Below the pieces are notes generated by a model. The model did not search any database. It was given only the letters and a program-made list of their open reading frames with translations, and was not told the DNA's origin. The translations under genes were made by a program, and so were the position numbers. A stretch of 64,000 bases of DNA from contig RQSC01000011.1 of assembly GCA_013416795.1 (NCBI GenBank), forward strand, positions 174,721-238,720, in the 5' to 3' direction. This stretch comes from Prasinococcaceae sp. CCMP 1430 (lineage: Eukaryota > Plantae > Prasinodermophyta). Shown here one piece after another: positions 1-64,000 of the stretch (positions are counted from its first letter, which is position 1; each line of letters starts with the position of its first letter).

Positions 1-199
1 ACATCGCCGCCGCGCGCGCGGCGGAGGCGCGCTCGCACGGGGCGGCCTCGGCGCGCCGCGCGAGGACGGCAGAGAGGGGCGAGAGGGAGGCACGGGCCGG
101 GGGCGGGGGCGCCCTCGCCCCCCCCCCGCTCGCGCGCAAAAAGAGCGCGCGCCGCGCGGGCGGTGTGGCGAGCGCACGTACGCGCGAACCAGCGTGGAC

Positions 200-400
<201 letters not shown>

Positions 401-644
401 ACCGCATCCGCACGAGCCGAGCGGCGTCGTGCGGTTTAGGTTTTGATTACGGTTAAACGTCCGTTACGAACGTGGGCCACGCGTCCACATGCGCATGCAT
501 TCTGACCTTCGTCTGCGCCGTACTGGCGCCGTGGCTGGCCTGTACGAGTAGGGTTCGAAGGACGGTGCGTTTTGATGGTGTTTTTCTCGCGTTGGGCGGG
601 TGCGCTGCGGCGGCGCCGGCGCCACAGCGTGCGGGGTGGTGGTG

Positions 645-2863
645 ATGTGTGTGGGGGAAGGAGCTGTTGGTGGTGGGGTTGCGGTGGCGGCGGCGGCGGC
701 CGTGGCGGCGCTCGCGCTCGGGGTGGGGCTGGGCTCGGCGGCCGCAAACGAGGAGGGGCCGCCGCTCGTTGTGGTCGCCGATCGTGTCTTGGTTGCCGCG
801 AGCGGTCGCGCCGCCGATGTGCGCGCATTGAAGCCCGCCGCAATCGAGGTGAACGCCGACGGCACCATCGAGCGCGTTGCGCGCGGCGAGCGCGCCATCG
901 GCACCGTGCTCTCCAAGGCGCGTCGTGCCAACGTGTACGTAAGGCGCCGGCGCGCTTCCACGCGTTCGCGCGTGCGGCCCGCAGCACGCTGACACAGCCA
1001 CGCGCGTGCCACGTTGCCTTCCCTTCCCCTCCTCCCTCGTCCCGCATTGAAACTGCCTCCAACATCTCGCCGCTCCGTGTCGGCGAGCACAGCCGCGTGA
1101 TTGACGTGCGAGCCACAAGCGCAGTAGTCTACCCGGGACTTGCCGACTACCACACGCACGTGGTGGCGGGCGGCATGCTCCTCACGGGCCGGAAGGTCGA
1201 TCTGAGCGGCGTTTCGACGAAGACGGAGTTCGTCGCCGCCGTCAAGGATGCTGCCGGAGCGCTCGAGCCCGGAGAGTGGATGCTCGGCGGCGGCTGGGAC
1301 GCATCGGCGTTCGCTGCCGGCGAGGGGCCGAAGCGAGCGTGGCTGGACGGTGCGCTCGGCAGCAGCGTGCCCGCGCTGCTGCACTCGCACGACATGCACT
1401 CGGCGGTGGCGAGCAGCGCCGCGCTTGACGCCGCAGGCGTGGATGATGGTGCGGTGGACCCACCTGGCGGAAGTTACGCTCGCGACAGCTACGGCCGCCT
1501 CACCGGCGTCCTGGTAGACGAGGCCGCGGCCCATGTGCTTTCGTTCGCACCGCCCGCACCCCTCACCGCGCGCTTGGAGGCCGCTCACGCCGCCTCGCGC
1601 GCCGCTGCCAAGGTGGGTGCCACGCTGCTGTGTGACATGACAGACATCTCAGTCCCGCAAGAGATGGCCTTCGCCGATCTGCAGGACGTGTACGCCAGCG
1701 CCGCCTCGCAGTCGCTGCTCTCGACGCGCGTTTTCGCCTACGCTCCGCTTTCGCAGCGCGCAAAGCTGGCTGCCCTCGTCAAGTCAAAGGGCTACACAGA
1801 CTCCACCGGCATGGTGAGCTGGGGCGGCCTCAAGGCCTTCTTTGACGGCAGTCTGGGGTCGCGCAGTGCGCTCTTTGACGCGCCATACGAAGGTGAGGAT
1901 GCTGAGGAAGGGAACGCGGGCCTCAATGTCACCTCGATCGCACATATCAAGGCCGAGGCGCGCGCAGGTGCCGAGGCGGGGCTGTCTCTGGCGGTGCATG
2001 CGATCGGGGACAAAGCAGTGCGCGAAGTGTCGCGCTCGCTCCGGCTCGTGCGCACGCCGCCGGCGCACACGGGGTGTGGCATTGTGGACAAAGGCACGCA
2101 CCGCGTGGAGCATGTGCAGCACCTTCCACGCGAGTGGGCAAGGGGCCCACACGCCGCCAAGGCCATGCGCGATTCGATGGGCACCTTAACTGCCAGTGTG
2201 CAGCCGTTGCAGTACTCAGACGACAAGCACGTGCTGGCCCGTGCGGTCGGGGACGAGCGCGCCTCTCACTCCTATGCATTCGCATCTCTGGCGAAGTCAG
2301 CGAGTCGAGTGGCAATGGGGTCCGACTGGCCTATAGCGCAGCTCGATCCACTCGCGGCGATGGCCAGCGCCGTCCTCGAGCGCGCCGAAGCGGGCGACGG
2401 ACAGGAGATGGAGTGCGTGCGCGCGTGCGCGCATTTGCGAACGCGTGACGCCGGCCAAATCGCTTTCGCACACCTCCGGGGTGTGCTCGTGGGTGCTGCC
2501 TGCGCGCGCGCTTTCTCGTGGGTTTTCCTGGCCGCGCACGCAGGCGCACACCGATTCGGTGTCCGGGTGTGCGTGCGTAGCTGACACTCGTGCGCGCTTG
2601 CCCCGCGCAGCGTGATTGACGCGATTAGTGGCTCGCTTGCCGTGTCCCTCGCTGGAGGCTCCAACGCCGACTTTATCATCCTCGACGGTGACCCTGTCGA
2701 AGCAATCGATAACGCGACGCGCACGCGGCTGGACACGACGGCGCGTGCACCATACGCACCGCCGAGTATGCCGCACGTGCTCCAGACATACGTTGGGGGA
2801 CGCTGCGTCCACGGCTGTGATGCGGATGGCTCTGCGGACGGAGTGACCCACGAAGAGCTTTAA
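645..2863 (+). CDS. Amidohydrolase family 3 (YtcJ/LAF3-like metal-dependent hydrolase) with N-terminal hydrophobic anchor
   Basis: Motifs PGLADYHTH, AVHAIGD, RVEHVQH, GSDWP and ADFIILDGDP. Probable introns 939-997 (less certain) and 2413-2610 (GA|gtgcgt...cgcag|C). Start ATG at 645 is inferred; stop TAA at 2861-2863. Confidence 0.85.
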
Positions 2864-2888
2864 CATCTGCGCGGACATTTTAGTTAAA

Positions 2889-4125
2889 TTAGGCATTTGA
2901 GGGCAGCGTGTACACGACATCAGTCCTGCGTTGCCGCGCGCGCACCATAAATGGGGTCAGCGGCGCACAACCGCGCGCGACCGTCCACGCGCGCACGCGA
3001 GCGCACGCGCGTACGGACGCGTTGCATCCTCACCTCGCGACGAACTTGGTCCCCCGCGTGACTGCGCTGCCCTCGTGCACTGGTGCTCCACCGGCGCGGT
3101 ACCCGGAGTGGCCCTGCGGAAAGACTAGCACGCAACCTTTTCGCGGCGTGGCGCGCGTCGCTCGCATGGCGTGAGGCGCGGCGGCGGCGGCCGAGTAAAA
3201 GGTGGTGTGGCCGCCGTCGAAGTCCTCGCCGCCGCCGCTGTTCAAGTAGATCAGAAATGTCAGCCTGGAGCGAGCCTTGCCGCCGCTCGAGTCGAACTTG
3301 TACTCCCATTCGCGGCTGACGTTGCCAGCCCCGCTGGGCCCTGCGCCCGTGCCTGACCGTGCGCCGGCTGCGGCGCGCCCATCCGCGCGCCCGTTGCTCG
3401 CCTCGGCCCCGTTGCCACCACCTCGGCGTTCAACGCCACTCGGCGGCCAGTCGCCGTCCACGTGGGGGCGGTACACAGCCCCCTGCGTATAACGGTAGAT
3501 GCGCCACCGCCTGTTGAGCGAGTGCAGCTGCCCACCGTCCGGGGACACGCGCGGCAGCAGCGGTGCGACGCGTTCCCACAGGCGCTCCTGCACGGCGTCA
3601 TCTGCGCACCACACGCACGCGTCGATGCCTGCACCAGCTGCGGCCGCCGCGGGCGCTTGGCCCCGCGCGTCCGCGCTGGCACCCTCCGCGGCGTCGACCG
3701 CCCACCGTTGCCCCGCGGCGGCCTCGCCGCCGTCCCCTTCGACCGTAGGCAGCTCCGGTTCGTCAGGGGTAAAGCCCATCGCTTTCGCCGCCGCCAGGAG
3801 CGCGTCGCACTCCGCTGGGGCTAGCACGCCGCTCAGTAGCATCGCGCCGTCCACCTCGGGCCAGTCGTGGCGCGCCGCCACCACCGGCGTGGCGCGTTCG
3901 CCGCCCTCGGCGAGGGCCACCGGCGCGGCGCCGCGCTTGGGCGTGGCGTACACAACCAGGTCGTGCCGGTTACGCGGGCGGCGCTGCCAGCCGGGTTGCC
4001 GTAGCACTGGCACGTACCAGCCCCGCCCATCGGCGTCGTCGCTTGAGCCAACGCCAACGCCACGCTCTTCGCCGCCGCCGCCGCCGCATTCGCCTCCGTT
4101 GTCGCACGCCGTGCCGCTGCCACTG

Positions 4126-4156
<31 letters not shown>

Positions 4157-5486
4157 TCCCGTCCTGCCCAACTTCGCCACCCCCTCCGCCACCATGGTCC
4201 GCGCCCACGCCCGCGGCGGGATCGAAGGGTGGCAGCTCCTCACACCCGCGCGCCCCCGCCTCCAGCGCCTCGGGGGGCGCTGCGCCCGCGCGCGCGGCGA
4301 GCAGGCACGCCAGGCGGCGCAGCGAGCCCTCGCGGTCGCCCGGCGCGTCGCAGGCGCGCACGAGTAGCAGCCACGAGAGCTCGTCGGCGCCGCACGCGGG
4401 CTTGAAGTCCCCGCGAGCGCAGCGCGACGCGAGGGTGAGCGCCGCCGCCGCAGCGCCGGGAGAGCGCTCGCACTCGCGCACGCACGCGATGGCGGCGCAG
4501 CGCACGGCGACGGGGCCAGGCGCCATCGCAGTGGCGCCCGCTGCCGTCGCGGCCTCCATCTCCGTGAGCAGCCCCAGCGCGTCGGCGGAGCGCCCCCCGC
4601 GCGCGCACGCGGCGACGGCCGCCGTGTACGCGCGTGCATCTGCTGCGCCGGCCGCACGCGCGCGGCCGAGCGCTTCCAGCGCCTGGCCAGCCCGCCCCGC
4701 GCGCGCACAGGCGGAGATAGCCGCCGCCCACTCAGCGCCCGTCGGCGCCGCCGCTGCAGCGTCCTCACCCAGCCCCTCCGCAGCGTCTGCCAGCTCGCCC
4801 ACGGCATCCAGCGCCTCACGCCAGCGGCCGGCGTCGCGCAGCACAGCCAGTAGCGCTGCGTTTAGCACGCCACCCGCGCGCGCGCCGCCCGTGGTCGCGC
4901 CTGCGTTGACGCCGATACCCGCGGCTCGTGCACGCCTGCGCGCACGCGCGTGTGGAGGGGCGCACGCAGCAGGTGCGCGCGCGTGTGTGCGTCAGCCGGA
5001 GCCTGAAGGGAGGGGCCTGACGGCGCGTTCCGTCTCGCGCGGTCTATGCGCGCGTGCGCACCTCCATACTCGTAGCGCGTCGCGCCATCGCTCGTGCGCG
5101 CGCTGCCTGCACGCCTTGAGCGCGGCGGCGTACGCGCCCTCGGCGCCCGGCAGGTCGACGGCAGGGACGCCCACGCGCAGGTCCTCCTCCATCGCGCCGA
5201 GCGCCGCCCAGATTGCCGCCATCACGCCAGGTGCGGGGCCCGCGCCATGTGTGTTCCGTGCGGGGGAGGGCTCGCCGCTGGCGGCGCCGCAGGCGGCGTT
5301 GGCGTCGGTGTTGGCGGTGGGGGCGGCGATGGCCTCTTCGGCGTTATCGTCGGCGGCGTGCCTGCGTATGGCGGCGGCGTACGCGGCGCCACGTGCCGCG
5401 GGCAGGCGCCGCTCGGCGCGCGCACGCATGCGCGCGAGCAGCTCGTGGGGTTGCGCGGCCTGTCATCGCTCGCAGTCGAGCAGGCG
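2889..5486 (-). CDS. PPR-like repeat protein fused to a C-terminal 2OG-Fe(II) dioxygenase (P4H-like) domain; 5' end lost at N5487
   Basis: PPR-like units such as AYAAALKAC..WRDALRVWRRARAAGI, EWAAAISACARAGRAGQAL and AYTAAVAACARGGRSADALGLLTEM. Dioxygenase motifs YRPHVDG, LTFLIYLN, GGHTTF and HEGSAVTRGTKFVARTDVVY. Introns 4936-5061 and 2926-3033 restore the frame; stop TAA at 2889-2891. Confidence 0.8.
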
Positions 5487-5487
5487 N

Positions 5488-7563
5488 CCCGCGGCTGCGG
5501 CCGCCGCCGCTGCGAATGGCGGCGGAGGAGGCGGAGGAGGCAGCGGGGGAGGGGGGGAGGGGGGCGGCCTGCCGCTGCCGGTGGCGCTCGCAGCGGACGC
5601 GCTGGTGGCGGCGGTGCGCGCGACGGACAAGCTGGTGGTGGTGGGCGAGACGGGCAGCGGCAAGACGACGCTCCTGCCGCAGCTCATCCTCGACCGCGTT
5701 CTGGGCGGCGGCGCGCCGAGCGGCGGCGTGGTGGTCGCGCAGCCGCGGCGCGTGGCGGCGACGTCGGTGGCGAGGCGTGTCGCCGCCGAGCGCGGCGTGC
5801 CGCTCGGCGGCGAGGTGGGGTACGCCGTGCGGTTCGACGAGAAGGCGGACGCGCGCGTCACGCGGCTCAAGTACGTCACAGACGGATTGCTGGTGCGCGA
5901 GGCATTGCTCGACGGCACGCTCGCGCGCTACGCCGTCGCCGTGGTCGACGAAGCGCACGAGCGCTCAGTGCACACCGACGTGCTGCTCGGCGTGCTCGTG
6001 CGTGCGCAGCGTGCACGGCGAGCGGCGCACGACGCCGCGGCAGCGCGCGCCGCGGCGGGTGACGCGCGTGCTCTGGACGGCGTGCCGCCGCCGCTCAAGC
6101 TGCTCGTCATGAGCGCGACGCTCGACGCCGATGCCTTCCTCGACTTTCTGGGCGACGGCGCCGACGCGGTGTACGTCGCTGGCCGCTCGCACCCCGTGGA
6201 GGTGCTCTACACGCGCTCCCCGGAGCCGGACGTGCTCGAGGCCGCCCTGCTGGCGGTGGTGCAGGTGCACCTCGATGAGCGCCCCGGCGGCGTGCTTGTC
6301 TTCCTCACAGGTCAGGAGGAGATCGAGAGCGCGGAGTCACTGCTGAAGGAGCGCGCGCGCCTCCTTCCCGCCGCCGCGGGGCCGCTGCAGGTGCTGCCGC
6401 TCTTCGCCGCGCAGACGGCCGACCTTCAGGAGCGCGTCTTCGCGCCCGTGCCGGAGGGCCACCGGCGCGTCATCCTCGCCACCACCATCGCCGAGACCTC
6501 TCTCACGCTGCCGGGAGTTCGCTACGTTGTCGACACGGGACTCTGTAAGGCGCGCGCCTTCAACGCGCGCACTGGCGTCGATGCGCTCGTCGTAACGCCC
6601 GTCTCAAAGGCGGCCGCGCGGCAGCGCGCGGGGCGCGCGGGGCGCGAGGCGCCGGGCAAGTGCTTTCGCCTGTACACGGAGCGCGCCTTCGACCAGCTGA
6701 AGGCCACCGCCCCCCCCGAGATCCTGCGCTGCCACCTCGCGTCTATCGTGCTGCAGCTCAAGGCGATGGGCATCAAGGACGTGGCGGGTTTCGAGTTCAT
6801 GGCCGCGCCGCCGCGCAGCGCGCTGCTGCGCGCACTGGAGCAGCTGTACGCGCTGGGCGCGCTCGACGACAACGGAGAGCTCACGCGGCCGCTGGGCGAG
6901 CAGATGGCCGCGCTGCCGCTCGAGCCCATGGCTGCCAAGATGGTGTTGCGCTCGGGCGCGCACGGCTGCGCGCGCGAGGCGCTCGCGCTGGCGGGCATGA
7001 TGAGCGTCGACGCTATCTTCGTGAGCCCGCGCGCCAAGCACGAGCAGGCGGCCGCCGCAAGGCGGAAGCTCGGGGCCTCGCAGGGGGACCACCTCACGCT
7101 GCTCAACGTCTTCAGGGCCTTCCGCGAGGTGTCGGACAAGGGCGAGGCCGCGTGGTGCCGCGAGCGCTTCGTGTCGCGCCGCGCGCTGCTCAAGGCCTTC
7201 AGCGTGGCCAACCAGCTCGTGCGGTACGGCGAGGGCGCGGGGATCGACACCGAGTCGTCGTGCGGAAACAACCTCGAGCCGCTGCGCCGGTGCCTCGCGG
7301 AGGGCTTCTTCCTCCACGCGGCGCGGGCCATGCCCGACGGCTCGTACAAGTGCCTCGCGAGTGGCCAAGTGGTAAGCGTGCACCCCAGCAGCGTGCTGGG
7401 CGGCGCGCAGCGCGCGCGCCACCCGTGCGTGGTCTATTCGGAGCTCGTTCGCACCACGAAGGTGTGGATGCGCGACGTGACCGCGATCGAGCCGCGCTGG
7501 CTGGCGGAGCTCGCACCGAGGTTCTACGCGAGCGCGCCCGCCGCGGGCGTGCACGAGGACTGA
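5488..7563 (+). CDS. DEAH-box RNA helicase (DHX33/RID1-like); start probably lost at N5487
   Basis: GETGSGKTT, QPRRVAA, DEAHER, MSAT, TTIAETSLT and QRAGRAGRE motifs, then HA2 and OB-fold-like C-terminus; a single long exon. Confidence 0.92.
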   Translation, partial: PAAAAAAAANGGGGGGGGSGGGGEGGGLPLPVALAADALVAAVRATDKLVVVGETGSGKTTLLPQLILDRVLGGGAPSGGVVVAQPRRVAATSVARRVAAERGVPLGGEVGYAVRFDEKADARVTRLKYVTDGLLVREALLDGTLARYAVAVVDEAHERSVHTDVLLGVLVRAQRARRAAHDAAAARAAAGDARALDGVPPPLKLLVMSATLDADAFLDFLGDGADAVYVAGRSHPVEVLYTRSPEPDVLEAALLAVVQVHLDERPGGVLVFLTGQEEIESAESLLKERARLLPAAAGPLQVLPLFAAQTADLQERVFAPVPEGHRRVILATTIAETSLTLPGVRYVVDTGLCKARAFNARTGVDALVVTPVSKAAARQRAGRAGREAPGKCFRLYTERAFDQLKATAPPEILRCHLASIVLQLKAMGIKDVAGFEFMAAPPRSALLRALEQLYALGALDDNGELTRPLGEQMAALPLEPMAAKMVLRSGAHGCAREALALAGMMSVDAIFVSPRAKHEQAAAARRKLGASQGDHLTLLNVFRAFREVSDKGEAAWCRERFVSRRALLKAFSVANQLVRYGEGAGIDTESSCGNNLEPLRRCLAEGFFLHAARAMPDGSYKCLASGQVVSVHPSSVLGGAQRARHPCVVYSELVRTTKVWMRDVTAIEPRWLAELAPRFYASAPAAGVHED

Positions 7564-7693
7564 CAAGAAAGTCGCCAGCAATGTAATGAGTAATATGTAT
7601 GCGTGACACGGCCGGCCACTTCCGTCTCCACTGCTGGCAGCACGCGTTTGCTCTCACACAAACTTGCTTGAACGCCTATGATCCTTGGCTTGC

Positions 7694-9440
7694 TCAGGGG
7701 CATCCGTTCTCGCTGAGGTCGATAGCAGGACACTCGAAGCTATTCTGCAGGGTCAGCGCCGTGCCAAGGTCGTCATTGCACTTCCACCCGCCTTTCTCGA
7801 GCATCACGCTGGGGTCCATGGGGTCGGCGTCCGTGCACTCGGTCGCATCAACGAGCTGCACTGACTGGTCAAAGACCCGCTTCATGTCCCACAGGATGCG
7901 AGTGGCGCGCTCGTACGAGAACGAGGTGTCGATGGGCCATGAGACCATCTGGCCAGTCTCCATGGCGGGGTGGTTGAACGTCCAGCCGCGCTCCTCGTCC
8001 GAGAGCACAATGTGGTCGTTGTGGAAGCGGCCGTCGTAGAGGAACACGTCCGCCCCCGGGAAGCCCTCCGGAATCTCGCCGCTCGTCGAGTTGTACTGGA
8101 CCCACTCCCAGTAGCTCCCACGATCGTCGTTGACCTCGACATGCACCATTGGCACGCCCAGCTGCTCGAGCATGATCAGAATGGGGTCGTGCGTAGGCTG
8201 CGCCAGGTACATCGTGTCGGGCGCCATGCTGACCGCGAGCGCACGGACGCCATTTGATGCCATGAATTTGGCACTCGCGGCAAGCTCAGCAATGGCGGTC
8301 TTGAGCTGCTGGCAGTACACGGCGATGTCATGGTTGGTGTGACCATCGCCGCCGATGGCGGTGGCAAGACGCTGGAAGTTGGCGATGACCTCCAGGTAGC
8401 TGATGCCGCCCACGCGCATAGGGATGATCGGCAGTGGGTCAACGCCAGTGGAATCGGTCATGTTCGCGAGGCCCGCATTCTCGCCGAAAGACAAGAGCCC
8501 AGTGTGAGGCGCGTCATGTGCGCACTCACTCTCGTTCAGCGTGCAGTACGCGTAGTCGACGATCATGTCGGGCTGGACGTTTGGAGCACAGTCGGCGTGC
8601 AGTGCGAGACGACAAAATGAAAAGACCGCACAGCCACCATACAGTATTTAGTCAGGGTCAGAACACTCGTAGGCGCCCATTGCCACACTGGCAGCTATTT
8701 TCTGCTCACACACCGCAGCATGCCGCGCTCTGATTGTGATGCGCACCCAGCCTCAGGCTGTACCAACAGCTACGCGCTTTCACGCCGCAGTCAGCCTGAA
8801 GTTTATGGCGCGCCCCTCACCTGCAGCGCGGCGACCTTCTCGAGGTCCAGAGTGTTGCCCGTGCTGGCGTTGGTATCGAGCACTGACTCCATGCGCTCGA
8901 AGTGCGCGGACATGCACACTCCTGCGTGGCAGAGCTGATCCTGGCCCAGAGCGTCGCCGGAGTGGCTACACGGGCCGGGAAGGTGAGGGCCAGTGAGTGA
9001 AGAGCCAAGCAAGCAGCAACACAATACTAGTCAGCGGAAATGGGCGCGATTGTTGCAGCGTGCGGCGCCCGCGCGCGGCGGTGACGTGTGATCACTGCGG
9101 ATCCCTCAAGACACGCACCCGAAGTAGCCGACGAGGTGGTCGTGCAGGCCCATGTTCCAGAGCGTGTCGCACACATCGACGTGGCAGATGACGCGCGGAC
9201 TCTCCGCGGCGCCGCTTTGAGGACGGATGGATTGGCACACGTGCGCAGAGCGACTGTCAGCATTGAAGATGCAGACATACACGATCGTGGCAGGCAAGAT
9301 AGCACTCCCGTGCAACAATCAGCAAGCGCATCCAACCTGTACGTGTGGCCCATCCCATTGTCGTAGGACCAGCCGTTGGCGAGCGTCGGCGCCAGCGCGA
9401 ACACTGCTAGCGAGGCTGCGAAGGCTGCGAGACGCGCCAT
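7694..9440 (-). CDS. Secreted Fe-siderophore periplasmic-binding-protein homologue (DesE/FhuD class, diatom FBP1-like)
   Basis: Four exons (9440-9337, 9214-9119, 8965-8821, 8572-7694) with canonical GT-AG sites and consistent phases. Signal peptide MARLAAFAASLAVFALAPTLA. Spliced motif LDLEKVAALQPDMIV, plus WSYDNGMG, LWNMGL..LVGYFG, LEQLGV..YWE, ADVFLYDGR and HPAMETGQMVSWP...FSY. Confidence 0.72.
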
Positions 9441-9998
9441 GGCTACGGCCGTCGGTCCTGGCAGGAAGCGCTAGCTAGACTGCCAAAAACTGCGCGATCG
9501 CGCGCGGGCAAGCGCGGGCGAGTGCCAGTGAGCAGGCAGGGGCTCAGCACTCCGTCCGCGCAGGTACGCTAGCTCCCGCTCCCTCCCGCTCCCCTGGCCG
9601 CGCACGCGCTCTGGCGGCCGCGCCTGCGGCAGCCGGCGGCGGCCGTCCCATGGCCGGCGTCGCCCGCGCCGTGCGGGCACCCTGCACCGCGCGTGTGGCC
9701 GGCACGCGCGTCGCCGGCGCGCAAAAATCCGCTTCAAAGCTGGCGCCGGGCAGCGCCAGTGGCACCGCAGCCGCGCCCCTTCGCCACAGCGCCCCCCTCA
9801 CCGCCCTCCTCAAAACGCACGCGCGGCGGGCGGGCGAGGCGCCCGAGGTCTCGGCGGGCGGGCGGGCTGGCGTGCCCCTTCACAAAGCTCGCAGCATCCG
9901 ATGCTCTCGACAAGTGAGCGATGCGATCGCACGCTCGCCGGGTACCTACTGAGCACTCTCGGGACTGGGAGTTCGCCGTCGGCGGTGGCGGCGCGTGG

Positions 9999-10077
9999 GC
10001 CAGTCACGTCTGTGAGTCTGGGCACGTGCCATGTCCTTTGAGTCTAGCCAGACACGTCAGCATGAGCTGCCAGACAG
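9999..10077. promoter_or_regulatory. Cluster of repeated ACGT-core and TGAGTC elements upstream of the siderophore-binding-like gene
   Basis: GCCAGTCACGTC at 9999-10010, perfect palindrome GGCACGTGCC at 10021-10030, GCCAGACACGTC at 10047-10058, GCCAGACAG at 10069-10077, and TGAGTCT twice (10013, 10039). Confidence 0.4.
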
Positions 10078-10725
10078 AAGCCGGTGCCGGCAGTTGCTTC
10101 TCTCATAACTTCCAATTCCCTGTGTATCTCTTTCAGTGTCCAAAAAAGTCGGAACTGTGAAGATGATCTTCAGGGTAAAGTTGCCTGTGTTCTGCCTCAG
10201 GCTCCGCAAGCTGCCCGTCGTTAGAGCAATAGTAGCCGAGGAAAATCAATTTGAGGTGGTAGCAAGAGCAAGGCACTTCCCTTGCGCGCGTGTGTGCAGC
10301 GAAGCGTACGTCGCGACGCGGGGTATGGCCAAACATGCACACTGGCACACGCACGCACGCACGCACGCGCTGGCACGCACGCACTGGCTCGCAAGCGCCC
10401 GCCCGCGCCCGTCTGCGAGCCAGCACGCGATTACTGTGCACGCTCACGGCGATGCAAAGAATCGCCCGCACACTGAATCTGCAGGCTATGTACGCCTGCG
10501 CGCCCGCCGGCGCTCGCCGGCGCGCCAGCGCGCCACGTGAACGGCCCGTCATGATCACACGCAAGAAATACACGCCGCCGCCGCGCACGCGCCCACCCTG
10601 TTGCAGGCGCAGCTCGCCCGCGCCTGGCGCCGCCGCGGGAGGTCGCAGGCGTGGTCGGTCGCGAGGCACTCTCTCGGGCACTCCGGCGGTCGCCTGCCGC
10701 TGAGCCCCGCCCAATGCGCGCGGGC

Positions 10726-13467
10726 CTACGCCAGGTAGTTGTACACCGACGAGTTGTCCTTGTCGCGCTCAAGGTACTCGCGATTGATCAGGTCCTCGAT
10801 CCTCTTCTTGATCATCCTGAGGTCGGGCTTGAACATCTTCTGCAGCTGCTGCATGCACTCCATCACCAGCTGCTGGTGCTGCATTGACTTGCGGGTCTTC
10901 ATGATGCGCACGATCGCCGCGTCGATCGCGTAGCGCCTGTCCTTGTCGACGTCCTCCATCACCTTCTTCTTCTCGTCCATGGGGGGCAGCGGGATCTTGA
11001 TCCGGCGCATCTTGTCGGTGAAGCTCTCGTTGAAACTGAAGACGTCCTCGGATGGCTTGATGGTGCGCCCCTCGGGCTCCTTCTTGAGCACCTTGTACTT
11101 GGCGCAAGAGAGCGAGTGCAGCAGCCGCGTGACGTCCTCCTGCTTGAGGTTGAGCTGCTCCTTGATCTCCTCGTACGACAGCTTCTCGTTGGTGTTGAAC
11201 AGCATGAGCAGCGCCCCCTGGTACGTGCTCATCGACATCTCGATGGTCTTCGCCTTGAAGAAGCCCTTCATCTGCACGGTCCCCAGGCTGTACACCCACG
11301 TGAGCTTGCGGTGCTTGGTGTGGGAATCGTGGTACTCCTGGTAGAGGTTCACGCACTGCTCCAGCTCCTTGGGAATGCGCACGTCTTGGGTGGGGTACGT
11401 CGGCCAGTAGCCGGTGGTGAGCACCGTCACCGTCACGTCCACGAGCTTCTCGCTGCCCTCCTTTCCTGCCAGGAAGTCCTGGAACTTCGCGTGGCCCTCG
11501 CGCGCGATCGTCAGGTCGGTCACCATGCCTTCCATCTTCGACGTGAACTGCGCGCCGCACTGCTGCTTGAGCTTCGCCAGCACCGAGCGCTCGTGGTCGT
11601 CGTTGGCGCTCTTGTCGAAGAGCAGGCGCCGCGCCAGCTTCTTCCGCGCGAATTCGCCGAAGAGGTCCTTGTCGCTGACGTACGCAAGCAGTCGCACGAC
11701 CTTGTCGAGCTGCTCTTCGACCGCGTCGTCGCTGAGGCGCTCGCCACCGCCCTTGCTGAGCAGATTGTTGCAGAAAGTCGCGAGCAGCTCCGCCGAGCTG
11801 CTGCCAGCCACCCCCTTGTTGAGGAACATCTCGAACGCATCCTTGAGCGCCTTGTTGAACAGGTGACTCTTCTGGAAGCAGCCCGTCACGTACTCCATGT
11901 ACTTGTCGTGCAGCTCGATGGCGCGCCTGACGAACGCCTGCTCCTGCCCCGCCGTGCTGGCTGCCTTGGCCCGCTTGCCCCCCTCGGCCTCCGCCCCCGC
12001 TTTGCGCTCCTTGGCGGCCTCCTCCGCGGTGCGCACAATGCCCATGCCCTCCGCCTGCACATGCGCGCGGAAGGCGGCGCTGATCGGCGCGAGGCCCTCG
12101 GGGATGCGCGAGAACAGGCGGAACATGCGACTGAGGTCGTCGACCTTGTCGTCCCGCATGAGCGCCGCGCAGCCGCTGCTCTCCTTCTCCAGCAGCTGCG
12201 TCTGGTGTACCTTGAGCAACTCGTGCTCCGCCTTGGCCAGCAGCTTCTCCTCGCTCGAGGTGTGCAGGTAGTGGGCAACGCGCTCGCGCTCGCGTTTGAG
12301 GTGCTCCTCGGCCTTCACCATGTACTCTGGACACGAGTCGTCGGTGATCCACGCCGCGCTCTTGCGAGAGTAGTACGCGGCAGTGTCCTCGAGCAAGAAT
12401 GCTTCGAAGTCCGTCTCGTAACCCTCGAGTCCACCCATGCCAATCTCCACGAAGATGTCCACAACGCTTTTGAGCAACGAGCGGTCCACCGACTCGCCCT
12501 CGCGCTCCTTGTTCACTAGCACTAGCACGGCGTCCTTGACAGGCTTCTTGAGCTCAGCGAACACCAGATCGCGGAACGCAACCAGCCCCACCACGTTCAG
12601 CTTGTTCAGCGAGTGCCGCGTGACGTAGTACCGGTCCAGGTAGTTGAAGAAGCGCGAGAGCCACCGCACCATCACCTTGTGGTTTTCCCAGCGCTTCACC
12701 AGCGCGCGCAGCATCTGCTCGTCGCGCTCCTCGCGCAGCGCGGGCAGCACCTTGGCGGTGATGTAGTCATTGAACGATTGCCGGTAGCGCTCGTACAGCT
12801 GCGGGCTGTAGTCGTGCGGCGGCTTCTGCGTGCACATGTTGTAGATCGTACTGCGCGCGCCGAGGGAAGGCGTCAGCGGGCGGCCGGTGGCCAGGGCGGC
12901 GGGGGCAAAGCGCGCGCAGCGTCAGCACGGCGGTAGGGCGCGCAACGCGCAGGCCGAGCCACCACGCGCGACGCGCGAGGCCCGCGCCAAATCAGACGCC
13001 GCGGCCTCGCCTCGGGCCCGCGACGGCGACCGCCGAGGGGCCAACACCCACCAGACGAGGGCGCGCGCGAGCGCGCACGAATGAGAGCCGAGGCGCCCAG
13101 CGGGCCGGCGCGCTTCGGATCCCGCGGGCCCAAGCCCACGTCGATCGGCGCCGCTGGGACGCGCTTCGCGCGCGGCGCGCTCACGCCCGCTCTGGCCGCG
13201 GCCGACCTGCAGGCCGTACGGTGCGAGCAGCGGGCGTGGCGCTCGTGGCGGCGCGGATCCGGGATGCGCAGAGGAGCAGATCGTCGCCGCCGCGCAATTG
13301 CGCCCGCGCCGCGCGCCGCGCCGCACGCACGTGTACAGGTGCATGTAGAGGTCGACGCCGAAGGGCTCCTCGTTCTCGCCCTCGAGGATGTTGATCAGCT
13401 TGGCGACGCCCTTCCTCATGTCCTCCCAGCCCGCCTCCAGCTCGATGATGGGCTGCCCCACCACCAT
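10726..13467 (-). CDS. CUL1: Cullin-1
   Basis: Exon 1 13467-13331, intron 13330-12851, exon 2 12850-10726. Plant-type N-terminus [18 protein letters not shown], cullin homology domain, and neddylation region [12 protein letters not shown]...[13 protein letters not shown]. Confidence 0.97.
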
Positions 13468-14020
13468 GGCGCCGGCGGCGCCCGCGCGCGCGCGCGCGCG
13501 CGCGCTCTTTCCCCGTCCCCCCGCGTTTTGATGACGGCGGGGGGAAACCGGAGCGCGACACGCCGACAAAACGAGTGCGTTTTGATGGCGTACATCGGGG
13601 TCGGCGCGAGGCAAATCTACCGCCGTCGCCCCTCACCGCCACGCGCGCGCGCGTGGCGGTCACTCGCGGTCACACAAACCGGACCCCCAAATTTAGCGCC
13701 AACTTTTTCGCTTCAATTTCGAGCCATATACGTAAAGATTCATATTCATATATAGCGCGGGCGCCGGCATTTGCGTCCCGTCGAAAAACGGGACGCCGCG
13801 CGCGCCTCGCCCCTCTGCCGCGCGCCGCGCGCGCGCGCGCGCCGCAGCCGAAATCTTTTCGCCGCGCGGCGCGCGTTTTTACGTCGAGAAACGGGCGCAG
13901 CGCCCGTTTTTCTCGTGTGTGCGCGCAGTGTGTTCCAAAGGCGAAGCGCACCGTGATTATTTTTATTTTATTTTGTTTATCTTATTTTGTTGTGTCCGGC
14001 GAGCGATCCCGTCGGGCTTG

Positions 14021-14953
14021 ATGTCTCCCGTGGGGNGGCGGATCAACGCGGCGTTCGACGCGTCGTCGCCGCCTCCCCTGCGCGCGCTCGTGGACGCGCT
14101 CGATGCCGCGGAGGAGCCCGACGGCGCCGACGCGCTCGCGGCCGTGTCGGCGGCGGCGCGCTTCCAGCAGCAGCGCATGGCCGCGCACGGACAGGCGTCG
14201 CTCGGCGACGACGCCACGCGCGCGCTCGTCGCCTTCCTCACCAGGGCGGGCGAGGTACGCGCGCACGCGCACGCGCTCTGTGCTCGTGCGATGCGCGCGC
14301 GTGGCCCATCGCGCACAGCGCACGTGCGTGTGTGGAAGTGCGGGCGCAGGCGAGGACGAGTGCTCACACGCGCCTGCGCGACAATCCGCCCGCGCTTGCG
14401 CACGCTTGCGCACGGCGGCACACACACACGCACGCGCGCACGCGCACGCGCGCGCAGCCCAAGGTCCTGGCGCGCCTCTTCCGCGACCCGTACGTGTACG
14501 GCCTGTCGCCCTCGACGGAGCGCGTCGCCGAGGCGCTCGAGGGCATCGTGTCGTCGGGCGGCGAAGCGGAGAGCGTGCTGGCGACGTACCACCGCACCAA
14601 GGTGCGTGGCGCTGAGAATGCACGATCGGAACGATTGCGGGCACGTCATGAGTGCGCATGCGTGCGCGCGCATGCGCGCGCGCGCGCGCATGTGTGCGTG
14701 TGTTGGCGTGCGTGTGCTTCTGTGTACGAACGCCGCGGCATGCGTTTGTGCGCATCTGCGCACACTCGCGCACACACACGCTCACGCGGCCTCCACTCTC
14801 TCGCGCGCGCTTGCACAGGCGCTGCCGGGCGCGCGGCCGGACGCGCGCACATTCGCCGCCGTTGCGACGGCGCTGCGCGGCGCGGGCTTTGACGGCCTCG
14901 TGGACGGCCTACGGGAGGAGTTCGAGGCCAACGGCGTGGGCGTGGCGGAGTAA
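14021..14953 (+). CDS. Hypothetical helical protein with a PPR-like last exon; 5' end uncertain (N14036)
   Basis: Exons about 14037-14254, 14458-14601 and 14819-14953 joined in frame by GT-AG introns; last exon reads RPDARTFAAVATALRGAGFDGLV. Confidence 0.55.
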   Translation: MSPVGXRINAAFDASSPPPLRALVDALDAAEEPDGADALAAVSAAARFQQQRMAAHGQASLGDDATRALVAFLTRAGEVRAHAHALCARAMRARGPSRTAHVRVWKCGRRRGRVLTRACATIRPRLRTLAHGGTHTRTRARARARSPRSWRASSATRTCTACRPRRSASPRRSRASCRRAAKRRACWRRTTAPRCVALRMHDRNDCGHVMSAHACARMRARARMCACVGVRVLLCTNAAACVCAHLRTLAHTHAHAASTLSRALAQALPGARPDARTFAAVATALRGAGFDGLVDGLREEFEANGVGVAE

Positions 14954-15165
14954 GCGCTTACACGGCCACGCGTGCAACGCACGCACACACGCACGCAGGG
15001 TCGAGTAATTTTTTGTCACGTTGTGTGATGCATGGTGAGTCCCACATGGCGATGGTATGGTACACTTGTGTCGGTTACAGTGGTCGCGAGCGCGTGCGAC
15101 GGCGCACAGCTTTTGCGGACGGGCGCGTGCGCGCGTGTGTTTGTGTGCACAGCGCCGCCGCACTT

Positions 15166-17361
15166 TCAGGCTCGCGAGCCCTTCTCACGCAGCGCCTTCT
15201 CGTCCTCGTCGAGATCCGAGTCGGTTTCCCACTCGTCCTCGTCTGAGTCGGGCCACGCCGCCTCCGCGGCGGTGGGCTCGTGCAAGCACACCCACGCGGG
15301 GTTCTTTTGCGCGCGTGTGTGCGCGCGTGCGTGTGTGTGAGAAAGAGAGAGTCAGAGAGATAATGCGTGCGTGCACACAGACACGTGTGTGTGTGCTGGC
15401 CTCGGGGGAACTCCTCCCCCCCCTTCCACGCCCCGGCACACGCACCTTGAGGCTGAGGCTCCATAGGTCGTCGAGAGTGATCTCTTTGTCGCCGATTTCC
15501 ACGATGCCGCCATAAACGTACAATGTCGAGCCCGATACGGCGAGCTGCGCGTTAATGCGCCCGCGCGGACGGGGGGCATCCCGCGGGGGGCGCTCGCCGC
15601 TCGCGGGGGCGTACAGGAGCTCCGACACTGCGCCGCCGAGGCGGTACGTCTTGTACGCCTAGAATGTGTGCGTGCGCGCGTGTGTGTGCGTGTGTGCGCG
15701 CGAGTAAGCACTCGCACTCGCACCCGCACGCGCGTTGGCGTGCAGGACGCGCGCGGAGGCGGCGCTCACCTTTCGGACCGTGTGGCCCCTGTAGTGCGCC
15801 TGGATGAGCGTGGCCGCCCTGTCCTCGGGCGTCTGCGCGGCCCTCTTGGCCGCCGCCCTGCGCAGCGCGCGCTCGGCGAGCTCCTCGTCGCGCGCGCGCC
15901 GCGCCTCCTCCTCCTCTTCGGGGGTCGCGCCCGTCGCGCCGCCCTTGCCCTGGGGAGGGGGAGGGGGGCGGGTCAAGGGGTCGCGCGCGCGCGCGTGCGT
16001 GCGTGCGCGTGCGCGTGCGCGTGCCCGTGTGCGCAAGGATGCGTGAGCAGATGCAGATGCAGATGCAGCTGCGGACGAGTGCGCGCGCCGCGCACGCACC
16101 CACGCGCCAGACACGCACGCGCTCACCTTGGCGCGCCTGAGCGCCAGCGGGAACCAGCGGCGCGAGTCGAGCTGCAGCTGGTACAGCTCGTTGTAAAACT
16201 CCGAGATGAGCACCTCGCCGCCCTTGGCCTGGCGGCGGAGTTGGGGTTCGTATTGGGGTTTGCACTGAGGGTCAGATGCATGCTGATTGATGGTGCACGC
16301 GCGCAGGCTCTGTGCAGGGCTTGCGGCGGCGGCGCCTGGCGACGTACCTCCCTGTCCATGACGCCGCCGAAGAGCACGGCGCGCTTGAGGTGCGTGGTGA
16401 GCGCGAAGCCAGCGCGGGCGCCCGGGGGCATGCCCTGGCGCTTGAGGCGCTCCCAGCGGAGCGTGGACAGCGGCAGCGCCCACAGGTCCGTGTGGGCGGT
16501 GCCCCGTTCCGCGTCGAGCTCGTCCTCAGCCACCGACTTGGAGTAGCCGCCGTACAGCAGCAGCGTGTCGGCGTGCACGGCGAGCCCCGCCGCCGAGCGC
16601 GGCGAGGGAGCGTTGCCCGCGCCGCTCGCCTCGCCGACGGAGGTCCACGTGAGCGCCTGCGTGTCGAAGACGTGGGTGTCGCCGTAGTACTTCACTTTCT
16701 TGCCGTTGTCGAAGAAGCCGCCGAAGACGACGAGGCGGCCCTTGTGCATCACCGCGCGGTGACCCGAGCGCGGCGAGGGCGCGCCGCGCAGCTTGAGCTC
16801 CTCCCACCTGTTGGTCGACAGGTCGAGCCGCCACAGGCACTTGAAGTGGTGGAAGCGCTCCTGGTTTGGCGACGTGAACTCGCCGCCGAAGACGTACACG
16901 AAGCCCTTCCAGTAGCCCGCGACGTGCGCGGAGCGCGCGGGCGGGCCGCCGGGGCTGTGCACGCGGCTCCACACTCCCTTCTCGATGTGGTAGCGGTACA
17001 GGTCACCATAGACGCGGCACTTCTTGCCGTCGTAGTGCTCGCCGCCGAAGAGCACCAGCTCATGGCGCTTGGGCGAGATCTCGCACGCGGTGAGCGAAGC
17101 ATTGCAGCGCGGGCTGGGCGGGGGGACGTCCGCGTCGACGGTCACCGCGCTCTTCTTGGCGTCCTCCAGCGCAAGCGAAGCAAGGATGGCATCGATGTCG
17201 TCCTCGCCGCCCTGCGCCTCGCGCTCCTTGCGGCGCTCCTTCTTGTCCGCCGACTTCTGCGTCTTGCGCTCCGTCTTCTCCTTGCCGGAAACCTTCTTTG
17301 CCACCTCCTCGGGGTGCGAGCGCTTCGCCGCCTTCTTCTTCTTGTCGCGCCCGGAACCCAT
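15166..17361 (-). CDS. KLHDC4: Kelch domain-containing protein 4 (Kel3-like) with an IQ-motif insertion
   Basis: Basic N-terminus MGSGRDKKKK and kelch repeats (LFGGEHYDG, VFGGEFTSPNQERFHH, VFGGFFD, LYGGYSK). Exons 17361-16348, 16228-16127, 15949-15770, 15658-15446 and 15276-15166. Confidence 0.88.
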
Positions 17362-17661
17362 CGCGGCAGGCGAGGAGATACACCGCCGAGAGCTCAAAGG
17401 GCCGCACGCCACGCCGCGCGCGCGCGCGCTCTGTGGCGCGCCGCGCCCGCGCCCCACCGCGGGCGAAAGCGCGCATGCGCTCGTTCGCAAAAGCGCGTGC
17501 GCATGCGCTGCAGCCACACACGCGAGCGCAAGCGCCCCGGGGACACGCGTCGCTGAAGGGGGAGGGGGGGGGCGTAACCCCCCTCCACGCGTGCGCGTGC
17601 GCGCGCGCAATTGTGCACAAGCGTACGCGCACGACCGCGCAGCGCCGCCGTGCCGTCGGCA

Positions 17662-18360
17662 ATGGGCGTCGTGTTCAGCGCGCCGGTGGCGACCGAGGCC
17701 TACGGCTTCGCCGGGTTTGCCGCGAGCGCCGCCGCGGGATTGCTCTGGACAGCATGGGCGTACGCACCGCTGCTTAGCGCGAGCGCGGGCGCATCCCCGG
17801 AGGAGGTGAGATGCGCGGGGGATGGGTGAACGCGCGCACATACATTCGCGCTCCCACCCTCGCATTCACTCACTCACACTCACGGGCACATGGGCTCGTG
17901 TGCTCACGCGCTCGCTCACTCGCTCGCTCATGCGCATTTGCGCACCCGGGCACTCACACGCGCGCTCCCGCGTGTCGTTGCCCGCCCCACCGCCCCCACG
18001 CGCCCGCAGCCGCTCTCAGGTGCGCGTTACTGGGCGTTGGCACCCGCTGCCTGGCTGTGCGTGGCAACCTTCTTTGGTGCGTTCGTTGCATACGGCGGCG
18101 CCTCGCAGACGCTGTGTGCGGCCGCGCCTACGAGCTCGCGCGCGGCCGCAGACGACCACTCAGTGAGCGCTCGCGCGCGCGCCCGTGCGCGCGCGCAGAG
18201 TGCACACATGCACACGCAAGCGCGCACCCACGCGTGCGCAAGCACGCATGGCGTGGTGCCAGCCGAGGCAGATCTGCCGCTGCACGTCGCCAACGCGTTC
18301 ACGCATAGCGGCGGCGGTGCACGCAGCGGGGTGCAGTGGGCGCCGGCCGGGCCGACGTGA
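17662..18360 (+). CDS. PIGP: GPI-GlcNAc transferase complex subunit P
   Basis: YGFAGFAAS..LLWTAWAYAP, then intron 17806-18019, then RYWALAPAAWL..YGG and a C-terminal DLPLHVAN; this matches the two-TM PIG-P pattern. Last splice junction is uncertain. Confidence 0.7.
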
Positions 18361-18484
18361 GCGTGAGTTTGTAAATGTGTATAGTACACCCATGGAAGAG
18401 CTTCGGCGTGCCGCGCATCGCATGACGCCTAATACCTGCCACTGGCTGCGAGGTGTCGACGGAGACGTGCTGCTGCCGTCGCGC

Positions 18485-21400
18485 TCAACACACCGCCAAC
18501 GGCGCCGCAGCCGCCGTCAATGGCTCGTCCGCCTCGAAGTCGTCGTCGCTGTACGCCCCGCACGCGCCCTCAGCGGGAGCATCGGACGGGCCCTGTGTCT
18601 CGCTCAGCGCTAGCGGCGAGCCACTACCGCTCGCCGCCCCTGTCCCGGCTCCTTCAGCCCCGGCATCGCCGACCGCACTGGCGCCGACGCGCATGGCCTT
18701 CTGCAGCCACGCTGGCCCCTCCCCCGCTGGCTTGGACTGGGATAGGGGCACCGCCGCTGCCGCCGCAGTGACGGAAGGCGCTCCGGGCTGCTTCTTCTTC
18801 TGTAGCCACGACGGCGCCGCGTCCGGCACCGACGAGTCATACAGCGGGCCATCGCTCTTCGAGTCGGCGCCTTCGTTCGAGTCCAGCAACGACGGCGTGG
18901 CGGCTTCATTCGCAGCAGCGACAGGTTCAGACGCAGCAGCAGCAGCGTCGGCAGCAGCAGCGGGCGCAGCGGCTATGGACGCCGCGTCCACGGCATCGCC
19001 ACACTCGCCGCTGCCGGCAGCGTTCGGCCCTTCGGGCGCCCCGGAAGATGCAGCTGTCGCGGGCACCTCGTCATCCTCGTCATCGAAGGGGTCATCACTG
19101 TACCCTTGGTCCGAGGCCTCGTCGAGCGCCGCCGCCGCCGACAGCTCCGCTTCGAGTGCAATCGAGGCCTCCTTCCCCTCACTTAGATTCTCAGGCGCGG
19201 GCGTTGCGCTTGAAGTATGAACGACAGGTGCGGGAACGTCCTCGCGCCGCGCGGCTCCGTCTTCGACCACGTGGTAGGCCTCGTCCGCCTCTTCTTCGAA
19301 CGAATCATCCAGCGCGGCGTTTGCCTCCGCGAGCGCCACTGCCATCAAATCCTCAGGGCTGCTATCGCCGGCCACAGCCGCGAAATGTGCAGGTGCTGCG
19401 AGTAGAGGCGAGGGTATCGAAAATGGCGACACGCTCGAGCTGGCGTTGGAGGGCGCGTCCGAGTCAGCGCCGCGATGCCCACGAATGCGGCCGCTCGGGG
19501 AGATTCGCAACTGCACGCCGCGAGGCTCAGCTGGCGGGTGTGGCCTCTTGGCGTCGAAGCCGGACCCCTGCTTGGATGCATGGCTCCCCGAGCGCTTCGA
19601 TGGATTCGACCCAGGCACCCGTGCAACCCTGCCCAAGGGGCTTATGGCGGAGCGGTGAGAGTCCGGCGAACTCTCGACTCCACGCCTGTGCCCACCGCCC
19701 TTCGCGCCGCGCGAGAGGCGGGGCACTAGTGGCCGCTTGGTCTGCGGCGAAGGTGGGTCCTTCGCGGGGACAGCAAGCCGGTGGCCACCAGGCAAAGGCT
19801 TGGGCTTGTCTCGATACACGACTTTGACCTTGGATGCCGCAACCTTCGCAGCCACGGCAGCGAGCTTTGCGGTCTTTTCTTGCTCAGCAAGCTGCTGGCG
19901 CGCAGCCTCGAGCTCCGCGCTCTTGGCGTCGAGCTTCTCACGCAGATCCTTGAGCTTGCCACGTAATCTGCGCTCGCCGTCGCGCAGTTTCGCAGCAGAT
20001 GCGCCGCTGGCGGCGGCGTGCGCGCCCGCGCCTTTGGCTGACTTCTCAAGCACTGCAATGCGCTCTGCTTGGTCTTTGATCTTGTCCTTGAGCGCCTTGA
20101 CGCCACCATCTGCAGGCACTGACTGCTTCTTCGCGAGCTTCTCTTCGGCCTTGGCGAGCGCTTGACCCTGCGAGAACGCCTGGCGTTGCGCGTCCTGCCT
20201 TTCCTTCTGGAGGCGGCGGTTGGCCTCACGCAGCTTCGTCACCTCCTCAGCTGCGGCGCGGCCGTGGTCACCGGCGCCGCGCCCTCTCGCCTCTCCGAGT
20301 GCGGGGGCAGCGTTTACGAGCGCGCGCTCTTGCCTGGCCTGCACGAGGTTCAGCGCCTTGATCTCCTTCAGCGCATCCGCCAGCAAACGACCCTTCTCTT
20401 GGGCGACGTTCTCTGCGGCTTTCAAGCGTTCGGCAAGTACCTCGTCGCTTGATCGCGTGGCGCGGTCAAGCTCGCGCCGCAGGCGAGAGACGCGCTTACG
20501 CTCAGCATCAAGCTTGATGGCAAGCTCCGACTCGGAAGACTTCTTGCTGAGTGCATGATCAAGCTTCTTGCTGAAGTCGGCAAGCTCGGCTGAGAGCTCC
20601 TTGATGCGCGCTTCGGCACGGACGCGATGTTTTCGTTCCCCTGCGGCTGTGGACTCTAGGCGCCGCACGTCCTCCTTGTGTTCAGCCGCCCGAGCCTGCT
20701 GCTTAGCCAAAGCCTTGTCGAGCATGCCTTCGAACTCGTCACGCGCACGCTCGTAGCCGGCCGCCTCGCCCGCCTCGGCGGCGCGGGCAGCGTCCTCGGC
20801 AGACTCTAATTCCCAGCGCTCGCGAGCGGCTGCAACCGCCGCCTCGACATCCGCGACGCTGTTGTTGCCAGCGCTAGTATGGAAGTCACCACTGTTGGAA
20901 TAGCGCTGGTAAAAGCCGCCATTTGACTCGATCGATGTGCGCCGGCTGAGTTGACGGATCTTGAGATGTGATAGGTTGGCGCTAGCCACCGACACCATGC
21001 TCTCCGACTGGCGTTGCAGGTGTTGCATTGGCGACGGATCCACTTCGACGTGGTGACCACTGTCCGAGTCTGCTAGCGCTTCCCCCTCCGAATTCTCCGG
21101 GCACGGAGCGCGTTGTGCATCCTCGCGGGGCGCTAAGGAAGGTATCTCCGCGGCGTAGAGATTATCAGGGAACAGGTGTAGCCTCTTCGGAGCGGCTGCC
21201 GGCGGCGGCGCTGCCGCTGCGCCAGTTACCGGCTCAGTCCCATCGGCAGATTCTGTCGCGGCCGTCCCAGCGGCCTCGGTCCCGCGTGGCACACCGACGA
21301 GCGGCTGCTCTACAGCAGGTGAACCGAATGCGTCGGACGAGGCAGGAATCTCGCGCGTGGGCGACTCAGCACTAGCTTCGTCGACGTTCGGGGTCTCGTG

Positions 21401-22031
21401 CTCAATAAAGGTAGCGTCGGAGCCACCCGGAGCGCTGGTAGCGGGCGAGGGTGCAGCATCCCCAGCGGTGTGATCCTCGCGCGCGGGCGGCGACGCATCA
21501 AGCTCAAAATCGTTCGCCTCGAGCACGCCATCGCTGTTCCCTGCCTGGGTCACTGCATTTCCCTCTACGCCCGCGTCCGCCCCAGGTCCATCTGTCACCT
21601 CAGGCACTTCGAGCCGCGGCACGGGTGTCGACATTGCCGCGGCAGCCGCCTGCGATGGCGCACGCACGCGCCAGCGCGTAGTACCCGAGGCTCGTCAGCA
21701 TCGGCTCGCACGCACGCGCACGCGCATGCGCAAACGAGCATCGCACGCACGACCACGAAGTCACACTCAACGCTCATTTTTGCGGGAGCCGCGGGGGAGC
21801 ACGCGGTCCGCGCGCGCGCATGGAAACATCGCAATCGCGCTTGCCACGCACATCGAGCACCTCGCCCTCGAGGAGCGCGAGCGCGCCGTCAGCAATGGCA
21901 GGTGCGGAGCCGCCGCCGTCGCCGCTGCCGGCCTCGACAGAATTCCTCTCCTCCTCGAAGTCGTCCTCGAAGCTGCTGTACCCCTCGTCCTCGGACGAGG
22001 CACTGCGCTCCTCATCCTCGGACGATGACAT
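18485..22031 (-). CDS. Large low-complexity coiled-coil protein of unknown function
   Basis: Acidic exon 1 22031-21852 (MSSSEDEERS...), phase-0 intron 21851-21650, then an exon of about 3.16 kb with a long heptad E/K/A/L-rich central region. Confidence 0.7.
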
Positions 22032-22686
22032 CGTCGCAATGGTCGCGATGGCCCCGTGCTTGACACGATCGAGGGGGGCCGAGCGATGCCCCGCGGAGGG
22101 ACGGACGCGCCCAGCGCGAGCGCTCAGGCGCGGACGCGGCGCGAACCGTACGAACTGCGGCGCCTCTGCGCGCCGCGCGCGTCGCCGCGGCATTCAACGN
22201 NNNNNNNNNNNNNNNNNNNNNNNNNNNNNNNNNNNNNNNNNNNNNNNNNNNNNNNNNNNNNNNNNNNNNNNNNNNNNNNNNNNNNNNNNNNNNNNNNNNG
22301 CAGCGCCGCCGCGGACGCTGCGGCTGCTGCGCTCGCGCGGCGGCGCGCGCGAGGGTCGCCATGCTCGCCGAGCCGCTCTGTCGGAGGCCGGTCCGCCGGT
22401 CCGCTCGGTCAGGGGGGGTGTGAGGAAGGGGAGATGGTGGCGGCGCGGCGCGGGGCTGCGGTGTGGGGCGCGCAGTGTGCCCCCCAGCCCGCCCCCCATC
22501 CCCCCCCTGGCGCCCGCGAGCGGATAGAGCGATCACGCCGAGATCTTCGCGCCGTCGCAGCGCGAGCGACACACGCGCCCACATGCCGGTTGTTGGGTGA
22601 GCACAGTTCATAACCGCAAAAGTTTGCCAATTTCGGTACTTTTGAATGCGTTTTGACCTGCCAACTGCTCCACGCGTTTTGACGGC

Positions 22687-22759
22687 GCCCGCGTAGCTCA
22701 GTGGATAGAGCGTCGCTTTCCTAAGGCGAGGGTCGTGGGTTCGATCCCCATCGTGGGTG
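22687..22759 (+). tRNA. trnR-CCT: tRNA-Arg (anticodon CCT), intronless
   Basis: Acceptor stem GCCCGCG/CGTGGGT, D arm TAGCTCAGTGGATAGAGC, anticodon arm TCGCT-TTCCTAA-GGCGA, T arm GTGGG-TTCGATC-CCCAT. Confidence 0.96.
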
Positions 22760-22772
22760 GCATGGTACGCTC

Positions 22773-22786
22773 TTTTTTTTTTTTTT
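22773..22786 (+). terminator. Pol III oligo-dT terminator of tRNA-Arg
   Basis: T14 run starting 14 nt downstream of the tRNA. Confidence 0.85.
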
Positions 22787-23864
22787 GGCTTCTGCTCGTC
22801 CAATCAATCGCCTGCGTTCCCCCACGAACGATTCATTCGGTATGCGCCCGTTTTCGAAATTTCGTGCGGCCCCACCCCCCCGACGCGCGCACGCCCCACA
22901 CGCGGGGCGGCGCCCACGCACACACTCGCNNNNNNNNNNNNNNNNNNNNNNNNNNNNNNNNNNNNNNNNNNNNNNNNNNNNNNNNNNNNNNNNNNNNNNN
23001 NNNNNNNNNNNNNNNNNNNNNNNNNNNNNNNNNNNNNNNNNNNNNNNNNNNNNNNNNNNNNNNNNNNNNNNNNNNNNNNNNNNNNNNNNNNNNNNNNNNN
23101 NNNNNNNNNNNNNNNNNNNNNNNNNNNNNNNNNNNNNNNNNNNNNNNNNNNNNNNNNNNNNNNNNNNNNNNNNNNNNNNNNNNNNNNNNNNNNNNNNNNN
23201 NNNNNNNNNNNNNNNNNNNNNNNNNNNNNNNNNNNNNNNNNNNNNNNNNNNNNNNNNNNNNNNNNNNNNNNNNNNNNNNNNNNNNNNNNNNNNNNNNNNN
23301 NNNNNNNNNNNNNNNNNNNNNNNNNNNNNNNNNNNNNNNNNNNNNNNNNNNNNNNNNNNNNNNNNNNNNNNNNNNNNNNNNNNNNNNNNNNNNNNNNNNN
23401 NNNNNNNNNNNNNNNNNNNNNNNNNNNNNNNNNNNNNNNNNNNNNNNNNNNNNNNNNNNNNNNNNNNNNNNNNNNNNNNNNNNNNNNNNNNNNNNNNNNN
23501 NNNNNNNNNNNNNNNNNNNNNNNNNNNNNNNNNNNNNNNNNNNNNNNNNNNNNNNNNNNNNNNNNNNNNNNNNNNNNNNNNNNNNNNNNNNNNNNNNNNN
23601 NNNNNNNNNNNNNNNNNNNNNNNNNNNNNNNNNNNNNNNNNNNNNNNNNNNNNNNNNNNNNNNNNNNNNNNNNNNNNNNNNNNNNNNNNNNNNNNNNNNN
23701 NNNNNNNNNNNNNNNNNNNNNNNNNNNNNNNNNNNNNNNNNNNNNNNNNNNNNNNNNNNNNNNNNNNNNNNNNNNNNNNNNNNNNNNNNNNNNNNNNNNN
23801 NNNNNNNNNNNNNNNNNNNNNNNNNNNNNNNNNNNNNNNNNNNNNNNNNNNNNNNNNNNNNNNN

Positions 23865-24749
23865 CGGCTGCCCGGCGTGGCGCGCGCCGCCGACGCGGCC
23901 GCCGACGCCGTGCGCCGCCTGCAGGCGCGGCTGGCGTCGCGCCCGCCGCTGCTGGCGGAGCCCAGCCTGCTGCTGGTGGACCTCAACACGGGCGAGAGCA
24001 GCGAGCTCAACCCCAACGAGCTCGCCCGCGGGCCCTCGCGCGCGGACCGCATCGCCTCCGCCGTCTCGCTGGTCGGAGGGAGCGCCTGGTCGGGCGCCCT
24101 CTCGGCCCCGTCCTCCGCCGGCCAGGCGACGACGACGACGACGACGACGCGGGCGGGCGGGCGGGGGGCGCACTCGCCCCCCGCCGCCATGCGCGCGCTG
24201 CAGTACACGCTCATGGAGGAGCGCGAGGCGGTCGCCAAGGCGGCCGTGGCGCGCGCGGAGGCCGAGGCGCGCCGCGCCGAGGCGGAGACGCGCGCGGCCG
24301 ACGCGGAGGCGCGCGCGGCGGAGGCCGAGGCGCGCGCCGCGGCGCTGGCGGCCACGGTGGACACAGTGAGGCAGGCGGCCGTCGAGCGCGAGGAGGAGAT
24401 CCTCGGGGGCCTGCGCGAGGGGCGCCTGCAAGGGTCGGCGTCGCCGTCGTCGGAGCGCCCGCGAGGGTCGTCGTCGCCGTCGGCGGGGGAGGGTGGCGGA
24501 CAGGTGGAGGAGGCCCGAGCGGCGGCGAGCTCGGGCTCGACGAGCGCGTCCGCGGCCGACCAGTCCCCGCCGTCGGCGGCCAAGGGCAGCGGCGGCGCGT
24601 CCGTGCTCTCGCTCTCGGACGACGACGAGGAGGTGCCGACGAGCGGGAGCGCTGCGGGGCAGGACGCGAGCGCGGGCGGCGGGGGGCTGGGCGTGAGCGC
24701 CTCGCTCGTCAGCCCGGCCGAGCTGGTGCTGGGCGGCCGCGGCGGCTGA
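23865..24749 (+). CDS. C-terminal fragment of a hypothetical coiled-coil protein (5' end in gap)
   Basis: Open frame from the gap edge to TGA at 24747-24749, with strongly G/C-ending codons and an AEAEARRAEAE coiled coil. Confidence 0.6.
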   Translation, partial: RLPGVARAADAAADAVRRLQARLASRPPLLAEPSLLLVDLNTGESSELNPNELARGPSRADRIASAVSLVGGSAWSGALSAPSSAGQATTTTTTTRAGGRGAHSPPAAMRALQYTLMEEREAVAKAAVARAEAEARRAEAETRAADAEARAAEAEARAAALAATVDTVRQAAVEREEEILGGLREGRLQGSASPSSERPRGSSSPSAGEGGGQVEEARAAASSGSTSASAADQSPPSAAKGSGGASVLSLSDDDEEVPTSGSAAGQDASAGGGGLGVSASLVSPAELVLGGRGG

Positions 24750-24830
24750 CGCGACACTCTCGATATTATGTAATCACAGACCAACCCCTCCCTCCCCCCT
24801 CCCCCCTGCGCCCGCCCGCCGCCTCCCTCC

Positions 24831-25450
24831 TCACAGCCGCGCGCGCCCCGGGCGCTCCGCGCGCTCCACCGACTCGCGCGCGAGCTTGTCGATGCCGCTG
24901 CTGATGTGGTGGCCCACCTCGAAGTCGGCCCTGCGGCCGTAGGCGACCTCCGCGAGGCGGACGAGGATGGCGCTCGTGAGGCCGAAGATGACCGAGTCGC
25001 CCGCGGCGGGGTCCTCGAAGAAGTGCAGCGTCACGTGGCCGCTGGGCGCGCCGTCCCAGCGCAGCACCTGCGAGGAGTGGCCCTCGCGCGAGAGGAAGCG
25101 CGCGAGCGGCACCGAGAACACGCGGTCGACCTCGTCGGCGCACACGCGCGGCTCGAACGGCCGCGAGGCGCGCCCGGCGCACTCGTCCGCCGGCGGCGGC
25201 ACGACGGCGACGACGGGCGTCACCCACATGTGGCGGCTCTTCGCGAGCAGCGGCGGCAGCGTGCCCAGCACGGTCGCGCGCTCCGGCGGCACGCCCACCT
25301 CCTCGAAGGCCTCGCGCAGCGCCGTCTGCGCGGGCGTCTCGCCCGCGTCCGCCTTGCCGCCGGGCAGCGCCACCTCGGACGCGTGCGCGCGCATGTGCGG
25401 CGCGCGCACGGTGAGCAGCACGCGCACCACCTCCGAGTCGTCCGGCGCCG
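24831..25450 (-). CDS. Nudix CoA pyrophosphatase (NUDT7/PCD1-like) with PTS1 -ARL; 5' end lost at N25451
   Basis: CoA-Nudix signature LLTVRAPHMRAHASEVALPGG, Nudix box GGKADAGETPAQTALREAFEEVG, IFGLTSAIL, and C-terminal ARL*. Confidence 0.88.
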
Positions 25451-25451
25451 N

Positions 25452-26200
25452 CGGGCGAAACAGCCGCACTTACGGCCACCTTCATGCCGTCGGATGCGTC
25501 GGTGCACGTGGCCACTGCGACATGCGTCGTCGTGGGCTTGCCGAACGTGAGTTGCTCAATGCACATCAAGGGCATTGGCAAGTACCCCTACTTGTCGCTC
25601 GCCGGCGCCGAGGCCGACTTCGGCGAGGTGCTCGTCGGCCAGGTTGCTGAGCGCGAGGTGCGCCTCACAAACGTGGGCTTAGTCCCGGCGAGCTACTCGG
25701 CAGTGCGCCGGGACGGCGACGCCGGCGGCGCAAGCAGCGCGCCCGCCAGCGATTGCTTCTTCTCGCTTTCACCAGCGACGGGTACGCTGCTTCCCGGCGA
25801 GTGCGCGCCGCTGCGCGTAAGCTACGCCCCTAAGAGCGCTGGCACGTACTCGTGCGAGCAGTTCATGCTGCGCACAGCGGGGGCATGCACGACATCTGCG
25901 CTCTCAGTTTCGGGCACGGCTGTTGGGCCCTCGATGTCGCTCACGCCGTCGGTGCTGGACTTTGGCGATGTGCGCGCAGGCGACCACGCGTCAAAGGTGC
26001 TCCACGTACACAACAATAACAGGGACTCGCCAGCAACCTTCCAGTTGGCGCTGCCTGGGCAGGGCGTCTTCCGCCTGAGCAAAAGCACGGGGTTTGGCAA
26101 GGGACAATTTTCCTCGCCCGGCAGCGGCGTGTTGCCACCAGGCGGATCGGCGCACGTGACCGTCACCTTCGCGCCGGACTCGCCGGCAAACTTCATGCAG
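25452..26200 (+). other. CFAP65: Isolated internal fragment of a CFAP65/CCDC108-like flagellar protein (tandem ASH/Ig-like domains)
   Basis: Frame is open from the N: GETAALTATFMPSD..GIGKYPYLSL..DFGEVLVG..VRLTNVGLVPA..FSLSP..G.LLPGE..DFGDV..KVLHVHNN..TVTFAP. No start codon, and it stops abruptly. Confidence 0.65.
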
Positions 26201-26313
26201 ACGCACCACGCCGGGCGCGCGCGCTGACGGCGCGCTCCGCCTCCCAACCCCTGCCCGCCCCTCCTCGCCTCCCAACCCGCCCCTCCGCGCGGCACGACGC
26301 GACGGACGGACAG

Positions 26314-27498
26314 GTGCTGGTGGTGGGCGCGGGCGGCCTCGGGTGCGAGCTGTTGAAGGACCTCGCCCTGACGGGCTTCCGCAACGTGCACGTGATCGAC
26401 ATGGACACGATCGACGTGAGCAACCTCAACCGGCAGTTCCTCTTCCGGCCGGCGGACGTCGGGCGCGCCAAGGCGGAGGTCGCGGCGGCGCGCGTCAACG
26501 AGCGCGTGGCGGGCGCGAACGTGGTGCCGCACTTCTGCCGCATCGAGGAGAAGGACGAGGCGTTCTACAGGCAGTTCGCGCTGATCGTGCTGGGGCTCGA
26601 CTCGCTGGAGGCGCGCGCGTACATGAACGCGGTGGCGTGCGGCATGCTCGAGTACGACGAGGACGGCGACGTCGACCCCTCCACCATCAAGCCCATCGTC
26701 GACGGCGGCACGGAGGGCTTCAAGGGCCACGCGCGCGTGCTGCTGCCGGGAGTGACGCCGTGCTTCCACTGCACGCTGTGGCTGTTCCCGCCGCAGACCA
26801 AGTTCCCGCTGTGCACGCTCGCCGAAACGCCGCGCTCGGCGGCGCACTGCGTGGAGTACGCCAAGCTCATCCTGTGGACGCAGCAGCGGCCGGGGGAGAG
26901 CTTCGACGCCGACGACGCCGAGCACATGACGTGGGTGTACGAGCGCGCCAGGAAGCGCGCCGAGGCGTTCGGCATCCCGGGGGTGACGTACTCGCACACG
27001 CAGGGCGTCGTGAAGAACATCATCCCCGCCATCGCCTCCACCAACGCCATCGTGGCGGCGAGCTGCGCGCTGGAGGCGCTCAAGATCGCCACGTGCTGCT
27101 CGAAGGGCATGGACAACTACATGATGTACATGGGCACCGCGGGCGTGTACACGCACACGGTGGCGTACGAGCGCGACCCGGACTGCGTCGTGTGCTCGCC
27201 GGGCGTCGCGGTGCAAGCGCCCCCCGAGGTGACGCTGCGCGAGTTCGTCGAGCAGCTCAAGGCGGACGAGCGCTTCGCGGGCAAGCTGTCGAACCCCTCG
27301 CTCAGCTACGCCGGCAGGAACCTCTACATGGCCGCGCCGCCCGTGCTCGAGCAGATGACCCGCGCCAACCTCGACGCGCCGCTCTCGAAGCTGCTCGGCG
27401 ATGGCGCGGACGGCTCTGCGGCCATCAACGTCACCGACAAGAAGCTCGCCGGCGTGCTGCGCGTGCGCCCCTCGCTCGGCGACACGATGGAGAACTGA
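26314..27498 (+). CDS. UBA3: NEDD8-activating enzyme E1 catalytic subunit; first exon missing
   Basis: VLVVGAGGLGCELLKDL, DMDTIDVSNLNRQFLFR, DGGTEGFKGH, catalytic FPLCTLAETPR, NIIPAIASTNA and an E2-binding C-terminus. Begins at a 3' splice site (ggacag|GTG at 26313/26314). Confidence 0.95.
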   Translation: MLVVGAGGLGCELLKDLALTGFRNVHVIDMDTIDVSNLNRQFLFRPADVGRAKAEVAAARVNERVAGANVVPHFCRIEEKDEAFYRQFALIVLGLDSLEARAYMNAVACGMLEYDEDGDVDPSTIKPIVDGGTEGFKGHARVLLPGVTPCFHCTLWLFPPQTKFPLCTLAETPRSAAHCVEYAKLILWTQQRPGESFDADDAEHMTWVYERARKRAEAFGIPGVTYSHTQGVVKNIIPAIASTNAIVAASCALEALKIATCCSKGMDNYMMYMGTAGVYTHTVAYERDPDCVVCSPGVAVQAPPEVTLREFVEQLKADERFAGKLSNPSLSYAGRNLYMAAPPVLEQMTRANLDAPLSKLLGDGADGSAAINVTDKKLAGVLRVRPSLGDTMEN

Positions 27499-28519
27499 CG
27501 CAAGCGCGCGCGCGGGCGGGAAGGATGGTGGTGGTCTGTGTATTCCTCCGTGTATTATAGCATCCACAGCGAGCGGCCGCGCGCGCCTCCGCGCCGCCGG
27601 CGCGACCGCGCGCCAGCGCTCAGCGCCTCCCGAGCGCANNNNNNNNNNNNNNNNNNNNNNNNNNNNNNNNNNNNNNNNNNNNNNNNNNNNNNNNNNNNNN
27701 NNNNNNNNNNNNNNNNNNNNNNNNNNNNNNNNNNNNNNNNNNNNNNNNNNNNNNNNNNNNNNNNNNNNNNNNNNNNNNNNNNNNNNNNNNNNNNNNNNNN
27801 NNNNNNNNNNNNNNNNNNNNNNNNNNNNNNNNNNNNNNNNNNNNNNNNNNNNNNNNNNNNNNNNNNNNNNNNNNNNNNNNNNNNNNNNNNNNNNNNNNNN
27901 NNNNNNNNNNNNNNNNNNNNNNNNNNNNNNNNNNNNNNNNNNNNNNNNNNNNNNNNNNNNNNNNNNNNNNNNNNNNNNNNNNNNNNNNNNNNNNNNNNNN
28001 NNNNNNNNNNNNNNNNNNNNNNNNNNNNNNNNNNNNNNNNNNNNNNNNNNNNNNNNNNNNNNNNNNNNNNNNNNNNNNNNNNNNNNNNNNNNNNNNNNNN
28101 NNNNNNNNNNNNNNNNNNNNNNNNNNNNNNNNNNNNNNNNNNNNNNNNNNNNNNNNNNNNNNNNNNNNNNNNNNNNNNNNNNNNNNNNNNNNNNNNNNNN
28201 NNNNNNNCGCTCGCCGAGTGGCGGGCGCGGCGGCGCGCGGCAGCCGCCAGCGCCAGCCGCCGCGCCAAAATGCGCTCCCCCATTTCGCGCGCGCGCTCTT
28301 CCGCAGGAACGTATCGAAACGAACCCGCGCGCCCTCAGAAATTCAGAATCATCACCACGACCGCGAGTACGAACGGCCTCCCCACGGGAGAGCGATACCG
28401 CCGCATGTTGGGGTCGGGGGTTGTTGTTGGGGTACCGTGTGTATGCGTAGGGTTGTGAATCGCCATCAAACCGCATCCACACAGCGCGGCATTATCCGCG
28501 CACGGCCCGCTACGCGCGT

Positions 28520-30188
28520 GTGGCTGCGCAGGTGTTGGGCAGAGGTGTGTGTGGGGGGGGGGACGCCACAGTGACGCGCGGGGGCGGGTTGACCGGCGGA
28601 CGCGCGAGGGGAAGGGACGCGCGGAGCGCGGTCGCCCCGGGGGCGGAAGGGCGGACGGGGGACGCTCCATCGGCGCGCCGACCTCCCCCTCCCCCCGCGA
28701 CGGAGTGGCTGCGCGCGACGTGCCCCGGCGCCGCCGACGGCGCCGAGGCGCTGCACGCGCGCAAGTTCGCGCACGGCCAGAGCAACCCCACCTTCCTGCT
28801 GTCCCTGCGCGGCGCGCGAGGCCGCGAGCTGCGCAAGCTCGTGCTGCGCAAGCAGCCGCAGGGCAAGCTGCTGCCGCGGGCGCACGCGGTCGACCGCGAG
28901 CACCGCGCGCAGGCCGCGCTGAGCCGCGGCTCGGACGTGCCCGTGGCGCGCCAGCTGGCGTACTGCGCCGACAGGGAGGTCGCAGGCGCGCCCTTTTACG
29001 TCATGGAGCACGTGGACGGCACCGTCTTCCTGGATAGGAGCCTGCCGTCGCTCGCGCCGGAGCAGCGCGGCGCCGTGTACGCGTCGCTTGCGCGCTGCCT
29101 GGCGTCCATCCACTCTGCGGACGTCGAGGCGATGGGCATGGTCGACTACGGCCGCGCGGACGCGTACTGCGCGCGCACGCTCGCGACGTGGAAGCGCCAG
29201 TACCTGCGCGACTGGGGCAGCGACCCCATGCCGGAGATGGTGCGGCTCGCGGCGTGGCTGGAGCGCAACGCGCCGCCGGGCGCGAGCGCGCGGATGCCGA
29301 AGCCGGCGCTCATCCACGGCGATTACCGCCTGGACAACGTCATCTTTGGCCTTGGCGCCCGCGGCTCGGCGCCGGAGGCGCTCGCGGTGCTCGACTGGGA
29401 GCTGTCGACGCTCGGCGACCCGATGGCGGACTTGGCGTACCTGTGCATGACGCTGTACCACGCGCCGCCCGGCGAGGTCCCACAGCCCGGCCGCGGGCGA
29501 CTGGCGCCGCCGGAGGGCGCGCCCGCTGAGGCCGAGCTGGTGGCCCAGTACTGCAGGCTTCGTGGCGTGGCCGCGCCCGACGAGCGCGCGTGGACGTACT
29601 ACCTCGCGCTCGCGTGCTACCGCATGGCGGCCATCTGCGCGGGCGTGCACGCGCGCTCGAAGCGCGGCAACGCGAGCGCAGCCAACGCCGAGATGGTGGG
29701 CCTGGCGGGCAAGGCGTACGCGGCGTACGCCCTGGGACTCATCGACAGCGTGCCGCCGCGCAAGTGGTACCAGAGCGAGCGCTCCGCCGCGCTGCTCGCA
29801 CGCGTGAAGGCGTTCATGGACGAGCACGTGTACCCCGCGGAGAAGGAGTTCATGGCGGAGGACGCGGCGCGCGTGGGCGAGGCCCGCTGGCGGCCGTTCC
29901 CGCTCATGGAGGAGCTGAAGGCGAAGGCGCGCGCCGCGGGGCTGTGGAACCTCTTCATGCCGAGCGACACGCGAGACCTCATCGCGCCCGGCATCCGCGA
30001 GGCTGTGGACTGCGGGCCCGGCCTCACAAACCTCGAGTACGCGCCGCTGTCGGAGGCCATGGGCGCGTGCCCGTTCGCCCCCGAGGTCTTCAACTGCAGC
30101 GCCCCCGACACGGGCAACATGGAGACCCTGGCGCGGTACGGCACGCACGAACAGCAGGAGCGCTGGCTCAGGCCGCTGCTCGAGGGCA

Positions 30189-30219
<31 letters not shown>

Positions 30220-31048
30220 CGCGGTGGCATCCAGCGACGCGACCAACATGCAGGCGGTCTGCGCGCACGACGCCGCCACGGACCAGCTCGTGCTCAGCGG
30301 CCGCAAGTGGTGGGCGAGCGGCGCGCTCGACCCCAGGTGCAAGCTGGCCATCTTCATGGGGCGCGAGGCCGACGCGGAGGGAGACGCGGCCAGGGGCAAG
30401 GCCGCGCGCGAGCCGCACCGTCGCCACTCGATGGTGCTGGTGCCGCTGCCGCACCCGCGCGTCAAGATGCTGCGGCCGATGACCGTGTTCGGCTACGACG
30501 ACGCGCCGCACGGGCACGCCGAGGTGGTTTTTGACGAGGTGCGCGTCCCGGTGGACAGCGTGCTGCTCGGGCGCGGCCGCGGCTTCGAGATCGCGCAGGG
30601 GCGGTTGGGGCCCGGGCGGCTACACCACTGCATGCGGGTGGTCGGCCTTGGCGAGCGCTCGCTGGCGATGCTCATCGAGCGCGGCGCGCAGCGCAAGGCC
30701 TTCGGGCGAAGCCTGCTTGCGCTCTCGGCGGACAAGATCGCCGACGCGCGCGTGCAACTCGACATGGCGCGCATGGTGGTGCTGTCGGCGGCGGCGGAGC
30801 TCGACCAGCACGGCAATAAGCGCGCCAGGGGCCCGCTCGCCATCGCCAAGGTCGCCGCCCCGCGCGCCGCGATCAGCGCGATCGACGCGGCCATCCAGGT
30901 GTTTGGCGGGTGCGGCGTCAGCCAGGACGCCCACCTCGCGTACTTTTACGCGGGTGCGCGCACGCTGCGCCTCGCCGACGGTCCCGACGAGGTGCACCTG
31001 CAGACCATCGCCAAGGTCGAGGCCGCGAAGCACAAGGCGCGCCTGTAA
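28520..31048 (+). CDS. ACAD11: ACAD10/ACAD11 (IBR3)-like APH-kinase + acyl-CoA dehydrogenase with PTS1 -ARL
   Basis: GQSNPTF, HAVDRE, HGDYRLDN and VLDWELSTLGDPMAD (kinase-like domain); FNCSAPDTGNME, MTEPAVASSDATN, GRLGPGRLHHCMR and LADGPDEVH (ACAD); ends KARL*. True ATG is unresolved. Confidence 0.93.
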
Positions 31049-31101
31049 AACCGACAATTTTTCCAGCCGAGCGGAGCGTACGATACACGCTGCTCCTCAG
31101 C

Positions 31102-32220
31102 TCACTCGAAGTACTCGTTGGTGAAGATCGCCTCCGCGCGCACCTGGTCCCTGGGGATCCGCTCACCCACGTCGCCCGTTCGCAGCCCGTCCAGTGTCGC
31201 TGACTGGCCCTTGACCGGCTGCCGCGAGTTCGCGTACGTCGTGAGCAAGCCCTCTTTGTCCAGCCAGTCCAGGTACGCATTCCAGCGCTCGGGGGTCTGG
31301 CGCCCCCATTTGCCGTCGCCATCTAGGTACGCCGGCCCGAGCTTGCGCTGTGAGCGCACGCACATCTCGAGATCGAGACTGTCGTCGCCGCAGAGCTCGC
31401 GCGCGCCTTCCACGAGCTCGCGCGCTGCCTCCTCCGGATGCGCGGCCGCCCATTCATAGCCTTCTGCGGTGGCCGCAAGGAAGGCGCGCACGTCGTCCGC
31501 GCGCGCGTCAAGCGTCGCGGGCGCCGCGACGAGGCACGGCGAGCATGCGCGCGGTATTCCGAAGTCTTCGAGCACGAAGTAATTCAGCTTCTGATCGTCT
31601 CCGCTCATCTCGGCCTGCACGCCCTCCCAGCACGTAAATACCCACGTGGCGTCGGCCTCGCCCTTGAGAACGGTGTCCCACAGGCCAAGCATGGGCTCGA
31701 CACACTCCTCGTAGTCGCCCGTGCCGCCGTCGGCCTGGATGAGGCGCTGGATGATGCGCCCCTCGAAGCGTGCAGCATAGCTGGCGTACCGTTTCCCGTC
31801 GAGCTCGCGCGGCCGGGCGATGCCCTTACGCGCGGCGACCGCCGACGTGTTGCGCTGGCAGAGAGCAGCAACGGCGGTGAGCGTGCGCTCGCGCCGGCCG
31901 CTGGCGCCGCACGCAGGCAAGTTCCAGCCTACCACCCCCTCCGGCGAGTTCAGCGCAAAGGTCGCCTCTCCGGCGGACGCCAGGTCGCACGGCGTGACGT
32001 ACTTACCGCCATCGCCGCCGCTCGTGTAGCTGCCCTTATAGCGCGCGTCTGCCGCGGAGATTATCTCCACGGCGAGCCCCCTCTTCGCGTACATCCCACG
32101 CCTCGCGGCGACGAAGAACCCGGTATGGTTCGTGTTGGGCGTCCAGTCGAGCGCGACGACCACCGGCGCGCCGCCCCCACCACCACCGCCACAGCCTCCG
32201 CCACCACCCGCCGGGGCCAT
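31102..32220 (-). CDS. NMT1/THI5/ThiY-like (SsuA/THI5 family) thiamine-pyrimidine-precursor-binding protein, intronless
   Basis: LDWTPNTNHTGFFVA..G.YAKRGLAVEI, LDGKRYASY, GEADATWVFTCWEGV, SPCLVA, VRAFLAATAEGYEWA and W..Y..WL..EGL are the characteristic ThiY/NMT1-like pattern. Confidence 0.88.
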   Translation of the reverse strand: MAPAGGGGGCGGGGGGGAPVVVALDWTPNTNHTGFFVAARRGMYAKRGLAVEIISAADARYKGSYTSGGDGGKYVTPCDLASAGEATFALNSPEGVVGWNLPACGASGRRERTLTAVAALCQRNTSAVAARKGIARPRELDGKRYASYAARFEGRIIQRLIQADGGTGDYEECVEPMLGLWDTVLKGEADATWVFTCWEGVQAEMSGDDQKLNYFVLEDFGIPRACSPCLVAAPATLDARADDVRAFLAATAEGYEWAAAHPEEAARELVEGARELCGDDSLDLEMCVRSQRKLGPAYLDGDGKWGRQTPERWNAYLDWLDKEGLLTTYANSRQPVKGQSATLDGLRTGDVGERIPRDQVRAEAIFTNEYFE

Positions 32221-32936
32221 GGCGGCGCCCCACGCGCTCGCTCAGAGCCTACGCTGTGGCAGGAGCCCCCCTGCCGAGCCAGCCGGCGAGCACATCTGCG
32301 ATGGCCGTGGCTGCGGCGACACGTCAACGGCGCCCGTGCGGGCAGCACCACGTGGGTTTGTGCGGGCACCGCCACGTGCGCGTTGGGTGGCTCGCGCGCC
32401 ACCGTTACGCGTAATGCGGCCTGCGTGATACGCGCGGCGATGAGTGCGTGACCTCCGAGAGACGACAGATCGATGAAAGTGTGGAACTTCCGCACGAAGC
32501 TTCCGCGCGGGCAGCGTACGCGCGCGCGCGGGAGGAAAGGGGTGGGGAGTGCAGGGGCGCCACACTGCGCACGTGCCGCGCGCTACCTGCGACAGGGTCT
32601 ACGTGTTGAGGTGCGTGGGGAGGCGCGCGGGGGGGGGATCCGGAGAGCGCTCGTTCGGCCCTTACGGCGCCACCAAATGTGCTCCGCGCATTTTTTGGGC
32701 GCGCGCACGTTGGCAGACAGGCCCTCGCCTGCCACAAAACCCTTCGCGTTCCGCGGGCCTCGTCCCATGGGCGCGCGCGCGCGCGCGGCGATGGTTCCCG
32801 CGCGCGGCATGCCGGGTGTGCTGCTGACGCCGAGCGCTGGCCATTTCTCCAATGTGTGCCCGCCGCTGTCAGGCTTGCGTCCGTGCTTGCCCCGAGTTCT
32901 CTCATTTTAGCGGCCTTTTCTTCTCACGCACGGAGG

Positions 32937-34633
32937 ATGGTGCCGCTCGTGATGATGTCGGCGCTTGTCGCGGCCGGCGCCGCCGGGGCGCACGCGGCGG
33001 ACACGTGCGGCGTGTGCCACATCCAGTACCTGCACAAGGATGCCTCAACGCCCGAGCCGGCTCTGATGGACACGGCGTGCAGCGCCTTCGCCTCGGGCTC
33101 GTGCTGCACGCCCGAGACGGCCATCCTCGCGTCATCGAACAGTGGCGCAGAGCTCTACGGGTGAGCACAGTGCCTGCCGCGCGCGCGCGCGTGCGTGCGC
33201 GATGATGCGACGCCATGACTCGCAAACCGAGCAGCTGGCTGACGAGACGCATGCGCGTTGTCGCCGCCACATATCTTGTTGCGCGCGTGCGATGTCCCCC
33301 TCCTTCTTCCGCTCATTCTTGCGCGCCGCCATCCGAACGCCATCAGACCGGAGTACCGCTGGGACCGCTGCGGCCCGCTCTCGCCCGAGTGCGAGCGCTT
33401 CTTCGTGGCGGAGGCATGCTGGTATGAGTGTGCCGTCGAGGCCGGCAAGTACAGGAAGCAGTACGTGGGGGGCGTTGTGTGTGTTTCGTGTGTCATGTGT
33501 GTGTGTATGTTGTGTCGTCGTCTGCGCGCGCGTGTTGGTGTGTGTGACTTTCCTCCACCTTGCCATCGCCACTCTCGCACCTTGAGCTTCGGTGCGACTG
33601 ATGACAGCGATCGTCCGAGCGACTCTGCCGGCCGTTGCGCCGGCGCGAGCGTTGCTGACGCAGTCACTCGCCATCGAGTAGGGGTGCCCGGGGCATGGAC
33701 ACGCTCAGCGGTCCCTCTGCCTCGGTGCTGAGATCATACCCTCAATGACCGGACCAGGGTAATGCCTGCGTCGGAAACTCAGCGCCCTCACGCGCGCGGA
33801 CTCCACAGTGGCAATCCGCTGGCCAGTGCTGCAGTACGCACGGCTTCTCCAAAGCCGGAGGCTGTGGAAAGCACGCCGTCGCGCTCGTGGACTGCAGCGC
33901 GGAGGCTCGAGGTGCTGATTGATTGATGTGCGCGCCTGCGCTGCCCCTCCCTTACGCCTTCGCTGTCGCCGCCGCCGCGCCTGCCGCTGCGCGCCACGCC
34001 ACGCGCGCAGTGCCGACTGTGCTGCCAGCGCCAACGGCACCGGCAACTCATGGCAGATCTACCACGCCCCGATGAAGGGCTCCTACTGCGACGAATTCTA
34101 CGAGGCCTGCAAGGCCGACTTCTTCTGCTCGAGCACCGGCACCGGCTCGTTTTTCGACACTGTCGCAGACGAGTGCGGCACGCTGGGCGACATCCAGTCG
34201 AACTGCAAGTCTTTCGAAGAGCTGTACGGCAGCGGCGAGGCGCTCTGCGAGAAGATGTGGGACGACAGCTTCATCTACGTGCCCACGACCAACTTCTCCG
34301 ACCCTGACCACAACGCATCGGACGCGTTCGGTGCGCCCTGCGCGCGTGCTCTGCGGCCTGATGCGCCGCATTGTGCCGCCGCTTGTTGAAGCGAAGGCGT
34401 AGTGCTGACGCGACGTCGCCCTTGCGACTCCCGCAGTGTGGGACTGGCCTGCGAACGAAACCAACCCAAATGCCGCCGTGCTCGATCATGTCGAGTGGCC
34501 CGACTCCTGCAATGAGTCGGAGCACGACGCGTGGGTGGAGTTCGACCTGAAGGCGCTCGAGGAGTGCCCGAACGTCATCTCGGACGGCACCACTGGCAAT
34601 GTGACCAACGCGACGGGCGGATACAACCCTTGA
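32937..34633 (+). CDS. Secreted folate-receptor/riboflavin-binding-protein-fold (FOLR-like) protein, 284 aa
   Basis: Exons 32937-33160, 33347-33460, 34011-34330 and 34437-34633 sum to 855 nt = 285 codons including the stop. Signal peptide, then C..F...SCCT, YRWDRCGPLSPECERFF..EACWYEC, W.....P....YCDEFYEAC and C..FEELYGSGEALCEKMWDDSF. Confidence 0.87.
33676..33780 (+). ncRNA. TPP (thi-box) riboswitch aptamer in intron 2 of the FOLR-like gene
   Basis: P1 GAGT/ACTC; P2 AGGGGT/ATACCCT; P3 CCGGGGCA/TGCCTCGG with P3a GGAC/GTCC; conserved GCTGAGA; P4 CCG/CGG; P5 CAGG/CCTG with GTAATG loop; conserved GCGT..GGAA. Confidence 0.93.
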
Positions 34634-35135
34634 CGTGAGACCTCCTCCGACGAGCGAGCGAGAGATGATCGAGCGCGAGTGGGCACAACTGCCACCCCGC
34701 GCACTATATGTGACGAGCGCATACGAGTAGACACTACTGTGTCACCCCCGCGCACTATGACGCAGGGGGATCAGCGCGCGACGAAGCGCAAGACAAGCCA
34801 CAAGCAAGAGGAGCCGGGCGCGGGGCACGCGCAGCCCCCACTACCCCGGTCAGTTTCAACTGTCTTTGTTTTCGATTTGACGTGTTCGGGATCTCTCCCG
34901 TGGGGAGATGAGGTGGGAGCGGTTCGTTTGCCACGAAGCGGGTGTGCGCGGAGGCTGCAAAAACTGCCGAGGCGCGCAGGCCCACTGCGCGCGCGCGCGG
35001 CGCTGCGCAGGGCGGGGCGGGGCGGGGCGGGGCGGGCGCGTCGTGGACAACCTCTCCTTCCCTCTCTTCGAGGCTGGATGGGGCGCACGCGGACGCCGCG
35101 CCGCGAGGCGTGCCGTGGTCGCGCGCGCGGGCGCT

Positions 35136-35501
35136 ATGGGCGCCACAGGCGGTGGCGCCACGGCCGAGAGCAGGCAGCGCAGACAGCGCGTCTTCGCCAA
35201 GTACAAGGGGGAGGCAGCGGAGGCGAGGCGACGACAGCAAAAGAGACAGCGAGGCACGCCCGCGCGGGGCGCGTCAAACGCGCGCATTGACGCCGTGTCG
35301 CTGCTCGTGTGCTACATCGCGCCCGCGGTGCTCGCGCTCGCCTTGCTCGTGTCGCTCGTCAGCGTGCTCGGAACGCGCGCGCTCGAGGCCATGGCGTGGA
35401 GCAGCGCGGAGTCTGTCCACGCTACGTCCACGCTGCGCCGAGCGTCGATGATGATGTCCGGCGAGAGGGCGTCGAGCGCCGCAGCGGGCGGCGAGCTGTA
35501 G
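35136..35501 (+). CDS. Small hypothetical membrane protein (121 aa)
   Basis: ATG-TAG ORF with a basic N-terminus and one long hydrophobic segment (VSLLVCYIAPAVLALALLVSLVSVLG). Confidence 0.5.
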   Translation: MGATGGGATAESRQRRQRVFAKYKGEAAEARRRQQKRQRGTPARGASNARIDAVSLLVCYIAPAVLALALLVSLVSVLGTRALEAMAWSSAESVHATSTLRRASMMMSGERASSAAAGGEL

Positions 35502-35775
35502 CGAGCACCGGAGCGGCCCACGAGACGGGGACGGCCGTGCGCGTGCGCGCAGCAAGTGTCGTGGTCCCGCGCCGATCCTTGTTAATACTAATCCCATGTT
35601 GTATATGACATTCGCCCGCAAGAGCTTGCAGCGCGCGCGCGCGCCGCGCGGAGGGCCGTTGACACCGCCCGCCCGGCTGCCGTTGCAACCGCTACGGCAG
35701 GCTCGGTACTGTATGGCGAGGCTCCCCTGCGCGCGCGCCCGACCGCTCTACGCCCATCGACGGCGCTCGTCTCCC

Positions 35776-37260
35776 TCAGCGCTGTTTCTTGAACTCGCCG
35801 TTGCCACCGAGCGCGCCGTTGCCGTTGTGCGCGCCGTTGCCGTTGTGGTGCGTGCCGTTGCCGTTGTGCGTGCCGTTGCCATTCGCGGCGCCGCCGTTGG
35901 CAGGGCTGCGATGGGTGAGGCCATTGCCATTGCCGATGACCGCGACGCCGTGTCCGTTGAGCTCCGCAGGCGAGTTCTCGGCCTTGGCCTTCTTCGCCTT
36001 CTTCTTCTTGGCGTTGTACGTGTCGATATAGAACTGCACGAACAGAAGCAGGTACGAGCTGATGATGCCGACGCCGACAGCCGCGCCGTAGTCGGTGCCA
36101 ACGCAGAACTGCGGGCCGAACACCATGCGGTAGCCGACGGCGTAATAGATGCCAACGAGGTCGACCACGAACTGCAGGATCTGCAGGGCGGTCACGCACT
36201 GCTTCCACCACACGCGGATGCCGAGCGCCTTATTTGACGGATGCCGCGGGGGGCGGGCGGGCGAGCGTCAGCAATGCGTTCAGGGTATGCACCCCGCGAG
36301 AATGCGAGCGGCGCGCAGCATGGGAAGCCGCGCGTGCGCCACCTGGCGCACCTGCAGGCCGTAGTAGTAGTACATGATGATGTGCACGAACAGGTTGATG
36401 ACGACAGGCAGCCACTGGACGCCGAGCTCCTCGGTCATGGACACGTACACGAGCAGCAGGGTGGCGGGGTGGTGGTACACGTGCAAGAAAGGCGTGGGCT
36501 TGTTGCGCGCAGCCAGGAAGAACGTGTCGAGAAGCTCGTAGAACTGCGCGCCCGCGCGCGCCGAGCGAGGGCGCCGATCGTCAGCACGGGCGCGCTGGCG
36601 CGCTGCCGACGGTCGCTGGCACAACAGTCTTGCAGCACGCGCCGCGGCTGGCGCACTGGCGCGCTTGCCTGCGAGAGCCACGCGCGTCATGCGCTCACCT
36701 TGAAGACGTAGTTCGCGAAGTAGAGCGCCCACAGAAAGCCGGGCTTGATGAGCTCCTTCGAGCAGATGAAGCCTGTTCGCGCAGTGTCAGTCGCAGGCCC
36801 GCGCCTGTCACATCCGCGCCGCTGCTGTTGAAGTCTGGTGCGCGCTTCGAAAACGCCCGAACAGCCCTCTCAACACGCCGCAGGGGCGCGGCGGGGGGCG
36901 CACGCCGCTCGCGCGCCGATCAGCGCCTCCTCGCGGCGCGGTCGCTCGCCACGCACCGTGCAGGTTTTCGACGCGCGCCCAGCGCGTGGCGAGGCTGGCG
37001 ACCATCATGCTCCACAGCGCGAGCGAGCCTGCGCTGAGCATGAAGTTGTGCGCCACGAGCATCCACTTGAGGCTGAGCGGCTTCTCCCCGCGCGCGGCGC
37101 GCGCCGCCGCCCAGCGCTTGGTCGCCCACACGCCCGCCAGGTACGCCGCGCACGTGCCCACCGGCAGCTGCCAGTGCTCCTTGTACACCGGCGGCGTGTA
37201 CCCCTCGAAGCGCAGCGCCACGCCGCGCGCCGCCTCCGCGAGGCCCGCCATCCCCCCCAT
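35776..37260 (-). CDS. ELO/GNS1/SUR4 fatty-acid elongase
   Basis: Exons 37260-36957, 36772-36699, 36543-36352 and 36228-35776. Motifs HNFMLS, KFYELLDT, FLHVYHH, NLFVHIIMYYYY, TALQILQF and LLFVQFY. Confidence 0.92.
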
Positions 37261-37736
37261 CCGCGCGCCCTCCCCGCCCCGCGACGACGCCCAACGCAGC
37301 CCGAGGCAAGACTCAACGCAGGCGGCCGAAAAATTGGCGCGGCTGAGCTGCGGCCGGCGCCAATTTCGCGCGCGCGCGCGCGCGGTGTGTGGAGCCGCCG
37401 GCCGCTCAGGGCCGCTCAGGGCCGCTCACACGCGCACGCGCACGCGCGCGAACGGATGGATGCGAACGGGGTGCTCCGATCGCGCGATCGGTGCCGGCGC
37501 CGCGAAAATCAAAAATCGAGACAGCGGAAAGCGGCGGCGAAAGGGGCGGCGCAGCGGAAAAGCGTGGGAGGAAAATCCGGAACGAGCGCGATTCGGGCGG
37601 AGGGGGCTGCCCGGGGCGAGAGCGCGGCGCGCGCGTTCGCGGCCGCGAATTCGGACAGACGGACGGACGGCAAACGTCCGGTTCGTGTCGTGGTCGCGAC
37701 GCCGCGCGCGCGCGCGCGAGCCGACAGGCTGTTTGT

Positions 37737-38061
37737 GTGCAAGTGTGTGTGTGTGCGTGTGTGTGGTTGCGTGTGTGTGTGTGTGTGTGTGTACCCTGTG
37801 TGTGTGTGCGTGCACGGGTGCGCGGCTGCTTCAAGAGCAAGCGCCAAGAGCAAAGCCTCGCTCCTGCCATGCGGTGCTGTGCCTGCGTCCGCGAGCTGTG
37901 ATCCATCCATCGACACTCGCGCTGCGCGCCGCCGCGTCTGGCGTGCTCCCTTGCTTGCGAGACGGGCGGCGCTCCACGTGCGAGGCGTGGTGGTGCCGGC
38001 GGCTGCGGCCGAGCCCGAGCCCGCGTGTGTCGCATGTCGATACACACACACACACACGCAC

Positions 38062-38114
<53 letters not shown>

Positions 38115-38143
38115 CGAGCACACACACACACACACGCACACAA
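37737..38143. repeat. (GT)n and (CA)n microsatellites, including an inverted (CA)n-(TG)n-(CA)n array
   Basis: (GT)n at about 37737-37810; at 38041-38143 a (CA) tract, a long (TG) tract, then another (CA) tract. Confidence 0.9.
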
Positions 38144-39082
38144 ACATTCGCTTCGCTTCACTGCCTGCCGGTGGCGGTGGGGGTGGTGCGCTTGCATGCG
38201 CGCGCTCATGCGAGCGCGAAAGCGCCGGCGCGCCGCGTGCGCGCGAGCGCGCTCATCGAAACGCACTGACCGCCTGCATTGACACCCACACCGCAGGTCA
38301 CCGGATCACCCCACTCCGACTGGCCTTTTCGCCGCGGCCAGTGACGGGAGGATTGATTGAACGAAACGGGGCTCACCGCAGGGCGGATGACGGGGATTCG
38401 GATTCGGGTCTGTGCTTCGGCTCACTGCCCGAGGATGACCGGGATGGCGTATTGGGTTTTTCTGGGGGAGCTCGCGCGCGGCGCGCGGCGCTGCCGCCTG
38501 CACCGCGGCAGCCGAGGGGGACGGGAGGAGGGGAGGGGCTTCTTCCCCTCGGCCTGATTCTCACGCGCGCGCGCACGCGCGCAAGTGCTGGGTCGGCGTT
38601 CGTTCCCCTCGCCCTCTACGCCCACCCACCGGGGGGCCACAGCGCGCGCGCGCGCGCGCCGGGCGCGCCGGCGCACGCGCCGGGCCGGCCGCCGCTCTGC
38701 GCGCGCGCGCGCCAGCTAGCTGGGAGGGAGGAGGGGGCGCGGCGCGAGGGCGCGCTCGCCCCAGGTTGCTGGCTGGCGCCCTCGTCCGCCGAGGGTGAAT
38801 GTGCACCAACTCGTCGACGGACGCCCCCGTGCTGCCCGCTCAAACCGGTGGCACGAAGACGATATCGGGCGGCGCCGCGAGGGCGGTGTTGAAGTGGCTG
38901 CACGCTGCCGCGGCGGGCGCGGACGCGGCGAGTGCCGGCGACGCCGGCGCGGCGTCACGTCGCCCGCGGCGCGCACGGCGCCGCCCGGCACGCGGCCGAT
39001 GTCCTCGCGATGGTGGCAGAACGCGCGCCGACATCGCAGGACGGGCAGTGCCCCCGGCGCAACCGAGGGGGGCGCTCCAGGC

Positions 39083-40369
39083 ATGATGAATGGCAGCGCC
39101 AGCAGAGAAAGGCCGCTCGCCGGGGGGGCTCTGCAGCGGCTGGGAGGCGCCCTCATGTTGCCCGCCAGGCGCCACTCCACCGTTCGCGCGAGGCGCAATA
39201 CCTTACGCCTATGCGCGTGCGTGCTGCTCTCGCTGTTCGTCCTATACCACAATCGGTTTCTGTTCTTCTCGAACGGCTCGATGGGCAACCGGCATGACTG
39301 GTACACCCTCGCGCGGCAGCGCCACACGCTGCGCGTGCTGGGTGCCACGCTGATGGACTCGGATGCCGCGCGCCTCCGCTCTGACTTCGGCGCATCGGCC
39401 GCGCCGCCCGAGGGCTTCGACGCGCACAAGCACGCGTGGGCGGTGACCATTGGCACGGCGACCTACGACAAGCGCGCCGTGCAGGCCACGCTGGCCTCCA
39501 TCGCGGCGCACTCGGTCGTGCGCAACGTGATAGTGATGTACGCCGACAACATCCCGCGCGAGCGCGTCGAGGCCATGCTCACGCCAGAGCTTCGCCGCTG
39601 CCTGCAGCTCGAGCTCGTGGCGGCGGATCCGCTGGCCTGCCCCAACGCCGACGCGTGGCACACGTGGCGCTATCATGGCACCTACATGCGCTTCAATCTC
39701 TGGGGGCTGACGCACTTTGAGCGCATCGTGTACGTCGACCTGGACTTCATCGTGCTCGACCGCCGCTTTGACAACCTCTTCTGGTACCGCATGCCGAAGG
39801 ATGCGCTCATCGGTGCCGCGCCTTACAGCTCGGGGTTGTGCTACTCGGGTGACGCTCCCACCACCTTCAGCCTGGGGCGGCCGTGGTGCCCGTTCGCGAG
39901 CGCGATGGATGACGGGCTGTTCAACGCAGGAATGATGGTGCTCAAGCCCGATGAGGCCACCGCGCAGGGCCTGCTGGCGATGCATGCCCGGACGCAGCTC
40001 GAGGCGCGCAACTGGCTGACGGGGAGGCGCTTCTGCGTGACGAGCCAACCGGTACTGCAGCACTACTTCGTGTGGCTCAAGCGGGGCGCGGTGGACTATC
40101 TGCCGGTCGCCTTCAACTTTTGGCCCAAGGCGGGCGCGCACCTGCCCGACACGAGATTCGGGGCGCACTTCGTTGGCGAGAAGAAATTCAAGCCGTGGGC
40201 GCTTGACAGGCGTAAGGCGCTGGCCACGTCCACTTCCCACGCGGAGTGGTGGGGCGACCTCGACCGCGCAGGCCAAAGTGGGCAGGCATGTGCCGCCAAC
40301 GAGAGCGCAGCAGCGCTCGGCTTCCGCCCGCTGCACGTTGCTCAGCCCTCTCGCGCGGATGGTCACTGA
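39083..40369 (+). CDS. Glycosyltransferase family 8 (glycogenin/galactinol-synthase-like), type II membrane
   Basis: TM segment CACVLLSLFVLY; MRFNLWGLTHFERIVYVDLDFIVL (DxD), FNAGMMVLKP, SQPVLQHYF and AHFVGEKKFKPW. Start codon is uncertain. Confidence 0.85.
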   Translation: MMNGSASRERPLAGGALQRLGGALMLPARRHSTVRARRNTLRLCACVLLSLFVLYHNRFLFFSNGSMGNRHDWYTLARQRHTLRVLGATLMDSDAARLRSDFGASAAPPEGFDAHKHAWAVTIGTATYDKRAVQATLASIAAHSVVRNVIVMYADNIPRERVEAMLTPELRRCLQLELVAADPLACPNADAWHTWRYHGTYMRFNLWGLTHFERIVYVDLDFIVLDRRFDNLFWYRMPKDALIGAAPYSSGLCYSGDAPTTFSLGRPWCPFASAMDDGLFNAGMMVLKPDEATAQGLLAMHARTQLEARNWLTGRRFCVTSQPVLQHYFVWLKRGAVDYLPVAFNFWPKAGAHLPDTRFGAHFVGEKKFKPWALDRRKALATSTSHAEWWGDLDRAGQSGQACAANESAAALGFRPLHVAQPSRADGH

Positions 40370-40955
40370 CGAGTGTGCTCCAAGAGCGAGCGCCCCGCCC
40401 TCCGTGCGCGCCGCCTCATCCATCTAACGGCTGGAGCGACCGCCGCTGCAGCACGTGGCCGCTCGCTTGCGCCACGAGCGCGCGCGAGCGAGGTAACACT
40501 TCTCTCTCCGGTCGCGCCGTCCTGCCTGCCGCGCAGATGTCGGTGCTAGTGCTCCACAGTCAGTCGCTCGCTCGCGTGCGCGCCGCGCGCGCATCGACAC
40601 GTGTGGCTGGTGAAGGATCGTTTTTAGGTGGCCAAAAGGTCAAAACGAGACTCTCTGTTGCAGGACTCTGGTGCCTGCCCGGGCCACCGAATGTGTCGGT
40701 GCCGTCCACCTCTCGGGCCGCGAAAGACATTGCTTGAAAATTTTGTCGTGACCCGCTCTTGTGCTGCTGTCACGCAGGCCGCCGGGGCAGCTCTGTTGGG
40801 GTGCTGATACCACACCTGCGGTATCTAGCTCTGTACGTCGGTAGTAAAGGAAGAAGTTGGTGGGTTCGTTCGTTTGTCGTGTGCAGGTGCGCTTGTGGCG
40901 GCACGCTCGGCATAGGTCGGCTACTGCGGTGCCTTCCCTCGTGTTTTCATCGTCA

Positions 40956-42693
40956 TCAGTGTGTCGTGAGCTCCTCGTGGCAAACCAACACGCTGGGCGC
41001 TTTCGCAGAAGGACCGGCATGCCCAAACTCAGACTCGTTGCTGCCGACACGCTGCAGGCGCCACCTGCTCGAAGGAGTCGGAGATGCCAGTCGAGCAAGG
41101 GCGGGTGTAGGATGCGCGCAGTCGATGCTCACGTCATCGCGGTCGACATCCATCGGGGCCGACACGATCGGCGCCGCGGCCGCCCCCCCGTGACTGCGGC
41201 ATCCATCGTCGGGAGTGATCGGAGAGAACTGCTGCGCCCGCATGCTCGGCCGGCGCTGGAGCTGTTGCTGCTGCTGCGTCGCGCCCGACCGATCGTCGAC
41301 AATGGACATCGTCTCCGACTCGCCGACGCTGAGGCCCGGTGAGGTCAGCTGCTGCTTTTGGTCGGCAGCCGCGAGGTCGCTGGGCAGCCAGCCAGCTTGG
41401 CCGCCAGCCCGCGCCTGCTGCTCACGCTGTCGCTGCTCCGCTTGCAGCTGCTGCTGCCTTGTCCTGGCCTCCGCGGCCGCCTGGTTGCTCTCTTCTATCC
41501 ACCCGCTATGCATGACGCACATGGCGCGCCTGAGGGCGCGCACTGCGCGCTGGTCATCGACGCTGAGGTCAAGCAGTCGTCGCACGCGCTCCTCGGCGGT
41601 GGACACGAGCGGCCCACGGGGCGCGCCCGCGTCCTCGCTCAGCACGTGGACGATGCACGTGAGAGCCGCCGCTGCGCAGATGCGCGGCGCGACGAGGCGC
41701 GCGTTGTCGAAGGACATGGCCCCCAGGATCAAGTCATCGGCGGTGCCGAAGATCTGGTCCTGGTGAGACTCGTCCATTCCGTAGAGGCTCCACTGCGCCG
41801 ACACCTCCGGCGATGCCTTCACGGCCAGGGCGAGCAGCATCGAGCGAAGCCCTAGATCCTGTCGCAGTGCGTCGACGAACATGAAGGGCGTCGGCGCGAG
41901 GGATTCAACCTTCCATCCCACTGCGGCCAGCACCCGCCACTCCATTGCCGCAAGCTCCTTCCGCGTCGACACGCGCGCGGCGCTGCCTGCTTCCGCGCCA
42001 CCCGGCGCCGACGCCCCGCTCGCCTCGACGGGCCACAAGACCGACGTCAGGAAGATCTCGCCATACAGCTGGCGCTCCTGCTTGGGGTCGTATTTTTGGT
42101 CGAGTGCCTTGAGCGACAGCGTGAGGCATGCCACAGCCGCCACGACGAGGGGGCGCGAGGTGGGCGCCGAGAGCAGGGAGCGCGTTCGATGGCGGTCGGC
42201 AAGCGAGGCCTCCAATCTCGAGGATTGCTGCACCTCGGCGGCGACGTACCGCTCGAGCAGCTGCGACGCGTGCCACGTCGCATCGCGCACCCACTCGCAC
42301 CTTCGCTGGAGGTAGCCCATGCCCATCGCGAAGGCTGCTTGCGCCCCGAAATCAGTGATCCATCGCGAGGCCTCGTCGAGCCACGCGGCGGCCTCGGCGC
42401 GAGCAGCCGGCCAGTAGGTGCTCTCGCCCCAATCAACAGAGGCCGTGCTGTAAGCGCCGCCGTTGGTACCCCCTGCGCGTTCTGACTCGGCGCTCGCGCG
42501 CTTGGCCAGAAACGCCTCCTCGCTGGCGCGCAGCTCCGCCACCAGGGCTGGAACGCTCGCAGAGGCCCTGAATGTTGCCACCGCGCCTACGGAAGGGGGC
42601 GCCGGCGTCGGGGCGCGCGTCGGCATGCAGGCGGCGCCGAGTGGGACCAGGTTCTTGGGCGCGTACGCCTGAAGGTGCCCCCGCCCCTGCTGG

Positions 42694-42735
<42 letters not shown>

Positions 42736-42908
42736 GTGTGCGCTTCTTTCTGGTCAGGCCGCATCACCCTCGCGAGACATTGCTGCTGCTGCTGCTGCTG
42801 CTGGGACCACGGCTTCGACTCCAAGGTGTGCGGCGGTCGCGGCTCCACTGCGGCCGCCGCCGAGAAGGCGCGGTCGGCCTCTTTTTGCGCGGCACATTGC
42901 CTCTGCAT
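40956..42908 (-). CDS. Cyclin (D-type-like) with polyQ tracts
   Basis: Cyclin box: RAEAAAWL..., QLLERYV, VAAVACLTLSLK, ELAAMEWRVLAAVGWKV..PTPFMFV. PolyQ near both termini; LVCHE near the C-terminus. Confidence 0.75.
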
Positions 42909-43689
42909 CTCGTCTGCCTGCGTCACTTGCGTCTGTCTGAGCCCACCAGCGCGCTCGCTAGGGCTTTGTCTGACCCGGCCAACCCACCACCAGGTTTTTC
43001 CGCGGCGCTCTGCTGCGGCCCGCCCTTGGGAGCCGACCCGCCCTCCTCTGGCGCGCCCGGCGCCTCCCCCTTCTCACCCTCCGCAAGGAGGGTCCAGCCG
43101 AGGCCTTCCCTCGCCGCGAGGCTCTGCCTCCGCCCGCGGCGTCCGCGTCCGCGCCGGCCCCCGCCGCGCGCACGCGCGCGCGCGCGCGAAGTCTGGCAGT
43201 TTGTGCGCGCGCGCGCGCGCGCGCGCGGCCGCGCCCCGAAAAAAAAACCATTCGACATTTCCACTCCCAATCCGCAGTCACTTCGCATTTCGCCCGTTCG
43301 CGAATGCGAACACGCAACTCTTCCGCGCGGCCCCGCCGGCAGATCGTTTTTTCGGTTTGCGCGCGCGCGTCCCGTGCGATTCGGTACTCATCACCCAATC
43401 ACGCCGGCAAATGAGCGCGCGCGGGCGCGCGCGCGCGCGCGCGCGCCGCGCCGCGGCCCCGGATCGGATTCCCCCTTGCAGGGGTGTTGACAGCCGCGCG
43501 GCGATGCACAGCGAGGGCACACCATCGAGCGGGCGAGAGAGAGAGACACGGCTCCGGCCGGCTCGTGTCGACAATTCGATATCGATGACGCGCGTCGATA
43601 TCGACTTGACACGCGCACGCACAGACGGCATGCCGCGCACACGCGCGTGCACACGCGCGTGTGGGCCCTCGAGCACACGCGCAAACACG

Positions 43690-43870
43690 CGCACGCATGC
43701 ACACACACACACCGTCACACACACACAGGCATACACAGGCACACACAGGCACACACAGGCACACATACACACACACGCACACACACATGCACACGCACAC
43801 ACACACACGCCCGCGCGCACGCACACACAACCGCAGTGCCATGCCACACGCGCACACACGTCCGCGTGCG
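43690..43870. repeat. Imperfect (CA)n / ACACACAGGC tandem repeat
   Basis: ACACACAGGC-like units repeated about four times inside CA tracts. Confidence 0.85.
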
Positions 43871-44298
43871 CGCGCGCGCGCTCCCATGTGCCGCGCGTTC
43901 GACCTCCGATTCGAATCTCAATCCGACGTGCGCGCGCGGGCGGCCGCGCCGTGCCCCGCCGCCCGCCCGCGTGNNNNNNNNNNNNNNNNNNNNNNNNNNN
44001 NNNNNNNNNNNNNNNNNNNNNNNNNNNNNNNNNNNNNNNNNNGGGCGCGGCGGATCGGGCCGGGCCGCGCCGTGCGAGGCGCGGGCGCGCGGCCCTGGCC
44101 GGCGCTCTCGGTCTCGGTCTCGTCCTGGTTGACGCACAATGGACTGACTGTCGAAGGTCGACCTGAGGTTGCTACAGTACAAGCAGCACTAGTACTTCTA
44201 TCATACTATCCGTCCATCGCACCATGGTGGTCGACGAGCGCTAGAGCTAGCTAGAGAGAGTCATGGACTAGCTAGAGAGAGCGGCTGGGCTGCAGGGG

Positions 44299-46644
44299 TT
44301 AGTTGGCGGCGACGACGCGCTCGAGCGCGCGGTCCTCGCGTAGCAGGTCCGCCCACAACGCCTTCTGATTCTTGCGGTAGAAGAGCGCGTTCACCAGGTC
44401 GAGCTCGCGCGTGGTGAACTTGCTGCGCATCGTGGCGCTGAAGGCGTCGCGCCGCGGGCCGCCCTGCCGACGCGTGTCCTCCGGCATCACTTCCTCCGCC
44501 ATCGCGTCCTCTGCCATCTGATCCTCGGGCACCACGTCCTCTGGGGTCGCGCCGCGTGCGTGTTGGGCGACGCCGGCGCCACGTCCGCTGGCGGCTCGCT
44601 TGTTCTTGGCGCGCTGCCCCAGCGCGTGCGACAACGCGCCGGACGACCGTTTGTGAACGTCAGCCGCCTCCTCGTCGCCGACTCCTTTCTGCCCTTGCAG
44701 ATTCCGCCCTCCCAACCGCGCGCCAGTGAGCTTCTGACCGGCGGGCACCGCCATCGCCTCGTCGAGGTGAAGCCACCGAAGCAGCAGCCGCGCCGTCCCT
44801 TCGATGTCGCTATAGTACGCCGTGTAATTGAGGCGCACCCACGAGGCAGGATCGAGCGCGGCCACGTGCGCGTTGGCGACGACGAGCTCGGTCTGTAGGG
44901 CAGTGACCTGCTTGAGAAAGCCCTGAAAGGCTTGGCGCGAGCCCGAACGCCCCGTGGTCGATGCGACGCACTGGAGCGGATCGCGCCACAAGCTAATCAC
45001 CTTGACCTTGCCCGGTTTGTACGTGCCCTCGACGGTGTGCGGCCGCTCGATAGCGTCGATTAATTCCAGGGTGTCAGGCGAGTTGCCGAAGGCGTGGAGG
45101 TGCTCCTCCCGCACTGAGGGCGAACGAATCCAGTCATTCGTTCTCTGAAAGTCTGCGGACGTACCGCCAATATCAAGAAAGCCACATGGGTATGAGCACG
45201 AGACCATGTACACGACCTTGTTGCCTGATTCGCGGGCCTCGTGATCGACTTCCCTGATGGCGTACTCGAGCAACCTGCGGAAGCCGCGCGGGCCCGGCGC
45301 GAATGCCTGAATGTCCTCGTAGTCTTGCGGCACCCTCGTGGAGGGGCGTACCAACTGGTTTCGTACTGGTAGCGTCCCAAAGGGGGTCGTCACATTTTCG
45401 GTCACAGTCCACACGCCGCCCTGCGAGTGGGCGCGCGAGGGCGGAGCCAACCGCGGCGAGCGCATGCGCAGGAGCAGGCGCTTGCACTGTGAGTGCGACT
45501 CCATGCACTGGGGACAGAGCGACGCACCGCCACGCAGCGTTCCGGCGTGCTGCGACATGGCGTGCGTGGTCGCACACGCCGGGGTGTCCCAACGGGGCAC
45601 GCACGCGTGTTGCAGCACCTACGGCACGCGCTCGCGACCATGCGCACGAGTCAAGACACGCGCGAGCTACAGCATTGCGCACCTGGTACATGTCGTGATA
45701 TGGATGCGACATGATGTAGTTCACCTTGGAGAGGAGGGACATCGTGGAATCAAGCACGCCACCGTCGACGAACTCGCGAAAAAGCGCCTCGACCATGTGG
45801 TGGCCCGAGCCCTCGATGCCCACCGTGAACACCCATGTGATGGTGTCATCGTCGCCACCGTCGTCGCTGCTGCCGCTGCCGCTACGCCAGCGCGCACGCG
45901 TGGCATCTGCCGGCGACGTGACGCCTGCGCCGCGGGCATCGCAGCCACGGGAGTCGCGGGCGCTACGCGCATCAGGGCGCAGCGGCGCAACAGACGGCGA
46001 CAGCGTGTGCGTCGGTCGGTCGGCAACAAGGGAGGGTGGCGGGGGGAGGGGAGACGTGCCTCTAGGGTCAGCTGCAGCCGTGCACGCTCCTAGCTCGCGC
46101 ATCGCGACAGCGCGATTCGTGCCTCTGGCTGCCGCACGCACACGCGCGCCGCGAGGGCGGCGAGGGCGCACGCACAGTGCGCTCCAGCCGCCGCAGCCGC
46201 CCCCGCCCCCAGCCCGCCGCGCGCTGTGGCCCCGCGAGCGCACCGCACCCCGCGGTTCCCCGACCTCGGGCGCACGCCGACCGCGACCGACGCGCCGAGG
46301 TCCAACAAAACCCAACGAAAATGAAAAAGTTCGCATGGGAGATTGGAGTAGACCCTACCCAAAACACTGAGCTTCGAAGTGGTGGCGACCGTCCCGGAGC
46401 GAGGAGCGTCGGACGTGGACTGGGTGCCGACCGACCGACGGTGACGTCCTTCGACCTTCGGGACAACGGGCGGGTGGGCGACGAAGGGCCGCTTCGCGAA
46501 GGCCGGCCGCGCTCTGGCGGCGTTGGGGGGGGTGAACTGCGTCGGTACCAGGTACCACAGTAGCAATAACAGCGCGGCCGGTGAAGCAGACGTCGAAGCA
46601 GGCGCGGCAAGCCTAGCTAGGCGTATTCGGACGATGATTTGCAC
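44299..46644 (-). CDS. PAPS-dependent sulfotransferase-like protein, probably type II membrane
   Basis: 5'-PSB-like VGIEGSGHH, 3'-PB-like LWRDPLQCVAS, and LNYTAYYSDIEG..LLRWL. Introns 45682-45421 and probably 46358-46129. No ATG found for the putative TM exon, so the 5' end is uncertain. Confidence 0.6.
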
Positions 46645-46699
46645 TCGATCGACACAGAGACGCCTGGCACTAATTAATGTACGTCACTCCTACAGCCGC

Positions 46700-49385
46700 T
46701 CAGTAGCCGCGCAGCTCGAAGCACGGCATGAGCTCGCTCTTGTCCATGACGCCCTCTTGAGCGAACGCCCGCTTGGCGTCCTCCACAAGCTCCTGCTCGA
46801 AGTCGGCAGTCGCAAACTTAAGCTCCGCCTTACGCTCGGCTGGCACGAACGCTGAAGCGAGGCGCAACGCCTGGCTCAGCCCGGTGATCGCCGCAGGCGA
46901 GTGTGGGTGATCGTAGAGCTCCCTGCGAAAGGTGCGCGCAGCCCTCACAAAGTCTGCAGACATGAGCTGCGCGGTCCCTAGGCAGAGTCGCATCGGGAGG
47001 TACTGTGCGCGATGCGGCGGTAGCCACGGCATGAATCGACGCGTTCATGCGTCGCGAAATGTCAGCCAGCCAGCACATCGACGCCACGCCATTCGATCGC
47101 TCTACTGGCACAATTTTGAGCATGTGACGCGGCAGCGCGCGGCAGCGACAGCACATGCTGAAGCTGCAGCCAAAACGCACCCATCGCTCTGGCTCCATGT
47201 ATCCGAACGCGTCCTGGATATCGACGGCCTCCTCCAGCAACGGCACTACTTCTCCCCAAGCGGTGCTGTTGAAGCCAGGAAGCTTCTGAGCAACCTTCTT
47301 GTACACTGCGGCAGAGACCGCAGCCGCATACGCGCTCGCCGTGTGTGATGTCGACTCGGAGGAAGTCGCCCCAACATCATCGTTGCCAGCCTCGGATTCA
47401 TAGCTGCCCTGCCCGTCTTCCCGTGCCGCCGTCAGTGGTGCCGCGAGCAGGCCTCGCCGCAGCAGGAGCCGCCGCGTGCCATCGGTATTCTGTCCGGGGG
47501 TGCCTTGGGCACCATAATTACCATTGGCCTTCGCAGCCCTTGCGTCGGTTGCTGCCGTGAGAGCCTGCTGCTCGCGTTCCTTTCTCCGCAGGTCACTTCG
47601 CGCGATGTGCAGACGTGCACGCAAGGTGATCGAGGCGATCTTCGCAAGCTCGGGCGCGTGTGAGAAGAACGGCCCCGAACGCAGGAGTGCGCCCTCGACG
47701 TCCGTGCCTTCCATCATGGGGCCGTCTGCTGGCAGCTCACTCGCAGCACGCTCGACCTCGGCCAGGTGGCTGGCGGCCTCTTCAAGCTCACTTTCGTCTC
47801 GCTTCCCACCCGTTGCGGCGAGGCCAGCAGCGTAGTGCCCGATCACGCGCGCGTACGGGTGCGCACCTGCGCCAGGCAGCGGTTCAGCTTTGATGACGTC
47901 CCACATGCCGAAGCGCGCCGCGACAAGCACGCGAGGGTATGGCCACAAGGCCTGTAGGATCTCCGCGAGCGGAAATTCGATTGCGACTGTCGGAACGCCC
48001 TGCTCGATCACGGCTGGACGCCCCATGAGCATTCCTGCGGCAATCAGCACGGCAATTTGGTGGCCAGGCGCGTACGGCACCATGCACTGTGCGCGCATCT
48101 GGACGTCGAGTTTCATCGCTTCCTCATTGGCCTCGATTGCGCGCTTGTACTTCCCAGACCGTATGTAGATGTGGCTCGCCATGTGTACCAGGTGTGCCTG
48201 TTGTGGTGCAATGGACTCCATTGCATCGGCGGCGGCCACAGTACCTCCCTCGGGACCTCCTTGTGCGAGCTGCTCCTCCAAGTGTATTTTGAGGTGCATC
48301 GCGAGGGGATGCTCGCTGTCCAGAGCTAGCGCCCTGCTCACCTGTGCGCGTGCAAGCTGCGCCTCCGGCTTGAGCGAAGGGGCCACGCCACTGGCAAAGG
48401 TGAAGGCGGACGGGTTCGTCGTGTTTTGGTAGTAGCGCCACGAAACGTTCTGCAATAGGCTCTCGCCGTACAGCGACTGCGCGGTCGCGTCGGCGGAGAA
48501 GGTTTTCGCGAGTGAGCTCAACCCTTCGACCCACGCCCCTTCCCTCAGGTATGACGCCACGACCGCGCCGGCCGAAGATCCACTCGGGGGCTCCGTCGGT
48601 GTGTCGACCGCGTCCGGATCGCGCGCTTGCGCTTCGTCCGGTCTCAAGTAGCGAGCGGCTATGGCCTTGGCATACGCGAGCTCCACATCCGTCCTGGCGA
48701 GTTTCAGTGCTCGCGCCGACATGGTCCGCGCCTTCCCTAGAACACTGAGCGTGGTGCCTCCATTCAGGTAGGGGCCCGTCGCGTACGCGACGCACCACGC
48801 GCACAGAGCGCAAGTGTCGTCCTCTTCGAGGGCGGCCTCGCAATTCCGCTGCGCCTCGGGCAGGTTGAAGCCAAAGCGCTGCAGGAGGCCTTGTTCGAAG
48901 AGCGCCTGCGCGTGCTCGTTCGTCGAAGCAGGTAGCCCCGAGATCCAAGGCATCTCGCCGGTGCCATATGCTCCCACGAGGTCGACGGGCATTGCACACT
49001 CACCGCCGTCGTCTTCGGCCGCACGGAGGCCCTCACCCTTGACGTCGGATGGCTTTGATTTTGGCGCAATGTTGACGTCCGTGTCCACGGGGCTAAATAT
49101 GACCAGGCCGAGCGCGGCCAGGGCGACCAGGAGCGCCACAAGCGCAACAAGTGCGTTCGACAGGTGGCGATCGGTCACGCCGCTGCTGCCAGGACTCGGA
49201 CCACCGCCCTCGCCGCTGGCCTCCCTGCCTTTGCTGGGGCCTGCCTGGGCGGGTGCATGTGCGTCGCCGCCGTCGCCGCCCGCGCCGGCCGCTCGCGACG
49301 CTCGCTTCCGCAGGCCGGTCGCGGCGTGCACCGAGACGGCGCCCGTCGCGGCCAGCAGTGCGAGGATCACGAGGAGGGTCATCAT
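46700..49385 (-). CDS. Uncharacterised TPR-like protein of a bacterial/fungal family (HxxHMxSHIY motif), with signal peptide and TM
   Basis: AQALFEQGL..FGFN..EA, AW..AYATGPYLN, HPLAMHL.IH..E, AHLVHMASHIYIRSG.Y..AIEAN, FGYMEP..W|YLPMR..LG and HP....A..GL. Intron 47180-47003. Confidence 0.7.
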
Positions 49386-49845
49386 CGAGACCGCCGCCAC
49401 CGCGGCGCGCTCCCTGGCGCGCGGGCGGTGTGGTACCGCGGCTCCGGGCAGCGCGCGCAGCGCCGCAGCGCCGGAAAAATGTCAGCGCCGGCGGGACCTC
49501 GCGCCGGCCACGCGCTGGTAAAAAAAAAAAAAAACTGACGTATCCCCGGTACATGACCCTGTCACCCCTGTTCAATAGCATCAAACCCGTTTGCATGCAC
49601 ACCTGCTCCGCCGTGACCCCGGGGTCCCTTTCTTTCTTTTCCCGAAAGAACAGGACAGAAAGAGATGAGTGTTTTTGTTTGTTGTGTTTGTTTGGTCTTT
49701 TTCCTTTGGCTTTCGTGGTGGCGTCGCCACCGTCGTTACGCGGATGGGTGGCCGCGCGCGCGCGCGTGGCGGCGCGCGGCGCGAGCTCGCTCGCTCGCGC
49801 GGGGCACAATGCGCGCCAAGCCCCGGCGCGCGCGCGGCGGCGGCG

Positions 49846-51720
49846 ATGGCCGCGGCGGTGGAGACGCCCGCCCAGCTCGTCGCACGGCTCAACAGCGAGT
49901 ACGACGCCAAGCACAGGAGCTTCGAGGACAACTTCTGGGCCACCAAGATGGCGCTGGATGGCGCGTCCAAGGAGGATCTCGCGAGCACGAAGGACGATTA
50001 CGAGGGGTTCCTCGCCGACGCGGCGAACTTGGCGGCCGTCGAGGCCGCGCTCGCAGGCGCCAACGGCGCGCCGACCGAGTCGGAGCGCCGCGTGCTCGAG
50101 ATCGCCAAGCGGACGTTCCTGTGCTACCAGATCCCCGACTCGGTGAAGACGCTCAAGAGCGACATCACCAAGGAGGAGGTCGTTCTCGAGAGCGACGTGC
50201 GCGGCGCCATGAAGCTGGGATACACTCGCCCTTCCGATGGCGAGTTTGTCACGGCGTCGAGCGTGCAGCTGCGCAACACGATGAAGACGAGCGCGGACGA
50301 GGCCGAGCGCAAGGCGTGCTATGAGGGCCTCTACTCCATCGGCCCGCACGTCGCTGAGCAATTCTGCAAGGTCGTCAAGATGCGCAACAAGCTTGCCAAG
50401 GCGCTGGGCCACGAGGACTTCTACCAGTACAAGGTGCTTCAGGCGGAGGGGTTTGGCAAGGACAAGCTCTTCTCCATTCTCGACGGGCTCGAGGAGCGCA
50501 CGCGGCCGCTCATGGACGCTGCGCGCGCTAGGCTGGCCAGCGAGAAGGGCAGCTCGGCGCTCGAGCCGTGGAACATCTCTCAGGCGCTCTCAGGCGAGGT
50601 CGCGAAGCTGCAGGACCCGTACTTTCCCTTCGAGGACGCGGTCGACGCCTGGGCGCGCTCGTTCGCCGCCATGGGCATCAAGTACCGTGGCGCGACCATG
50701 CGGCTTGATCTCCTGGACAGGGCGGGCAAGTACTCCAACGGGTTCTGCCACTGGCCGCAGTGCGCATACGTGGATTCGGAAGGCAAGTGGGTGCCCAGCC
50801 AGACCAACTTCACCAGCCTCGCCACGCCCTCGGCCGTCGGATCCGGGCAGACCGCTCTGGTGACGCTGATGCACGAGGGCGGGCACGCGGCACACTTCGC
50901 GAACGTCGTGCAGCCCTCGCCCATGTTCTCGCAGGAGCGCGCACCCATGTCGGTGGCGTACGCGGAGAACCAGTCGATGTTCCTCGACAGCCTGTGCGGC
51001 GACGCCTCGTGGCTCGCCCGCTACGCCCGCGACAAGGACGGCAAGCCGATGCCTTTCGAGGTCGTGGAGCGCGCCCTGCGCGACACGAAGCCGTACTCAG
51101 TGCTCACGCTGCGCGGCATGATCGCAGTGCCCTACTTCGAGAAGGCGCTGTACGAGCTGCCGGAGGAGGACGTCACCCCGGAGAGAGTGCTCGCGCTGGC
51201 CGACGAGATCGAGAAGAAGATCCAGGGAGGCCTGAGCCCCAGGCCGCTGCTCAGCGTTCCTCACCTGCTGAGCGACGAGAGCAGCTGCTACTATCATGGG
51301 TACGTGTTGGCGGAGATGTCCGTCTGGCAGACCCGTCAGCATTTCCTGAAGAAGTACGGCGAGATCGTGGACAACCCGCAGATCGGCAAGGACCTGGCGG
51401 AGGTCTACTGGAAGCCAGGCAACTCCGAAGCGTTCTTGGACTTGGTGGAGAAGCTCACCGGCTCTCCCCTCTCGAGTGACGCTTGGGTGGAGGAGCTGCA
51501 GACGCCCGTCGAGGAGGCTGTCAAGGAAGAGCGCAAGGAATACGACGCGGCCGTCGCAAAGGGCCCCGCAATCGCGCCGGGGTCGGACGTGGACCTCGAC
51601 ATGCGCATGGTGTTGGCCCACGGCGACGAGGTGATCGCTGACACCGCCGACATGCCTAGCTTCGGCGGCGCGACCGCCCAGTTCAAGGACTGGGTTGCGG
51701 CGAAGTACGCTGCCGCGTAG
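49846..51720 (+). CDS. M3 family zinc oligopeptidase, intronless
   Basis: KYSNGFCHW, TLMHEGGHAAHF (HExxH), AENQSMF and YYHGYVLAEM. Confidence 0.88.
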   Translation: MAAAVETPAQLVARLNSEYDAKHRSFEDNFWATKMALDGASKEDLASTKDDYEGFLADAANLAAVEAALAGANGAPTESERRVLEIAKRTFLCYQIPDSVKTLKSDITKEEVVLESDVRGAMKLGYTRPSDGEFVTASSVQLRNTMKTSADEAERKACYEGLYSIGPHVAEQFCKVVKMRNKLAKALGHEDFYQYKVLQAEGFGKDKLFSILDGLEERTRPLMDAARARLASEKGSSALEPWNISQALSGEVAKLQDPYFPFEDAVDAWARSFAAMGIKYRGATMRLDLLDRAGKYSNGFCHWPQCAYVDSEGKWVPSQTNFTSLATPSAVGSGQTALVTLMHEGGHAAHFANVVQPSPMFSQERAPMSVAYAENQSMFLDSLCGDASWLARYARDKDGKPMPFEVVERALRDTKPYSVLTLRGMIAVPYFEKALYELPEEDVTPERVLALADEIEKKIQGGLSPRPLLSVPHLLSDESSCYYHGYVLAEMSVWQTRQHFLKKYGEIVDNPQIGKDLAEVYWKPGNSEAFLDLVEKLTGSPLSSDAWVEELQTPVEEAVKEERKEYDAAVAKGPAIAPGSDVDLDMRMVLAHGDEVIADTADMPSFGGATAQFKDWVAAKYAAA

Positions 51721-51815
51721 AGAGCGGCGCCGCCCAGGCGGCGCGATCCGACGCAAGCGTAAGTGAAGATCTATTGTGGCGCAAGGTGTCACTCGTTACA
51801 AGACAGATGCCCTTC

Positions 51816-53343
51816 TCACGGCTCATCAGCGAGGCGGTCCATGTACCACGCAATGTGGGCGCGCAGCTGCATTGCGGCGGGAAACGACATGTCGCGCGGC
51901 ACGCCCACGCGCTTCTGCAGGTACTCCAGGCAGGCCGCCAGCCCGGGGGCTGCGCCCTCAGCGCGCGTGGCGTCGGCCGCGGCCTTGGCCGCGGCCCCCG
52001 CGGTCCCAGCGGCCGGCGACGCGTCACCGGACACAGCGGAGCCATCCAGCATGGTGGCGGTGATGTGCTGCAATGCGCCCTCCACATGCGGTAGGAAGTC
52101 GAGGTCGGGCTGCGAGAGCACGCGCGACGCGCAAGGCGCACGCGTCAGAGCGCGGACGCGTCGAGCACGCACACATCGCGCGGGCTGGCGCTGCGCTCAC
52201 CTTTGCGTTGGGGTCCGCCAGTGGCGCGCCGTAGCGCCCGTCCTCCTCACCCATGCCGCGGCAGGCGAAGCGGGCCACCGCCGCGCCATTCTGGCTGAGC
52301 TCCCACGCCGCCTCGTGCCGCCACGCCTCCTCGCCCTGCGCAGCGTGGTGCGCTGTCAGCGGCTCGGCGTCGCCCACGGATAGCTTCAGCGGCAGGCGCC
52401 AGCCGGCCCCGTCAATTGCTGCCGCCGCGCTCTTCTGGGCGGTCGAGCCCGAGCTGAAGCCGCCGCCGTACTGCGGTGGAATGTCCATCACGTGGGTGTA
52501 GTAGTCGCTCTGCGTGGCCCGGTACTCGGGCAGACGCTCGAAGGCGTCAAACCACGCGTCGAGGTGCTTGTACGTGCCGCTGCCGCGCAGCTGCACGCCC
52601 TTCCAGTACAGCACCGACGCATTCATACGCTCGATGTGCGACACGTACTGCAAATCGACAATGGTGGGTGCGTCGCCGCCCATGAACCACGGGCCAGACG
52701 TCTCGCCCAGCGCGTCGTCCACCTTGCGCAGCGTGGCGTCGAAGCCCCCCTGCGGGCCGCCGCCGAACATGCCGGCCCCGGGCATCTCCGGCCGGAACAC
52801 GAGGCCGCACCAAGCCCCGAAGAGCTCGCGCTCGAGCTTCAGGAGCGCGTTGGCCCGCGCGAGGCCCTCCGAGTCGCCCTGCGCGGGCAGCATCGAGGGG
52901 CCGTACGGGCCATCCGCGCCACCCGGAAACTGCTGCTCGAGCAGCTGCATGATGACCAGCGACTCGGTGACCACCTGGCCGTCGAGCTCGATCACCGGCA
53001 GAAGGCCGCTCGGCACCTTGGACAGGAAGCTCGCCGGCTTGGGGCCATAGGAGCGCATGTTGATCCGCTCAATACGGCAGGGGATCTTCTTGAGCTCGAT
53101 GAGCATCCACAGCTTCTGGCAGTACGGGCACCACCCCGCGTGGTCGCGGTAGTACGTGAGCCGCGCGGCATCCGCCTCGGTCGCGCCGGCGGGGAGGCGC
53201 AGCTCGGCCTCGACGTGCGCCTCGCCGCCGCCCTCCTGGCGCGCCGCCTCCTCTCGCGCGAGCTCCGCGCCACGCGCCGTCGCGGCTGCCTCAGCATGGA
53301 GCGACGCCCAACCGCGCGCGCCCGCCAAGGCGGCCGGGCGCAT
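51816..53343 (-). CDS. Cys-type glutathione S-transferase-like protein (CPYC; cyanobacterial/algal omega/lambda-like)
   Basis: YYRDHAGWCPYCQKLW, KVPSGLLPVIELDG..TESL.I, PTIVDLQYVSHIERM and QSDYYTHV.DIPPQYG. Intron 52200-52090. Confidence 0.87.
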
Positions 53344-53562
53344 GCCGCCCCACGGGCAGCTGGGCGCAAGCACGAGGCAGGCCAGACGAGGCAGGCCGCG
53401 CCCCGAGGCGCGCGCTAGGCTCGCTCCGCTGGGGCCGCTCCGCGCGCGCGCGCTGTGGCGCGCCGGTGGATAAGACAACCTCCGGAACAGAAAATTGCGT
53501 CGCGCAAATTTCCGACTTTTTAACGAAAATTGACACGCAGGCTTGCACTACAATGCGGTCAC

Positions 53563-53910
53563 TCACTTGGCCATGGCCTGCGCCGTGGGCGCTGCCTCGC
53601 CCCCACCGACAGGCGACGGCGCGGCGAGGACGACCGCGGGCGCCACGGGGTCGCCCTCGCGCTTGGGATCGCCCGCCTTGCGAGCGGCGCCGCTGACGGC
53701 CGTGGGGCCAGCTCCCTCCTGGAACTGCCCGCCCCCGTCCGGCGGGCGCGGGTAGACGAACTCGCGCCTCTCGGTGAGCGGTACGCACGCGGCAAAGCCG
53801 CCGCACAAGAACGCGCAGCAGTAGCCACAGCACCCGCCACAGCAGGGGCAGCAGGCATTGCAGCACCCGCCACAGCAGTCCGAGCACTGGTCGAGGCAGG
53901 GCACGCCCAT
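53563..53910 (-). CDS. Small Cys-rich protein (115 aa) with six CC doublets
   Basis: MGVPCLDQCSDCCGGCCNACCPCCGGCCGYCCAFLCGGFAAC: 16 Cys in about 42 aa, followed by a hydrophilic tail. Confidence 0.65.
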   Translation of the reverse strand: MGVPCLDQCSDCCGGCCNACCPCCGGCCGYCCAFLCGGFAACVPLTERREFVYPRPPDGGGQFQEGAGPTAVSGAARKAGDPKREGDPVAPAVVLAAPSPVGGGEAAPTAQAMAK

Positions 53911-55031
53911 GGCGGCAACGGCAACGGGGGACCGCGCAGGCTGCTGTCTGTCAAGTTGTCAACGTGACGACGCGCGGTCGGTCCGTCCGCTGCGGGCGTC
54001 CCTGCGTGCGGCGCTCACCGGGGAAGGGGGGGGGGTGCAAGCCCGGGGAGGGGGGGGAGAAGCCGGGGGCGGCGCTCGCCCTCGCTGCGCGGACGGACGG
54101 GAGTGCTCGGCTGCTCGCGCTGTGGCGCCCGCCCGCCACGAGAATGCCACGGCATCCAAAAAAAAAAAAAAAACGCTCGTCTGGACTCGCGCGCGGCACA
54201 CGCCCCGCGCGCCGAACGCATGCTTTGTGATGGTCCACCATGAAAATGCACCGCCAAAACGCATATGTCACACACACGCATCAGAACAAGGGGTGTTTTG
54301 GGGGTCGGTCGGGGTACGACGCGCGCCCCTCGGCGCGCGGGTGCGCGCCCCAGTCCGGCGGAGGTCGGGCGCGCCGCGCGCCGCGCCGTGGTCTCCGTTC
54401 GGACTGGGGTGAACATGGAGTTTTCGCGGGGGCGGCGCGGGGGGGCGCGCGCCGCGCGCGCCGCGAGGCCGAGGTTTGGGTTCGGTTGTGTGTTTAGGGT
54501 TTGTGTTGAGGGTTTGTGTTTGGGTTTGGTGCCGGCCTGCTCCGCAGCGGCAGCGGGCTGTTGGCGGCGGCGGCTGCGGCCGCCGCCGCGGCGAGGGGGG
54601 ACGGAGGGGGGGTGACGGGGACGTCGCACCAGCCTGTCCTTGACGTTGGCCACCGCGCTCGCGATCGCGCCCTGCAGCCGTGTCTGCGATGCGCCCTCCC
54701 CGCCGCCCGGCAGCGTCGTCCTGCCCCTCTCTGTGCGCCGCGGCGCGCTCGCGCTCGCCCGCACGGGCGCGCGAGCCCGGCCCGCCGGGAGTCCTCGCAG
54801 GGGCGTCATGAGACTGACGCGGCCGCGCACGCCGAGGGTGGGAACATTTCGCAGCACGAGACGGTGATGGGCGCAGTCTCGACTCAGGCCGGTGCCGTGC
54901 TCAAGGCGCTCGGCAATTGGGCGGTTGAAGCCTAGGAGCAAACCAGCGAGCGCGCCACGTCGCGTATAAATCGTCGTGCAATTAGTCCGATAGAGCGCCC
55001 CGGGCGGGACACAGGCATTGCGCACGCGCGG

Positions 55032-56114
55032 TCACATGTTCGGCACGTTCCGAAGTGCCGCGAGCACCTCGAGCGCGGTGGGCCTCTCGCCTGGTGTATG
55101 CGCGGCGCAAGTCTCGATGATGTCACGCAGCTCGCGCGGACAGCTCAGCGGCTGGGGCGGGCGCTCACCGGCGCACACGCGTGTCTTTATGTCGGCAGGC
55201 TCGACTCCGTCCCACGGGCACTGTCGCGCCACGAGTTCCCACAGCACCATGCCCAACGCGTACACGTCGCTCGCGGGAGAGGCCGCCACGCCCTGACTGA
55301 ACATTTCGGGCTGCGCAAGTGCCCGCGTGCGTACGCGAGGTGTCAGCGCCCGCTTCCCGCACTCCTGGCAGCTCGCCGCCTCGAATCGGGGCCCATCGCG
55401 CTCGCGCGCCCACGCGCGCGAGCGAGGCGCGCGCGCCCGCACCGCCATGTACGCTGGTGTGCCCGCACCACGCTTCTTGCCAGACGCGAGGCCGAAATCG
55501 GCCAGTTTGCAGCGCCACGCGCGGTCGACGAGCACGTTTGCGGGTTTCAGGTCTTGATGCACCACAGCGGGTTGCCTGTTGTGCAGGTACGCCAGCGCGC
55601 GGCAGATGTCCGAGCCGACTTCCTGCGCGGCAGCGCGGCGCCGCGGCAGCAGCACGCCGTGGGAGCGTCGTGTGTGTGTCGTGGTAAGTGCTCTTGGTAT
55701 TGCACGGGGCACGACCCCACGCGCACGCTCAGTCACAGATGGGAGGCATGCGTGCGAGCTCACGCTCACCTTGATGCGCTTACGATCAACGTCGATCTGC
55801 GACGCGTGCAAGACCTCGTGCAGCGACTTGGGCAAGTACTCGAAGACGAGGCGCAGCTCTGACGGCGGCTCGGTGACAGCGCCGAGCAGCTGCACCACGT
55901 GCGGGTGGCGTAGGTCGCGCAGAGCGAGTAACTCATCGTCGAACTCCGCGCGCGCGGCCGCGGCGTCGTCGGCACCCGCGCCGAAGAATCGCTTCACCGC
56001 CACGGGTGTCGACAGCCACATGGCCCGGTGCACCGTGGAGTAAGCGCCACCGCCGACGCGCTCGCGCTCATCGAGCTCGGTCGCGTCGATCGCGAGGCGC
56101 GCGAGGGACGACAT
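55032..56114 (-). CDS. TKL/Raf-like Ser/Thr protein kinase, non-RD
   Basis: GGGAYSTV, VAVK, RHPHVVQLLG, HQDLKPANVL, DFG, GTPAYMA|PE and SDVYALGMVLWEL. Introns 55769-55623 and 55442-55312. Confidence 0.93.
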   Translation of the reverse strand: MSSLARLAIDATELDERERVGGGAYSTVHRAMWLSTPVAVKRFFGAGADDAAAARAEFDDELLALRDLRHPHVVQLLGAVTEPPSELRLVFEYLPKSLHEVLHASQIDVDRKRIKVSVSSHACLPSVTERARGVVPRAIPRALTTTHTRRSHGVLLPRRRAAAQEVGSDICRALAYLHNRQPAVVHQDLKPANVLVDRAWRCKLADFGLASGKKRGAGTPAYMAVRARAPRSRAWARERDGPRFEAASCQECGKRALTPRVRTRALAQPEMFSQGVAASPASDVYALGMVLWELVARQCPWDGVEPADIKTRVCAGERPPQPLSCPRELRDIIETCAAHTPGERPTALEVLAALRNVPNM

Positions 56115-57006
56115 GCCCGCGCGCCCGCCCGCCCCGGATCTGCGGGCCGGCAGCCGGCCACGCACATGCGCCGCAGCGCGCACGCGCTGTGGCCCACCGC
56201 ATCCCGCCTGCGCCCCCCCCTCCCGCCCCCTTCCAATCCCCGCGCCCCGCCCCTGCCGCACCGCCGCCCCTCCCTCCGCCCGCGGGGAGGCCGCCGTGCT
56301 TGCTGCGTGCGCCCCACATCGGGATCGAGGCGCGCCACCGCATTCATGGTTTTTCGAATTCGCGTGGTATCGTCGCCGGCGGCGCCAGCCTCGCTCGCGC
56401 GCGCGCGCGGCGCGCGCGCGCGCGCGCGGGGGAACCAGAACCGGAACCATTTCTTCTCCGCGCTTCTGTCTCGGCGATGCGGGTGCGGATTGAAAGACGC
56501 GGAAGCCGGGCATTTCGACGCGCGGGTGCGTGTCGCCCTTCGAGTTTTCGCGCGCGCGCGCGCGCGCNNNNNNNNNNNNNNNNNNNNNNNNNNNNNNNNN
56601 NNNNNNNNNNNNNNNNNNNNNNNNNNNNNNNNNNNNNNNNNNNNNNNNNNNNNNNNNNNNNNNNNNNNNNNNNNNNNNNNNNNNNNNNNNNNNNNNNNNN
56701 NNNNNNNNNNNNNNNNNNNNNNNNNNNNNNNNNNNNNNNNNNNNNNNNNNNNNNNNNNNNNNNNNNNNNNNNNNNNNNNNNNNNNNNNNNNNNNNNNNNN
56801 NNNNNNNNNNNNNNNNNNNNNNNNNNNNNNNNNNNNNNNNNNNNNNNNNNNNNNNNNNNNNNNNNNNNNNNNNNNNNNNNNNNNNNNNNNNNNNNNNNNN
56901 NNNNNNNNNNNNNNNNNNNNNNNNNNNNNNNNNNNNNNNNNNNNNNNNNNNNNNNNNNNNNNNNNNNNNNNNNNNNNNNNNNNNNNNNNNNNNNNNNNNN
57001 NNNNNN

Positions 57007-57773
57007 CGGGCGCCTGTGCCTGTGCCTGCGCCGCGGCGGGCGCCGGTGCCTGTGCCTCAGCGGGCACCGGCGCCTGCCGCTGCTGCGCAGGCGCAGGCGC
57101 CCGTTGCGGCGCGTGCGCAGGCGCCGGTCGTGCCCGAGACGCCTTCGCGCCAGAGGGAGACTGAGGTGCGTGTGCACGATCGCTTGCGCGCCTGGTTGCA
57201 CGCGGACACGCGCGCGACGGCCGCTGACTCTCCTGTTGTGCCTGCTCGCCGCGTTCGCCGCATGCAGGCGCAGCGTCCCGCCCCGACGCACGCCGACTTC
57301 GCGGTCCACAAGGATCACTCGATGGCGGGCCGGCGCCCACCCGCGCGGCCTGCGCGGAGGACGCGCGGCATGGATGAGAGGGTTGATTACGAAATCAGGG
57401 CGATGCGCGCGCGGGAGGCACGCGCAATCGACGACAAGGTCGAGTCCGAGATCGCGCGAGAGGCACGCGAGAGCGACGACGACACTGACTACGAGATCAG
57501 CAGGTCGGCCCTCATCGGTGCGTGCGCCCGAGCGCGTTGCAGGCCGTGCGCGCCGCTCGCACGTGCCCTCCTGTCGGGTGAATTCTGTGATTGACTCCGC
57601 GGGCGGACGAGGTTGGGCTGTGCGCGCCGCCCGCTGGCGCTGACTGAGGCGCGCGCCGGGCTCGCCTGCGCGCGCGCCCCGCAGAGGCCAGGCAAAGGAA
57701 CAAGAGGATGTCGGCCTACGAGATGCGCATGAGGGCGGCCGAGGCCAAGGCCCGCGGTGAGGACGTCCCCTGA
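57007..57773 (+). CDS. C-terminal part of a hypothetical Pro/Ala-rich protein (5' end in gap)
   Basis: Open frame from the gap edge; a G|gtgcgt donor at about 57518 and a cgcag acceptor give last exon EARQRNKRMSAYEMRMRAAEAKARGEDVP*. Confidence 0.55.
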
Positions 57774-58249
57774 GCACGCGCCCCACAGGGACGCCGCAGA
57801 GGCACCACCCAAGGGGACCCCACATCACCTCTAGAGCGAGAGAGTGCCCCGAGACACGCGAGTAGAGAGCGCCTGCCGCACGGCTGCGCGCAGCCGTGCA
57901 AGCCACAGGAGCTTCAGCTGTCCAGATTTTTAACCCTACTTTTCCAAACCCCAAACATGAAAAATCTGAGGCTGGGCGGTGCGGCGAGGATGTTGTGGAG
58001 CGCGGAAATTGGCAGCAGGTGTGATTCCGATATTACGACGCCGAGAGGCGCGGCGCGGCGATGAAAATATCTGGCGCGCCGACCGAATCTGTTGATGACG
58101 TGGCGGTCCGACGTGGCGCGCCGCGTGGGCGGGCTGGGCGTGAGTCTCCCTCGGAGAGTCACCGCTGCCGAGCGCGCGCGCGCGCGCGGGGCCCCGCCGC
58201 GGACCCTGCAGAGCGCGTCGGCAGGGCCCCGCCGCGCGACAGCGCAAAC

Positions 58250-58255
58250 ACGCAC

Positions 58256-58294
<39 letters not shown>

Positions 58295-58345
58295 CCCATG
58301 CGTACACACGCGCACACACACGTGTGTGTCACACACGCACACACA
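58250..58345. repeat. (CA)n microsatellite
   Basis: CA tracts with a short TG inversion. Confidence 0.85.
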
Positions 58346-59204
58346 CGCCGGCGTAGGAAGGTTCGGAGCGCGTACGCACACGCTCCCTTTCCGGCCCACG
58401 CGACGCCCCGCGGGAGACTTTGCCCTCTTCTGACTCCTCGCCCGTCGCTGGCGCACACTCGCCGCCGGGTCTTCGCGTCGTCCGCCCCGCCGATGAATTC
58501 CTCGGCAGCGCCCCCAGCGCGCGCCCTGCCGTCCGTCCGCTGGAGAGCACGTGCGCGCGCGCCCACACACGCGCCAGAAGCAGGTGGGCCCGATGCCGTC
58601 GCCGGCCAGCGCAGCTTCCCAGCCAAAATGAACCGCAGGCATCGCAGACAGGTGACAGATGTCGCATGCAAAAAAAGGAAAAGACCTTTTAGATGGCCTC
58701 GACGCGACGTCGTCGGGCCGTCTGGCTTCCGCTGACCGACCGTTCGGCGTTGTTGACAAACGGTTGCAATGCGGGGGTTGGCGCGGTTCAGCGCCATTCA
58801 ACTTGATTCGACGCGTGCGCCATTCAACAATGGCTGCTGCGCCATTCAGTGGGTCAATGGCAATGACTGGCGGGGCGTGACGCATATTCCCGCCTCTTTT
58901 GTCCCGGGTGTCATCTGTTGTTGTTGCAACTTCCGCTGCCGATGCGCATTGCAATGCGTTGTTATGTGCGCATGTGTGCGCGCGGAAGCGCGCGCGCCGA
59001 GGAAAAACGCGCGCGATGCTGCCGCTGCCAACGCCGGCGCCGCGCGCGCACGCCACACCGCGTTCGCGCGCCGCGCGCGCAGCTCTCTCTCGCTCTCTCG
59101 CGGCCGGGGATCTCCCAGTGCGCCTCTGCGGGGCTCCTGCCCTCGCCGCCCCCGTCAGCTCGCCCCGCGCAAAGGCCGACCGCGGCCCGCCGCGCCGCGG
59201 CTGG

Positions 59205-59654
59205 ATGTCGGCCCGCGCGAGCGAGGCGTACCGCGCCAGCTTCTTCCGGGGGCAGACGACCACCGTTGCTGCGGGGCGCGGGATGCCCAGCGGGCCTCGG
59301 AGTCCAGACGTCGCTGGCCTGTCGGCGCCGGCCAGCGACGCCTACCTCAGCAGCTTCCAGGTGGTCACTCCGCTGCTCCACCCGCACCAACAACGCGCGG
59401 AACGCGCCGCCTCGGCGCACGCCGAGGCGGTCTCAGCGCTGCACGAAGCCAGGCGCGCACTGCGGAGCGAGCCCCGCTCCGCCACCCGACTCGAGGCGGC
59501 GCTGGCGCGCGTGGGCACCGTTCGCGACCTGAGCGCCGACTGCTGCAGCATGGGGGATGCGCAGGGCCTGGGGGACAAGCTCACGGCCGCGTATCGCCAG
59601 CTCCTCGTGGCGCTCTTCCAGGAGGACCTGCGCCGCACGGACAAGTGCCGGTGA
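59205..59654 (+). CDS. Hypothetical helical protein (about 149 aa)
   Basis: ATG-TGA ORF with coding-like composition; an upstream exon is possible. Confidence 0.45.
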   Translation: MSARASEAYRASFFRGQTTTVAAGRGMPSGPRSPDVAGLSAPASDAYLSSFQVVTPLLHPHQQRAERAASAHAEAVSALHEARRALRSEPRSATRLEAALARVGTVRDLSADCCSMGDAQGLGDKLTAAYRQLLVALFQEDLRRTDKCR

Positions 59655-60246
59655 CACGCGGCCGCGCATGACCACCAACGCCCTCAGCCCTTAGCGTCGC
59701 ATGCACAGCACATACATACAGCGCCCACGGACCGTGAACGCACGTCCTCAAGACGGACAGACTGAAACGAGGTAGTACATAGCGCTAACAACCAACGGAA
59801 GCCACTGTCACTCGAAGCCTGCTCGGTTCGGACCGCTGGAGAGAGCGGTAGACGCCGCCTACCTGCACATTGCACATAACTGTAAGTGTTGTATACTGTC
59901 AATTTCCACGCTGATCACTCGACGTCGTTGTCTGCTCGCTCAAGCCGTAGTTGGGTCGAGTCGTCTCGCAGATCTGGACTTGCACATTCCACCATCCGCT
60001 GACTGTGACCGTGAGGGACAACTGGTCCCTTTCCGACGAAGGCACCGTGCACATCAAGGGGCGGTAGCTGGAGTCGTTCGTGCTGCGCGCGCGCGGACGG
60101 CCAAGCATTCCCTGTCATCAAATATTGTTAAATCTCTCCACCGCTCGAGCAACAGAGGGTGCACGTGCGTTATCCATTACTGTGAGAACCAGCCGCCGGT
60201 GGCGATGCGGCCTGCCCGTGCGCGAAAGACTCCGATTGCGTCGGCA

Positions 60247-61665
60247 TCACGCGTCAGTGCGCACGAGCATGCTGCCGCAAGCGCCACGGCTCGGGTGGTG
60301 GGCCCTCGTGGCGCCTGCTGCTGCAGGATGAGGGTGGGGCGGAGACACAAAGGCAGCGTGGCCGCCATGCTCCTCAGACGTGCCCGTAGCCTCCTGGTCA
60401 TGCTGCTCATGGGCACGCCCGTCCGTAGCGTCCATCGCAGCTTCTTCAGGGCGCTTCTCCGCTTCGACGATGGGCTCTTGCTGCTCGGCCAAGCCGTGGT
60501 CAATCTCTTGGCTGACAGGCTCCCTCCCGTGTCCATCGAGTTCCGCTGGCGGCTCCCCCGGCGCATTCGCTTCAGATTCGCCCGTGCCTTCGTCAGCGGC
60601 GAGGACGGCATCATCTTCCTCGCACTCGTCGGCCTGCTGTTGGTCGCACGCTTCGCCAGCGTGGTCCTGGGCGCATCGCACGCCGAGCTGCTCGCCAGCG
60701 TTATCGCCCTCGTCAGCTTCATGCGCGAGCATGATGCGGTGGGTGAGCGCCTGCGTGCGGCTCGTGTACGCCATGGCCGCGGCCTCGAGGTCGTCAAGGT
60801 CGTCACAGAGCGCTGAGTATGCCTCTTCTTCGTACGTTGAGTATTCCTCCTCCTCGTACGAGTACGAGCCCTCGGCGCCAGTGCTGTCGGTGCCATAAGA
60901 CACGCAGCTCCGCATGACGCTCGATGACGTCGTCTCCACGCTGTGCTCGCCAGCGGGTGAGCGCCGCGCCCGCGGGCGTCGATGGTCGTTCTCGGGGCCC
61001 AGAGAGGGAGTCGCTCTGCGATCGCCGCCACTGGCCCGTCCCCGCTCGTGCTCCTCCTCGGACGTGGCTCTGGCCGCAGTGCTTGACACCACCATCGAGG
61101 CAGCGAAAGCGAGCGCCATGGAACGGACCACCGCGTCGCTCATCGCTGCCTCCTTGATGCGCTCAGTCGCGGCGCTCACGGCGTCCGCCTCTGCAGCCGC
61201 CGCCTCGAGGGCGAGCTCCATTTCGGTAGCCTGGGCGCTCACCTGCGCCGTCGCGGCGTGCAACTGCCGAGTGGCGACGTCTACCTGTGCCGCGAGCGTC
61301 TCGGTGGCCGCCTCGGCCTCGGCCGCGCGCGCCTCCGCCGCGCGCGCGCGCGCCGTGGCCGTCTCAGCGGCGTCCTCTGCGGCGTCCACGCGCGCGCGCG
61401 CCGCCTCTGCGGCCCTGTAGGAGTCTGCCTTGAGCGCGACCTCGCAGCGGAGCCGCGCGTTCTCCTGCGTCTCCGCCAGAGCCTGTGACCACACCTCCGC
61501 CTCGGCCTGCGAGGACGCCTCGAGCGCCTCGAGGCGCGCGCGCAGCGACAACGCCTCGGCACTGGCCGCTGCTGCCGCTGCCTCGGCGGCCGCCGCCGCC
61601 GCACAGGCTAATCCTGGCGCGATGGCCGGCCCCGCCGCCCGCGCCGCCGCTGAGTCGCTCTCCAT
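60247..61665 (-). CDS. Hypothetical coiled-coil/acidic protein; may have a further exon to about 59915
   Basis: Long ORF with an A/E/R heptad region followed by an acidic region; both ends are uncertain. Confidence 0.55.
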   Translation of the reverse strand: MESDSAAARAAGPAIAPGLACAAAAAAEAAAAAASAEALSLRARLEALEASSQAEAEVWSQALAETQENARLRCEVALKADSYRAAEAARARVDAAEDAAETATARARAAEARAAEAEAATETLAAQVDVATRQLHAATAQVSAQATEMELALEAAAAEADAVSAATERIKEAAMSDAVVRSMALAFAASMVVSSTAARATSEEEHERGRASGGDRRATPSLGPENDHRRPRARRSPAGEHSVETTSSSVMRSCVSYGTDSTGAEGSYSYEEEEYSTYEEEAYSALCDDLDDLEAAAMAYTSRTQALTHRIMLAHEADEGDNAGEQLGVRCAQDHAGEACDQQQADECEEDDAVLAADEGTGESEANAPGEPPAELDGHGREPVSQEIDHGLAEQQEPIVEAEKRPEEAAMDATDGRAHEQHDQEATGTSEEHGGHAAFVSPPHPHPAAAGATRAHHPSRGACGSMLVRTDA

Positions 61666-63026
61666 CGCGGAGCTCTTCCAGCTGCTCGACGCGTGCAAGC
61701 TCGACTACCGGGACGCGCTTGAGAAGGGCGAGCTGGTTGATAGGCTGATGCGAGCGCGCGATCAGCTCCCACCGGCGGCAAGCGCGCTCGTCGAGCGCGC
61801 GCTAGAGCACGCTGCGGCATCACAGAGCGCTAGCGGTGGCCTAGTCGCCGCGGGACGAAGGGGCGCAGCGGCAGGCATGCAGTCTCGCGCGCTGTCGACG
61901 CCGCTCACACCGAGCGAGGCCAGCACGGTGGCAACTTTTGCTCGCGCAGCGCCCAGCGTGGCGTTCATCACAGCGGTGGGCGTCGCGCAGGGTGGTGCAC
62001 TCGTGCCGCAGGGTGGCGCGCCGCAGCCGGCCGGCACTGGAAGCGGGTTCGTGTGGGATGACAAGGGACACGTCGTCACCAACTACCACGTGATTCGCCA
62101 CGCAACGCGCGTTGCAGTGTCGCTGGGCGAAGGCACCACATCGGCAACCTACGAGGCGAGCCTCGTGGGCGTGGACCCTGACAAAGACCTCGCCGTCTTG
62201 CGGCTGCGCGACGTGCCTGCGGGCGCGCAGCTCACGCCGCTCGACGTGGGGAGCTCGTCTGGGCTGCTCGTCGGGCAGAGCGTTCTGGCCATCGGCAATC
62301 CGTTCGGGCTCGACAGGTCACTCTCGGTGGGCGTCGTCAGCGCGGTGGGCCGCGAGGTTCGCGGCGTATCAGGACGCACCATTCACGGCGTGGTACAGAC
62401 CGATGCGGCGATTAATCCTGGCAACTCGGGCGGGCCATTGCTGGACTCGGCGGGGCGGCTGATAGGAGTGAATACCATGATCTACTCAACGAGTGGCGCG
62501 TCGGCGGGCATCGGCTTCGCGGTGCCCGTGGACACAGTGCGGCGCAGCGTCAATCAGCTCATCAGACACGGCCGCGTGGCGCGCCCAGGTCTCGGCATAA
62601 ATGTCTTCATGGGACCAGACGGCGCCATGGGATTGCCGGGAGTGCTCATCATGAACGTGCCTCCCGGCTCGGACGCCGCGCGAGCTGGCTTGCGAGGCAC
62701 CGTCCAAGACAAACGCAGCGGCCAAACAGTGCTAGGTGCGCGCATGGCGCACACGCGCGCGCGTGGACGTGCGAGCGCAAATTTCGAACGCGCGCACCGT
62801 GCGCCATGCAATTGCCCGGACTGACACTCGGGACGCGGCGCGGCCAGGCGACGTCATCACCGAAATCGACGGCGCTGCCATCAAGGGCACCGAGGATTTG
62901 CTTAATGTGCTCGAGACCAAGCAGGTCGGGCAGACCATCCAGGTCACCGTGCAAAGGGGCACGATGCTGGCAAGCACCCGTCGGGTGAGCATCCGCCTGC
63001 TCGATGTCTCTCAGCCCGTGGACTGA
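61622..63026 (+). CDS. DEG/HtrA serine protease (DEG1/8-like) with PDZ domain and an N-terminal HeH/SAP-like helical module
   Basis: GSGFVWD..GHVVTNYHV (His), DPDKDLAVL (Asp), QTDAAINPGNSGGPL (Ser) and PDZ GDVITEIDG. Intron 62736-62847. Confidence 0.93.
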
Positions 63027-63125
63027 CCGCAGACGCGCGCGCGCCCGCGGCGCACGGTCGCGCGTGCGCTGGACGCTACAATTTTTGTTACAACAAATGA
63101 ACAAGCGGGCGCTCATTGCAAGCAC

Positions 63126-64000
63126 TCAAGAGATGATCAGCAGGAATATGCTGATGTTGACGCTCAGGCAGAGCGGCGCAATTACGTACGATGTGAAGAG
63201 CGTCGTCGACACGCTGCCCTCGTTGCGCTGCGCCATCGAAGTCATCATGACCACATTGTTCGCTGTCGGACAGCACGCTTCCAGTAGCAGCACGAGCTTG
63301 AACATTGGGTCGTTGTCTGGCAGGATCGAGGTGTATCTGCTGGTGGCGGTGACGAGCGCAATGGCGCACAGAGGCAAGAGCACCATGCGTGAGATTGCCA
63401 CGCCGGCAGCGAGGCGCAGCGGCACTGCCGTGTAATCAGGACCATTGGACAGGTTGGCACCGAGTAGAATCACGCTGATCGGAATGGCGGCTTGTCCGAG
63501 CGTAGAGACGGCCGAGAAGAAGACGCGTAGCGGGGCGCCTTTGACCACCAGCAGCCCATGCAGCGGCGTGGTGCCCACGAGCACACCCAAGACAACCGCC
63601 ACCACAGGCGGCGTGATTGCTCGCCTGACGAACTTGGCACAGTCCCGCGCGAACGACCGTGCCACCATCGGAGCGCGCCCCTGCACCGGCGTGGGCGTTC
63701 CCGGGAGCGCAAGGGTGTCGCTCGCAGTAGAGCCTTCGTGTCCTGCGCCATCCGCGAGCAAATGCACCTCCTCGAGCTGCTCTATTTCATCCTCATGGAT
63801 GACAAAACGGACGTCGGCGCTTTCTGTGGCCTGCGACCCCCCCTCTGAGCGCGCGTGTGCCAACCCCACCATCTCGAGGTCCATGTCGCTCTGCTTGCGC
63901 GTGAGCGCACGTTGGAGGCCGCCCGCGTCGCTCTCCCCCCAGTCAGCCTCCCCATCGCCGGCCTCGCGCGCGTCTGGCGCTCTCATGCTCTTGGCGCGGT
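63126..64000 (-). CDS. PILS (PIN-LIKES)/auxin efflux carrier family transporter, C-terminal part
   Basis: PPVVAVVLGVLVG, LGQAAIP..VILLGANL, RMVLLP, DPMFKLVLLL..CPTA and a terminal TM; the gene continues past the window edge. Confidence 0.85.
   Translation of the reverse strand, partial: RAKSMRAPDAREAGDGEADWGESDAGGLQRALTRKQSDMDLEMVGLAHARSEGGSQATESADVRFVIHEDEIEQLEEVHLLADGAGHEGSTASDTLALPGTPTPVQGRAPMVARSFARDCAKFVRRAITPPVVAVVLGVLVGTTPLHGLLVVKGAPLRVFFSAVSTLGQAAIPISVILLGANLSNGPDYTAVPLRLAAGVAISRMVLLPLCAIALVTATSRYTSILPDNDPMFKLVLLLEACCPTANNVVMMTSMAQRNEGSVSTTLFTSYVIAPLCLSVNISIFLLIIS

What the first reader, a model, noticed from the sequence alone, without database searches (positions are those of the whole stretch)
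7694..9440. Intron-containing, secreted actinobacterial-type siderophore-binding protein in a green alga
Seen in sequence: only after splicing four exons does the class III periplasmic-binding motif LDLEKVAALQPDMIV appear, along with further blocks resembling Streptomyces DesE-type ferrioxamine receptors. It has a signal peptide and a Cys-rich tail with no TM. Established: the diatom Phaeodactylum uses a bacteria-derived FBP1, with a ferric reductase, to take up hydroxamate-siderophore iron. Inference: a domesticated bacterial gene enabling siderophore piracy in a green lineage. A cobalamin-binding (BtuF/CBA1-like) role is the alternative. No ferric reductase is visible in this window.
Basis: partly seen in the sequence, partly recalled or inferred. 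Interest (0 to 1): 0.72.

Follow-up and report, generated by a model that had tools for sequence, protein, structure and literature searches.

The report
Algal DesE-like siderophore-binding protein gene
The marine green alga Prasinoderma coloniale has a real, spliced and expressed gene for a secreted protein shaped like the bacterial ferrioxamine receptor DesE, but a 2019 diatom paper already listed this exact protein as an FBP1 relative, so little here is new.

Summary
A four-exon gene on the minus strand (9440..7694, three GT..AG introns) encodes a 407-residue secreted protein. RNA-derived contigs show all three splice joints. Only the spliced product gives even a weak Pfam PF01497 match.

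The predicted structure matches DesE, the Streptomyces ferrioxamine receptor, far better than any other solved chain (Z 29.0; next best 17.1; BtuF 14.8-15.5). The nearest bacterial sequences are actinomycete substrate-binding proteins.

The finding is not new. The same peptide (MMETSP0806, P. coloniale CCMP1413) is in Dataset S1, "FBP1_homologs", of Coale et al. 2019 (PNAS). UniProt names it "Fe/B12 periplasmic-binding domain-containing protein".

What I add:
- It belongs to a separate eukaryotic clade, shared with Bathycoccus, Mantoniella and haptophytes, not the clade I assign to tested diatom FBP1 by N-terminal motif.
- Unlike most of that clade it has no linker or membrane anchor.
- Its closest relative lies tail-to-tail with a ferric reductase gene; this window has none.
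- The genome annotation adds 13 residues that the RNA contigs do not support.

Siderophore binding and iron uptake remain untested. A vitamin B12 role is unlikely.

The parts
9441..9533 (-). 5' untranslated region (minimum extent)
   Evidence: The X2 transcript contig (record 4) runs up to 9533.
9337..9440 (-). Exon 1: start codon, signal peptide (about residues 1-23, nt 9440..9372) and the start of the mature protein (WSYDNG...)
   Evidence: and the joint at 9337. The hydrophobic maximum is at the N-terminus. Relatives and DesE share the W-S/T-F/Y start of the mature chain.
9215..9336 (-). Intron 1 (122 nt, GT..AG)
   Evidence: Joint 9214|9337 in the X2 contig; intron ends. The genome annotation PRCOL_00006107 (P0020) uses an acceptor 39 nt upstream instead.
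9119..9214 (-). Exon 2: first strand and helix of the N-lobe (RVICHVDVCDTLWNMGL...VGYFG)
   Evidence: The C-H-x-D-x-C motif marks clade I.
8966..9118 (-). Intron 2 (153 nt, GT..AG)
   Evidence: Joint 8965|9119 in X1, X2 and the marine metatranscriptome X3.
8821..8965 (-). Exon 3: N-lobe insert with the CHAGVC pair, ending in LDLEKVAALQ
8573..8820 (-). Intron 3 (248 nt, GT..AG); it is absent from the closest relative's gene (L005)
   Evidence: Joint 8572|8821 in X1 and X2. The L005 reading frame runs uninterrupted across this point.
7694..8572 (-). Exon 4 (292 codons plus stop): rest of the N-lobe, the long backbone helix (residues 198-221), the C-lobe with the YWE and LYDGR motifs, and the Cys-rich tail
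   Evidence: ORF; DesE alignment; model secondary structure; conserved columns.
7697..7837 (-). Cys-rich C-terminal tail (residues 361-407; C361, C380, C396, C406). It ends where most relatives continue into a linker and a membrane helix.
7592..7693 (-). 3' untranslated region (minimum extent). It ends about 30 nt from the stop codon of the convergent helicase gene (7563).
   Evidence: X1 contig record 1 covers 7592..8210; helicase ORF.

Best explanation
This is the nuclear gene of Prasinoderma coloniale for a secreted member of the algal FBP1 family. It is a two-lobed class III substrate-binding protein of the DesE (ferrioxamine receptor) type, with a eukaryote-specific Cys-rich C-terminal extension. 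Shown here: the gene model, its expression, the fold and the family placement. Inferred: it binds ferric hydroxamate siderophores made by bacteria outside the cell and hands the complex to an uptake route in which a ferric reductase releases the iron, as FBP1 and FRE2 do in Phaeodactylum. It has no membrane anchor, so it must either be held in the cell wall or colony matrix or dock on a partner that has not been identified.
For: Splicing and expression. Product identical to P0019 (UniRef A0A7R9Y895, Tax=Prasinoderma coloniale). AF2 model with pLDDT 87.8 and pTM 0.89. DesE is the only PDB sequence match and the top structural match, with Z 29.0 and rmsd 2.5 A over 291 of 298 residues; the next best is 17.1. 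The best-scoring bacterial relatives I looked up by name are Kutzneria, Allokutzneria, Nonomuraea and Microlunatus binding proteins. The protein is listed among the FBP1 homologues of Coale et al. 2019, where FBP1 and FRE2 knockouts lost ferrioxamine use and Salinispora DesE rescued the FBP1 knockout. The closest relative (P0002, 55% identical) lies tail-to-tail with an FRE-type ferric reductase gene (PF01794, E 8.5e-12).
Against: No binding, uptake or iron-regulation data exist for this protein or for any member of its clade (clade I). The tested FBP1 most likely belongs to the sister clade II; I assigned it there by its N-terminal motif, because its sequence was not in my tree. The match to Pfam PF01497 is below threshold (20.1 against 27.5 bits). 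There is no membrane anchor and no ferric reductase in the window. The reductase linkage was seen in one lineage only, not in the other clade-I loci. A review reports no cell-surface ferric reductase activity in the green picoalgae Micromonas and Ostreococcus.
Confidence: 0.62

Rival explanations
1. It binds a different iron chelate or metal complex, such as a catecholate or carboxylate siderophore, ferric citrate, haem, or an iron complex of the alga's own picolinic acid. On this reading it is a DesE-fold protein whose ligand has changed.
For: Identity to DesE is only 18-20%. Clade I is separated by long branches from both the bacteria and the FBP1 clade. Class III proteins with the same fold bind many ligands. 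The genome paper proposes picolinic acid as a metal-complexing metabolite of this alga.
Against: DesE stands 12 Z units above every other binding protein. A DesE from Salinispora can replace diatom FBP1. I could not examine pocket residues.
Confidence: 0.18
2. It is a soluble siderophore trap rather than an uptake receptor. Having lost its anchor, it would sequester ferric siderophores around the cell or colony and withhold iron from bacteria, as siderocalin does in animals.
For: It has no membrane helix and no linker, while most clade-I relatives have both. There is no adjacent reductase. The anchorless ending is present in 13 of the 15 listed members of its 90% identity cluster.
Against: No precedent in algae is known to me. 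A freely diffusing protein is costly for a picoplankter. The relatives are built like receptors.
Confidence: 0.1
3. It is a cobalamin-binding protein, like BtuF or CBA1, serving this B12-dependent alga.
For: P. coloniale needs vitamin B12. CBA1 is reported to have a BtuF-like fold. UniProt's automatic name is the generic 'Fe/B12 periplasmic-binding domain'.
Against: BtuF scores Z 14.8-15.5 against 29.0 for DesE. No BtuF chain is among Foldseek's top 50. The CBA1 search of Sayer et al. 2023 picked a different P. coloniale protein. The protein was recovered by an FBP1 profile.
Confidence: 0.05

Closest known systems
DesE, the ferrioxamine lipoprotein receptor of Streptomyces coelicolor (PDB 2x4l, 6enk)
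   Same: It has the same two-lobe class III fold along its whole length (Z 29.0, rmsd 2.5 A, 291 of 298 residues). The mature N-terminus shares a W-S-F/Y start. The C-lobe shares the aromatic-W/F-E and D-x-R motifs.
   Different: Identity is about 20%. The alga uses a eukaryotic signal peptide instead of a lipobox. It has extra Cys pairs, an insert in the N-lobe and a 47-residue Cys-rich tail. The gene has introns and no ABC permease partner nearby.
FBP1 of Phaeodactylum tricornutum (Phatr3_J46929; Coale et al. 2019)
   Same: Both belong to the same published homologue set, have a DesE-like fold and share a Cys-containing C-terminal extension. Bacterial ancestry is proposed for both.
   Different: This protein falls in clade I, and proteins with FBP1's FTDDLGVTH-type N-terminus fall in clade II. 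Coale et al. describe a C-terminal membrane anchor on FBP1 and a divergently placed FRE2 about 1.5 kb away. This protein has neither.
Clade-I FBP1-like proteins of Bathycoccus (MMETSP1460), Mantoniella antarctica (MMETSP1106), Coccolithus braarudii (MMETSP0164) and unnamed marine metagenome proteins (P0002-P0014)
   Same: They share the C-H-x-D-x-C and C-H-x-x-x-C motifs and are 36-55% identical to this protein.
   Different: Most carry a linker (proline-rich in several) and one C-terminal membrane helix. Some are fused to DUF305 or lectin-like domains. The P. coloniale protein stops right after the Cys-rich tail.
CBA1 / BtuF (cobalamin acquisition)
   Same: The general class III binding-protein architecture.
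   Different: The structural match is much weaker, and a separate P. coloniale protein fills the CBA1 slot.

Membership tests
Class III (cluster A) substrate-binding proteins / Pfam PF01497 Peripla_BP_2 | Two alpha/beta lobes joined by one long rigid helix | tested here: met
   The AF2 model (pLDDT 87.8) has a helix at residues 198-221 between the lobes. Among the 1000 top-ranked PDB chains, 221 score Z 8 or more, and those listed are siderophore, haem and B12 binding proteins.
Class III (cluster A) substrate-binding proteins / Pfam PF01497 Peripla_BP_2 | Score above Pfam's gathering threshold (27.5 bits) | tested here: not met
   20.1 bits, E 4.5e-4, residues 51-125 only. None of the 14 aligned sequences scanned (11 relatives and three window exon translations) matches PF01497 at E 1 or better.
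DesE-type hydroxamate siderophore receptors | DesE is the closest characterised relative by sequence and by structure | tested here: met
   DesE is the only PDB sequence match (E 4.9e-5 single sequence; 6.7e-8 family profile). Z is 29.0 against 17.1 for the next chain.
DesE-type hydroxamate siderophore receptors | Lipoprotein signal (lipobox Cys) and a cognate ABC permease/ATPase | tested here: not met
   The protein has a eukaryotic signal peptide and no lipobox. The neighbours are a DEAH-type helicase, a small unknown gene and a cullin.
DesE-type hydroxamate siderophore receptors | Binds ferrioxamine or another ferric hydroxamate | not testable with these tools
   This needs purified protein. 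I also found no open paper listing DesE's pocket residues.
Algal FBP1 family (Coale et al. 2019) | Recovered by the authors' FBP1 profile and included in their tree | tested here: met
   The Dataset S1 row MMETSP0806_2-20130528_26295_1 matches the window's product over the part of the row that is shown. MMETSP0806 is P. coloniale CCMP1413.
Algal FBP1 family (Coale et al. 2019) | Same clade as the functionally tested P. tricornutum FBP1 | tested here: not met
   It falls in clade I (support 100/99). Proteins with the FBP1-type N-terminus form clade II (100/97). The P. tricornutum sequence itself was not in my tree.
Algal FBP1 family (Coale et al. 2019) | C-terminal membrane anchor | tested here: not met
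   No hydrophobic segment follows the signal peptide, and the stop codon lies 131 nt from the convergent gene's stop.
Algal FBP1 family (Coale et al. 2019) | Neighbouring FRE-type ferric reductase gene | tested here: not met
   tblastn of P0276, P0277 and the L005 reductase against the window gives nothing below E 0.2. The feature is met in the closest relative's locus, L005/L006.
Algal FBP1 family (Coale et al. 2019) | Induced by iron limitation | not tested
   No iron-limitation data set for P. coloniale was at hand. The available contigs show only that the gene is transcribed.
CBA1 / BtuF cobalamin-binding proteins | Best match to BtuF or to the CBA1 profile | tested here: not met
   BtuF scores Z 14.8-15.5. 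The CBA1 homologue table of Sayer et al. lists a different P. coloniale sequence.

The most novel reading that the evidence does not exclude
In the Prasinoderma lineage the receptor lost its linker, its membrane helix and its linkage to a ferric reductase gene. It became a soluble protein, or one held in the wall or matrix, that captures ferric siderophores (or the alga's own picolinate-type iron complexes) around the colony. That would be a mode of action distinct from membrane-anchored FBP1. Its eleventh, lineage-specific Cys next to the C-terminus could tether it by a disulfide bond.
Probability: 0.2. Interest if true: 0.5.

Novelty: already known. Interest (0 to 1): 0.3.

Why it matters
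Iron limits growth over much of the ocean, and using other organisms' siderophores is one route around that limit. [quoted passage not shown] That was already documented, without comment, in a 2019 data set. The useful additions are practical. There is now a corrected gene model. The green-algal and haptophyte proteins are recognised as a clade of their own that nobody has tested. One member lacks an anchor, and one relative is linked to a ferric reductase. Together these make good material for testing whether clade I really handles siderophores.

Tried and rejected
- Pfam and NCBIfam scans of the four exon translations gave nothing.
- My first gene model used the exon 2 acceptor at 9253 and gave 420 aa, the same as the genome annotation P0020. 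The RNA contigs reject it; they join 9337 to 9214.
The database protein P0019 served instead, and I checked it against the window exon by exon.
- The word-index search with exon 4 alone found only five proteins, and the search with the family alignment found no diatom FBP1. The exhaustive profile search was needed to reach clade II and the bacteria.
- The cluster look-ups gave names for the P. coloniale cluster and for bacterial clusters only; the other eukaryotic clusters I looked up (clade I; P0110, P0107 and clade II) carry no taxon name.
- I looked for a ferric reductase beside the other clade-I genes (L001-L004, L011-L015) and found none.
- I could not establish whether the reductase P0277 (Tara scaffolds, GC 0.66-0.68) belongs to P. 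coloniale. The scan's own notes were blank.
- I searched for a paper giving DesE's ferrioxamine-contacting residues, so as to test pocket conservation, and found none in the library.
- Contamination was considered and rejected. The gene has introns, matches the GC content of its surroundings, lies between eukaryotic genes, and one 142.8-kb DNA contig (X5, record 12) covers the whole laid stretch 7500-9600.

Full report
**Gene model and expression**

Reading the reverse strand gives four exons:
- exon 1: 9440..9337
- exon 2: 9214..9119
- exon 3: 8965..8821
- exon 4: 8572..7694, including the stop

The three introns are 122, 153 and 248 nt, and all are GT..AG. My first guess for the exon 2 acceptor was 9253, which is also what the genome annotation uses. 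It was wrong.

Contigs of two runs of the same organism, recorded as probable RNA, carry the joints 8572|8821 and 8965|9119. One of them (X2) also carries 9214|9337. One contig runs from 9533 in the 5' UTR across all three introns, and another reaches 7592 in the 3' UTR. A marine metatranscriptome run carries the 8965|9119 joint as well. A DNA run covers the whole stretch in a single 142.8-kb contig.

A cluster look-up returned P0019 instead. It is 407 aa, comes from a complete MMETSP transcript ORF, and is UniRef100_A0A7R9Y895, "Fe/B12 periplasmic-binding domain-containing protein", Tax=Prasinoderma coloniale. The same look-up returned P0020 (420 aa), the EukProt gene model PRCOL_00006107-RA. 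Every exon translation is an exact substring of P0019, and both split codons agree. P0020 differs by 13 extra residues that come from the unsupported upstream acceptor.

**Protein features**

The first 23 or so residues are hydrophobic, and the mature chain starts WSY. Relatives start WSF, WTY or WEF, and DesE and an Aeromicrobium binding protein have the same W-S-F at that point.

After the signal peptide, no 19-residue window exceeds a Kyte-Doolittle mean of 1.16. Anchored relatives reach 1.9-3.2 near their C-termini.

The protein has 11 Cys, four of them in the last 47 residues. The stop codon lies 131 nt from the stop of the convergent helicase gene, so there is no room for a further exon.

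The motif LDLEKVAALQ|PDMIV spans the exon 3/4 joint. Single exons give no family match. The spliced product gives PF01497 at E 4.5e-4 and 20.1 bits, below the 27.5-bit cut-off.

**What the protein is**

Against all PDB sequences the only real match is DesE (2x4l/6enk). The E-value is 4.9e-5 with the single sequence and 6.7e-8 with a family profile.

An AlphaFold2 model built on 64 aligned sequences has pLDDT 87.8 and pTM 0.89. It shows two alpha/beta lobes joined by a long helix at residues 198-221.

Foldseek ranks DesE first (E 8e-16, target TM-score 0.80). Siderophore binding proteins such as FecB, the fuscachelin protein, PiuA, FepB, YfiY, CeuE and Vibrio FhuD follow, and no BtuF chain is in the top 50.

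The second-look aligner gives these scores:

| Chain | Z |
|---|---|
| DesE | 29.0 (rmsd 2.5 A, 291 of 298 residues) |
| HtsA (next best) | 17.1 |
| BtuF | 14.8-15.5 |

The fold is therefore class III, and specifically DesE-like.

**Family and phylogeny**

The family is small. An exhaustive profile search of 1.84 billion representatives found 348 proteins at E 1e-3 or better, 157 at 1e-10 and 38 at 1e-30.

The hits fall into three groups:
- **Clade I** carries C-H-x-D-x-C and C-H-x-x-x-C motifs and includes this protein.
- **Clade II** has N-termini like diatom FBP1 (FTDDLGVTH...).
- **Bacterial proteins** of about 340 aa; the ones whose clusters I looked up are named Kutzneria, Allokutzneria, Nonomuraea, Microlunatus and a Thermomicrobiales MAG.

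A careful IQ-TREE tree of 53 rows makes each group one side of a branch: bacteria 100/100, clade II 100/97, clade I 100/99. P0019 is sister to P0002 at 100/100. The earlier 69-row quick tree agrees.

I left out fragments, near-duplicates and four long or ambiguous rows (P0115, P0117, P0216, P0225). The tree is unrooted. It shows that the two eukaryotic clades do not attach to different sampled bacterial subgroups. That fits one transfer followed by duplication, as Coale et al. proposed, but it does not prove it.

**Already published**

Dataset S1 ("FBP1_homologs") of Coale et al. 2019 has a row, MMETSP0806_2-20130528_26295_1, whose peptide is this protein. MMETSP0806 is P. coloniale CCMP1413. 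The legend of their Fig. 6 names chlorophytes, although the text mentions only diatoms, haptophytes and dinoflagellates.

Other rows with clade-I motifs come from Bathycoccus RCC716 (MMETSP1460), Mantoniella antarctica (MMETSP1106) and Coccolithus braarudii (MMETSP0164).

That paper showed three things:
- P. tricornutum FBP1 and FRE2 knockouts cannot use ferrioxamine B.
- Salinispora DesE rescues the FBP1 knockout.
- FBP1 and FRE2 are divergent neighbours.

The P. coloniale genome paper does not mention the gene.

**What differs here**

In the alignment of 11 clade-I relatives, eight continue after the Cys-rich tail into a linker (proline-rich in several) and a hydrophobic C-terminal segment. 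The P. coloniale protein stops at ...ENGCP, and so do the 12 listed 290-residue members of its 90% identity cluster, going by their length and by P0001's sequence.

The closest relative, P0002 (55% identical), comes from contigs with GC 0.61-0.64 from an unidentified organism. It keeps the anchor and lacks intron 3. Its gene lies tail-to-tail, about 470 nt away, with an FRE-type ferric reductase gene. That reductase matches PF01794 at E 8.5e-12, and its full-length form is P0276 at 635 aa.

The window contains no reductase and no paralogue of the binding protein. Its neighbours are a DEAH-type helicase, a small unknown gene and a cullin. The other clade-I loci I fetched show no reductase either.

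**The B12 alternative**

P. coloniale needs vitamin B12, and CBA1 is reported to resemble BtuF. However, the CBA1 homologue table of Sayer et al. 2023 lists a different P. coloniale sequence, and BtuF is a far poorer structural match than DesE.

**Verdict**

The function is inferred from homology and from one linked reductase gene in a relative. The find itself is already in the literature and in UniProt.

The modest additions are the corrected gene model, the separate untested clade, the missing anchor and the missing reductase linkage.

Noticed in passing
window 9215-9253 (minus strand): The public gene model PRCOL_00006107-RA (P0020, 420 aa) uses an exon 2 acceptor 39 nt upstream of the one seen in the RNA contigs. 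This adds 13 residues (RSAHVCQSIRPQS) that are absent from the MMETSP transcript protein P0019.
   Followed up: yes
L005:1033-5036 and L006: In the closest relative's locus, an anchored FBP-like gene lies tail-to-tail with an FRE-type ferric reductase gene. In L005 the reductase is split over two reading frames around position 3861-3867. It is a single 635-aa ORF (P0276) on another contig.
   Followed up: partly
L001:4022-4786 (minus), L002:1036-1800, L003:773-1537: A second, very divergent FBP-like paralogue (27-30% identical, E about 2e-8) lies about 5 kb upstream of the P0003 gene on the opposite strand, in an unidentified organism with GC about 0.62.
   Followed up: no
proteins P0110, P0273, P0107, P0111: Some clade-I relatives carry the binding domain at the C-terminal end of much longer proteins. 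The N-terminal extension matches DUF305 in P0273 (E 7e-10) and P0110 (E 2.4e-5, below Pfam's cut-off), or a concanavalin-like lectin domain (P0107).
   Followed up: partly
protein P0007 (526 aa): The reading frame starts with the C-terminal part of one FBP-like copy and continues into a second complete copy. This suggests tandem genes or a tandem-domain protein.
   Followed up: no
window 7563-7694: The helicase gene (3499..7563, plus strand) and this gene converge, with stop codons 131 nt apart. The transcript contig of this gene reaches 7592, so the two 3' ends nearly abut.
   Followed up: no
window 10726-12837 (minus): A long uninterrupted ORF (703 aa) encodes what looks like a cullin by its sequence. 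It is unrelated to the finding.
   Followed up: no
window 22200-22299, 22930-23864, 27639-28207, 43974-44042, 56568-57006: Runs of N (assembly gaps) account for the low-GC bins in the composition profile.
   Followed up: yes

Follow-up and report, generated by a model that had tools for sequence, protein, structure and literature searches.

A folate-receptor-like gene with an intronic TPP aptamer and an NMT1/ThiY-like gene lie head-to-head in Prasinoderma coloniale

The 64,000-nucleotide stretch of DNA that was analysed (the window) is from Prasinoderma coloniale, a green alga that depends on vitamin B1, and carries two divergent genes, an NMT1/THI5/ThiY-like gene on the minus strand and a folate-receptor-like (FOLR-like) gene on the plus strand, the latter with a TPP riboswitch aptamer in its second intron (Table 1). 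The two ATG codons are 716 nt apart (32221-32936), and the runs of N nearest to the pair are at 27639-28207 and 43974-44042, so that there is no gap between the genes. The first-pass annotation had described both genes, the aptamer, starts about 716 bp apart, and a region free of assembly gaps from 28208 to 43973, and all of this was borne out. Its statement that genes of both kinds are riboswitch-linked in Micromonas was also right, and there they are the folate-receptor-like ATS1 and the SSUA/THI5-like gene (PF09084) (McRose 2014, PMC4260697).

Table 1. Features of the divergent gene pair (positions in the window)
Feature	Position	Strand	Remarks
NMT1/ThiY-like gene, PRCOL_00002959 type	31102-32220	-	Single exon, 372 aa ORF
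Divergent intergenic/promoter region	32221-32572		NMT1 ATG to known FOLR-like 5'UTR start, at most 352 nt
Three CACGTG (G-box) palindromes	32349-32575		At 32349, 32373, and 32570; 3 in ~230 nt
5'UTR non-coding exon, minimum extent	32573-32610	+	Exact match to first 13 residues of P0382, then GT donor at 32611
5'UTR intron	32611-32872	+	GT...AG; AG/G junction gives P0382 VLR-LASVLAP
FOLR-like gene PRCOL_00002958	32937-34633	+	Four coding exons, Folate_rec domain, 284 aa
Coding exon 1	32937-33160	+	Signal-peptide-like N-terminus, start of Folate_rec
Coding exon 2	33347-33460	+	Folate_rec positions 48-84; junction KYRKH/ADC confirmed by P0123, P0371, and P0383
Intron 2, riboswitch-bearing	33461-34010	+	550 nt, donor GTACGT
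TPP riboswitch aptamer (Rfam RF00059)	33670-33793	+	Inside intron 2, 42.9 bits
Coding exon 3	34011-34330	+	Pfam Folate_rec positions 86-162, E 1.6e-13
Coding exon 4 including stop codon	34437-34633	+	Junction DAF/V/WDW confirmed by P0121 and P0371

The spliced product of the FOLR-like gene agrees at every residue with PRCOL_00002958 (P0371) in the P. coloniale annotation, and it matches the Pfam Folate_rec profile (PF03024) over positions 1-162 of 172 with 107 bits (E 1.2e-30), well past the gathering cut-off of 29.8 bits. Among PDB structures, folate receptor beta, riboflavin-binding protein, and Juno resemble it to much the same degree (E 1e-12 to 5e-14). Since members of this family bind folate, riboflavin, or protein, membership does not give the ligand of the FOLR-like protein. 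The Asp and the Tyr of the folate receptor beta segment IQDTCLYEC align with Glu97 and Tyr101 of the FOLR-like protein, and these two residues are almost invariant across the algal FOLR-like family. We take the folate-contact residues of human folate receptor alpha to be Asp81 and Tyr85. The hydrophobic N-terminus (MVPLVMMSALVAAGAAGAHA/AD), read by eye, indicates that the protein is probably secreted. The mRNA is fully spliced in the environmental JGI sequences P0382 and P0383, and entries in MMETSP show that both the FOLR-like and the NMT1 genes are transcribed in culture.

The aptamer matches the RF00059 model from end to end (positions 1-105, E 3.7e-6 with 5 kb searched) with a score that falls below the Rfam gathering score of 54.3 bits, and a default scan at the gathering threshold missed it and a scan in E-value mode recovered it. 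The low score is due to a 33-nt insertion in P3 and to the missing P3a. The core is intact, with CUGAGA in J3-2, ACCC, and the pyrophosphate sensor UAAU...GCG of P4/P5. Helices P1, P2, P4, and P5 are present with non-canonical marks at a few pairs, and stop codons occur within the aptamer in all three frames. Rfam scans, which were used for this survey because a crude regular expression proved too strict, found a same-strand TPP aptamer in the FOLR-like genes of 23 of 39 metagenomic loci; L006, L007 (three copies), and L008 have FOLR-linked aptamers as well, and several others likewise score 38.7 to 52 bits. The FOLR-like gene of the next-closest relative, L014, has its aptamer in the 3'UTR (55.9 bits). 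By its Folate_rec domain and its TPP aptamer, the P. coloniale FOLR-like gene is classed by sequence as of the ATS1 type.

The aptamer could be a non-functional relic, as has been reported for those of THIC and SSSP in diatoms, in which case TPP would not regulate the FOLR-like gene in P. coloniale. Well-conserved TPP aptamers on related diatom genes do not switch (PMC9544697) and therefore sequence alone cannot establish the function of the one described here. The sub-threshold score is in line with a relic, but the core nucleotides and helices are all intact in a full-length match to the model, and the aptamer is unchanged in the environmental contig L003, which is 98.9% identical to the locus. 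Within the green lineage, intronic TPP switches have been proven in Chlamydomonas THIC and THI4. A search for an expression platform, in which the aptamer was paired with five candidate splice sites, gave duplex energies no better than those of dinucleotide shuffles, and this too would suit a relic; one apparent exception was rejected because it overlaps the aptamer's own P1 helix. On the other hand, the culture-derived MMETSP ORF P0121, which is an ORF only and not a whole transcript, begins at Met21 of exon 3, and this pattern is consistent with regulated intron retention. Taken together, we regard a relic as very unlikely.

The start of P0121 is suggestive of an mRNA that keeps the 3' portion of intron 2. 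A 103-nt cassette exon at 33809-33911, which would shift the frame, was also considered as a poison exon, but it leaves the 151-aa MMETSP ORF unexplained; a partly retained intron 2 that includes its 3' portion is therefore preferred. In the mechanism that we propose, the aptamer-containing part of intron 2 would be kept at high TPP, either by intron retention or by splicing to an alternative 3' site at the 5' edge of the aptamer, and translation of this mRNA would end at a stop within the aptamer. At low TPP the whole of intron 2 would be removed, and the full-length binding protein would be made and exported. The riboswitch would thus set the level of productive mRNA for an exported protein that is rich in Cys and has the folate-receptor fold.

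The minus-strand ORF product matches Pfam NMT1 (E 2.6e-42) and is 99.5% identical to P0347, and an NCBIfam search with it returned no family and no equivalog. Its closest similarity in PDB is to 4nmy (E 2.5e-30), with ThiY (3ix1) at E 3.5e-16, and yeast THI5 matches it with an E value of only 0.046; by these sequence comparisons the protein resembles binding proteins of the ThiY type more closely than it does fungal THI5. The PLP-binding Lys62 and the substrate His66 of THI5 (GLKAMIH) are replaced by N and G (TFALNSPEG), an equivalence drawn by eye against the ScTHI5 segment DMGLKAMIH, which HMMER left unaligned, and no member of the green-type NMT1 clade has K or H at these positions. The N-terminus is Gly-rich without a signal peptide, and MAPAGGGGGCGGGGGGGAPVVV runs directly into the mature domain. 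Neither an export signal nor partner genes for an ABC permease or ATPase were found for this gene, which is flanked by the FOLR-like gene and an ACAD10-like gene. The protein is eukaryotic and presumably cytosolic. A natural fusion of NMT1 with Thiamine_BP (PF01910) exists in P0023, and it is suggestive of a tie between the NMT1-like family and the binding of thiamine or HMP.

The first-pass annotation had called the pair a candidate riboswitch-controlled module with an intracellular pyrimidine carrier, and neither description was supported. An Rfam scan of both strands of 30500-35500 found no second aptamer near NMT1, and the lone aptamer, being within an intron of the FOLR-like pre-mRNA, would act only in cis on the FOLR-like mRNA. 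As for a pyrimidine carrier, P. coloniale is reported to have no thiamine-biosynthesis enzyme except that for the last phosphorylation (Li 2020, PMC7455551), so that HMP or FAMP, once bound, could be passed on to no known enzyme.

P. coloniale has two NMT1 paralogs, the FOLR-adjacent PRCOL_00002959 and PRCOL_00000582, with a dS of 0.24 and a dN/dS of 0.17, and these values indicate that both are under purifying selection. Homology between them covers the coding sequence and about 19 nt outside it, and both flanks differ. In the tree, the duplication is later than the divergence from relatives A (proteins P0362 and P0271) and B, the closest ones sampled. The copy beside the FOLR-like gene has the longer branch and is the more derived of the pair, and P0356 is its sister. 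The TARA contigs L001 and L002, in which NMT1 is 91% identical in nucleotides and is flanked by FA_desaturase and Dis3 genes, were considered as a close relative without the adjacency and were rejected as such; cluster look-up and identities show that they are the PRCOL_00000582 locus of P. coloniale.

The 5'UTR of the FOLR-like gene starts at or before 32573, as shown by the spliced environmental mRNA P0382, whose N-terminal read-through maps to 32573-32611. It had been proposed that the genes share a bidirectional promoter; what holds from this is the short upstream region of at most 352 nt, and the two genes may share it as a promoter. Three G-boxes lie in or at the edge of this region, and the window as a whole contains 42 CACGTG. 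A comparable triple is found at the 5' end of a relative's FOLR-like gene (L014, 183-304), and in relative B the G-box cluster goes with the FOLR-like gene and not with NMT1. In a genome of 25 Mb and 7,139 genes, the probability that the FOLR-like gene would lie next to one of the two NMT1 genes by chance is about 6e-4, a post hoc figure.

The pairing was not seen elsewhere. NMT1 and FOLR-like genes occur together in none of the 68 fetched loci, and in Fistulifera solaris, according to the literature, they are on separate scaffolds. The comparison covered Cymbomonas, three Mamiellophyceae-like NMT1 loci, relative B, 39 JGI FOLR-like loci, and F. solaris. For relative B the result is limited, in that its FOLR contigs stop within exon 1 and do not overlap with those of NMT1, and its NMT1 has a second upstream variant. 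Absence of the adjacency from related algae was half of what the first-pass annotation had said would speak against its module. The divergent pair is thus most likely lineage-specific. The same annotation had considered the pair uncharacterised, and for the riboswitch linkage of the two families this does not hold, as it is already published (McRose 2014), but the adjacency is unreported in the literature searched.

Two explanations of the adjacency differ in whether the pairing was selected. If an intronless NMT1 duplicate landed by chance beside the FOLR-like gene, the two would be regulated and would act independently. The recent, lineage-specific duplication, the homology that ends about 19 nt beyond the coding sequence with different flanks, the lack of conservation among the loci compared, and the commonness of divergent neighbours in a genome of this size all agree with this. 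It sits less well with the low prior of landing by one particular gene, with the thiamine links of both families elsewhere, and with a spacer so short that fully independent transcription is less likely. We regard neutral adjacency as possible but doubtful. The other explanation is a true two-component B1-scavenging unit, in which a bidirectional promoter serves an extracellular FOLR-like catcher and an intracellular NMT1-like carrier. Riboswitch linkage is known independently for each family in other algae, transcripts of both genes are present in culture, and purifying selection acts on both NMT1 paralogs in an alga that has neither TH1 nor THIC; the small chance of adjacency, the short regulatory space between the genes, and the joining of an NMT1-like protein to a thiamine-binding domain in P0023 also point to such a unit. 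However, the adjacency is missing from every other locus compared, the adjacent NMT1 copy is a recent and faster-evolving duplicate without an aptamer, and no HMP-using enzymes are reported. NMT1-like genes in Micromonas and diatoms show little or no response to B1, and the G-boxes in relative B do not accompany NMT1. The uptake and salvage proposal of the first-pass annotation is thus partly supported, and a selected unit of this kind is unlikely.

The explanation that we favour, and consider probable, is that an ATS1-type gene with a TPP switch in intron 2 has a recent, lineage-specific NMT1 copy head-to-head with it, with a possible shared promoter of at most 352 nt. The exported FOLR-like protein would probably capture thiamine or a thiamine-related compound, of which the alga makes none. 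The NMT1-like neighbour would be a cytosolic protein of the ThiY/NMT1-like binding fold, without the catalytic Lys and His of THI5 and without a riboswitch of its own, and would be one of two paralogs that arose recently in the Prasinoderma lineage and came to sit beside the FOLR-like gene. Co-transcription of the two genes is plausible, and their functional coupling is unproven. The low probability of chance adjacency argues for some functional link and is underweighted by this lineage-specific explanation. After the recent duplication, a ThiY-like copy may have been recruited beside ATS1 such that an exported catcher and a cytosolic acceptor of intact thiamine or a thiamine-derived compound form one pathway, in an alga with none of the known salvage enzymes; we regard this as rather improbable.

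Vitamin B1 is required by many marine picophytoplankton. Of the candidates for its acquisition that a riboswitch flags, the main ones are ATS1 and the NMT1-like genes of the green type, and P. coloniale offers a clean case, having no known synthesis or salvage enzymes, a putative intronic, splicing-type TPP switch on its ATS1 homolog, and two NMT1-like copies. If the pair were functionally coupled, it would suggest which proteins to test jointly. If recruitment is true, the adjacency would for the first time tie together genetically two orphan algal gene families that are associated with riboswitches, and it would point to a route of B1 acquisition that has not been described. The adjacency, as an observation from a single lineage, is a testable but weak lead. 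The position of the aptamer, in the 3'UTR in the nearest relative and in a coding-region intron in P. coloniale, is a small, concrete case of riboswitch position mobility in eukaryotes.

Among known systems, ThiY of Bacillus halodurans (3IX1) and the C. difficile solute-binding protein 4NMY are type II periplasmic-binding-fold proteins with full-length similarity to the NMT1-like protein, but unlike in those systems the algal protein lacks both a signal peptide and a lipobox, and neither ABC permease nor ATPase genes lie next to its gene. The SSUA/THI5-like genes of Micromonas RCC299, Aureococcus, and Fistulifera solaris are likewise single-exon PF09084 genes without a signal peptide, and the P. 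coloniale gene falls, as they do, in the prasinophyte/chlorophyte-type clade. They bear their own TPP aptamer in the 3'UTR, whereas neither P. coloniale copy does, and unlike them the P. coloniale gene is duplicated with one copy adjoining the ATS1 homolog. Chlamydomonas reinhardtii THIC and THI4 also have an intronic TPP aptamer in the green lineage, and retained aptamer sequence leads to a premature stop (Croft et al. 2007); the P. coloniale host gene codes for a putative binding protein and not for a biosynthetic enzyme. The closest parallel is ATS1 of Micromonas RCC299, CCMP2099, and NEPCC29 and of Bigelowiella natans, which also combines PF03024 and a signal-like N-terminus with a TPP aptamer on one transcript (McRose 2014), and which in B1-starved Micromonas is induced up to 80-fold (PMC4260697). 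The riboswitch-linked diatom FOLR genes share these three features (Llavero-Pasquina et al. 2022). P. coloniale and the ATS1-bearing Micromonas both are without TH1 and THIM, and the P. coloniale gene differs from these published ATS1 and FOLR genes in carrying its aptamer in a coding-region intron instead of the 3'UTR.

The first-pass annotation had read the NMT1/ThiY-like gene and the FOLR-like gene of this window as a candidate divergent, riboswitch-controlled module for vitamin B1 uptake and salvage. The pair itself, head-to-head and gap-free with the NMT1 gene on the minus strand and the FOLR-like gene on the plus strand, was confirmed by the ORF, the Pfam matches and the N-run map, the stretch between the N runs at 27639-28207 and 43974-44042 being free of N (window G+C, ~68%). 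Four exon pieces of the FOLR-like gene match consecutive portions of Pfam Folate_rec, and the spliced product of 284 aa is the same at every residue as P0371, the annotated Prasinoderma coloniale protein PRCOL_00002958, which over its full length reaches 107 bits against Folate_rec. This identity assigns the window to P. coloniale, as does P0121, a UniRef/MMETSP entry under that species name. The NMT1 gene corresponds to PRCOL_00002959 (P0347, 99.5% identity), and the consecutive numbering of the two genes fits their adjacency. On the far side of the NMT1 gene, a long ACAD10/11-like ORF (28520-31048, +), in which an APH phosphotransferase domain precedes three acyl-CoA dehydrogenase domains, converges on it with the stop codons 53 nt apart, and 3' of the FOLR-like gene there are ORF pieces (35776-36732, -) that by eye are fatty-acid elongase-like ('HVYHH' motif).

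Features of the divergent gene pair, in window coordinates
Feature	Position	Strand	Basis
NMT1 ORF	31102-32220	-	uninterrupted, 372 aa; Pfam NMT1, full profile, E 2.6e-42
FOLR-like coding exon 1	32937-33160	+	splice-site inspection
FOLR-like coding exon 2	33347-33460	+	splice-site inspection
TPP aptamer	33670-33793	+	Rfam E-value search of 30500-35500; one found
FOLR-like coding exon 3	34011-34330	+	splice-site inspection
FOLR-like coding exon 4	34437-34633	+	splice-site inspection

The exon 3/4 junction was confirmed by P0121, an MMETSP ORF, and P0371, and the exon 2/3 junction, between KYRKH and ADC, by P0123 (from a 67%-identical relative), P0371 and the JGI sequence P0383, which confirms the GTACGT donor at 33461 too. 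The N-terminus of another JGI sequence, P0382, is translated 5'UTR that maps to 32573-32611 and then to 32873 onward. The first exon of the FOLR-like gene is thus non-coding and is followed by an intron in the 5'UTR (32611-32872), so that no more than 352 nt separate the transcript start from the NMT1 ATG. Three clustered CACGTG palindromes lie in the spacer 5' of the FOLR-like gene (32349-32575) and three further ones are clustered at the 5' end of a relative's FOLR-like gene (L014:183-304). No such cluster was found beside NMT1 loci, and the palindromes are perhaps a cis-element conserved with the FOLR-like gene.

At the Rfam gathering threshold tRNA alone was reported, and E-value mode was needed for the TPP aptamer, which scores 42.9 bits against a cut-off of 54.3 (E 3.7e-6, model positions 1-105). 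Its core is intact (CUGAGA, ACCC and the P4/P5 sequence 'GGUAAUGCCUGCG'), it has a 33-nt insertion in P3 and no P3a, and the same aptamer is found in an environmental contig that is 98.9% identical (L003). It is located within intron 2 of the FOLR-like gene (33461-34010), and the same E-value search of both strands of 30500-35500 gave no second TPP aptamer near the NMT1 gene. Of the proposed two-gene control, the aptamer stands, but control by the switch is confined to the FOLR-like gene.

Each of the three reading frames meets a stop within the aptamer (the UGA of CUGAGA, a UGA in J2-4, and UAG/UAA at P1 and L5), so that an mRNA retaining it could not encode the C-terminal two-thirds of the Folate_rec domain. 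The switch would probably act through such aptamer-retaining mRNA, with a premature stop and a truncated domain. P0121, type:complete according to its source, starts at Met21 of exon 3, as would follow from retention of the 3' end, or more, of intron 2, in which an in-frame TGA lies at ~33916; the MMETSP cultures were presumably grown in vitamin-replete medium. In P0382 and P0383 all introns have been removed. Directly 5' of P1 and inside it there is a branch-like CTGAC with AG dinucleotides after it, and none of the pairings sought between splice sites and aptamer was better than in shuffles.

The ThiY-likeness of the NMT1 protein was upheld by its similarity to 4NMY, a binding protein of C. 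difficile (E 2.5e-30), and to 3IX1, the ThiY of B. halodurans (E 3.5e-16), the match to yeast THI5 being far weaker (E 0.046). No export signal was found in the protein and no ABC partner genes beside the gene, so that it is no classical ThiY. Lys62 and His66 of ScTHI5 fall within 'DMGLKAMIH', for which the equivalent segment here, matched by eye because HMMER gave no alignment there, is 'TFALNSPEG'; no green-type clade member has K or H at those two positions, and on this by-eye reading the protein would not be a THI5-type synthase. An environmental protein, P0023 (ENA contig of 1,748 nt), is a 493-aa single ORF with an algal-type NMT1 domain and Thiamine_BP (PF01910, YkoF-like). It is 50% identical to the NMT1 protein, and the fusion speaks for binding of thiamine or HMP as the context of the family. 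According to Li et al. 2020 (PMC7455551), the only thiamine-biosynthesis enzyme of P. coloniale is that of the final phosphorylation, and therefore an HMP or FAMP carrier would feed no known enzyme. The suggested intracellular pyrimidine carrier conflicts with this reported gene content; if the NMT1-like proteins are B1-related here, thiamine itself or an undescribed compound is the likelier ligand.

A second P. coloniale NMT1-like gene, PRCOL_00000582 (P0346), found by cluster look-up, is 92.7% identical in amino acids to the FOLR-adjacent copy and has a fatty-acid desaturase gene on one side and a Dis3-like gene on the other (L001:2070-3185, L002:1676-2791). L001 had been read as an ortholog from another species; this was rejected because it is the locus of this paralog. 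The nucleotide identity of L001/L002 to window 31102-32220 (91%) is confined to the CDS, ending ~19 nt outside it, and the paralogs have a dS of 0.24 and a dN/dS of 0.17. A maximum-likelihood tree joins the two copies as sisters and leaves outside them both relative A (79% identical) and relative B, the closest relative whose contigs could be used (FOLR ~65% and NMT1 63% identical, both in the same samples). Branch lengths are ~0.07 for the FOLR-adjacent copy, which evolves faster, and 0.003 for the other. The duplication is therefore recent, and the FOLR-NMT1 adjacency is probably recent as well. At residues ~308 and ~317 the window NMT1 differs from annotated and MMETSP PRCOL_00002959 (D/H and P/S) and equals the paralog, which could reflect gene conversion, a strain difference or an assembly difference.

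By tblastn, no fetched locus held both genes. The survey, which left out Micromonas commoda, covered Cymbomonas L005 (10 kb each side, two FOLR copies), JGI loci L006 and L007, three Mamiellophyceae-like NMT1 loci (L009-L011), relative-B NMT1 loci L022-L024 (3.5 kb upstream), relative-B FOLR loci L014 and L015 (5.8 kb downstream, all relative-B FOLR contigs stopping inside GC-rich exon 1) and 39 JGI FOLR-like loci (161.8 kb in total). F. solaris has its THI5-like genes on scaffold BDSP01000097 but its FOLR genes on another, BDSP01000147. The pairing is probably recent and is not conserved among the loci examined, and the two-gene riboswitch-controlled module is only partly supported. A functional link between the two genes is possible but unlikely; what speaks for it is the short spacer and the low probability, computed post hoc, of the FOLR-like gene lying by chance next to one of two NMT1 genes (~6e-4, with 7,139 genes; Li et al. 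2020, PMC7455551). The lack of conservation carries a caveat for relative B, whose NMT1 contigs have a second upstream variant (L025-L027 and L029 versus L022-L024 and L028). The two sequences diverge 116 nt before the ATG, at a point that in the longer contigs directly follows an AG; structural variation, a second locus or misassembly could account for this. L009-L011 share a conserved downstream neighbourhood (B9-C2, Bromodomain, a ~1,000-aa protein and an AAA ATPase).

McRose et al. 2014 (PMC4260697) named the folate-receptor-like riboswitch gene ATS1, with an aptamer in the 3'UTR in Micromonas RCC299, CCMP2099 and NEPCC29 and in Bigelowiella and up to 80-fold induction without thiamine, and reported 'SSUA/THI5-like' PF09084 genes of RCC299 and Aureococcus whose aptamers lie in the 3'UTR; the link given for Micromonas in the first-pass annotation was therefore correct. 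L009-L011 differ from the RCC299 case, having no TPP aptamer at E <= 0.1. Diatom FOLR and green-type NMT1 genes bear aptamers and receptor-mediated uptake has been proposed for FOLR (Llavero-Pasquina et al. 2022, PMC9544697). From these two reports, both gene families and their riboswitch link are already known; the literature searched yielded no paper pairing Prasinoderma with riboswitches. A same-strand TPP aptamer, 5' or 3' of the CDS, is present in 23 of the 39 JGI metagenome FOLR-like loci and also in FOLR-like loci L006, L007 and L008. Two tandem FOLR-like genes in L007 (6004-10267) have three TPP aptamers between them, one 5' of each gene and one 3' of the first. The relative-B FOLR-like gene lacks P. 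coloniale coding introns 1-3, has instead a single intron within its counterpart of exon 1 and carries its aptamer in the 3'UTR (L014 1312-1403, 55.9 bits; also L016:1154-1245), which makes the coding-intron placement in P. coloniale a positional variant. The unusual J2-4 and P4/P5 sequence that the two aptamers have in common suggests one lineage that moved position. Whereas the published ATS1 aptamer is in the 3'UTR, that of the P. coloniale FOLR-like gene is in coding intron 2.

Follow-up and report, generated by a model that had tools for sequence, protein, structure and literature searches.

Among the TPP riboswitches of eukaryotes, that of Chlamydomonas THIC was reportedly described by Croft et al. 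in 2007, that of the plant THIC 3′ UTR is said to have been described by Wachter et al. in 2007, and that of the 5′-UTR intron of Neurospora crassa NMT1 is attributed to Cheah et al. in 2007. Closest to the locus described here are the TPP riboswitches of ATS1 (Algal Thiamine Sensitive 1) in Micromonas RCC299, CCMP2099 and NEPCC29 and in Bigelowiella natans (McRose et al. 2014, PMC4260697), and the TPP aptamers carried by FOLR genes of the diatoms Halamphora and Fistulifera (Llavero-Pasquina et al. 2022, PMC9544697). Micromonas ATS1, a riboswitch-linked Folate_rec gene, is induced 80-fold when the medium lacks thiamine and over 100-fold in treatments with precursors, likewise without thiamine (PMC4260697). 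In green-algal and plant TPP riboswitches the 'AGGG' of P2 is an experimentally used alternative acceptor, and in diatoms the PtTHIC aptamers, whose motifs are intact, passed none of the tests for regulation (PMC9544697). Prasinoderma coloniale is a B1 auxotroph that lacks thiamine synthesis enzymes (PMC7455551).

We analysed a 64-kb stretch of DNA (the window) containing P. coloniale PRCOL_00002958, whose spliced translation is identical to the annotated protein (P0272). Alignment of an environmental mRNA (L011) to the window placed, on the + strand, a 5′-UTR exon at 32572–32610, the 5′ end of which is not defined, and a 5′-UTR intron at 32611–32872. Exon 1 (32873–33160; Pfam, translation and transcript) contains the ATG at 32937, a signal-peptide-like N-terminus, MVPLVMMSALVAAGAAGAHA, and the start of the Folate_rec domain. 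Exon 2 (33347–33460) and exon 3 (34011–34330), both defined by Pfam and L011, cover profile positions 48–84 and 86–162, respectively, and exon 4 (34437–34633), defined by P0272 and L011, carries the stop codon. Exons 1–3 match Folate_rec (PF03024) with 19.7, 35.8 and 51.5 bits over contiguous profile positions 1–162. The productive mRNA encodes a 284-residue protein of the folate-receptor fold, homologous in PDB searches to FOLR alpha and beta, riboflavin-binding protein and Juno (E values of 1e-14 to 1e-8). It is without multiple transmembrane helices; the signal peptide and the absence of a hydrophobic tail were judged by eye only.

Intron 2 (33461–34010, +; GTACGT...CAG, 550 nt, phase 2) separates exons 2 and 3, and the Folate_rec profile runs from position 84 to 86 across it. 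The preliminary description had placed a TPP aptamer in an intron of a gene that is not for a thiamine-biosynthesis enzyme. This was correct on both points: the host encodes a Folate_rec protein, and the intron is proven by L011, which has the exact exon 2–exon 3 junction (aggaagca/tgccgac) and thus documents productive splicing. Shared membership of PF03024 and the TPP aptamer in the transcription unit suggest that the host is an ATS1/FOLR-like gene. Micromonas ATS1 (XP_002504942) was not recognised among the representatives in cluster look-ups, where the only named algal relatives were Cymbomonas and Karlodinium, and word-indexed protein searches with P0124 and exon 3 returned Prasinoderma clusters only.

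The aptamer was detected with cmscan as a full-length match to RF00059 (TPP; model positions 1–105 of 105), aligned to 33670–33793 (+) with 42.9 bits. The E value is 4.8e-7 in a search of 651 nt and 4.7e-5 when all 4227 families are run over the whole window (128 kb searched), where it is the single TPP match; the check with Infernal that had been proposed for this element thus gave a significant result. A default Rfam gathering scan does not return it, as 42.9 bits falls below the gathering score of 54.3 bits, which is an annotation cut-off and no biological property, and the E-value mode alone finds the element. The alignment traces the shortfall to a 33-nt insertion in P3 and a missing P3a. 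Eukaryotic TPP aptamers vary in P3 from 7 to 115 nt, and their P3a is mostly listed as 'np' (McRose 2014, Table S2, PMC4260697). In isolation the 121-nt piece has an unremarkable free-energy z-score of −1.48, and the unconstrained minimum-free-energy fold swaps P1 and P2 for other pairings, so that thermodynamics alone would have missed the aptamer.

Judged by its sequence, 33676–33780 (+) is a true TPP riboswitch aptamer of the eukaryotic type, 105 nt long from P1 to P1. The intact aptamer originally reported there stands: RF00059 matches end to end in the sense orientation, and all 34 pairs of a hand-built canonical fold (−39.8 kcal/mol) are standard. The P1–P5 architecture, with two sensor arms at a three-way junction, is present. 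P1 pairs 33676–79 with 33777–80 (GAGU/ACUC), and P2 pairs 33680–83 with 33739–42, plus U33685–A33736. P3 (33686–33728) is an extended, unbranched hairpin of 43 nt; the extra length claimed for it was borne out, whereas the branching was not, RNAfold and the hand-built structure both giving one long imperfect hairpin. The pyrimidine-sensor motif CUGAGA follows at 33728–33733. In the cmscan alignment the pyrophosphate-sensor arm P4–P5 (33749–33774) reads CCGG AC CAGG GUAAUG CCUG CG UCGG and comprises P4 (33749–52/33771–74, CCGG/UCGG), P5 (33755–58/33765–68, CAGG/CCUG), the UAAU-containing loop L5 (GUAAUG, 33759–64) and the GCG bulge, formed with the CG at 33769–70 that follows CCUG. All three sensor motifs (CUGAGA, GCG bulge, UAAU loop) are intact. 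The P5/L5 sequence CAGGGUAAUGCCUG matches what we take to be the plant type, as represented by Arabidopsis.

The aptamer core is identical in 18 metagenomic copies. Among all 19 copies we found four aptamer variants, each at a tolerated position and none in the binding core, and the sensor motifs are invariant except for the last base of L5. One variant, U33771C, turns a G·U pair of P4 into G–C. Across the four haplotypes 99.3% of cells are paired, compared with 33–46% when the structure is slid. Compensatory changes had been taken as a sign of selection on the fold. P4 (CCGG/UCGG for CCUg/uAGG) and P5 indeed differ from the consensus in the cmscan alignment, but the inference of selection found no counterpart within the lineage: the four haplotypes hold no double compensatory change, and shuffles were uninformative. 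Moreover, variable sites are as frequent in the aptamer (4/105, 3.8%) as in the adjoining intron (9/230, 3.9%), so that a depth this shallow does not allow selection on the aptamer to be demonstrated. One relative, whose protein is 66% identical over exon 3 and 67% identical to P0272 overall, does not have the intron, and no aptamer was detected in its 1.2-kb contig. A protein-guided scan of JGI metagenomes with an ATS1 alignment gave 126 pattern matches, of which 0 were confirmed. A DNA-pattern scan for plant-type aptamer cores, a pattern that proved too general, gave at least 120 loci, with Folate_rec coding sequence at none of those listed. Going by contig names, these loci apparently derive mostly from non-marine samples.

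A divergent, intronless NMT1/THI5-like gene (SSUA/THI5-like, ThiY-like; PF09084, E = 2.6e-42) lies next to the host gene at 31102–32220 on the − strand and provides context outside the switch. The whole-window search gave no TPP match in or beside it, and it is missing from the adjacent position in three metagenomic copies. The contigs of its closest homologues (L001–L007) have other neighbours and 0 TPP matches, so that this route yielded no orthologous locus. An apparent low-GC island at 22–24 kb of the window proved to be assembly gaps.

Non-productive, intron-2-containing poly(A)+ transcripts were observed in addition to the productive mRNA. L010, a polyadenylated environmental transcript from a related species (73% amino-acid identity to P0272), has intron 3 removed but retains no less than 188 nt from the 3′ portion of intron 2; intronic sequence continues to the very 5′ end of the transcript, ∼12 nt 3′ of the position equivalent to P1. 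A culture-derived MMETSP ORF (P0121; 'type:complete', 151 residues) starts with the first Met codon within exon 3. All isoforms that contain intron 2 give this ORF and the productive mRNA does not; its only possible source is a non-productive isoform. Intron-2-containing, intron-3-spliced poly(A)+ RNA has been seen twice independently. These transcripts stop short of the aptamer and stem from uncontrolled thiamine conditions; the choice of alternative site is consequently not told by them.

Several candidate splice signals lie within intron 2. The 5′ strand of P2, AGGG (A33680–G33683, +), contains an AG at 33680–33681 that may serve as an alternative 3′ splice acceptor. Together with the intronic location and the presence of productive (L011) and non-productive (L010, P0121) isoforms, it corresponds to the splicing-type riboswitches of the green lineage, represented by Chlamydomonas THIC and THI4 and plant THIC. 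Splicing to this AG would lead to a stop at 33746–33748, a position worked out by hand from length, and a 134-residue product. If intron 2 is retained in full, the first in-frame stop is the UGA at 33729–33731 within CUGAGA, after 112 native and 90 extra residues. A more speculative element is GCAGTACG (33831–33838, +), identical to the 8-mer at the authentic donor (33458–33465), which could provide an alternative 5′ splice site with its GT at 33834. This copy is invariant in the population copies and not conserved in the related species represented by L010. A poison exon at 33682–33833 would include a stop. The only stop-free alternative, an in-frame 51-nt cassette at 33783–33833, was rejected as a regulatory outcome, its donor not being conserved in L010. 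Further downstream, a branch-site-like CTGAT (33915–33919, +) lies within a block that is conserved in the alignment of the window with L010, and is not followed by any AG before the 3′ splice site. The TGA within this motif (33916–33918) is an in-frame stop upstream of exon 3, and the ORF that follows spans 33919–34389. Duplexes of the 3′ half of the aptamer with the donor sites had energies within background (ranks 0.78 and 0.11), and a masking of the donor by the P4/P5 strand, of the kind seen in plants and fungi, was therefore rejected. Between constrained and free folding of a 660-nt pre-mRNA with the whole intron, the splice signals did not differ clearly.

We consider it probable, at roughly 65%, that intron 2 of the P. 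coloniale ATS1/FOLR-like gene contains a functional TPP riboswitch that acts as an OFF switch through splicing. At low TPP, the entire 550-nt intron would be removed to yield the mRNA for the 284-residue protein, which presumably captures thiamine or a thiamine precursor for the B1 auxotroph. At high TPP, we infer that the ligand binds the aptamer and diverts splicing, the likeliest route being use of the P2 AG acceptor at 33680–33681, as in Chlamydomonas and plants; alternatively, intron 2 would be left in. Each diverted isoform is predicted to meet a stop in or just after the aptamer (UGA 33729–31 or 33746–48), so that no functional protein would result. The OFF direction is supported by the thiamine response of Micromonas ATS1 together with the B1 auxotrophy of P. 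coloniale.

Plain regulated retention is possible but clearly less likely. TPP would then turn intron 2 into a 'detained' intron without any alternative site, for example because the compacted or occluded intron prevents pairing of the distant branch site and donor, and translation would end at the UGA of CUGAGA. That L010 keeps intron sequence to its 5′ end, that the downstream donor at 33834 is not conserved in its species, that full retention yields the MMETSP ORF and that the first in-frame stop falls within an invariant motif are all consistent with retention. On the other hand, in those green-lineage riboswitches that have been characterised the acceptor used is the P2 AG, which is present here, and the transcripts compared cover intron 2 downstream of its 5′ part.

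An aptamer that is conserved yet does not regulate, as a relic or in another use, with the intron-containing RNA being incompletely processed, appears improbable. The precedent of diatom THIC, the equal variability of aptamer and flanking intron in the population sample and a related species that does without the intron speak for it. Against this, the core nucleotides and 34 pairs are intact in 19 copies with variants only at tolerated positions, the green-lineage acceptor is present, unlike in diatoms, non-productive RNA with intron 3 already spliced was sighted independently, and the homologous gene family responds strongly to thiamine in Micromonas. A chance thi-box resemblance in a GC-rich intron, to which the sub-threshold Rfam score and the weak folding z-score might point, is effectively refuted by an E value corrected for 128 kb and 4227 families, by a full-length match with every invariant motif in order and by the location in a gene family already known for TPP aptamers.

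The novelty implied at the outset has to be narrowed, given that TPP riboswitches on the ATS1/FOLR-like family were published in 2014 and 2022 (PMC4260697, PMC9544697) and TPP riboswitches in coding introns have precedents in the THIC genes of Chlamydomonas, Volvox and Pyramimonas. What is new is the lineage, Prasinodermophyta, together with the coding-intron position; the mechanism and the pairing of gene and switch are already known. The literature searched and the genome paper (PMC7455551) contain no mention of a riboswitch in Prasinoderma. The finding adds the third, deepest-branching green-plant phylum to the range of TPP riboswitches and shows the association of TPP sensing with folate-receptor-like ATS1 proteins, so far unexplained, to be either old or recurrent. 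As the aptamer interrupts the coding sequence, it offers a clean read-out (productive versus stop-containing isoform) of whether ATS1 riboswitches really switch, a question left by the negative diatom results. ATS1 is among the best candidates for a high-affinity capture protein for B1 or its precursors in marine picoplankton, and this role becomes testable with a splicing-type switch on the gene in a B1 auxotroph that is axenic, in culture and sequenced. More tentatively still, and with considerable doubt, the aptamer-bearing intron may be a relocatable regulatory cassette: a green-type aptamer (AGGG, no P3a) occupies an ATS1 coding intron in Prasinodermophyta and the 3′ UTR in Mamiellophyceae, and aptamer and intron are both absent from the relative with 66–67% identity. 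Riboswitch-introns would then be gained, lost or moved as units, and splicing-type TPP control would be older than the divergence of Chlorophyta and Streptophyta, whereas control by splicing has been suggested to have 'emerged later' (PMC4260697).

Compared with known systems, the locus most resembles ATS1 of Micromonas and Bigelowiella, with which it shares the Pfam family (PF03024), a eukaryote-type aptamer with a long P3 and no P3a, a B1-auxotrophic host without THIC or THI4, and an SSUA/THI5-like (NMT1) gene, which in those systems also belongs to the thiamine-responsive gene set. It differs in that the published ATS1 aptamers are all in the 3′ UTR (Table S2, PMC4260697), whereas this one lies in an intron between coding exons, and in its lineage, Prasinodermophyta rather than Mamiellophyceae or Rhizaria; the likeness is drawn at the level of the Pfam family. 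The diatom FOLR genes likewise encode Folate_rec-domain proteins, often with a signal peptide, but their aptamers are all in the 3′ UTR, with a P3a and a 'GCGG' P2 that lacks the acceptor, and the one tested (PtTHIC) did not switch. In position, the aptamer corresponds to the 'mid-gene' riboswitch of Chlamydomonas reinhardtii, Volvox and Pyramimonas THIC, which also lies in an intron between coding exons (PMC4260697, PMC9544697) and has the P2 AGGG with its AG acceptor and alternative isoforms with premature stops; THIC, however, is a biosynthetic enzyme (HMP-P synthase), while the gene described here encodes a putatively secreted binding-protein homologue in an alga without the thiamine synthesis pathway. 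The plant THIC 3′-UTR riboswitch shares the AG acceptor in P2 but controls 3′-end processing and mRNA stability via a UTR intron, with a donor masked through P4/P5 pairing; such a pairing is not prominent here. Finally, as in Neurospora crassa NMT1, an intronic aptamer would direct splice-site choice towards non-productive mRNAs at high TPP; there, two donors in a 5′-UTR intron and uORFs are involved, whereas the Prasinoderma intron interrupts the coding sequence itself.

With permissive filters, the whole of the TPP riboswitch model RF00059 (positions 1-105) aligned to forward-strand 33670-33793 with a score of 42.9 bits; the E-value was 4.8e-7 in a 651-nt search and 4.7e-5 when the full window was searched with the complete set of 4227 families. 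At these filters RF00059 matched nowhere else in the window; at default settings, Rfam returned one tRNA only there and no TPP element. The aptamer proposed in the preliminary description, at 33676-33780, is thus significant by E-value but scores below the RF00059 gathering score of 54.3, because in the covariance-model alignment P3 carries 33 inserted nt and P3a is deleted. These features are both common in eukaryotic TPP aptamers (McRose et al. 2014, Table S2, PMC4260697).

In a hand-written canonical fold, the forward strand provides P1 (33676-79/33777-80), P2 (33680-83/33739-42 plus U33685-A33736), P3 (33686-33728), the CUGAGA motif (33728-33), P4 (33749-52/33771-74) and P5 (33755-58/33765-68) with the loop L5 GUAAUG, and standard pairs occur in 34/34 positions. 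P5 and L5 appear to resemble the plant type, as in Arabidopsis. P3 is one long imperfect, unbranched hairpin, and not the branched hairpin described initially. The unconstrained MFE structure swaps P1 and P2 for other pairings and the folding z-score is only −1.48; the aptamer is therefore supported by the covariance model, not by thermodynamics.

As had been proposed, the host gene does not encode a thiamine-biosynthesis enzyme. Exon-wise Pfam analysis revealed Folate_rec (PF03024) on three consecutive ORF pieces (profile 1-43, 48-84 and 86-162), and exon 3, used as query in an exhaustive HMMER search, matched at 100% identity a Prasinoderma coloniale protein (UniRef A0A7R9Y0Y9; MMETSP Transcript_2982), whose cluster includes the genome-annotation model PRCOL_00002958-RA (P0272, 284 aa). 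The exon junctions were taken from the environmental mRNA L011 (1136 nt), which represents the productive host mRNA: a 5'-UTR exon (..32572-32610), exon 1 (32873-33160, ATG at 32937), exon 2 (33347-33460), exon 3 (34011-34330) and exon 4 (34437-34633), all on the forward strand. The 5'-UTR intron (32611-32872, 262 nt), which L011 also demonstrates, reads GTGCGT...CAG; intron 2 (33461-34010, GTACGT...CAG, phase 2) carries the aptamer in sense orientation, which bears out its predicted intronic position. The spliced exons translate identically to P0272. By eye, the protein has a signal-peptide-like N-terminus and lacks a hydrophobic tail; its homologues include folate receptors alpha and beta, riboflavin-binding protein and Juno (E 1e-14 to 1e-8). 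Among the best remote matches of exon 3 are Branchiostoma (amphioxus) proteins with 4-7 tandem Folate_rec domains, and further matches include Karlodinium (dinoflagellate) and Cymbomonas homologues; at this level the algal FOLR-like proteins are not obviously nearer to one another than to the animal ones.

L009 is a more distant relative (66% aa identity with exon 3, 67% with P0272). It is uninterrupted at all three P. coloniale intron positions (1-1189; protein P0124), which independently validates the host exon junctions. Its 1189 nt, comprising the gene with 230 nt upstream and 190 nt downstream in the contig, contain no TPP match, so that not every member of the clade has the riboswitch intron. 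An apparent intron lies further 5' in L009, with ..cctag before and gatgcg after the junction.

Two transcripts bear on the fate of intron 2. L010 (910 nt), which has a poly(A) end and codes for a relative (P0271, 73% aa identity to P0272 in alignment), shows a seamless exon 3-exon 4 junction; upstream of exon 3 stand 188 nt that align with the last third of intron 2 in the window and include the conserved blocks GACTGCA, CTGATTGA and GCGCGCCTGCGCTG. It is thus an intron-2-containing, intron-3-spliced, polyadenylated RNA, whose 5' end falls ~12 nt short of the aptamer. P0121, an MMETSP culture ORF, begins at the first Met of exon 3 and is typed 'complete', which in TransDecoder denotes an in-frame stop upstream. 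When six host-gene isoforms were modelled against it, a complete ORF of 151 aa matching P0121 exactly came from each one that keeps intron-2 sequence, whether through an acceptor at 33681, an acceptor at 33782, a poison exon with its end at 33833 or full retention, and not from the productive mRNA. The MMETSP cultures were presumably vitamin-replete. Exact structure and thiamine dependence aside, L010 and P0121 thus indicate that non-productive isoforms accumulate in the sea and in culture.

With intron 2 fully retained, translation runs through 112 native and then 90 extra residues to a stop at UGA 33729-31 within the invariant CUGAGA. The 5' strand of P2 is AGGG, which in green algae and plants holds the alternative splice acceptor of the experimentally determined mechanism; diatoms lack this acceptor, and the diatom aptamer did not switch (PMC9544697). 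Splicing from the normal donor to the AG at 33680-81 would keep 33682-34010 and bring in a stop at UGA 33746-48. The donor 8-mer GCAGTACG recurs at 33831-38 (+), where it could end a 152-nt poison exon; L010 does not conserve this copy. A branch-like CTGAT (33915-19, +) lies in a conserved block ~95 nt upstream of the intron-2 acceptor, with no AG in between. Pairing of the aptamer's 3' half with either donor did not exceed background, and whole-intron folding with the aptamer enforced or free gave no clear accessibility change. We infer that TPP would switch the gene off, since Micromonas ATS1 rises 80-fold without thiamine and >100-fold in precursor treatments, also without thiamine (PMC4260697), P. 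coloniale is a B1 auxotroph keeping only the final phosphorylation step among thiamine synthesis enzymes (PMC7455551), and a non-productive isoform is present in the culture transcriptome.

In 18 metagenomic copies (L008, L012-L028; 96-99% identical), the majority from Tara Oceans, the aptamer occurs as four haplotypes. The variants are G33693A (P3 extension, a mismatch), A33701G (bulge in P3), G33764U (final base of L5) and U33771C (G.U to G-C in P4); none of the 18 has a variant in the binding core. The aptamer is no more conserved than the adjoining part of the intron (4/105 vs 9/230 variable sites) and no double compensatory changes occur among these copies, so that the selection on the fold invoked previously is not demonstrable at this depth. 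Most apparent variability of the 5' part of intron 2 stems from a (GT)n microsatellite at 33476-33510, whose length differs by up to ~20 nt among copies.

The divergent neighbour of the host gene is an intronless NMT1/THI5-like gene (31102-32220, reverse strand; PF09084, E 2.6e-42). The whole gene is a presence/absence polymorphism (31095-32436): three metagenomic copies (L017-L019) lack the 1.34-kb segment and join the flanks cleanly (...CACGCTGCT followed by TTGAGTGCGTG), while L020 has it, so that not every member of the population has the 'divergent thiamine gene pair'. In L001/L002 a copy with 91% nt and 94% aa identity sits at a different location, flanked by a cyt-b5 desaturase and an RNB-domain gene, and its DNA homology is confined to the CDS plus or minus ~15 nt. 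The gene may have relocated recently to its place beside the riboswitch gene. The start of the host 5'-UTR exon, at or before 32572, lies just ~350 nt from the NMT1-like ATG, so that a bidirectional promoter region probably serves both genes. An 842-aa ORF (28520-31048, +) converges with the NMT1-like gene and, judged by translation only, looks like an ACAD10/11-like fusion of an aminoglycoside-phosphotransferase-like domain and an acyl-CoA dehydrogenase. Elsewhere in the window, sub-threshold mir-297, mir-466, mir-3149 and snoRNA matches on both strands of 38016-38229 were discarded as low-complexity artefacts of a long (GT)n/(CA)n tract. The apparent low-GC bins of the composition profile reflect assembly gaps (N runs at 22200-22299, 22930-23864, 27639-28207, 43974-44042 and 56568-57006); a tRNA (61.6 bits) lies between two of them at 22687-22759.

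An association between TPP aptamers and Folate_rec-family genes has been in print since 2014, when the family was named ATS1 and found in Micromonas (RCC299, CCMP2099, NEPCC29) as well as Bigelowiella, with thiamine-responsive expression demonstrated in RCC299 (McRose et al., PMC4260697); diatom FOLR genes with a TPP aptamer followed in 2022 (PMC9544697). The literature searched, including the genome paper (PMC7455551), yielded no mention of a riboswitch in Prasinoderma. Whereas the published ATS1 and diatom FOLR aptamers all lie in 3' UTRs, that of P. coloniale lies in a coding intron, a 'mid-gene' position known from THIC of Chlamydomonas, Volvox and Pyramimonas (PMC4260697). What is new is therefore the lineage, together with the combination of an ATS1-type gene and a coding-intron aptamer. 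The presence of an intronic aptamer with a green-type acceptor in the green phylum that diverged first speaks mildly against the view that splicing control 'emerged later' (PMC4260697).
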